Translations under genes and position numbers: made by a program
The notes under the pieces: model-generated
Database searches by the model: none
What the model saw: the letters and a program-made list of their open reading frames with translations, nothing else
What the model was told of the DNA's origin: nothing
Shown: positions 1-32,000 of the stretch, in pieces
Position numbering within the stretch: position 1 is the first letter of the stretch
How the letters are laid out: the number at the start of each line of letters is the position of its first letter
Assembly (NCBI GenBank): GCA_041494705.1
Contig: JBGQBI010000003.1
Location: 270,001 to 302,000, forward strand
Length of the DNA: 32,000 nucleotides
Reading direction: 5' to 3'
From: Candidatus Methanoperedens sp.
GTDB taxonomy: Archaea; Halobacteriota; Methanosarcinia; Methanosarcinales; Methanoperedenaceae

Positions 1-1
1 G

Positions 2-619
2 AAAAACGATGCAAGTCTCAGGAACGAGGTGAATGCTCATCTTAAAAAAATAAATAAGGAATTTATGGGAACGATTGAAGTGAGGCACATAATAGAATTC
101 CTTTACAGGGATATAGGTCCAGAGAAACTTGGTAATTCAATAGAGAAACCTCTTCCGCTGAAAGTGGCTGTCCATTACGGCTGTCATCTCCTTAAGCCCA
201 CAAAGGACAGGAAGCTCGGGGGCGCCGAATGCCCCGTATTTTTTGATGAGCTTGTTGAGGCTACGGGTGCGACAAGCGTTCCATACGAAGGCAAAACGAG
301 CTGCTGCGGCGCAGGTGGAGGAGTCAGGTCGGCAATGCTTGAGACTTCGTTAAAGATGACGGAATACAAACTTGAGCGGATGAAAAAAGCCGGCGTTGAC
401 TGCATCGTGAATGCCTGCCCTTTTTGCCATTTGCAGTACGACGGCGGGCAGGTTGAACTTGCAAAAACCGGCAAGAAATATAACCTTCCTGTTATTCATT
501 ACAGCCAGTTCCTCGGGCTTGCGCTGGGATATACGCCCGAAGATGTAGGACTCCACCTTAATGCGATTGTGAGCGCAGGATTTGAAGAAAAAATAGCGCT
601 GATACAGAAAAAAGATTAG
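2..619 (+). CDS. hdrB: Heterodisulfide reductase subunit B (CCG-domain protein), 5' end outside the window
   Basis: The frame is open back to the window edge. Motifs seen: HYGCHLL, CCGAGGG and CPFCHLQYD, typical of the HdrB CCG cysteine-rich domain. Stop TAG at 617-619. Confidence 0.8.
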   Translation, partial: KNDASLRNEVNAHLKKINKEFMGTIEVRHIIEFLYRDIGPEKLGNSIEKPLPLKVAVHYGCHLLKPTKDRKLGGAECPVFFDELVEATGATSVPYEGKTSCCGAGGGVRSAMLETSLKMTEYKLERMKKAGVDCIVNACPFCHLQYDGGQVELAKTGKKYNLPVIHYSQFLGLALGYTPEDVGLHLNAIVSAGFEEKIALIQKKD

Positions 620-621
620 GT

Positions 622-677
622 TAGTGGGCAGGAGGGGGTTGATGGTGGTTTGGAAAAAAGGTTTGTTCTGCCCACTA
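622..677. repeat. Perfect 10-bp inverted repeat (tagtgggcag / ctgcccacta) with a 36-nt loop, just downstream of the hdrB stop
   Basis: Read directly: 622-631 is the exact reverse complement of 668-677. It lies between convergent genes, so it may be a transcript-end structure. Confidence 0.4.
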
Positions 678-724
678 TTCGTATATAGGCGAACATAATA
701 TTTAAAGGTTGCGCAATGGATTTT

Positions 725-901
725 TTAGTTGTTGGTGTATCCGCATTTGTTACATCTAACGCGATTTTCATTGATAGAAAGATTCTTAGAATTACAAACA
801 GGGCATTTTTTTAACTTGCTTTGGCGGGGATTACAATCCCTACAACGCCATGATTCGCCACGGATAGCCAGATTATTGCCCTTACATATCGGGCAGGTCA
901 T
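725..901 (-). CDS. Tandem zinc-ribbon protein. This is the minimal ATG-initiated version (58 aa); coding signal continues upstream to at least 985 (see findings).
   Basis: Minus-strand translation gives ...KPCPTCGSNNVRVEGTRFQCGDCGYDQPSKM TCPICKGNNLAIRGESWRCRDCNPRQSKLKK CPVCNSKNLSINENRVRCNKCGYTNN*. That is three CxxC-x13-CxxC repeats. The only canonical start (ATG, 899-901) lies after the first repeat. Not in the ORF track because it is under 60 aa. Confidence 0.6.
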   Translation of the reverse strand: MTCPICKGNNLAIRGESWRCRDCNPRQSKLKKCPVCNSKNLSINENRVRCNKCGYTNN

Positions 902-996
902 TTTGGAAGGTTGGTCATATCCACAATCCCCGCATTGAAATCTCGTTCCTTCAACTCTTACGTTGTTCGAGCCGCATGTGGGACAGGGTTTTAGTA

Positions 997-2325
997 TCAG
1001 ATGTTCACCTTTTTGATTTTTGAAAAATTGAATTGTTGTAGTATCAAGCCTGAGTTGCTAAGGTCAACAGCAATATCATATACACTTTTTTCAAATTTCT
1101 TTTCAATGTCATCCAACGATATCCATTTTTCTCCGGTTTCATCATGTAGTTTTTGAAGTTCTACCAAAAACTTTTCATGGTCGCGCGAATGTTTAATTTT
1201 AATATCTTCGGAGTAAATTAAGGCTGTGATTTGCTCTCTGTTTCTCCTTAATTTTTCAGCCTCGTAATCCCAAAGATAAGGTTTCCAATCATTGACATGC
1301 TGTAAGAATAGGTCGGTTGCTTCGTTTATTTCCCCGGTTTTTACGTTGGAATCGAGATATAATCTACTGAATGCAGTGGCTAATTTATTAACCGTATTCG
1401 CATCCACATTCAATATATTGCGCTCATCCATTATTTTTCTGATATTATCTTCAATGTTAGCGAGCGCATTATTGGTTTCGGCAAATGTCGGGTTATACAT
1501 CAAAGCCGTGATTTGATATTGGAGTAAAAGATAGGGTTCTGCAAGTTCAGCTTTCTTATATGTTGCTGATTTTATGAGCATTGGGATTTGTACGGGTAAT
1601 GATTCCGTAACCGCCAGCGCGTCTTTTGCTGATATACATGGTTTGCAGTAATTGACTTCACAGGGATTATTTCGTCTTAGATTATTAATAACATTCACGT
1701 CTTGCTTATTATTTATCATATTAAAATAATATTTATCGTTCATCTTCCTGAAATTCTTGGCTAAAATCGTATTGTATGTCACTTTTAAGTTTGGGATAAC
1801 AGTATTCGATAGTTTGCCGTAATTAGACAGTTTTGAAGCAATCGTGCCGATACCGCCTATTCCGTAAATAGAGGCAGGGCATGAAAGTAATTCCAGCGCA
1901 AGCATTAAATCAAGGTCGTCCTCGGCTGCGTCCTTCCAGTTCAAAGCGCATTGATACTTAAAGTCCTTATAACCGATATCGGGTTTGTGGTCTTTGATAT
2001 TAAACCTGAATTCTTTGTACCCATCAATAATGCAGAAGTTTTGATATTTGCCGAAGGTACTACGGTCATTGAATATGGGTTGTTGGACTATTTTCAGGGG
2101 CTTTACTTCTATACATGCGTTCTGCGGAGGCATTGGCTGTCCTTCCGGGACGATGTATAGATAATCCCGGTAGTGTTCGAAAAATGGAGTCAGCTTTAAC
2201 CTGAATGTTTTGTCGCTGGCATGGACTACCCAACCAATGTGTTCTTGGCTTTTGAGAAATAGGAAATCTCTTTCTATGGGCGCGAACCATCCGCCATATT
2301 CTCTTTTATTAAGGTCGAATGTCAT
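997..2325 (-). CDS. Hypothetical protein, 442 aa, no family recognised. AT-rich and Asn/Lys-rich; the C-terminal end looks winged-helix-like.
   Basis: Long uninterrupted ORF with no competing frame. Composition is visibly AT-richer than hdrB and the cyclophilin gene. No catalytic motif recognised by eye. Confidence 0.6.
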   Translation of the reverse strand: MTFDLNKREYGGWFAPIERDFLFLKSQEHIGWVVHASDKTFRLKLTPFFEHYRDYLYIVPEGQPMPPQNACIEVKPLKIVQQPIFNDRSTFGKYQNFCIIDGYKEFRFNIKDHKPDIGYKDFKYQCALNWKDAAEDDLDLMLALELLSCPASIYGIGGIGTIASKLSNYGKLSNTVIPNLKVTYNTILAKNFRKMNDKYYFNMINNKQDVNVINNLRRNNPCEVNYCKPCISAKDALAVTESLPVQIPMLIKSATYKKAELAEPYLLLQYQITALMYNPTFAETNNALANIEDNIRKIMDERNILNVDANTVNKLATAFSRLYLDSNVKTGEINEATDLFLQHVNDWKPYLWDYEAEKLRRNREQITALIYSEDIKIKHSRDHEKFLVELQKLHDETGEKWISLDDIEKKFEKSVYDIAVDLSNSGLILQQFNFSKIKKVNI

Positions 2326-2476
2326 GACCCGTTTTTGCCTCGCTTTTTTGTGGGAAGGCGTTTTGGGAATTTAAACATTTCGGCAATGAATTATTTCAGG
2401 TCCAATCTGAATAAGTAAATATCCCCATTTCAAAAATCACTTATACCATAACCGCCTCTAAGCCATCGTGATAATT

Positions 2477-2905
2477 ATGCCAAACAGAACCGCAATCTTA
2501 GAAACAGCTAAAGGAACGATAAAAATCGAACTTAAGGAAGCGGAAGCTCCGATAACAACCCAGAACTTCATTAAACTTACGCAGAAGAGGTTCTATGACG
2601 GGCTTACTTTCCACAGGGTCATACGCGGTTTTATGATACAGGGCGGAGACCCCAAAGGAAATGGAACAGGCGGCCCTGGTTATGCAATAAAAGATGAATT
2701 TCATCCAAAACTAAAACACACAAAAGGGGCATTATCCATGGCCAATTCAGGTCCAAACAGCGGAGGGAGCCAGTTTTTTATCACTGAAGAACCACAACCA
2801 CACCTTGACGGAAAACATTCTGTGTTCGGACAGGTAATTGTTGGTCAGGACGTAGTGGAAAAAATCAAACAGGGCGATAAGATTATAAAAGTTGTAATCC
2901 AATAA
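2477..2905 (+). CDS. Cyclophilin-type peptidyl-prolyl cis-trans isomerase
   Basis: [38 protein letters not shown] and HSVFGQV are classic cyclophilin motifs. Start is ATG 2477, or GTG 2468 as in the ORF track. Confidence 0.9.
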
Positions 2906-2949
2906 TCTTAATAGAAACCGTAGATACTGGAGTTGTCATGAAGATTGAC

Positions 2950-3058
2950 ACGTATGGCAGAGCCATACGTCAAGGGTTGCGCCCCTTGAGGACGCGTCCA
3001 CGTATGCCAGATGCGCTGGCATACGTGTGCACGGCGTCAACTGACGTGACGGTTGACG
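2950..3058. repeat. GC-rich cluster of four perfect hairpins (REP-like element or structured RNA candidate)
   Basis: Stems read directly. 2950-2970: acgtatggc/gccatacgt. 2970-2989: tcaaggg/cccttga. 2999-3027: cacgtatgccag/ctggcatacgtg (12 bp). 3035-3058: cgtcaac/gttgacg. Shares the core gggttgcgcccctt with the element at 8352-8429. Confidence 0.6.
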
Positions 3059-3148
3059 TGAATGCGCCCTTCCGTTCGCAAAGCGTGTCGAAGACAGGCG
3101 CGACTCGGAATCTGCGGCTTTAATCTAATATAAATCCGGTTAGGTCTT

Positions 3149-3706
3149 ATGACTCTTAGAATCGCATGGGGAATCACAGGCTGCGGGGACTATCTCAAAG
3201 AAAGCCTCGATATAATGAAAGACCTCGCAAGAGAGCACAATCTGGACGTGCGAGTATATCTCTCTGAGGCAGGCGAGATGGTGGTAAAATGGTACAGGCT
3301 CTTCAATGACCTGAAAACAAGCTTTCCCAAAACCTATTCAGAGAAGTCGCCCAACATCCCCTTCCTGGTAGGGGATTTGCAGCTTGGGAAATACGATTTC
3401 CTCCTTATCACGCCTTCAACTTCAAACACCGTTGCGAAAATCGCTGCGGGCATTTCGGATACGCTGCTCACGAATGCAGCGGCGCAGGCGATGAAAGCAA
3501 AAGTGCCTGTCTATATTTTTCCCGCAGACCAGAGAAGGGGCGAAGTAACCACGGATTTACCGGACGGAAGAAAACTCACACTCACGATGCGGGATGTGGA
3601 TATCGAAGCCGTGGACAAGCTCCGGAAAATGCCTGGAATAACCGTGCTTGGACACCCCGATGAGATAAGAGAAGTGATTAAAAAGCTCATCGAGAGCAAA
3701 AAATAG
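3149..3706 (+). CDS. afpA: Archaeoflavoprotein (AfpA / MJ0208-family flavoprotein)
   Basis: N-terminal IAWGITGCGDYL, plus ITPSTSNTVAKIAAGISDTLLTNAA, typical of the PF02441-type flavoprotein fold. Size (185 aa) fits. Confidence 0.6.
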   Translation: MTLRIAWGITGCGDYLKESLDIMKDLAREHNLDVRVYLSEAGEMVVKWYRLFNDLKTSFPKTYSEKSPNIPFLVGDLQLGKYDFLLITPSTSNTVAKIAAGISDTLLTNAAAQAMKAKVPVYIFPADQRRGEVTTDLPDGRKLTLTMRDVDIEAVDKLRKMPGITVLGHPDEIREVIKKLIESKK

Positions 3707-3708
3707 GC

Positions 3709-4239
3709 TTACGGTTTCTCGTATTCGAAATAAGTGCATACGTTGTCTTTACATCTGATTACTTTCCCTTTCACTGTATTTTTTATAATTTCAAGCTCGA
3801 TTGCGCTTGGTTCTGCTATGCCGGGAACCGTTGCGCTGCCAGGTGAAAGAAGCAACACATCTGTTTTTTGCACTATCGGATGATGGAAATGCCCGAATAC
3901 GAGTACATCCACGCCCATTTCCTTTGCAAGGTAGCGAAGCCCGTCTGTGTTCTCCGATGTTAGCTGCCCTTTGTGTATAACTCCGATTTTCACCCCTTCT
4001 ACCTTTATGATTTTGCGCTCAGGAAGGAGCTTCATTAATTCGGGGCTGTCAGTATCGCCATGAACTGCTACGAGCTTCCCCAGACCCTTAAGTTCGTTAT
4101 AACATCCGAGAGATTCAAAATCCCCTGCGTGAATGATGATGCCTGAACGTTTGATAATGGAAATAAGTTCCCTGGGAAGATTCTTCTCTAGCGATTGCCC
4201 CTGCTTAATATGGGTATCAGATAAAACAATAATTTTCAT
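3709..4239 (-). CDS. Metallophosphoesterase, MJ0936/YfcE family
   Basis: Calcineurin-like signature motifs in the expected order: LSDTH, HAGDF, HGDTD, GHFH. Confidence 0.8.
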   Translation of the reverse strand: MKIIVLSDTHIKQGQSLEKNLPRELISIIKRSGIIIHAGDFESLGCYNELKGLGKLVAVHGDTDSPELMKLLPERKIIKVEGVKIGVIHKGQLTSENTDGLRYLAKEMGVDVLVFGHFHHPIVQKTDVLLLSPGSATVPGIAEPSAIELEIIKNTVKGKVIRCKDNVCTYFEYEKP

Positions 4240-4266
4240 AGTGGGAAGAAATAAGAAAATTTTCTA

Positions 4267-5601
4267 TTATTTGCTCTTCTTTATCTTTTTGGATTTTAAC
4301 CATTCATCTATAATCTCTTCCAGCTTAACATCAACTTCCTCAATCCTGTATCTCACCCTCACAACAGGCTTATTGAGAAGAAGTAAGCCGCCAAGGTCAA
4401 TTGGCGTGCCCGCAATCACAGCATCGCAATCCGCGGCGTTTATGGTCATCTCCAGTTCCTTCGTCTGGACAACGCTATAACCCATAGCAGGAAGCACTGC
4501 GCCAAGATGCGGGAAGTCCTTATAAACTTTCAAAATCGAGCCCACGGCATGCGGGCGCGGGTCAATCACTTCTTTAGCCCCGTATTTCTTTGCAGCGATA
4601 ACACCTGCGCCGAAAGCCATTCCGCCGTGGGTCAAAGTGGGCCCGTCCTCCACGACAAGAACGCGTTTCCCTTTTATCAATTCAGGTTTGTCGGCAGTTA
4701 TCGCGGAATTGGCTTTTATGATTATTGCTTTTTTATTTATTGACCTGACATTTTTGATAACCAGCTCTACATCCTCTTTCCTTGCCGAATCCACCTTGTT
4801 CACAATAACCACATCTGCAAGACGTACATTCACCTCGCCAGGATAATAGGTCAACTCATGCCCTGCCCTGTGCGGGTCTGCAATTACGATATGGAGGTCT
4901 GGCTTGTAAAAAGGGATATCGTTGTTACCCCCATCCCAGATAATAATATCCGCTTCCTTCTCGGCAGCGCCAAGGATTTTCTTAAAATCAACGCCGCTGT
5001 AAACCACGCTTCCGCAGCAGATATACGGCTCATACTCCTCCCTCTCTTCTATAGTGCATTCGTTACGCACGCAATCTTCCATCGAAGCAAACCTCTGGCA
5101 TTCCTGCCTGAGAAGGTCTCCATACGGCATCGGGTGGCGCACTACCACCACTCTATACCCTCTTTCTTTTAAGATGTCCACCAATTTTTGCGATGTCGGG
5201 CTTTTTCCTGCGCCGGTTCTCACGGCACATACCGAAATAACAGGTTTTATTGACCGAAGCATGGTGCTTTCAGTACCCATCAATCGGAAATCCGCACCTG
5301 CTGCCAGAACCAGAGAGGCTTTCTGCATAACCGTTTCATGCGACAGGTCAGAATAAGCGAGAACCACCTGGTCGATACTGTGCTTCTTAATGAGACCTGT
5401 CAGCTCTTCCTCGGGATATATCGGGATGCCGTTCCCATACAGCGGACCTGCCAGTTCTTTTGGGTAAACGCGTCCTGCAATCCCGGGAATCTGAGCGGCT
5501 GTGAAAGCCACAACCTCATAATTTTCATTATCCCTGAAATAAACATTGAAATTATGAAAATCCCGCCCTGCGGCTCCCATTATTAAGACTTTTGTCTTCA
5601 T
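4267..5601 (-). CDS. COG2403-family P-loop protein (cyclic 2,3-diphosphoglycerate synthetase-like)
   Basis: N-terminal ILIMGAAGRDFHNFN, P-loop VRTGAGKSPTS, about 444 aa. Resemblance to the cpgS/COG2403 family is from memory of that family, not a search. Confidence 0.5.
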   Translation of the reverse strand: MKTKVLIMGAAGRDFHNFNVYFRDNENYEVVAFTAAQIPGIAGRVYPKELAGPLYGNGIPIYPEEELTGLIKKHSIDQVVLAYSDLSHETVMQKASLVLAAGADFRLMGTESTMLRSIKPVISVCAVRTGAGKSPTSQKLVDILKERGYRVVVVRHPMPYGDLLRQECQRFASMEDCVRNECTIEEREEYEPYICCGSVVYSGVDFKKILGAAEKEADIIIWDGGNNDIPFYKPDLHIVIADPHRAGHELTYYPGEVNVRLADVVIVNKVDSARKEDVELVIKNVRSINKKAIIIKANSAITADKPELIKGKRVLVVEDGPTLTHGGMAFGAGVIAAKKYGAKEVIDPRPHAVGSILKVYKDFPHLGAVLPAMGYSVVQTKELEMTINAADCDAVIAGTPIDLGGLLLLNKPVVRVRYRIEEVDVKLEEIIDEWLKSKKIKKSK

Positions 5602-5657
5602 GAACTAACCTCGCTGCTTAAATGATTAGTCCTGCTATCACTTAATTGTATGCCTTT

Positions 5658-7331
5658 TCAATCCTCATCAACAAACTTTGCGCTGGTATCTTCCCTGAGC
5701 ATACCTTTGATAACAACCGCGTATGCAGGTCTTGCCAAAAAGACACCTATGAACACACCGACTATGGTAATTTCTGCAAAACCCCTGAGGGCGCTTGAAT
5801 CCATGAAGAATATGAGAGGCAACATAGCTACAAGTACCGTGGCTGCCGCCGCAAAGATTATGGCAAACGCTTTCGAGATGCGGGATTTGTACACCTTGTC
5901 CGGCGGCATGGCGCCGCCTGCGAGTACTTCGTCTGTTATAATTATGAGATGGTCTACGCCAGTACCTATTACCGCAATGATTCCCGCAATAGTGGCCAGG
6001 TCAAGCTGGAGCCCGAAAAGAACTGCAAATCCCAGGATTATGATGATTTCGCTGAATGATGTTGAGAGCATCGGGATTATGATATTGGGCTGCTTATACC
6101 TGAGAGAAACTACAAAGGCTACCAATATCAGAGCGACCAATCCGGCGATTAAGACCTGCTCTTTAAATTTGGCTCCAAGAGGTGCTGATACTTCACCGGA
6201 ACCGGCCTCTAGCACCTGGACCGGCAATGCGCCTGCTCTCAAATGAAGCTGGAGCTCTTTTGCTTTCTCCTGTCCCGCGTCACCGGTGCCCGTAGTAGCT
6301 ACCATGTTTTTCACAGGAACACTCTGTATGTTCTTTGCCAGATTGGCAGCAAGCGGTGCATCAAATACAAGATTACCATCAAGATACATACTGAGGTAAT
6401 GCGCGGCTGGATTTGTCACCGCCCCATATTGTATCGCTGCGTCACGAAGCGCTTTAGCCCCGTCATCGGTGAGTTCAAAGGATACGCCCCAGTAACCCCC
6501 CTGCTCCGTCTGCGGGACTCCTACTCCTGTTATCTGGTCCCCGAAAAGCACATGTTCTGTCTCGTTACCTTTAGTCTGTATCCGTATCTCGAATTTTCCA
6601 GGTGTAAGCGCAAGCTTTCTCGCTTCTTCTATGGATACTCCGGGCAGGTCGATAAGTAAATAATTATCGCCTATTGGCGTTATCGTTATCTGCTTAACGG
6701 CAATGGGATTGAGTTTGTTTTCAAGCCTCTGTTTTGTCTCATCGCGGGTTTCTGTGGTTACACCCACCCGGAACGGCGGGATGACTTTTCCGCCAACGGG
6801 TTGTAAAATGGCGTTCAATGATTGTTCGGTTACGGCTTTTCTTATCTCGAATGTTGGAAAGTTGCCCGGTATCTGCTTGACATCAGCGCTCAGTTTGTCT
6901 TTCAGGTATGTTTGAATTAAAAAATCCTTGTTTGTTTGCAGTGTTACCTTGGTTCCCCCTGACGGGGCGACTGATAGTGTAGATGGGCCAAATCCCAATG
7001 AATCCATAGTTTTCTGGGTAACCTCTTTTGAAGTTGTGAAAGTGATAGAAGCTGCCGTGGCTTCGTCTATTTTAATAGAGGAATCATTCAGCAATTTTCC
7101 CAATTCTATCTGGGCAATTTTTCCTGGGTCGGCATCCACCTGCGCGATAGCTCCCTGGAGCTGCACCTGCAGCCATGAACCGCCGTCAAGATCAATACCG
7201 TACTTTAAGTTGTTCTGGATATGAAATTGACCATTAGAGTATGACACCGTGATAGCAGTAATCGAGCCCAGAATAACAGCAATGAGCAGCAGGACGCGCC
7301 AGTTCTTATAAAAAGGTTCTTCTTCGTTCAT
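5658..7331 (-). CDS. secD: Archaeal protein-export membrane protein SecD
   Basis: N-terminal TM, a large extracytoplasmic domain, then a C-terminal six-TM block (GTGVDHLIIITDE...). ATGA overlap with the upstream secF, the typical archaeal secF-secD order. Confidence 0.85.
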   Translation of the reverse strand: MNEEEPFYKNWRVLLLIAVILGSITAITVSYSNGQFHIQNNLKYGIDLDGGSWLQVQLQGAIAQVDADPGKIAQIELGKLLNDSSIKIDEATAASITFTTSKEVTQKTMDSLGFGPSTLSVAPSGGTKVTLQTNKDFLIQTYLKDKLSADVKQIPGNFPTFEIRKAVTEQSLNAILQPVGGKVIPPFRVGVTTETRDETKQRLENKLNPIAVKQITITPIGDNYLLIDLPGVSIEEARKLALTPGKFEIRIQTKGNETEHVLFGDQITGVGVPQTEQGGYWGVSFELTDDGAKALRDAAIQYGAVTNPAAHYLSMYLDGNLVFDAPLAANLAKNIQSVPVKNMVATTGTGDAGQEKAKELQLHLRAGALPVQVLEAGSGEVSAPLGAKFKEQVLIAGLVALILVAFVVSLRYKQPNIIIPMLSTSFSEIIIILGFAVLFGLQLDLATIAGIIAVIGTGVDHLIIITDEVLAGGAMPPDKVYKSRISKAFAIIFAAAATVLVAMLPLIFFMDSSALRGFAEITIVGVFIGVFLARPAYAVVIKGMLREDTSAKFVDED

Positions 7332-8269
7332 GATGTCTGCCTCTTCTTTTTTGGTTTTTCAATTACTTTTTCCATTTTCCGCGTACCTTTTTCTATATAC
7401 CACCTGAGGATACCAACGTTGGTCATCCAGGTGTTTATGATGTCCGCAATCAGGCCGAAAATGAGCACAACAGAAATGTCCCGGATTATATCAATACGCG
7501 TGAACGATATAATAAGACCGGATGAGACAAAAAACATGGCAATAAGAGCGGCGAGCGCTGTTAAGGTCATAGTTAACCCGGTTACCATTGCGTCCTTTAT
7601 CTTATCGTTTAATTCCCCTTTACGTTTGAGAAGCCGCGTAGTTAAAAGTATATCCGTGTCCACGGAATAACCAATAAGCATCAGAAGAGCCGCTACTGTT
7701 CCAAGAGACAGAAATATCCCGAATACATCAGTCATCGCAGCCGCAAACGTAATGTCGGCAAATGCAGATATAACTACGGCTATGGATGGAACAAATGTCT
7801 TGTAAATTATGAAAATCACGATTGCCATAAAAACGAACGAGATAACTATGGCGCGAACCGCCTGGCCCTGCAATGATTTACTGAACTGTTCTCCCATGTC
7901 ACTTATTTCCACAGTATCGGGATTCGTAGATTCAGATTTTACTTTTTTGATTAGCTCATCTTTTAAAGATGCGTCCATCGGGCTGAATTCCATTATTTTT
8001 CGGTCCCCAACACTGTATTGTCTTACCTCAACCCCGGGGTAATTCGCAAACTCCTCTTTCAATTGGTCCGGAGTTTTTAAACTATCAAAAATTATCGCCG
8101 TACCGCCCTTGAATTCCAAACCGAGTTCAACAGGCGCCCCTGTTTTGTAGGTTGTGTAAGCCAGTATGGAAAGCGATAACAAAAGCAGTATTACTGGAAA
8201 AATGAGCATCTGTTTAAAATTAAAGTTTTTAACATAGGCTTCTATTGCCTTATCATTGATCAATTTCAT
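7328..8269 (-). CDS. secF: Archaeal protein-export membrane protein SecF
   Basis: 313 aa, N-terminal TM plus periplasmic loop (GLEFKGGT), C-terminal TM bundle (GYSVDTDILLTTR). Translationally coupled to secD. Confidence 0.85.
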   Translation of the reverse strand: MKLINDKAIEAYVKNFNFKQMLIFPVILLLLSLSILAYTTYKTGAPVELGLEFKGGTAIIFDSLKTPDQLKEEFANYPGVEVRQYSVGDRKIMEFSPMDASLKDELIKKVKSESTNPDTVEISDMGEQFSKSLQGQAVRAIVISFVFMAIVIFIIYKTFVPSIAVVISAFADITFAAAMTDVFGIFLSLGTVAALLMLIGYSVDTDILLTTRLLKRKGELNDKIKDAMVTGLTMTLTALAALIAMFFVSSGLIISFTRIDIIRDISVVLIFGLIADIINTWMTNVGILRWYIEKGTRKMEKVIEKPKKKRQTS

Positions 8270-8351
8270 CGGGATTCTCCTTTCGACAGGTTAAGATTCG
8301 CTTAGATTATAACACAACATATTTACCTTTTGCTATTTGCATTGTTTTTCT

Positions 8352-8429
8352 CATAAAGGGGTTGCGCCCCTTTATGACGTCCCGAGTCACGCCTCGGGAG
8401 GGCGTGTTGGGGTATGCTTTGCATACCCC
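8352..8429. repeat. GC-rich cluster of three perfect hairpins, related to the element at 2950-3058
   Basis: 8352-8376: cataaagggg/cccctttatg (10 bp). 8380-8399: tcccgag/ctcggga. 8409-8429: ggggtatgc/gcatacccc. Contains the same 14-nt core gggttgcgcccctt. Confidence 0.6.
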
Positions 8430-8457
8430 TCGTTTGATAAACCTTTCTTAAAGTTAT

Positions 8458-9492
8458 TCATACCAGCACGTCTTCAAGTCCCGACTCTTTTACAATTGCA
8501 AGCGCCCTCTGGCATTCCTCTCTTGTAAGATTTCGGTTTATTTCAGGGTACTCGTACGCCCTGTAGTTAGGCGAATACTGGAACATGAGGTTAAACCTGA
8601 CTTTCGGTATATGCTCTTTCGTCCATTTTACTATCGGCACTGTGCAGCAATCGATGTGGTTCGGAAGAACAAGGTGCCTCAAGAGAATTTCACCGCTTTT
8701 GTAAGCCGACATGAAATTCCTTGTTACGGTTGACCAATAATCGGGCGCATTTGAATATTTCATTGCGCATTCGTCACTCCCATACCTGAAATCCCCGAGA
8801 TATACATCAACCACGCCCTCAAGCAAATTTGCGATTTCTCCTGAATAATACATGTTGGAATTCCAGACGACAGGAACATTAACCCGAAGCGCATTCAGGA
8901 TTTTGAGGATAGTATGGGTATGAGGCGTCGGCGTGACAAAATTAACGTTCCTTGACCCGTAAGCGCGCCGGAGGGTGATGATTCTTGCAAGTTCCTGAGG
9001 TAAAATGGGCATTCCACTTTCAGGCGCCTGTGAAATCTGCCAGTTCTGGCAATAGACGCAGGAAAAATTGCAGCCTGTGAAGAATATCGTATGCGACGGC
9101 ACAAGTTCAGGCTCCTCGCCGTGATGCAGGAACTCGGCTGAATAGCGCGAGACGGCATCCAGCCTGCAATAACCGATTTCTTTCTTTTTACGGTTTATCC
9201 CGCATCTTCGTTCGCAGAAATGGCAGCTTTGAATAATTTTATCAGCGATAGCAATTTTCAGGTCAAGGAGCGACGGGCTTGCACGGGGGGCGAGTTCATC
9301 GATAGATGCAATACTATCGAATATCTCACGAAAAGAGCGCATCGCTGTGTCGTGTATTTTCCAGAGTTCAGGAAGCGTGGAATCCTTATTGAAATCAACA
9401 CTCACCGATTGGGAAACCAGGAATTGCGATGGAAGCTTATCCTTCATCACATCAAAATATCCTGGAAGAAAAAGCGGGCTGCCGGAGATCAT
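8458..9492 (-). CDS. Radical SAM protein, PflX-like (pyruvate formate-lyase activase homologue family)
   Basis: CNFSCVYCQN is a CX3CX2C radical-SAM cluster motif. About 340 aa. The start could instead be the internal ATG at 9447 (MKDKLPSQ). Confidence 0.7.
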   Translation of the reverse strand: MISGSPLFLPGYFDVMKDKLPSQFLVSQSVSVDFNKDSTLPELWKIHDTAMRSFREIFDSIASIDELAPRASPSLLDLKIAIADKIIQSCHFCERRCGINRKKKEIGYCRLDAVSRYSAEFLHHGEEPELVPSHTIFFTGCNFSCVYCQNWQISQAPESGMPILPQELARIITLRRAYGSRNVNFVTPTPHTHTILKILNALRVNVPVVWNSNMYYSGEIANLLEGVVDVYLGDFRYGSDECAMKYSNAPDYWSTVTRNFMSAYKSGEILLRHLVLPNHIDCCTVPIVKWTKEHIPKVRFNLMFQYSPNYRAYEYPEINRNLTREECQRALAIVKESGLEDVLV

Positions 9493-9501
9493 TATTCTGT
9501 C

Positions 9502-10989
9502 TTAATGCGCTCTTGCCATAATTAAAGGTGTTGAGAATTTTTTCTCAACCTCAACCCTGTGTAATGTGTTATATGTGCAGAAAGGAATAATTCTCCCGTC
9601 GGGTGTGGCATAATGGACGCCGCATCGTTTAATCCTCTCAAGGTCCATATTATATAAATCCATGAAATGCATAGAGCCTATAAAGAGAGTATGGCGGTGG
9701 AACTCTTTTGTTGCATCCCCTGTCCCTTCCTTTAGAACATCTATGAAGAGTTTTTTCACATCTACTGATTTTGGCGCTTTCGCCATATCGATATATTTCG
9801 GCAGTGCAGAAATAAGGCTCCCCATTCTTTTCATATTCCCGAGAGACTTGCCAAGCCATTTTGAATTAGGCGATGCCAGTTCCTCTATATGTTCAAGGAG
9901 TCCTTCCACATCGATAAATCGGGTTATAGGGATCATTTTACCATCTTCCACATACACGTAGGTACCAGTGCCGCAGTGCGGATGAACCGTGAATTCAATA
10001 TTCGGGATTCCTTCCTCGGCTGAAACAAAATGAGAAATAGGTACAACGAAAGGAACTGGATAGAAATCGTCTCCGGTAATAGCGCCGTCCGTCTGCGCTT
10101 CTATCAAATCAAATAAATCCGGGATGGTTATCCTTTTTTCCATCCTTTCTTTTTTATTTATCCTTCCCGCAAAAGATATGGGCTGGAAGTTAATGCCTTT
10201 CACAGCATCCATATTATTGACCGCGAACCTGATAATATCCCCTACCTGATGATCGTTTACGCCTTTTGCGAGCGTGGGCACAAGAGAAATGCTTGTCAAT
10301 CCTCCCATTCTGCAATTTTCAATTGCTTTAAGTTTAAGAGGCAGGGCATTGTAACCCCGGTTTATGATATAAGGCTCTTCGGTCACGCCGTCGAATTGTA
10401 AATAAACGGTATGGAGACCCGCTTCGTTTAGCTCTTTGCATAATGAGAGACTTTTTGCAAGCTTAATTCCGTTGGTCGCCATCTGGACCTGGGTAAATCC
10501 AAACTCCTTGGCCATACCGACAATCCGGACAATATCCTCACGCATCGTGGGTTCGCCGCCTGCAAACTGGACCGCGGGACATGGCACCGGTTTTTGATCC
10601 CGGAGCATCTGCATCATTGCCCTTATCTGCGAAAGCGAGGGTTCGTAAAGATAGCCTGAGGCCTGCGCATTCGCAAAGCATACGGGGCATGCCTGGTTGC
10701 ACCTGTTGGTGACATCGATATTGGCAAGGATGGTGCTGGTCTTATGAGAAGAGCATATCCCGCATGAATGGGGGCAATTTCCATCTGCACCGATAGGATT
10801 TGATATTCCGTCGCCGTCATGCCAGAACTTTTCAAACCGCTTAAACTGCTTCGGACTTGACCAATAAACATCTTCAAAATATCCGTGTTTACTGCACGTT
10901 TTTTTAAGAAGGATTTTCCCATTCTCTTCAACAATCGTGGCATCGATAACAGCAGAGCATACAGGGCACAACGATTTTGTTGATTTCAT
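9502..10989 (-). CDS. Radical SAM protein with N-terminal zinc-ribbon/rubredoxin-like motif; possibly tetraether lipid synthase (Tes/GDGT-MAS family)
   Basis: CPVC...CSKH at the N-terminus, CPHSCGIC, then radical-SAM NRCNQACPVC (CX3CX2C) and GGEPT. About 495 aa. The Tes assignment rests on remembered family architecture, not a search. Confidence 0.55.
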   Translation of the reverse strand: MKSTKSLCPVCSAVIDATIVEENGKILLKKTCSKHGYFEDVYWSSPKQFKRFEKFWHDGDGISNPIGADGNCPHSCGICSSHKTSTILANIDVTNRCNQACPVCFANAQASGYLYEPSLSQIRAMMQMLRDQKPVPCPAVQFAGGEPTMREDIVRIVGMAKEFGFTQVQMATNGIKLAKSLSLCKELNEAGLHTVYLQFDGVTEEPYIINRGYNALPLKLKAIENCRMGGLTSISLVPTLAKGVNDHQVGDIIRFAVNNMDAVKGINFQPISFAGRINKKERMEKRITIPDLFDLIEAQTDGAITGDDFYPVPFVVPISHFVSAEEGIPNIEFTVHPHCGTGTYVYVEDGKMIPITRFIDVEGLLEHIEELASPNSKWLGKSLGNMKRMGSLISALPKYIDMAKAPKSVDVKKLFIDVLKEGTGDATKEFHRHTLFIGSMHFMDLYNMDLERIKRCGVHYATPDGRIIPFCTYNTLHRVEVEKKFSTPLIMARAH

Positions 10990-11151
10990 TGATAATAACC
11001 TCGATTTTCTTAATGGACATAGTATTTTTCATATTTGAGGTTTTCCTTGATAATAATATCTAAAAACCCCGTATATACAAAGCTTTTTTAGTACTTAAAG
11101 TATATCTGTAGAATAAAGATTCAATTATGAATCAAGGTCTGGTGATTAAAT

Positions 11152-11382
11152 TTGGTAATAGGAGTTACTCTTGTGAATGTTGTGCCCGGGCAGGAAAAAG
11201 CGGCATATAATGGGCTTGTAAAGATAAAAGGAATAAAAGATGTATATCATGTGTTCGGGGAATATGATTTTGTTGTGATAAGCAATGTGGATGGCTTGAG
11301 TGCGTTAAATAAACTGGTGGACACTATCAGGGAAAGCGAAAACGTCACGAAAACGCAGACAATAGTGGGAGCTGAGCTTTAG
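11152..11382 (+). CDS. Stand-alone Lrp/AsnC ligand-binding (RAM) domain protein
   Basis: 76 aa. The pattern V.V..G......[19 protein letters not shown] is typical of the AsnC C-terminal domain. TTG start; ends 10 nt before top6B. Confidence 0.7.
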
Positions 11383-11392
11383 AGGATACTTA

Positions 11393-13243
11393 ATGGTCAT
11401 TGCCGAAGAACTTGCGAAAAAGCAAAAGGCCATCAGTATCGCTGAATTTTTTGAGAAAAACAGGCAAATACTTGGATTCGATTCAAGTAGCAGAAGCCTG
11501 TTAACGTCGGTCAAGGAAGCGGTAGATAATTCCCTTGATGCCTGCGAAGAAGCGGGAATACTTCCTGATATTTTAATTAAACTTGAAAATGCGTCCAAGA
11601 ATAACCTGACGCTTATCGTAGAAGATAACGGGCCGGGAATCGTAAAAGAGCAAATCCCAAGGGTTTTTGCAAAATTACTCTACGGTTCACGTTTCCATGC
11701 AGTCAAGCAAAGCCGCGGGCAGCAGGGAATCGGCATCTCAGCGACCGTATTGTATTCGCAGCTCACATCTGGCAGGCCTGCAAAAATCGTATCGAAAATA
11801 GATAAGGACGCACCGGCACACTATTTTGAACTTCTCATAAACACGCAGACCAACGAACCTGAAATCCTTGTCGATAAAATAACCGACTGGGACAGGCTGC
11901 GAGGCACGCGCATCGAGCTTGAGATGGAAGCTTCGTATATCAAGGGAAGGAGGCAGTCTGTCTATGAATATCTCAAGGATACCGCAATTGTAAACCCACA
12001 TGCTCGTATTACTCTCATCGAACCCGATAATAACCAGATAATATTTGAAAGGGCGACCGATAAACAGCCAGTGCAGGCTGTGGAGATATTGCCGCATCCA
12101 CACGGGATTGAACTCGGTACGCTGATGAAAATGCTGCGGTATTCCGAAACCGATAAACTTGATGATTTTTTAAGGGAATCATTTTCAAGAATAGGCGCAC
12201 AAACTGCAAAAGAGATATGCAATAAAGCGGGCATTGACACTGAAACCAACCCGAAGGCAATTACGCTTGACGAGGCAAAGAGGCTGCATGAGGCTTTTAA
12301 AAAGGTAAAGATACTGGCGCCATCTACCGATTGCCTTTCTCCCATCACAGAGGAGCTTATTCGCAAAGGCGTCGGGAAAGAACACACCGTTGATTTTATC
12401 GAAACCACGACGCGGCCTGCGGGTGTGCATAGCGGTCACCCGTTCCAGGTGGAAGCCGGGATAGCTTACGGCGGCAATCTATCAAAGGAAGAGAAAGTTG
12501 AAATATTGCGATTTGCAAACCGTGTGCCTCTTCTCTACCAGCAGGGGGCCTGCGCCATAACACATGCAATCGAGAATATCAACTGGAGGAACTATTCCCT
12601 TGACCAGCCGGGCGGCTCGCTTCCCATCGGTCCTGCCATAATTTTAGTTCATGTTGCATCCACGCATATTCCTTTTACCTCCGAATCCAAAGAAGCGATT
12701 GCCGATGTTCCTGAAATAATGGGAGATGTGGAACTTGCGCTTAAGGATGTGGCGCGGCGACTCAAGCTCTATTTGTCAAGGCAGGACAATCTTGAAAAAA
12801 GACGTGAAAAGGAGGAAATCATCTATTCCATCCTGCCGCGCATGGCAAAAAAGGTGGGTGAGATTCTTGAGCGACCGACGCCTGATATTACACCGATAGT
12901 TGCGAAAATCATGGGGAATGTGTTTGCCCAGAGAGTGGTGAAACAGAACGGGAAAGGGTTTGATGTGGAAATAAGGTTGAAAAACCACGGGGATTCAGTG
13001 CATCATTTCATTCTTCATGAGACACTTCCTTATTCTATCGAATCGCCAAGCCCCGAGCCAAAGAAAATCCCTGTTGGAAAGCAGATAGATTATGTATGGA
13101 AAATCTCGCTTAAGCCCGGCGAACAGAAAGCGGTTATTTACAAACTTGGCATCGGGCCGGATGAGGCTGCAAAACTTCCCCAGCTTGTGGTTGAGGGCAT
13201 CGAGAGTGAACTTATTACAGGCGCAAAAGCGGTGAATGTATGA
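11393..13243 (+). CDS. top6B: DNA topoisomerase VI subunit B
   Basis: GHKL ATPase motifs ([25 protein letters not shown]), about 616 aa. ATGA overlap with top6A. Confidence 0.92.
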
Positions 13244-14391
13244 CTTTGATGAACCCGTCTAAAAAGGATGAATCTAATGGGGTTCATCAAACCGAGAAAA
13301 GCAATAAGGAGATACGTGATTCTCTCTCAAAGACGACTCTAAAGAAACTCATCCAGGATTTCTATGAGCAATTCGAGAGCGAGACTATACCTCATATCGT
13401 CCTGCCTTCGCGCACCAAGAAGAATATCGAACTGAACGAGGACAGCGATGTGTGGGTTTACGGAGACAGCGAGAGCATGCGCAGCGCGAAAACCGTAAAA
13501 GGGGCAACGCAGCTCCTCAAGACATCGCATGTGGTGGAACTTTTGATGAAAGGTCATCTTGACCAGAACAAAAGCTCAACCCTTCGAGAACTGTATTATA
13601 TCAGTGAGAACTGGGATATCGCAAAATTCCACGAGCAGGCTGAAAGCGACCGCCTGATAGAAGACCTTGAGATAATAACAGGCTTGCAGCGCGAGGATTT
13701 CCATGTGCGCCCCGAGGAGAATGGCGCGACATTATACGGTCCTATCAAGATCAAGGAATTAACAAAGCGCGGCGACCGCACCATGCACTGCCAGGACGAG
13801 GTTGGAGAGGCTGGATACCAGATACCTTATAATGTGGAGACCATAAAGTTCGTGGAGCACGACGCGAAGTTCATTATCGCCATCGAGACCGGCGGTATGC
13901 AGGACAGGCTCATCGAGAACGGTTTTGACGAGAAATTCGATGCCATCCTTGTGCACCTGAAGGGACAGCCCGCGCGAAGCACGCGGCGCATCATCAAGCG
14001 CATGAACGAGGAACTGAAACTGCCAGTGGTGGTGTTCACTGACGGCGACCCGTGGAGCTTCCGCATATACGCAAGCGTTGCTTACGGCGCCATCAAGAGC
14101 GCGCATCTCTCAGAGTTCATGGCAACGCCTGCCGCGAAGTTCATCGGGGTGCAGTCAACAGATATCGTGGAGTATGAGCTTTCAACGGACAAGCTGAACG
14201 ACCAGGACATTAAGGCGCTTGAGAGCGAACTTACAGATCCGAGATTTGATACGCCCTACTGGAAAGACCAGATTAATCTTATGCTAAAGATTGGAAAGAA
14301 GGCAGAGCAGCAGGCTTTTGCGGGGAAGGGGCTGGATTATGTTACGGATAAGTATTTGCCGGAGAGGCTGACGGAGATGGGAGTGATTTGA
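13240..14391 (+). CDS. top6A: DNA topoisomerase VI subunit A (Spo11 homologue)
   Basis: STLRELYY (catalytic Tyr context) and Toprim IAIETGGM ... FTDGDPWS. Coupled to top6B. Confidence 0.92.
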
Positions 14392-14409
14392 GGTACGATA
14401 AAAATTTAG

Positions 14410-17400
14410 TTAAGCCCGAGTAACTAAAAATTGAATGTTTTTAATATTAATACCATGGTCTAGTAAAATAGGTTTAACCGACTCAAACTCTTCAATTAAT
14501 TTATCTTTGACCTCATTAAAAATTTTGTCAGCATCAGAATCACTTTTATTTAATAATACTTGAATTAAAATTGATTTTTCTTCAATGGATATAACAACTT
14601 CTTGAACTATCTCGATTTTTCTATATTCATCTCTTTGTATTTCGCTTATTAAATGATGATTCCGATGCTCTTCTCTTGGAAGTCTATTTTTATCAGTATC
14701 TAATGCATCCGCCAATCGAAGTAAAGCTGATATCAATTTACTTCTAATACTACTCGGTTTTTTATCTAACAATACTGCTTGAGTTTCCACAACATTATCT
14801 ATTTTTTCATTGCTACTATGATGTAAACATATTTGTGCAACTATCGCTTTTTCAGTATCGTTTAATAGCCCCATTTTCAAATAATTTTTTTCTAAAAAAG
14901 GAATTATTCTTCTGGCATGTTCTTTTCTTACATTTTTAACAACATCCAGATTATCATAATCTTCGCCTTCTTGTTTAAGCATTCCTAGATCATGACACCA
15001 AGAACATACAGCTAATAAAAAATATTCATATTCATTTAATCTTTTTTCACCTTTTTTTAACTCCCAGTTATCTAAAAGTTGATTCATTAAATTGAAAACA
15101 TTGTTTGAATGGGGAGTACCATGATTAGTAAAAAATCTAAAATATTTTGAATCTGAATGCACCCATGTTAATTGATTTTCACAGAACAGCTTAATTTTTT
15201 CCAATCTTTCTGTAAATTTAGTCTCTCGTAAATTATTTGTTAAATATTCTTTATTCTTTCCACTTTTTTCAACCATTTCTTTTATATGTTTTTCTTCGGC
15301 AACAATTTCAGCTATTTCTTCATAGATTTGTTCTTCTCTAAAAATCGATTCTTCTCCTTCTTTTGTAACTTTCTCGAAATGATCTCTGATTTTTTTGGAC
15401 ACAAACGGGCCAACTAATTTAGATAAAGCATCATGATCCAAATCCTTCAATGAATTGTATGTAAAACCAGCATTGAATAATTTCCTCGCGCTTTTCCGTC
15501 TAACCCCCTCAATTTTTATATATTCCAATAATTCCTCTTTGATTCCTCCAACAACTCTATCACAGTAGATAAGTATTCTATCTGTTATCCCTTTAGAAAC
15601 ACCGTTCAATATAGCAATTTTTACAAATGCGTCTCCTAACCATTCCAACATCTCACCAAGTTCATAAAAATCTGCATCCCTAAGCTCAGGATATTTGCCA
15701 ATTATTTCTTCCAATGGTTTTTCTTCCATCCAATTACAAAGTAAAAATGCTGCTAGAGATTTTCTAGAATATGTTTGTTTTTCAACATCGTCTCCATTAT
15801 CCGGCATCCTAGATAGCAATAAATCCTTAGCTTTAAACCGCGATGCTAACTCTAGCCCCTCAAAATCATTATCGTAGGGTCTATAATTATTAACTTCAGG
15901 AGACAAAAGTAATAATTGAAATATTGGCCAAGGATTCTCTAAATCTTTCTCCGTGTACAAGCTCGACATAATTTTTTGAGAACCCCTTAAAAATAGCAGG
16001 CCGGTTTCGCAATCTATGCAGGAATCTGAAACAGCTTTACCAAACTTAGTAGGAATATAATAAGATCCTGATTTTTTAATGAAACCATTATCTTCCAGAT
16101 ACGATAAATCTTTAAAAATCTCTTTTCTTAGATCGAATTCTTCAAATTCATATCTATAAATAGTAAACCAAAGTGTCGTTTTAAGATATTCAAATATTTC
16201 TTCTATAGGAATTATTCTATTGGAGGCAATTAATCCGTTCAAATGTTTCTGGCGTGTTCTCGCAACTCTTAATTGAGAGAGGACTCTCTCTGGATTTTTT
16301 TTGATATATTTACCATAAAGTTGTCCATCTACTGATTGGTCTTCAATGAGAATAGCTTCTCCAAATTTATGATACCCTGGCCTTCCCGCTCTTCCCATCA
16401 TATTTAAGACACTATTTATTGGATGGGGCTCAAAATCATGTCCATTCCATTTTAAATAATCTGAAATAATTACAACATTTGCTGGAAGATTTACACCCTG
16501 TTCCAGAGTTGGAGTTGATACAAGCACCTTTAAATTTCTATTTTCGAAATTTTTCTCGATAATATCTCTTTGAATTAATTGAAGACCTGCATGATGAAAA
16601 CTTACACCTAAACGCACACAAGCAATCAAATTTTTAGAAAATTTAGTTTTTTCTTCGATAGAATCATCAATTAATTGTGATATTTCTTTGCATACTACTT
16701 CATCAATACTATATCCCCCACGTTTTATATCTAATGCTAATGCAACTGCCAGACTCTCCGCATGATCCCTTGCGTTAGTGAAAATTATACATTGTTTTTC
16801 TTGATTAATAAAATATTTTACTAAATCTATAGTATTTCCATATCGAATCGATTTCCATCTATCCATACTACCCTTATTATGTGTATAGACATTTTTTCTG
16901 ATTGGAATTTTTATTTTCTCCTTTTCGATTTGTAGTATTCCATAATTGCTTAATATCCCGGCATGTAATGGAATAATACGGTTTTTATTAAAAACAATGT
17001 CATCTGCTAACCAAGTTTTGATTTCTTCTGGATTACCAATTACTGCAGACAATGCTATTCTTTGAGCCTTTTTAAATTTTCTTATTATTTCAGATACCAC
17101 TATCTCTAAGGTTAAACCTCTTGATTTATCATCAACCATCTGAATTTCATCTATAACAAATAATGAGACATCATAGAGCCATTCTTCATTGTGACGAATT
17201 AAAGAATCTACCTTCTCAATTGTAGCAATAATTACGTCCTTCCTACCAATATTAGTATACTCACATTTCGCATAATCCCCAGTAGTTATTCCGACTGAGA
17301 TTCCTAATGGAGCTAATATTCTGTTAAACTGCTCATATTTCTGTCTAGCCAAAGCCCTCAATGGGACAATATAGATAGCTTTTCCTCTCTTTTTTAAAAC

Positions 17401-17601
17401 AGTATCAATAACCGATAACAACGCAGGGAATGTTTTCCCAGAACCAGTTGGAAGACCTATAAAAACATTTTTTCTATCAACCAGACATTTTTGGATGCAC
17501 TCCCATTGATCATCCCATATCTCTGAATAGTTATTTTCTCTCAAAACTTCGATAACTTTTTCATCAAAAAATGGACTTAAATCATCTATCGACCTAGGCA
17601 T
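14410..17601 (-). CDS. Ski2/Hel308-type SF2 helicase fused to a C-terminal HD-superfamily domain (1063 aa from ATG 17601)
   Basis: Helicase motifs GLPTGSGKT, VIDEIQ, SAV, STPTLEQGVNLPA, MMGRAGRPG. An HhH-like IEGVRRKSARKLFNAGF follows. After an acidic linker come the HD motifs HGTPHSNNV, WCHDLGM, CLHHSS and LRLADALD. The 50 codons of the track ORF above 17601 run into GC-rich repeat DNA and are unlikely to be coding. A TATA-like box lies 25-32 nt upstream of ATG 17601. Confidence 0.85.
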   Translation of the reverse strand: MPRSIDDLSPFFDEKVIEVLRENNYSEIWDDQWECIQKCLVDRKNVFIGLPTGSGKTFPALLSVIDTVLKKRGKAIYIVPLRALARQKYEQFNRILAPLGISVGITTGDYAKCEYTNIGRKDVIIATIEKVDSLIRHNEEWLYDVSLFVIDEIQMVDDKSRGLTLEIVVSEIIRKFKKAQRIALSAVIGNPEEIKTWLADDIVFNKNRIIPLHAGILSNYGILQIEKEKIKIPIRKNVYTHNKGSMDRWKSIRYGNTIDLVKYFINQEKQCIIFTNARDHAESLAVALALDIKRGGYSIDEVVCKEISQLIDDSIEEKTKFSKNLIACVRLGVSFHHAGLQLIQRDIIEKNFENRNLKVLVSTPTLEQGVNLPANVVIISDYLKWNGHDFEPHPINSVLNMMGRAGRPGYHKFGEAILIEDQSVDGQLYGKYIKKNPERVLSQLRVARTRQKHLNGLIASNRIIPIEEIFEYLKTTLWFTIYRYEFEEFDLRKEIFKDLSYLEDNGFIKKSGSYYIPTKFGKAVSDSCIDCETGLLFLRGSQKIMSSLYTEKDLENPWPIFQLLLLSPEVNNYRPYDNDFEGLELASRFKAKDLLLSRMPDNGDDVEKQTYSRKSLAAFLLCNWMEEKPLEEIIGKYPELRDADFYELGEMLEWLGDAFVKIAILNGVSKGITDRILIYCDRVVGGIKEELLEYIKIEGVRRKSARKLFNAGFTYNSLKDLDHDALSKLVGPFVSKKIRDHFEKVTKEGEESIFREEQIYEEIAEIVAEEKHIKEMVEKSGKNKEYLTNNLRETKFTERLEKIKLFCENQLTWVHSDSKYFRFFTNHGTPHSNNVFNLMNQLLDNWELKKGEKRLNEYEYFLLAVCSWCHDLGMLKQEGEDYDNLDVVKNVRKEHARRIIPFLEKNYLKMGLLNDTEKAIVAQICLHHSSNEKIDNVVETQAVLLDKKPSSIRSKLISALLRLADALDTDKNRLPREEHRNHHLISEIQRDEYRKIEIVQEVVISIEEKSILIQVLLNKSDSDADKIFNEVKDKLIEEFESVKPILLDHGINIKNIQFLVTRA

Positions 17602-17625
17602 TTTAATAACGATATGCTGAGATAC

Positions 17626-17633
17626 TATATAAA
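17626..17633 (-). promoter_or_regulatory. TATA-box-like element (minus strand tttatata) upstream of the helicase-HD gene
   Basis: AT-rich tttatata about 25-32 nt upstream of ATG 17601. This would give a leaderless or near-leaderless transcript. Confidence 0.4.
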
Positions 17634-17707
17634 TTAGATAGTAAAAATAATAATACAAATACGACTGCCCTCCTACGTCAATCCCATGTCCCATCCCCTC
17701 GCTGAAA

Positions 17708-17727
17708 CCCGGCGTAGGTCGAGGAGA
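17708..17727. repeat. GC-rich short dispersed repeat, copy A (cccggcgtaggtcgaggaga)
   Basis: Matches the gcgggtcgaggaga core of copy C (18981-19005) and partly copy B. Confidence 0.5.
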
Positions 17728-17852
17728 TTGCGGCATCCCGCACCAATCCACAAAATTCAGGCTACAAACCTCAAAGCCAAGCGCCCGAACAGTCTAAAAT
17801 AATTCAGCCATCCGCATCCTCAGACTCTGGCGCCGCCGCAAAATGCTATAAT

Positions 17853-17893
17853 TCACCCCAAAATCTTCGCGCCCTCTGCGTCCTTTGGGGTGA
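17853..17893. repeat. Perfect 10-bp inverted repeat tcaccccaaa / tttggggtga with a 21-nt GC-rich loop
   Basis: Read directly: 17853-17862 is the reverse complement of 17884-17893. Confidence 0.5.
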
Positions 17894-17960
17894 TTCATCG
17901 ACCAAAACCGCAAAGCGCGCAAAAGAACGCAAAGCACAGCTTGCTAAAATTTTCAATTCG

Positions 17961-17990
17961 AGTTCGTACAAGTTCGTACGAGTTCGTTGC
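17961..17990. repeat. Three tandem 10-bp units (agttcgtaca agttcgtacg agttcgttgc), flanked by ttgctaaa(a)tt on both sides
   Basis: Read directly. Unit length is about one helical turn. A partial unit (caattcg) precedes the array. ttgctaaaatt at 17941 and ttgctaaatt at 17987 bracket it. Confidence 0.7.
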
Positions 17991-18045
17991 TAAATTAATA
18001 GATGATGCGCGCCGCCGCAAACAGACACCGGCGCATCCCCCGCAT

Positions 18046-18068
18046 CCGATGCCCCGGCGCGGGTCGAA
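18046..18068. repeat. GC-rich short dispersed repeat, copy B (ccgatgccccggcgcgggtcgaa)
   Basis: Nearly identical to 18979-19000 (ccgatgcctggcgcgggtcgag). The two differ at cc versus t and at the last base. Confidence 0.6.
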
Positions 18069-18177
18069 TAAACCCAAACAAGCTTCCCTAACACGTCCTC
18101 AGGCTGCCTCTCTTTAAAACCGCGCGCCTCCCCTGCCCGCCGGCGCCGTCCCAAAAATGCAGGCTCGAAAAGTCTAT

Positions 18178-18685
18178 TCACGGATTCCAGACTTTAATCC
18201 ATTCCACTCTTTCAAAATCGCTATCGTTAGTAGCAATGTCGAATATTCTATATCTTTTCATAACTGCCAGATGCAGCGAATCTTTCGGATGAAGCAGGTA
18301 TTCTGTTCCATAATCGTATATCTTAAAAGCATCATCGCCTGTAATTTCAAGAAGCTTCAGGGTTTCGAGAGATTTGACATATCCAATAAAATCCCTTAAC
18401 GATTGAATAACATTTCTGTGCGAAATTCCTGTCCTTTTCAATCATTTCTCTTACTTTTCGAGGGCTTTTGGAATCAAGAATCTCAAGCCCTTTGTTAATA
18501 ATTAGGACGTATGCAGCCTCATCAATAACAGCCGGTGAGGTGAACGCCTCTACCTCATTATTTTCAACTTTCTCTAAAAAAGCAGTTGCAGATTCGGTAT
18601 ACTTTGATTCTGCCGCATGATAGACAAATACGTTTGCATCAATAAATATGGGCCTTTCTCTAAAGGCGGATAGCTCATTTCTCAT
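18178..18685 (-). pseudogene. vapC: PIN-domain VapC toxin, split by a 1-nt frameshift near 18420-18441
   Basis: Two overlapping ORFs (18347-18685 and 18178-18441) together give one PIN domain: N-terminal IFIDANVF, then TSPAVIDEA, and C-terminal DSLHLA ... TNDSDFERV. The frames switch within ...gaaaaggacagg... Confidence 0.6.
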
Positions 18686-18899
18686 ATTTTTCTAAGATGC
18701 TATCAGAATATATATCCTTCATTTCTTTTAAGGAAAGTCTCAATTTCCCGCAATAGCCCTTCATTCTTCTTGTGATATTTTTTTCCTTGATGATAAGTTC
18801 TTTTTCTCCGATTTTGACTTCGACTCTTCCGGATATCTTTGCATCGTGAAGAGTCCCGTAAGGAATAACAAGCCCTTCTTTAACGCCATCAACTTGCAT
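18675..18899 (-). CDS. vapB: Putative antitoxin (small AbrB/SpoVT-like) paired with vapC
   Basis: 74 aa. It overlaps the vapC start by 11 nt, the standard antitoxin-upstream TA arrangement. The fold assignment is tentative. Confidence 0.5.
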   Translation of the reverse strand: MQVDGVKEGLVIPYGTLHDAKISGRVEVKIGEKELIIKEKNITRRMKGYCGKLRLSLKEMKDIYSDSILEKYEK

Positions 18900-18960
18900 A
18901 TTAAAACTAAACGCTGGATTTATATATAAAACTTGACACGAATTTCAAATAAAAATACTC

Positions 18961-19005
18961 CAACCCTCCCCCCTGCCCCCGATGCCTGGCGCGGGTCGAG
19001 GAGAG
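18961..19005. repeat. GC-rich short dispersed repeat, copy C (...cctcccccctgcccccgatgcctggcgcgggtcgaggagag)
   Basis: Combines the C-rich cctcccctgccc motif (also at 18128-18140) with the gatgcc-ggcgcgggtcga core (copies A and B). Confidence 0.6.
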
Positions 19006-19054
19006 CATGGAGAACAATATTAATATGAGCAGACTAATTTAAACAGTGAGATTT

Positions 19055-19261
19055 ATGGAATCTTCGATAAACCTTGAGGCGCGGCTTCTAGCTCTGGATA
19101 AAGAACTCCATGCTATTTTAAACATGGTCAGAGAGCAGCGAGCAACCGAGAAAAAAACAGGTGTGGTGAAAGAAACCCTTGGCGCGTGGGGTTATGATGT
19201 GGATAGCAAGAAATTTGTGGATAATCTGCGCAAGTCCAAGAGATTAGATTGGGTAAAATGA
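19055..19261 (+). CDS. Orphan antitoxin-like small protein (archaeal VapB-like)
   Basis: About 68 aa from ATG 19055, with a C-terminal ...GAWGYDVDSKKFVDNLRKSKRLDW pattern. Its stop overlaps (ATGA) the start of a PIN-like ORF. Confidence 0.45.
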   Translation: MESSINLEARLLALDKELHAILNMVREQRATEKKTGVVKETLGAWGYDVDSKKFVDNLRKSKRLDWVK

Positions 19262-19410
19262 AAGTATTTATCGACACATCAATATCCACCCTCACCCAAA
19301 CCCCACAGCTCGCCGCTCCTGGCACCGTCCTGCAAATACAGAATCGAAAATTCTATTCACGGAGCCAGGTGCAGCGAATCTTTCGGGTGAAGAGGATACG
19401 GCTTTGGTAA
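19258..19410 (+). pseudogene. Truncated PIN-domain toxin remnant. Only MKVFIDTSI is retained; the rest is GC-rich repeat plus the antisense of a vapC fragment.
   Basis: ATG 19258 overlaps the antitoxin stop. MKVFIDTSI is a typical PIN N-terminus with the conserved Asp. From about 19287 the sequence switches to repeat DNA, with stop at 19408-19410. Confidence 0.5.
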
Positions 19411-19583
19411 GCACCTTGTCCCATAGACTAATTTCGGCAAAGTTTTATATATTTTAAAAATAGTTATAAATTAAGATTTGAGGCTGTTTTAGCAGCAGCA
19501 TTTACGGCAGTTAAAGTTTGTCTATTTCTGCGGTTATGTTTGCCCTTTACAGTTGATAATCGAAAGTTAAGGATGTGTAAATA

Positions 19584-19790
19584 GTGAAAGAATTTCAGGA
19601 AAGTAATGCTCCGGTAACAGCCGGGGAAACATATGACGTATCGATTGATGACATAGCAAAAGAAGGCGACGGTATTGCCAGGGTTGAGGGTTTTGTAATC
19701 TTTGTACCCGGGACAAAAGTCGGCGATAAAGTTAAGATCAAAGTAAGTAAAGTGATGCGAAAATTCGCAATTGCAGAGAAAGTAGAATAA
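19584..19790 (+). CDS. TRAM-domain protein
   Basis: 68 aa. GETYDVSIDDIAKEGDGIARVEGFVIFVPGTKVGDKVKIKV matches the TRAM OB-like domain pattern. GTG start. Confidence 0.75.
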   Translation: MKEFQESNAPVTAGETYDVSIDDIAKEGDGIARVEGFVIFVPGTKVGDKVKIKVSKVMRKFAIAEKVE

Positions 19791-19841
19791 ATTTTATTTT
19801 TTTCTACTTTTTTAGGTAATATCTTTTTATTTTTGTTTATT

Positions 19842-22016
19842 TTACTTTTGGTTTTTTACACTGTTTTTTCTTATATCATTAAAAAAGTTCATGAGTGAAT
19901 ACTTTACTCGCTCAGGTTCAACATCGACTATCTCTTGACGTTCTTCTTCCGGAAAAATATTGAAAACCGAATATTTTCCCCAGCGTTTGACGGACGAGGA
20001 CGTGTATCGCCCATCCAGCAACACCCTCACGCCATAATCAGAAGGCGAGCGGACGACCCGTCCCAGCGCCTGCCTGACTTTTCTTATCGTGGGAATTTCA
20101 ACCGCATAATCCCAGCCGTGCCCGAATTCCGCCTCGTATGCCGCCTCGATTGCCTTCATCCTGTCTGAAAGGGCAGGATAACCTACACCGACTATTACCA
20201 CCGTTCTCCCCCTTCCATCCTTATAATCCACTCCTTCCGTGAGAGTCCCCCACATATAGGATATCAGCACCGCTTTTTCGCCCGCTTCGCCTATCCTGAA
20301 GAAATCTTCCCTGATTTGCTGCGCTGAAACGCCAACCTCGTCAAGGAAGACCGGGACATTGCATTTAATCCTGTTCCTGTACTGCGAAGCTTCATGAAAG
20401 CTCGGGAAGAAGATAATCACATTGCCATCTGATTGCTCTATTATATCATTCAGGACTTTTGTTACCAGTTCTTTTGTCTGGTCCCTGTCCTTGGCGAACA
20501 GTGGCGGGACCGATGCGGCTATTGTCAGGCGTTTTTCTTTTGGGAAACTGAGCCCGAAAGCTAGTTCACGAGTCTCCCGCGAAATACCAAGAGTTTTCTT
20601 GATAGTCTCGAAAGGAGCAAGGGTGGCGGACATAAGCACTGCCGAATGAACTGAACTAAACAAAGGCTCTGTGACATTTTTCGGGATGCAGGTAAATAAT
20701 TCAAGCCTTCCGTATATCTCTCTGTTATGGCGCCTCACACTCAAAATCGGATAATGGCTCCTGTCGTTTGAAGATTTCATGTAACTGGAAAGAAAGACGG
20801 CTGCAGTCATCGCGCTTGATATTTTCTTTACAGGGCTTTTCCCTTCATTGAATTGTTTTTCGTAAAAAGCATCGATAGTCAATCCGAAGCTCCTCATGCG
20901 TTCTATTGTTTCATCAGGTTTTTTTATCCCTGCCCCTTCCAGCGCCTTTAGAAGCTTAGCCCTGAACATATCTGTCCTATCCTCAGGGTCGGCAATCCGG
21001 AGGTCATACCAGTCATCCCCCACCCTTTCCCGCTCACCGAACTTCTTATCGAGAATATAATTATACGTGGACTTCAGCGTATCCATGAGAACACGCAGAA
21101 AAATTTCGACGTCCTTTGACGGTAAAGTATCATTGTTTGCCTCAATCTCGTCAAGCGCCCTGTTTATTGTGAGTTCTGCCAGCTTCATGGATGAATGCGA
21201 ACGCGCTGCCGACTCGATATTATGAGCTTCGTCAAAAATAGCGATAATATCGGGAAGACCTTTGTCCATCCACCCAAGCACGTTGGTGCGTATATCCTCG
21301 TTGAGAAAATGATGATAATTGCATATCAAAAGGTCGGCTTCTTTCATGTACCGTTTCAGTAATTCATATCCACAGCTATTATGCGATAATGCCCATTCTG
21401 CCACTTCATCAGGCGTGCGCACGCCTGAAAACAGCCATTTGCGAAATTCATCATTATCGCTTTTCAGAAGTTCAAAAAGGAAATCGCATGAATTTTTCCT
21501 GACTTCGTGAAGCCTGCGTTCTTCCTTATCCGATTCACTGCTCAATTCCCTTTGAAGCTCAATCAAACCGGTATCCCCAGTCCGCTTAAGTTTATCCCTG
21601 ACAGATTTTATTTCGTTTTTCAAATGCCCGAAGTCTTTTTCCTGTTCAATCATTTTGTAGGTATTATCACGAAGCAAACTGCATGTATCATAATCCATGT
21701 TCGGCTTCGGGCACATGAGCATCTTGCCTTTGAGGACAACGACTTTTATATCTGCCTGTTTTCTTATTTCCCTCGCCTCTTCGATGAACTGTTCCATCTG
21801 CTGGTGGACATTGGTTGCTATGACTGCAATTTTTTTCTCCGTTTTTGCGATATGGAGGGCAGGTGCAAGAGCGCTCAGGGTCTTTCCCGTCCCGCATGCC
21901 CCTTCGAACAGCACAACCTGTTTCTTTATCAGGGCCTCATGGATGGCGTCCATCGCTTCAATCTGGTTCGGATAATATGAGCTCTTTGGAAAATAGCGAA
22001 GGTAGTCCCTTTTCAT
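19842..22016 (-). CDS. xpd: XPD/Rad3-family 5'-3' DNA helicase (FeS helicase)
   Basis: GACGTGKT Walker A, DEAHN motif II, and four Cys between them (MCPKP, DTCSL, NSCDF, NSCGYE) for the 4Fe-4S domain. C-terminal QALGRVVR motif VI. Confidence 0.88.
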   Translation of the reverse strand: MKRDYLRYFPKSSYYPNQIEAMDAIHEALIKKQVVLFEGACGTGKTLSALAPALHIAKTEKKIAVIATNVHQQMEQFIEEAREIRKQADIKVVVLKGKMLMCPKPNMDYDTCSLLRDNTYKMIEQEKDFGHLKNEIKSVRDKLKRTGDTGLIELQRELSSESDKEERRLHEVRKNSCDFLFELLKSDNDEFRKWLFSGVRTPDEVAEWALSHNSCGYELLKRYMKEADLLICNYHHFLNEDIRTNVLGWMDKGLPDIIAIFDEAHNIESAARSHSSMKLAELTINRALDEIEANNDTLPSKDVEIFLRVLMDTLKSTYNYILDKKFGERERVGDDWYDLRIADPEDRTDMFRAKLLKALEGAGIKKPDETIERMRSFGLTIDAFYEKQFNEGKSPVKKISSAMTAAVFLSSYMKSSNDRSHYPILSVRRHNREIYGRLELFTCIPKNVTEPLFSSVHSAVLMSATLAPFETIKKTLGISRETRELAFGLSFPKEKRLTIAASVPPLFAKDRDQTKELVTKVLNDIIEQSDGNVIIFFPSFHEASQYRNRIKCNVPVFLDEVGVSAQQIREDFFRIGEAGEKAVLISYMWGTLTEGVDYKDGRGRTVVIVGVGYPALSDRMKAIEAAYEAEFGHGWDYAVEIPTIRKVRQALGRVVRSPSDYGVRVLLDGRYTSSSVKRWGKYSVFNIFPEEERQEIVDVEPERVKYSLMNFFNDIRKNSVKNQK

Positions 22017-22080
22017 CGGCGACTATAAGATTTGACATGATATAAACAGTGCGATTGGTTAAATGATAATCAAACCTAGT

Positions 22081-22100
22081 AGTACTACTTTAGTACTACT
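22081..22100. promoter_or_regulatory. Direct repeat agtactact x2, 11 bp apart and each containing the palindrome agtact, in the divergent xpd / 22154 promoter region
   Basis: Read directly at 22081-22089 and 22092-22100. A related gttactacc lies at 22126-22134. TATA-like tttttatatt at 22114-22123 (plus gene) and tttatat on the minus strand near 22040-22046 (xpd). Confidence 0.35.
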
Positions 22101-22153
22101 ATATTATCACCACTTTTTATATTGGTGTTACTACCTTCTTTTGGTTAATAAAA

Positions 22154-22573
22154 ATGGACTCAGGTAAAAAAGGGGGGAACATGAATTCAATGGCTGTGGT
22201 TAGGGCTGATGATGCGGCAAAGGTAAGAATAGCCCTCTACGATTTAGTGCGATACGGTCACATGACTTTTGCTGACCATGCAAGAAAACTGGAACCGACT
22301 TTTGCAGATAATATCCTGGTGCATATTATGAAAAGCCCGTTAAAAGCATGCTGTCTGGCGGCTGCGATAGTACCGCTTGAAGACCAGCCCAGCATGGCAA
22401 TCGGCAGGCTTCGGAAAATCCATCCTCCAGCGCACGTCATAATCGTAAGTCCAAGGCATGAAATTTATCACGAATTGGTTAATTACGTGGATATATTGCC
22501 TGAAATAGACCTGACATTCGAATCTGGCGCCGAGCCGGAAACTGTCCAGCAAGCGGCTGAAGCGGAAGTATAA
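22154..22573 (+). CDS. Hypothetical protein (139 aa or shorter; alternative starts at Met10 and Met13)
   Basis: ORF with genome-typical composition between xpd and the fwd operon. No motif recognised. Confidence 0.5.
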   Translation: MDSGKKGGNMNSMAVVRADDAAKVRIALYDLVRYGHMTFADHARKLEPTFADNILVHIMKSPLKACCLAAAIVPLEDQPSMAIGRLRKIHPPAHVIIVSPRHEIYHELVNYVDILPEIDLTFESGAEPETVQQAAEAEV

Positions 22574-22585
22574 AAATAGCATTAA

Positions 22586-22602
22586 TTTTTTTATCTTTTT
22601 TT
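22586..22602 (+). terminator. Oligo-T tracts (T7 a tc T7), archaeal-type terminator candidate
   Basis: Two T7 runs 13-30 nt after the TAA stop at 22571-22573. Confidence 0.45.
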
Positions 22603-22654
22603 GTCGTTTGATTTTTCTGTTTTTGTGTCATTTATTCAAATAAAATCACATACT

Positions 22655-22665
22655 TTTTAAATATG
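22655..22665 (+). promoter_or_regulatory. TATA-like box (tttttaaatat) for the fwd operon, with an agaggg RBS at 22694-22699
   Basis: Lies 41-51 nt upstream of ATG 22706. A purine-rich Shine-Dalgarno-like agaggg sits 6 nt before the ATG. Confidence 0.4.
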
Positions 22666-22705
22666 GACGTAATTATCAACCATAACATTAAAAAGAGGGT
22701 TTCAG

Positions 22706-23080
22706 ATGACATTAAAAGTAACACTGATAACGGGACGAACTATCAATCAGGGAGCAAATCTTGAAAATAAGACCTCTTCTGATTATCAGGAAGCGACTGC
22801 ATATTGTGAATTGAATTCAAAAGATATTGGGGTTCTGGGTAAATCCGGGGAAAAAGTGAGGATTAAAACAAAACATGGGGAAGTGGTTGTCAAATTGAAG
22901 GAAAACAACGGCAATCCGGATGGATTGGCGTTCATCCCGATGGGTCCCTGGGCCAATGCGGTGGTCGACCCCGATACAAAAGGCTGCGGAATGCCAGGGT
23001 TCAAGGGGATTCCGGCTGAAATCGATGTTACGAATGATAAGATACTGTTGATGAAAGAACTTTTTGCGAGGTATAAGTAA
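22706..23080 (+). CDS. fwdD: Formylmethanofuran dehydrogenase subunit D
   Basis: 124 aa. LITGRTINQG ... GLAFIPMGPWAN is typical of the molybdopterin-dinucleotide-binding-domain subunit. ATGA-type overlap with fwdB. Confidence 0.85.
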   Translation: MTLKVTLITGRTINQGANLENKTSSDYQEATAYCELNSKDIGVLGKSGEKVRIKTKHGEVVVKLKENNGNPDGLAFIPMGPWANAVVDPDTKGCGMPGFKGIPAEIDVTNDKILLMKELFARYK

Positions 23081-24381
23081 TGTCAAATGTAATAACAGAT
23101 GCGCTTTGCCCTTTTTGTGGCTGTGTGTGCGATGATCTGACGATTGTGACAGAAAATAACAAAATAATTGAAGCAAAAAACGCATGCAAGCTCGGCGCTG
23201 CAAAAATCATGGGACATCACAGGATAAAAGCGCCGATGATGAGGAAAGATAAAAATTCCGATTTCAAAGAAGTATCTTACGATGAGGCTATAAACGAAGC
23301 CGCAGCGATACTTGCCCAATCGAAGAGACCACTTTTGTATGGCTGGGCATCGGCCCTGTGCGAAGTCCATAAAAAGGGCATTCTTCTTGCCGAGGAACTG
23401 GGAGCAATCATAGATAATACGGCCACTGTATGCCATGGACCGTCCACGCTTGCTGTTCATGAAAAAGGGCTTCCCTCATCGACTCTCGGCCAGATCAAGA
23501 ACCGCGCTGATGTTGTGATATTCTGGGGCAGCAACCCTGTGCAGGCTCACCCAAGGCACATGGGACGCTATTCTGTTTTCGCAAAGGGATTTTTTTCGGA
23601 AAAAGGACGCAAAGGGCGAAAAATAATCGTCGTTGATGTACGAAAAACCGATACCGCCAACATAGCCGATGAATACATACAGGTGGCGCAGGGAAGTGAT
23701 TACGTGGTATTATCAGCGCTTCGCGCCATACTTTCAGGGCATGCGGATGTCGTCCCCGCAACCGTAGGCGGCGTTTCGAAGGAACAACTGGTAAAACTTG
23801 TTGATACCTTAAAAACTGCAAGGTTCGGCGCTGTTTTCTTCGGTATGGGGCTTACCCAGAGCCAGGGCAGGTATAAGAACATCGATAATGCAATTTCTTT
23901 GATAACTGAATTGAACTCGTTCACAAAATATGTAATCATGCCCATGCGCGGACATTACAATGTCACAGGCTTCGGGCAGGTCTGTTCGTGGGAGACTGGT
24001 TTTGCCACCGCTGTAGATTTTTCACGCGGTGCGCCGTATTATAATCCGGGAGAGACCACGGCGAACGATGTGCTTACCAGGAAAGAAACTGATGCAGCGA
24101 TGATAATAGCAGGCGACGCGGGCGCTCATTTCCCTGCAGATTCAGTGAGGCACCTTGCGAAAATACCTGTAGTCCAGGTGGACCCGTACTGGAACCCCAC
24201 GACTGAGGTCGCAAATGTGGTCATCCCCGTTGCAATCTGCGGTGTTGAGGTGGAAGGTACTGCATACAGGATGGACGGTGTTTCCCTGCGCTTTCGGAAG
24301 ATGATAGAGCCTACACATCCTACGGATATTGAGATCCTTGAAAAAATAACTGAACGTGTCAGAGAGATAAGGGGTGAATAA
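23080..24381 (+). CDS. fwdB: Formylmethanofuran dehydrogenase subunit B (Cys-type active site)
   Basis: N-terminal CPFCGCVCDD FeS motif. TATVCHGPS with Cys at residue 118 (TGC, 23431-23433). W versus Mo specificity cannot be read from the sequence. Confidence 0.88.
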   Translation: MSNVITDALCPFCGCVCDDLTIVTENNKIIEAKNACKLGAAKIMGHHRIKAPMMRKDKNSDFKEVSYDEAINEAAAILAQSKRPLLYGWASALCEVHKKGILLAEELGAIIDNTATVCHGPSTLAVHEKGLPSSTLGQIKNRADVVIFWGSNPVQAHPRHMGRYSVFAKGFFSEKGRKGRKIIVVDVRKTDTANIADEYIQVAQGSDYVVLSALRAILSGHADVVPATVGGVSKEQLVKLVDTLKTARFGAVFFGMGLTQSQGRYKNIDNAISLITELNSFTKYVIMPMRGHYNVTGFGQVCSWETGFATAVDFSRGAPYYNPGETTANDVLTRKETDAAMIIAGDAGAHFPADSVRHLAKIPVVQVDPYWNPTTEVANVVIPVAICGVEVEGTAYRMDGVSLRFRKMIEPTHPTDIEILEKITERVREIRGE

Positions 24382-24383
24382 CC

Positions 24384-26096
24384 ATGGAGCTTCTTATAAA
24401 GAACGGGTCGGTATTTGACCCGAAGAACGGAATTTCAGGCGATAAAACCGATATTTCTATCAAAGACGGAAAAATCGTGGATAAGGTCAGTAGTTCGGCT
24501 TCCGTTATAGATGCCAGCGGAAGGCTGGTCATGCCTGGCGGAGTTGACGCCCATTCGCATATAGCTGGCGCAAAAGTGAACATGGGAAGGATAATGCGCC
24601 CTGAGGATACGCGGTCAGGAATAAAGCCAAGGACTAAAATAACAAGGCCCTACACGGGATACACAGTCCCGAATGTCTATGCCATGGGATACCGCTACGC
24701 CCAGATGGGCTATACCACGGTGTTCGAAGCTGCACAGGCTATCATGAAAGCGCGGCATACACATGAGGAGTTAGAAGAAATTCCAATAATAGACAAAGGC
24801 GCGCTCACTCTTTTCGGCAGCAATTGGCCCACAATGGATTATGTGCGTGAGAAGAACATGGATAAGCTTGCGGCTTATGTTGCATGGGGACTCCTTGCCT
24901 CGCGAGGGTTCGGTATAAAATGTGTGAATCCGGGCGGAGGCGAGATGTGGGGCTTTGGCAAGAACGTAACAGGTCTTGATGATGTTGTCCCGAATTTTGA
25001 TGTTACGCCTGCACAGATTATCGTATCGTTAATGAAAGCCAATGAGATGCTGGGACTTCCTCATTCGGTGCATCTTCACTGCAACAACCTGGGGAAACCG
25101 GGTAATTACAAGACCACGCTTGCAAGCATGGAGCTTGCAAAACAGGTGAAGCCGAGCAAGGACAGGCAGGTTCTGCACGTCACTCATATCACGTTCAATT
25201 GCTGGGGCGGGACGAACTGGGGGGATTTTGAATCCAAAGCCGATGAAATCGCAAATTACCTCAACAATAGTGAGAATATCACTACTGATATGGGGCAGCT
25301 TATTTTTGGAAGCGCGACGACGATGACCGCCGATGGACCCGTCCAGTATGCAAACGCGAAATTATTGCATGCAAAATGGGCTAACGGCGATGTTGAGCTT
25401 GAAGATGCCTCAGGCGTTGTTCCAATATTCTATGCCAAGCAGGTCTCAATACATTCAATTATGTGGGCTATGGGACTTGAGCTTGCATTGCTAACCAAAG
25501 ACCCGTATAAGGTTTTACTCACAACAGACCATCCGAACGGTGGCCCTTTCGTGAATTATCCAGAGGTCATCGCACTTCTTATGAGCAATAAGAAACGGCA
25601 GGAAGAGATCAAGACGCTCCATGAGGCTGTTCATAAAAGGACAAAGATTCCGGGAATTGAACGTGAACTTGACTTCAACGATATAGCAATAATGACAAGA
25701 GCCGCCCAGGCAAAGGTGCTTGGGCTCCTTGATACCAAAGGTCATCTTGGCGTCGGCGCAGACGCCGATATTTCTGTATATGACATTAAACCCGACCAGA
25801 TAGACCCGTCCGTGGAACATGCAAAGATAAAGAGCGCCTTCCAATCTGCGGCTTACACTATAAAAGGCGGCGAGGTAGTCGTGAAAGACGGGCAGATTAC
25901 AGCTACGCCCATGGGCAGGACATTCTGGGTAGATGCTTCAGTGCCGGAAGAACATACCGACATTATGATGAAGGATATACGTATGAAATTCAAGAACTAT
26001 TATTCAATAAACCTTGCAAACTATATGGTGCAGGATGCATACGTCACGCATCCGAGAGTGATAAAAGCCGGCGCAATCCCGGTGGAGGTGAGCTAA
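24384..26096 (+). CDS. fwdA: Formylmethanofuran dehydrogenase subunit A (amidohydrolase)
   Basis: 570 aa. VMPGGVDAHSHI is a metal-binding amidohydrolase motif. Position in the operon fits. Confidence 0.88.
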   Translation: MELLIKNGSVFDPKNGISGDKTDISIKDGKIVDKVSSSASVIDASGRLVMPGGVDAHSHIAGAKVNMGRIMRPEDTRSGIKPRTKITRPYTGYTVPNVYAMGYRYAQMGYTTVFEAAQAIMKARHTHEELEEIPIIDKGALTLFGSNWPTMDYVREKNMDKLAAYVAWGLLASRGFGIKCVNPGGGEMWGFGKNVTGLDDVVPNFDVTPAQIIVSLMKANEMLGLPHSVHLHCNNLGKPGNYKTTLASMELAKQVKPSKDRQVLHVTHITFNCWGGTNWGDFESKADEIANYLNNSENITTDMGQLIFGSATTMTADGPVQYANAKLLHAKWANGDVELEDASGVVPIFYAKQVSIHSIMWAMGLELALLTKDPYKVLLTTDHPNGGPFVNYPEVIALLMSNKKRQEEIKTLHEAVHKRTKIPGIERELDFNDIAIMTRAAQAKVLGLLDTKGHLGVGADADISVYDIKPDQIDPSVEHAKIKSAFQSAAYTIKGGEVVVKDGQITATPMGRTFWVDASVPEEHTDIMMKDIRMKFKNYYSINLANYMVQDAYVTHPRVIKAGAIPVEVS

Positions 26097-26097
26097 C

Positions 26098-26856
26098 ATG
26101 CAGACAGTGACCATAAAACCTAAAAAGGAAATCAGGATTTCAGTCGAGGCTGAGAACATTTCGCCGGATAAATTTGCCGGCAAAACCGAAAAAGAAATAC
26201 TATCTATGGAAGCATGGATGGGGAACCAGAAGACCACGCTCGGCGAGCTTTTCTCGGTAAAGGTTGAAGGTTCTGGCTCTGCGGCTGACACTAAAATCGT
26301 TATGGACGGCGATTTTTCCCGTATAAAGAGAATCGGGGAAGGTATGACTGCCGGACTGATAATGATTAAAGGCAATGTGGATATGCATCTTGGCGCCAAA
26401 ATGAGCGGCGGTAAAATATCCGTAACCGGGAATGTGGATTCCTGGGCAGGCAGGGAGATGAAAGGCGGAGAGCTCATAATAGAAGGGAACGCCGCTTATT
26501 ATCTCGGCGCAGGATACCGCGGAGAGACCTGTGGTATGCGCGGCGGAAAGATAACCGTTCTTGGCAATACCCTTGACTTTATGGGAGAGCACATGTGTGG
26601 CGGTGAGATTATCGTGAAAGGAAATGCAGGAATATTGCCCGGGCTCAGCAACAACGGAGGGAAAATAGTCATCGAGGGCAATACAAGCCGCCCCGGCAGC
26701 GAGATGGCAAAAGGCACAATAATCGTCAATGGAACTGTGGATGAAATGATGCCTGTTTTCAAGGCCGAAGGCACGGAAGCCGTTGACGGCGTCACGTACA
26801 GGAAATATACGGGCGATGTAATAGTCAATGGCAAAGGTGTTTTGTACGTGAAATAA
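26098..26856 (+). CDS. fwdC: Formylmethanofuran dehydrogenase subunit C
   Basis: Repeated G-x-x-G-x-x-G beta-helix units (GNVD..LGA.MSGGKI.V.GN...), as in the GXGXG-motif domain. Confidence 0.85.
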   Translation: MQTVTIKPKKEIRISVEAENISPDKFAGKTEKEILSMEAWMGNQKTTLGELFSVKVEGSGSAADTKIVMDGDFSRIKRIGEGMTAGLIMIKGNVDMHLGAKMSGGKISVTGNVDSWAGREMKGGELIIEGNAAYYLGAGYRGETCGMRGGKITVLGNTLDFMGEHMCGGEIIVKGNAGILPGLSNNGGKIVIEGNTSRPGSEMAKGTIIVNGTVDEMMPVFKAEGTEAVDGVTYRKYTGDVIVNGKGVLYVK

Positions 26857-26869
26857 TCATAAAAAAATG

Positions 26870-26885
26870 TTCGTATTAATACGAA
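26870..26885. repeat. Perfect 16-bp palindrome ttcgtattaatacgaa, 14 nt after the fwdC stop
   Basis: Read directly; the sequence is self-complementary. Could be a hairpin at the transcript end or a dimeric protein-binding site. Confidence 0.5.
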
Positions 26886-26969
26886 TTATATGCCATGATT
26901 TATTTAAATATAATTAAAAATAATAAACAAAAGGTATTTTAAGTATCAGCAACAAACTATTAACTAAAT

Positions 26970-27812
26970 ATGATAATGATTACAGCGATTGTAACGATGA
27001 TGGTTACTGCCATCATTTCTACAGTGGCGCGTTATGTTACATGGCAGATATCAGTTGTAGGTGACCCCTTCTATAAGTTCATAATCTGGCATATACTATT
27101 ATTTTCAATTGCACTTGCTATATTTCTGGACAGACGGCAAGGGTTCAAAAAAACAATCGGAATTGCGGGGTATATTGCACAAAAATATAATAAGACAAAT
27201 AGAGAGGGCAAGATAAATGCAACAATGAATGCATACCATGAGCATGCCCAAAAACCCAAGCTCCAAAAAGTATTGCTGCCAATCGCGATAACGCTATTCA
27301 TAGCATATATTCTTTCAGCTCATTTGTTATTTTTTGCAATCGTCACTTCAGGTTCGATGGAGCCAACCTTTAAAAAAGGCGACCTCGTATTTATGCAGGA
27401 TATTTTAATACAGCCAAAAGTCGGGGATATAATAATATTCCCTGACCCCCAAAAAAATGTGGTTTCGAATAAACCGGTTACGGTAACGCACAGGATTATT
27501 GAGATAAATGGGGATACAATAAGAACAAAAGGTGATAATAATCCTAATACAGATAGCTGGAAAATCAATAAAAAAGATGTAATCGGTAAAGCCTTCATTA
27601 TAGGTTCAAATCCCGCAGTCTTAAAAGATTTGGGTAGATATTTCTTACTGGATTTCAGGACAGACCAATACACGGAGGAATACCTTGCTATAGCAAAGAC
27701 TATCCAGAACATGAGAAGCATGGGGCTGATGATATTCTTCGGATGTCTTGTAATGTATTTGTTCCTGTCAATAAGAGATTCACGTCCTTCAAGACATTTT
27801 AAAAGCAGGTGA
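26970..27812 (+). CDS. Signal peptidase I, archaeal/Sec11 (S26B) type, with an unusual ~85-aa hydrophobic N-terminal extension
   Basis: SGSMEPTF (Ser nucleophile), VTHRI (His), TKGDNNPNTD (conserved GDNN box), C-terminal TM. A conventional-length enzyme would start at ATG 27225. Confidence 0.8.
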   Translation: MIMITAIVTMMVTAIISTVARYVTWQISVVGDPFYKFIIWHILLFSIALAIFLDRRQGFKKTIGIAGYIAQKYNKTNREGKINATMNAYHEHAQKPKLQKVLLPIAITLFIAYILSAHLLFFAIVTSGSMEPTFKKGDLVFMQDILIQPKVGDIIIFPDPQKNVVSNKPVTVTHRIIEINGDTIRTKGDNNPNTDSWKINKKDVIGKAFIIGSNPAVLKDLGRYFLLDFRTDQYTEEYLAIAKTIQNMRSMGLMIFFGCLVMYLFLSIRDSRPSRHFKSR

Positions 27813-27947
27813 AAAAGATAAATCGATTTTTTTTTCATAAAGTATATAAACTATTCCAATAATTAATTTTAAAAACGATTTTAATCTTGAAGGTCTTGTA
27901 ATATATAAATTAATAGAAGGCATACAAATTAATAGAAGGGGTCGGAT

Positions 27948-28940
27948 TTGGCGAATTTAGAAAAAATAATTGAACAATTAATAAGTAAACCCGAGTCATA
28001 TACTATCCAGAGGGACTCGCTTGATACATATATCAAGGAACATCATATGTGTCTCAATCCTTTCGCCGACAAGATTATTGATGATAAGATGTTCATCAAT
28101 AAAGATGAAATTGTCTGCAACAGGATAATGCGGGCTGCCAGGCACAACCAGTCAAGCCTGATGATATTAATGGGCCCTACAGGTTCAGGGAAGAGCGAAA
28201 ATGCCGACTTTATCGTAAGAAACCTGCCTCCCGAGTTTATTTTCTGGTATAACCAGATATATGGCCAGAGCTCGATACAGCTTGCTACATCGATAATCGG
28301 CGACCTTGACCCCAACTATCTGGCCCAATTATCCACAGCAGACAGGGAAATGATTCTTGACATATATGATGATGTCTTAAAGGCGCTTGTTAAAAATAAC
28401 AAGAAATTATTCTGCATATTCGACCAGGGGGAGCATTTCTCAAAAGATGCTTTTGAACTTATCACCAATTCCACCAATCCTTATTATGCAGCAAACAGGG
28501 CGTTTACGGGTTTGATCCTCGCAGTTCCACGCTTTGAAAAACATATTGAAGAATGGACTGAAAGTCTTGATACAATGTTAAGAAGGGCTCTTATACGCGA
28601 ATATACCAGGCCATTTACAGTGTCCCAGCGACTTGAATATATAATACGCGCCCTTGTTTCCAGTAAGAAAAAGAGCTATCATGAATTAATGAAAAAACGC
28701 GATTTTGACCCTTTCGATGAAGATGCCATTTTATACTTGATTGAAAAGAGTGAAGGACATCCAAGCACTCTTAACAGTCTATGCTATATCTCACTGGAAC
28801 TTGTGTCTGCAATTTCACCAGACGCAGTAATAACAGAATCTATTGTTCAGGAAGCCTGGACTAAATTCCCGAATAAAACAATCCATCACGACGCTATAAA
28901 CTGGTATAAAGAGAAAGGTCTATACCAGAAGCAAGACTAA
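27948..28940 (+). CDS. P-loop ATPase, ExeA/AAA_22-like
   Basis: Walker A GPTGSGKS, Walker-B-like LFCIFDQGEH, and a C-terminal EGHPSTLNSLC resembling the G-x-PR-x-IN-x-LC signature of ExeA-like ATPases. TTG start. Confidence 0.6.
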   Translation: MANLEKIIEQLISKPESYTIQRDSLDTYIKEHHMCLNPFADKIIDDKMFINKDEIVCNRIMRAARHNQSSLMILMGPTGSGKSENADFIVRNLPPEFIFWYNQIYGQSSIQLATSIIGDLDPNYLAQLSTADREMILDIYDDVLKALVKNNKKLFCIFDQGEHFSKDAFELITNSTNPYYAANRAFTGLILAVPRFEKHIEEWTESLDTMLRRALIREYTRPFTVSQRLEYIIRALVSSKKKSYHELMKKRDFDPFDEDAILYLIEKSEGHPSTLNSLCYISLELVSAISPDAVITESIVQEAWTKFPNKTIHHDAINWYKEKGLYQKQD

Positions 28941-28943
28941 AAG

Positions 28944-30215
28944 ATGCCAGCAATGGAAAAAAATAATGCACGCTATTCAAGCAAAAGAATTAATATCGAT
29001 TCATTATTAAAAAAGGAAGATGCTTATATCAGTAAGAAACTGGATTTGAACAGCCTGCTTGGGGCACCTGAATCCACCCGTACTCGGGTTTTACAGCCTG
29101 TTCATGGACAGGATAAGAAGGTCAGGCACATCTCGCCCGGCGAATATATAGTCGTAATAAGCATGATCCTTACCTCAATATATCTGCTGGTTACATCATT
29201 TTTCCCTCTTGTATACAATATTGTCACATCTTTTGAACCTATAAATTTCCTGATGAATTTACTATACTTCATTCTGGGAATCGGGAGCCTCGCTGGCGCT
29301 TTTTTAGTACTTAAAAAGGGGACGCATCTTGAACATATAGCAAACGATACTTTTGATGAAGTGGTTTATAAACGCCTTGAGCCCGTACTGCGTGATGTGG
29401 CCGATGTTCAGGTAGGATTGACCGATGTTCATTCCCAGCTGGAAATGATGAACCTGAATCTTGAAAAAATAGGAAAGGTCAAAGAAACGGTAACCCGGGA
29501 AATCCACCAGGAAGCTGCGCCGGCCCAGACTTCGATGTACATTAAATACATCGTATTAATCAATGTCACGCTTGCCACATTTTTATTCATGCTGCAATAC
29601 CCGCTGGAATATATTCCCTATGCAGTTACCATAGTGTATATTGTCTGGTGGGCAGTAATTACTGCCGAATTCAAGCTCTGGAATGTGGAATCGGTATGGA
29701 TGTGGGTTTTTGGTCCGATTTTAGTACTCCCGGTGTATTCGATTATCATGAACGCCTATCTGCGTGATTACCAGATGTTCGGCTCATTGTTCATCGGGCT
29801 TGTCATTTATGTTTTCGTATATTATTCATGGTGTTCCAATATGGTACGGGGCGTGCTCCCTCTTGACCTTCATATAGCCCTCGCGGAATTAAAAAAGAAA
29901 CTTAAAGAAAAACCTGAAGAAGAAACACCTAAACCCAAGATTACAATGCCCCGTATTGAATTGAAAATGCCTTTTAAATTTAATTTATACCATCTTGGAA
30001 TTTCAATGGTAATAGGGTCAATTATTCTATTCGCTTCTGCCTGGTTCGGTTTTTCTATAGAGCACAATTTAATACCCAATGTCTCGTGGAAAAACTTTGG
30101 CTTGAATGAGTTTACGTGGAAACCTCTGTATTCCTATGCCTTAACCCTCTTGGGTATGCTTTTCCTCGGGCTGGGTTTCAGGATATTGTTGAAATTCCGG
30201 AGGAGCCAGGATTGA
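28944..30215 (+). CDS. Polytopic membrane protein with a central soluble coiled-coil-like segment, no family recognised
   Basis: At least 8 hydrophobic helices. Starts 4 nt after the ATPase stop, and its stop overlaps the next gene start (TTGA). Confidence 0.6.
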   Translation: MPAMEKNNARYSSKRINIDSLLKKEDAYISKKLDLNSLLGAPESTRTRVLQPVHGQDKKVRHISPGEYIVVISMILTSIYLLVTSFFPLVYNIVTSFEPINFLMNLLYFILGIGSLAGAFLVLKKGTHLEHIANDTFDEVVYKRLEPVLRDVADVQVGLTDVHSQLEMMNLNLEKIGKVKETVTREIHQEAAPAQTSMYIKYIVLINVTLATFLFMLQYPLEYIPYAVTIVYIVWWAVITAEFKLWNVESVWMWVFGPILVLPVYSIIMNAYLRDYQMFGSLFIGLVIYVFVYYSWCSNMVRGVLPLDLHIALAELKKKLKEKPEEETPKPKITMPRIELKMPFKFNLYHLGISMVIGSIILFASAWFGFSIEHNLIPNVSWKNFGLNEFTWKPLYSYALTLLGMLFLGLGFRILLKFRRSQD

Positions 30216-31954
30216 AGAGACTCATTATCTTAATCATTTTTTTATTATTGTGGCCAGCTGTTTGCGCTGCTGAAAAAATAAATGGTCTGGATGTTGAGTG
30301 GGAATCCGGGACATCATATACCCTTAGCTGGACGAATCCCACAGTCACCGTAGGAGATTATGTCATACGGGTTTTTGATTTTGACTGGAAGGGAAATGCG
30401 GTCATATCAGTTACAAGAAAAGGCGTGACCCAGAACGGAATAATATCCAACCAGGGTGAAAACTTAGTTATGGATTTTACAGGAAATAGCACCACTTTCC
30501 AGGGAATCCTGATTGGTATGGGAGATGTTTCAAATTATGTATCCATCCCTGGAACCATCCCAATCAACGTTGGAACATTCCCATGCTGCCCTCAGGCCAC
30601 TATCAGTATTGCGGTCTCAAAAGATCTTACCCAAAAAAAACCGGTATTGGAGCTTGATATGGAAACGAACTGGGATGGAGGTCTGGGTAGAATATCAGAT
30701 ATGAATTTTGAAATCAAAAATACTGGCGACGCAGATCTTTCCGGGGGCAATGTTACGATAAATTTAGACGGCTTAATACCCGCCAATGATAGGCAATTAT
30801 CAGATAATGCATTAACATATAACCCCAAAAAAGGTATAGTAACCAAAGGATGGAGCACTCCGCTTTTAAGGAATAATTCGGTCTATTTTAATATATCGGT
30901 AAAGTCACCAGTCCCGTCGAATAAAACATCCTTTACGATTTCAGGTCAGAGTTATTTTAAGGATTCAAGCGGTAATCTGTATTCTGCAACGAAGTCTGAA
31001 ACCGTCTCCCTTACCCCTACTTTCAGTTTAACGAAATCAATAAGCCAGTATTCGATTCTTGGCGATAGGTCGTATGGGGATATCGATAAATTCTTCGCTC
31101 TTAGTAATGTGAGTGTTGTAAATTTAAATGTTGCGAACACGCAAAGCTATTCATTAAAATCGGTGACTCTCACGGATACCGTGATGAATGATTTTGATTT
31201 AATAAACGATTCCATAGCCCCAACAAAAGATTTTAAATTAATAAATAATAATACATTGCAGTGGGTTTTTGACCTTAATTCAAGTGAATCGAGGGAATTT
31301 AAATACCATTTAACCGCCCGGAAAATAGGAAGTTTTACAGCGCCTGGTGCGGTGGCGCAGTGGAATGCATGGGGAGTTACCGGAAAAGCTTCTTCAAACA
31401 TGCCTGCAACACGGGTATATGGTGTTTATGTGGTAGTGACCAGGAAAACTGATAAAACCAATCCAAAGTTGAACGAAAGCCTGAATGTAACAACTACATT
31501 GGAGAATATAGGCGACTTTCCTGCGGGATTTAATGCAACGGATATTCTTCCGAAAAATACCACATTCATTTCAGGAACCACGACCTTCAGCGGTTATTTG
31601 TACCCCAAGTCTGAACCTGTTTCTTTCAATTATAATTTGTCCGTTGATAAACCGGGTGATCTGGAATTTCCATCACCTGTAATCACTTTCTGGAAAAAAG
31701 ATTATGATGGGTCATTTGGTGTAATACCCGGCAATAAAATCACGGTCATCGGCCCCTCTCTCTTAGCAGTGGCTGCCGCGGCTTCAGGCCAGGCCAATAT
31801 CTCCCAGGCTCCCACAGCCACCCCCATCCCCAAGAGTTTGCTTGATATCATAGATGAGAAGGTTCCCTGGCTTGAGGGCGCTGTCCCGATAATCATGTTA
31901 ATTGTTGCTATTATTTTAATGCTTATGCTGCATGTTATTAACAGGGAATCATGA
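30212..31954 (+). CDS. Secreted, C-terminally membrane-anchored surface protein with CARDB/DUF11-like beta-sandwich repeats, sequon-rich
   Basis: From TTG 30212: signal peptide MKRLIILIIFLLLWPAVCAAEK. Repeats of the V.V.N.G...A type (EIKNTGDADLSG, TTLENIGDFPAG). I counted about 16 N-x-S/T sequons. C-terminal TM IIMLIVAIILMLML. The track start 30116 lies inside the previous gene. Confidence 0.65.
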   Translation: MKRLIILIIFLLLWPAVCAAEKINGLDVEWESGTSYTLSWTNPTVTVGDYVIRVFDFDWKGNAVISVTRKGVTQNGIISNQGENLVMDFTGNSTTFQGILIGMGDVSNYVSIPGTIPINVGTFPCCPQATISIAVSKDLTQKKPVLELDMETNWDGGLGRISDMNFEIKNTGDADLSGGNVTINLDGLIPANDRQLSDNALTYNPKKGIVTKGWSTPLLRNNSVYFNISVKSPVPSNKTSFTISGQSYFKDSSGNLYSATKSETVSLTPTFSLTKSISQYSILGDRSYGDIDKFFALSNVSVVNLNVANTQSYSLKSVTLTDTVMNDFDLINDSIAPTKDFKLINNNTLQWVFDLNSSESREFKYHLTARKIGSFTAPGAVAQWNAWGVTGKASSNMPATRVYGVYVVVTRKTDKTNPKLNESLNVTTTLENIGDFPAGFNATDILPKNTTFISGTTTFSGYLYPKSEPVSFNYNLSVDKPGDLEFPSPVITFWKKDYDGSFGVIPGNKITVIGPSLLAVAAAASGQANISQAPTATPIPKSLLDIIDEKVPWLEGAVPIIMLIVAIILMLMLHVINRES

Positions 31955-32000
31955 AAGCTGAGAATATTATCGGCTTAGCGATTCTGGTGGTATTCGGACT
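31951..32000 (+). CDS. Start of a further coupled gene (MKAENIIGLAILVVFG..., hydrophobic), truncated by the window end
   Basis: ATG 31951 overlaps the TGA stop of the previous gene (ATGA). Only 16 codons are visible. Confidence 0.35.
   Translation, partial: MKAENIIGLAILVVFG

Follow-up and report, generated by a model that had tools for sequence, protein, structure and literature searches.

A Hel308-type helicase fused to an HD-CE phosphohydrolase domain in Candidatus Methanoperedens, a candidate single-protein antiviral sensor-effector

Introduction

Hel308 is a repair helicase of archaea and metazoans, and its preferred substrates are 3' tails, forks, and replication intermediates that are branched or damaged. 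In the Hachiman defence system, a Ski2/Hel308-like helicase (HamB) senses DNA damage or genome integrity and unleashes a nuclease, and its authors describe HamB as functionally similar to Hel308 (PMC12278908). The window analysed here, a 32,000-nucleotide stretch of a Candidatus Methanoperedens genome, contains one gene whose product joins a Hel308-like helicase, through a long helical linker, to an HD-CE domain at the C-terminus. Is this fusion protein a repair helicase with an additional enzyme, or does it belong to immunity, as an earlier reading of the sequence alone had suggested in calling it a candidate single-gene defence system?

Results

Gene, start site and features

The features of the gene and of its upstream region are the following.

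14410..17601, minus strand: fusion gene, 1063 codons and a stop codon (open reading frame and translation)
16282..17601, minus strand: RecA1 and RecA2 motor core, about residues 1-440 (Pfam DEAD and Helicase_C, motifs)
15337..16281, minus strand: Hel308 accessory domains, about residues 441-755, borders approximate (Pfam, structure alignment)
15157..15336, minus strand: acidic and lysine-rich linker, about residues 756-815 (AF2 secondary structure, clade alignment)
14413..15156, minus strand: HD-CE phosphohydrolase domain, about residues 816-1063 (Pfam PF24391, AF2, Foldseek)
17625-17635, minus strand: putative TATA-like box AATTTATATAG, about 25-35 nucleotides upstream of the ATG (sequence)
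18181..18899, minus strand: degraded toxin-antitoxin locus upstream of the fusion gene (Pfam PIN on separate ORFs)

The ATG at 17601 is kept in the alignment with the orthologous loci L005-L007, in which the TATA-like box forms an invariant block. The position of this putative box would suit an archaeal transcript with little or no leader. A longer start at the GTG 17751 is not supported, since the ATG and the TATA-like box are conserved while the stretch upstream of this ATG carries indels across these loci. At its other end, the fusion ORF stops at 14410 and top6A at 14391, giving the stop-to-stop distance of 18 nucleotides reported previously. Full-length homologues of the protein share 41-75% identity with it.

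The helicase part has the complete Hel308 architecture

The motor core is matched by the Pfam families DEAD (residues 30-192) and Helicase_C (326-409). It contains GLPTGSGKT at residues 49-57 with the Walker A GSGKT at 53-57, motif II DEIQ at 151-154, motif III SAV at 185-187, a further helicase-core sequence STPTLEQGVNLPA at 362-374, motif V, and MMGRAGRPG at 401-409, within which motif VI GRAGR occupies 403-407. Residues K56, T57, D151, E152, R404 and R407 are invariant in 14/14 members of the clade. The core is followed by a winged helix (~441-530), the ratchet domain 4 (~531-690) and a helix-hairpin-helix (HhH) domain 5 (~691-755), all with approximate borders; Pfam recognizes the archaeal helicase domain 4 (Helicase_dom4_arc) at 560-668 and, weakly, HHH_5 at 693-731, and the sequence IEGVRRKSARKLFNAGF lies at 697-713. 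All the motifs quoted in the sequence-only reading were found in the 1063-residue translation at the mapped residues.

The five Hel308 domains are present in the full-length model (pLDDT 87.7, pTM 0.82), which Foldseek superimposes on 2zj2, 2zj8, 2va8, 2p6r and 9b15 with a target TM of 0.88-0.93 and an rmsd of 3-4 Å over ~740 columns. Hjm/Hel308 structures also align end to end with the protein by sequence (281-328 bits), phmmer aligning query residues 12-722 to residues 8-674 of 2zj2. The alignments to 2zj2, 2p6r and 2va8 end at query residues 722-739, which bears out the earlier statement that canonical Hel308 proteins end about there. The fusion protein thus shares with Hel308/Hjm the five-domain architecture (RecA1, RecA2, winged helix, ratchet, HhH) and all helicase motifs, and the earlier assignment to a complete Hel308-type helicase holds. 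It differs from them by an identity of only ~30%, by a motif II that reads DEIQ instead of DExH, by ~300 additional residues of linker and HD-CE enzyme domain, and by scores under every NCBIfam Hel308 equivalog cut-off (NF002654, 468 vs 887; NF001308, 390 vs 1216; NF040935, 370 vs 1200; NF002251, 321 vs 891).

The best PADLOC matches of the protein are HamB models (157 bits), and they cover the RecA core only (residues 41-419). Hachiman has the same logic of a Ski2/Hel308-type DNA helicase coupled to a destructive effector. HamB binds HamA through a helical bundle at its N-terminus (NAH; PMC12278908), whereas the fusion protein has no such bundle: matches to the HamB HMMs start at model positions 150-290, and its DEAD domain starts at residue 30. 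With the fusion protein as query, HamB (8vx9) scores 104 bits vs 328 bits for Hjm, and HamB is not among the top 50 fold matches of the model. No HamA/DUF1837 gene was found beside the fusion gene or in the loci of its homologues, and the neighbours of the fusion gene in the window gave no PADLOC match. Finally, HamA is a separate PD-(D/E)xK-type nuclease, whereas the effector of the fusion protein is covalent, C-terminal and an HD phosphohydrolase.

The C-terminal domain belongs to the HD-CE family

The linker contains a long predicted helix (residues 756-790, AF2) and is the fastest-evolving segment of the protein (dN/dS 0.59). Beyond it, residues 821-1013 match PF24391 (HD-CE) with 87.3 bits vs a cut-off of 27, over model positions 1-231 of 263. 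The region contains NHGTPHS (826-832), WCHDLGM (868-874), CLHHSS (925-930) and LRLADALD (961-968), and the ligand-type residues H827, H831, H870, D871, H928, D965 and D968 are invariant in 11/11 HD-bearing homologues. AF2 predicts this domain with pLDDT 89 and pTM 0.90 as an all-alpha HD core with a C-terminal alpha/beta subdomain, and Foldseek returns HD-superfamily folds only, Ppx/GppA HD-like, PDE4 and HD-GYP being the best, with weak E-values (best 6e-3). Separate profile and fold searches, as had been proposed, therefore assign the two parts to Hel308 and to HD-CE PF24391, and the HD superfamily recognized from the letters is confirmed by the predicted fold and by the seven invariant ligand-type residues. 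The HD-superfamily fold is shared with nucleotide-depleting enzymes such as SAMHD1/dGTPase; SAMHD1 structures nevertheless match the HD domain weakly (Foldseek ranks 29-50, probability 0.15-0.5, TM about 0.25), and a PDB sequence search with the HD region gave nothing past PDE6 at E 0.04, i.e. no sequence-level likeness to SAMHD1/dGTPase.

HD-CE is a family of 8034 representatives, for which we found no PADLOC model and no characterized member. The domain is N-terminal in most proteins and C-terminal in the fusion protein. It is otherwise a module of bacterial immune receptors: its partners elsewhere are nSTAND3/5, NACHT with HEAT, TPR, CHAT, caspase, HEPN and EAD7, and a helicase partner was found in 0/60 sampled representatives. 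The definition of these partner families comes from work on NTPase-based conflict systems (Kaur et al. 2020, PMC7159879), and caspase, PNPase and a 'nucleotide phosphodiesterase HD domain' have been given as alternative effectors (PMC8195603). The fusion protein resembles the STAND/NLR-like conflict proteins with HD-CE (PMC7159879) in its PF24391 effector with conserved ligands, placed at one end of a large sensor that is powered by NTP, and in the interchangeability of HD-CE with PNPase-type effectors. It departs from them in its NTPase, which is an SF2 Hel308 helicase and not a STAND ATPase (nSTAND, NACHT, AP-ATPase); Pfam detects no STAND, TPR or HEAT domain in it.

The effector module is swapped in sister proteins

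In sister proteins, the HD module is replaced on the same chassis and linker by a PNP nucleosidase, which matches the PADLOC CBASS 'PN-superfamily' effector (1e-18), or by a nucleotidyl cyclase, which matches Pycsar PycC (3e-10). The linker is kept even in the PNP variants, and homology among effector variants stops just past it (clade alignment A2). These sister variants are a second likeness to the nucleotide-depleting enzymes (CBASS PNP, Pycsar), and we hypothesize that the HD domain of the fusion protein acts on nucleotides.

Another possibility is a Cas3-like 'reel and shred' enzyme, in which the HD domain behind domain 5 would be a metal-dependent ssDNA nuclease cutting the strand threaded through the pore of the 3'-to-5' helicase, so that foreign DNA would be degraded directly. 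The HhH domain of Hel308 contacts the exiting strand, and a rigid-looking helix joins the HD domain straight after it in the full-length model. The Cas3 design does indeed combine, within a single polypeptide, a 3'-to-5' SF2 helicase with a metal-dependent domain of the HD superfamily. The Hachiman effector is a DNase (PMC12278908). In Cas3, however, the HD domain stands at the N-terminus and comes from the Cas3 HD family, and its helicase is from another SF2 clade. The helicase/HD logic evoked in the sequence-only reading thus stands, but significant likeness to Cas3 HD was found neither by PADLOC nor by fold: the sole PADLOC match of the HD region, the Cas3 HD model, is not significant (14.5 bits, E 0.007), TIGR02621 (NCBIfam) reaches 16 bits vs a cut-off of 400, and there are 0 Cas3 HD structures among the top 50 Foldseek matches of the HD domain. 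The window holds no cas genes and no CRISPR-like array, the modules swapped on the chassis are nucleotide-directed and not nucleases, and the HD of such conflict systems is termed 'nucleotide phosphodiesterase' by the authors who described it (PMC8195603). We consider such a nuclease unlikely.

The fusion gene belongs to a rare and patchy clade

The clade comprises 23 protein clusters among 5.8 billion proteins and is separated from canonical Hel308 by a score gap from 993 down to 521 bits. The fusion gene lies downstream of top6A in 1/80 related loci and is absent from 79/80; in Methanoperedens contigs with a 93-98% identical Top6A, homology ends at the top6A stop codon. Position between top6BA and XPD is limited to two strains, those of the window and of L005. 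In Methanothrix and on other contigs, the copies sit in settings unrelated to this one and often within defence islands; there the clade genes adjoin CfbC/NifH-like operons and defence genes, and several of them integrases, resolvases and IS elements. Their neighbours include GmrSD/SspE-like and AriA/PtuA-like genes, HerA, a CARF protein, a ThsA-like SIR2, a type IIG RM enzyme and a Pycsar-like pair. Known defence genes, which the sequence-only reading had proposed to look for around homologues, are present at these non-syntenic copies, in a handful of statistically uncontrolled loci; the surroundings of the M. profundi copy are not obviously defensive. At least five copies are split, fragmented or IS-interrupted.

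The fusion gene is the sole AT-rich gene of the window, with a GC of 0.314 and a GC3 of 0.217, vs 0.504 and 0.643 for top6A and 0.457 and 0.503 for XPD, in agreement with the contrast first noticed in short samples. The GC3 is 0.40-0.64 in neighbouring genes and at least 0.38 in all other genes of the window. In four different hosts of GC ~0.41-0.43 the clade gene has a GC3 of 0.19-0.28, and its composition is abnormal in all hosts except one; the contig of the relative P0018 is uniformly AT-rich (GC 0.29). The junction at the top6A stop, the patchy contexts and this composition support the proposed horizontal acquisition. The dN/dS of the fusion gene is 0.24 vs 0.04 for the adjacent top6A/B at similar dS, a ratio of 5-6 times, and the gene is therefore under purifying selection.

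The window neighbourhood consists of housekeeping genes (top6BA, XPD, SecDF), small ORFs, a TRAM gene and a decayed PIN locus, the toxin-antitoxin debris mentioned earlier. In the latter, PIN/VapC is split into two ORFs (18181-18441 and 18350-18685) corresponding to the N- and C-terminal PIN halves (Pfam), with a 74-aa ORF upstream (18678-18899). A duplicated toxin-antitoxin remnant was also observed at 19321-19392. The PIN locus has no PADLOC match and is not conserved in L005; it is probably context, outside the fusion-protein system.

Would these data fit an accessory DNA-repair or replication-restart Hel308 paralogue with a strain-specific, housekeeping-type role, whose HD domain processes ends or blocked termini at stalled forks, for instance by removing 3'-phosphates or 2',3'-cyclic phosphates? 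The Hel308 architecture is complete with all motifs retained, the gene sits between DNA-metabolism genes in the window and in L005, and a dN/dS below 1 implies that function is maintained. But this adjacency concerns two strains only, and repair genes are not typically so rare, so extremely AT-biased and so often disrupted. Elsewhere HD-CE is joined to STAND, caspase and CHAT proteins, and swapping the HD for a CBASS-type PNP or a PycC-like cyclase would be senseless for end processing. We thus regard a repair role as improbable. Canonical Hel308/Hjm do not form a rare, discrete, AT-rich, patchy, fast-evolving and often disrupted clade, and the fusion gene is no core gene at its locus. The possibility that it was simply a syntenic core gene is contradicted by its single occurrence among the 80 top6A loci, by its unrelated contexts elsewhere and by its odd composition. 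From these comparisons, the fusion protein is most likely not the lineage's housekeeping repair Hel308.

AT-rich extrachromosomal elements are a known feature of Methanoperedens, and the gene could instead belong to a plasmid- or Borg-like element, stranded in the chromosome, and serve that element, whether as a helicase for replication or anti-defence or as a toxin of the addiction type. A GC of 0.31, far under that of the host and persisting in two strains, the integrases, resolvases and IS elements beside several copies and the AT-rich P0018 contig would agree with this. Yet no close relatives were found in IMG/VR viral contigs (best identity 31%) or in PLSDB plasmids (best 29%), the window holds one AT-rich gene with no integrase, tRNA or flanking repeats, and the gene co-diverges with its chromosomal flanks under purifying selection. 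We give a role serving such an element very little credence; since mobile elements commonly carry defence genes, it overlaps a role in defence and does not exclude it.

Discussion

The fusion protein is most likely an undescribed single-protein antiviral sensor-effector, because its clade is tiny, patchy and fast-evolving and swaps the HD for other defence enzymes. The single-gene defence system suggested at the outset is thus supported by the module swaps, the HD-CE partners and the defence-gene neighbours, and we infer its function from architecture, relatives and context. We judge it rather probable that it is a stand-alone immune (conflict) protein in which the Hel308-type 3'-to-5' helicase would be both sensor and motor and HD-CE the effector.

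As a mechanism, extrapolating the trigger from canonical Hel308 biochemistry, the Hel308 module may load on the DNA structures favoured by Hel308 enzymes (3' tails, forks, and replication intermediates with branches or damage), which would be plentiful during virus or plasmid replication or attack on host DNA. ATP-driven engagement would then shift the long helix of the linker and domain 5, an HhH domain that would be autoinhibitory, and this shift would free or activate the HD-CE phosphohydrolase. The latter would destroy an essential phosphate-ester substrate, with a nucleotide as the most likely candidate (depletion of NTP/dNTP or of a nucleotide signal) and nucleic acid as a less likely one, so that replication of the invader would be halted, probably with a cost to the host. 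The gene would have been gained horizontally by the ancestor of the two Methanoperedens strains and since inherited with its flanks, the protein evolving 5-6 times faster than these. There is about an even chance, in our estimation, that the protein is the founding example of a family of archaeal origin, in which a complete Hel308 would have taken on the role of a sensor of genome integrity or foreign DNA and would drive swappable nucleotide-directed effectors (HD-CE, PNP, PycC-like), as a fused and independent counterpart of Hachiman.

The ecological impact would be limited because the clade is small, and the value of the finding lies in mechanism and evolution. If the immune role is true, the repair helicase Hel308 itself, in complete form, would have been recruited for immunity, and it would be directly linked to helicase-based immunity, a tie that the Hachiman authors only suggested from the functional similarity of HamB and Hel308 (PMC12278908). 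It would also mean that a DNA helicase, instead of a STAND ATPase, can drive STAND/NLR-like effector modules, and would give the large uncharacterized HD-CE family its first sensor context outside STAND NTPases. To our knowledge, few defence systems have been tested in Methanosarcinales/ANME-2d archaea, which would then carry compact systems of their own. With one polypeptide and a known helicase biochemistry, the fusion protein would offer a tractable way to the HD-CE substrate.

Domain organization of the helicase-HD fusion

The fusion gene begins at an ATG (17601) which, like the TATA-like box upstream of it, is kept in orthologous loci. Its features are the following.

14410-17601, minus strand: helicase-HD ORF, 1063 codons
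17625-17635, minus strand: TATA-like AATTTATATAG box
aa 30-192: DEAD domain (Pfam)
aa 326-409: Helicase_C domain (Pfam)
aa 560-668: archaeal helicase domain 4 (Pfam)
aa 693-731: HhH domain (Pfam, weak match)
aa 756-790: long helix joining HhH domain 5 to the HD module (AlphaFold2 model)
aa 821-1013: HD-CE, PF24391 (Pfam, 87 bits vs a cut-off of 27)

Two other candidates, a longer ORF starting from the GTG at 17751 and a conserved small upstream ORF, were rejected as the upstream stretch contains indels in the orthologue alignment; the extension to 17751 is not coding. Each motif quoted in the sequence-only reading was found at its position, and the ORF coordinates bear out the 18 nt separating the stop codons of the fusion gene and of the convergent top6A.

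Over its whole length, the helicase part aligns with solved Hel308/Hjm structures (2zj2, 328 bits over query 12-722; 2p6r, 297; 2va8, 281), and more weakly with ASCC3/Brr2 (213-241 bits), the PolQ helicase (113) and HamB (8vx9, 104, core only). The AlphaFold2 model of the whole protein (pLDDT 87.7, pTM 0.82) gave target TM values of 0.88-0.93 to Hel308/Hjm structures, and HamB was not among its top 50 fold matches. Alignment and fold thus confirm that the helicase is a complete Hel308. Walker A and motif VI are invariant in 14/14 aligned clade members. Motif II (window 17140-17151, aa 151-154) reads DEIQ, a DExQ box as in Suv3, in 13 of these 14, and DEIH in P0018, the most divergent HD-bearing cluster; canonical Hel308 has DExH.

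Modelled separately, the HD region folds with confidence (pLDDT 89, pTM 0.90) into an all-alpha HD core followed by a C-terminal alpha/beta subdomain, and H827, H831, H870-D871, H928, D965 and D968 are invariant in 11/11 HD-bearing members. Together with the Pfam match, this establishes the C-terminal HD domain that had been proposed. Its fold neighbours all belong to the HD superfamily (Ppx/GppA HD-like domain, PDE4, HD-GYP and, more weakly, SAMHD1), with a modest best E-value of 6e-3, and no Cas3 HD was among the top 50 matches of this fold search. The sequence-only reading had offered either a Cas3-like nuclease or a SAMHD1-like enzyme; the HD-superfamily fold stands, but membership of the Cas3-HD or SAMHD1 families is unsupported in profile and fold searches. 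The Hel308 motor and the HD phosphohydrolase both appear catalytically competent and are joined via a conserved helical linker.

The fusion defines a discrete clade with exchangeable effector modules

Sequence and clade-profile searches of 5.8 billion proteins returned 23 clusters only, after which the score drops from 993 to 521 bits, the latter being that of the best canonical Hel308 (~32% identity). The NCBIfam Hel308 equivalog models align over the full length, yet the scores fall far under their cut-offs (468 vs 887 and 370 vs 1200). When species-representative genomes were scanned with the clade alignment, the matches listed were mainly canonical Hel308 proteins from Marine Group II and Thermoplasmata, with Methanolobus profundi the only clade member among them. 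The fusion is a discrete paralogue clade, sharing the Hel308 fold but falling outside its orthologues, and is most likely not the housekeeping Hel308.

In the clade alignment, homology spans the helicase, the HhH domain and the acidic linker, and stops at about residue 790-800. HD-CE is matched in 15 of the 23 clusters, and helicase-only fragments account for 5 further clusters. P0021 and P0022 (P0022 from Methanolobus profundi) carry a PNP_UDP_1 domain matching the PADLOC CBASS 'PN-superfamily' effector (1e-18), and P0023 carries a nucleotidyl cyclase matching Pycsar PycC (3e-10). These data show that modules are exchanged at the fusion point and that those replacing HD-CE have homologues among validated defence parts.

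The HD-CE family is large, an exhaustive profile search giving 8034 representatives at 50% clustering. The domain is usually N-terminal within proteins of 400-1200 aa, where its partners are nSTAND3/5, ATPase_2, NACHT+HEAT, TPR, CHAT, caspase, HEPN and EAD7; a helicase partner was present in 0/60 sampled HD-CE proteins. PADLOC v2 has no model for HD-CE, and literature searches on HD-CE, on Hel308 with HD in defence and on HD effectors of STAND proteins returned nothing relevant. The nSTAND and EAD families were defined for NTP-dependent conflict systems (PMC7159879), and a companion paper gives as alternative effectors caspase, PNPase and 'the nucleotide phosphodiesterase HD domain' (PMC8195603). 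The effector is the sole feature that the fusion protein has in common with the STAND conflict systems.

The gene is an AT-rich accessory gene at a synteny breakpoint

Using Top6A as an anchor, we collected 80 related metagenomic loci, and the fusion gene lies downstream of top6A in only one of them (a contig also seen as locus L006). In Methanoperedens contigs whose Top6A is 93-98% identical, nucleotide homology to the window ends at 14389-14405, the top6A stop codon. Past it, the 10 kb downstream hold differing ordinary genes in each of five contigs (CDC48, AAA_14/DUF4143, NosD, GH16/GH18 and an AT-rich gene for a 405-aa unknown protein), and XPD is absent within 10 kb of top6A in all five. 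The end of homology at the stop codon and the differing genes beyond it indicate a synteny breakpoint and an accessory gene, which, with the discrete clade and its low equivalog scores, makes it improbable that the protein is the lineage's housekeeping Hel308, the case that would have refuted the sequence-only reading. Synteny with the window is kept in one further Methanoperedens strain, L005. The ordinary genes that other genomes carry downstream of top6A rule out a 'defence hotspot' at this site. Regarding insertion signatures, we detected no tRNA, no flanking direct repeats and no Rfam RNA in the window.

The AT-rich island noted from sequence proved to be a strong anomaly: the fusion gene has a GC of 0.314 and a GC3 of 0.217, vs a GC3 of 0.38-0.64 in the 16 other genes measured. 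The remaining window genes are housekeeping (SecDF, radical-SAM enzymes, top6BA, XPD, DUF356, formylmethanofuran-dehydrogenase-like). GC3 of the fusion gene is 0.19-0.22 in both the window and L005 (1705-4884), the genomes being at ~0.45-0.65. Since GC3 is unchanged despite a dS of ~0.7 since the strains split, the AT bias is maintained and not ameliorating; expression control, silencing and mutational bias are candidate causes.

Two further lower-GC patches may be accessory segments, one at 997-2325 (a 442-aa ORF without Pfam match, GC 0.38) and one at 26970-28940 (an S26 signal-peptidase-like protein and an AAA_22 ATPase, GC 0.37-0.40).

Upstream of the fusion gene, the toxin-antitoxin debris reported earlier was recovered.

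18181-18441, minus strand: PIN/VapC C-terminal half
18350-18685, minus strand: PIN/VapC N-terminal half
18678-18899, minus strand: 74-aa ORF, in the usual antitoxin position upstream of the split PIN/VapC

A type II toxin-antitoxin locus at 18181-18899 has decayed, its toxin gene being split into overlapping-frame ORFs with the small ORF upstream, and is not conserved in L005. Repeated segments of 43 nt (81% identity) and 29 nt (93%), ~1.1-1.2 kb apart, link 18142-18294 to 19321-19392. The second copy lies just past a 71-aa ORF (19046-19261) and resembles what is left of another toxin-antitoxin cassette, related to the first. Immediately upstream of the fusion gene, a GC-rich non-coding region contains a GC-rich 20-mer (CCYGGCGYRGGTCGARKAGA-like) three times (17708-17727, 18053-18072 and 18985-19004), and 'TTGCGGCGGCGC' recurs at ~17830 and ~18015 within the GC-rich stretch ~17700-18150. 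This region has no Rfam match and is partly conserved in L005 (up to 17846).

Evolution and probable horizontal transfer

Between L005 and the window, Top6A/B are 95% identical and the helicase-HD protein 73%. Allele replacement as the source of this low identity is ruled out, since the dS (Nei-Gojobori) of the helicase gene, 0.71, matches that of the flanking top6 genes (0.55 and 0.77). Synteny and similar dS together imply that the fusion gene predates the split of both strains. It is under purifying selection, and its evolutionary rate is 5-6 times that of its neighbours (dN/dS 0.24, top6 genes 0.04); by segment, dN/dS is 0.15 in the RecA core, 0.25 in the accessory domains, 0.59 in the linker and 0.24 in HD-CE. 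The identity between Methanothrix and Methanoperedens copies (~70%) equals that within the genus, indicating horizontal transfer, as the sequence-only reading had supposed. Close relatives were not found in IMG/VR viral contigs or PLSDB plasmids.

Neighbourhoods of the other copies

The neighbourhood evidence comes from a small, uncontrolled sample of loci.

Copies of the fusion gene and their neighbours
L175, Methanothrix: copy ~70% identical, interrupted by a DDE-transposase IS; CfbC/NifH-like operon, PIN/AF2212 pair
L176, Methanothrix: copy in three fragments; CfbC/NifH-like operon as at L175, HepT/MNT pair
L003: copy intact; resolvase, GmrSD/SspE-like enzyme (220 bits), integrase, transposases, AriA/PtuA/GajA-like ATPase
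L008, AT-rich contig: copy intact, 41% identical; HerA (262 bits), CARF protein, ThsA-like SIR2
L009: copy intact, cyclase variant; type IIG RM enzyme (824 bits)
L177: copy split in two; phage-type integrase
L178: copy IS21-interrupted; cyclase and PycTM pair

No conserved partner gene recurs among the homologue loci examined. At L178, a Pycsar-like pair (691-2737; a 267-aa nucleotidyl cyclase and a PycTM-domain protein) lies directly upstream of the interrupted copy. The 14-kb contig of L008 has a GC of 0.29 throughout and is rich in defence genes, those for HerA, a DpdA-like/DUF6884 protein, a CARF protein, a SIR2 joined to an ORC/Cdc6-like domain and a DUF3427 protein. The contig may be extrachromosomal or belong to an AT-rich archaeon. 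At L009, the cyclase-bearing P0023 (6363-9457) lies on a contig of host-like composition (GC 0.585). No recognisable cyclic-nucleotide-binding effector was found near it, its 603- and 315-aa neighbours having no Pfam or PADLOC match.

Proposed mechanism and relation to known systems

Domain 5 of Hel308 is autoinhibitory. In the fusion protein, the Hel308 module would recognise 3'-tailed, forked or damaged DNA arising in infection, and ATP-dependent engagement would shift the linker together with domain 5 and thereby switch on the HD effector. As for the HD substrate, we favour nucleotide depletion or signal hydrolysis, at not quite an even chance, because all three alternative modules are nucleotide-directed and the HD fold is nearest to phosphodiesterase/phosphohydrolase-type HDs; Cas3-like shredding of the threaded strand seems rather unlikely.

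The helicase and HD composition is common to Cas3, but the fusion protein lacks a Cas3-type HD or helicase and is not accompanied by cas genes. Like Hachiman, it would combine a helicase sensor with a destructive effector (PMC12278908), but it has neither HamA nor the HamA-binding N-terminal bundle, and so belongs to neither system. Its architecture is not described in the searchable open-access literature. At the level that computation allows, our analysis supports the defence interpretation first drawn from the sequence, that of a putative immune protein made of a helicase sensor, here an entire archaeal Hel308, and an effector, here the HD module of conflict systems.
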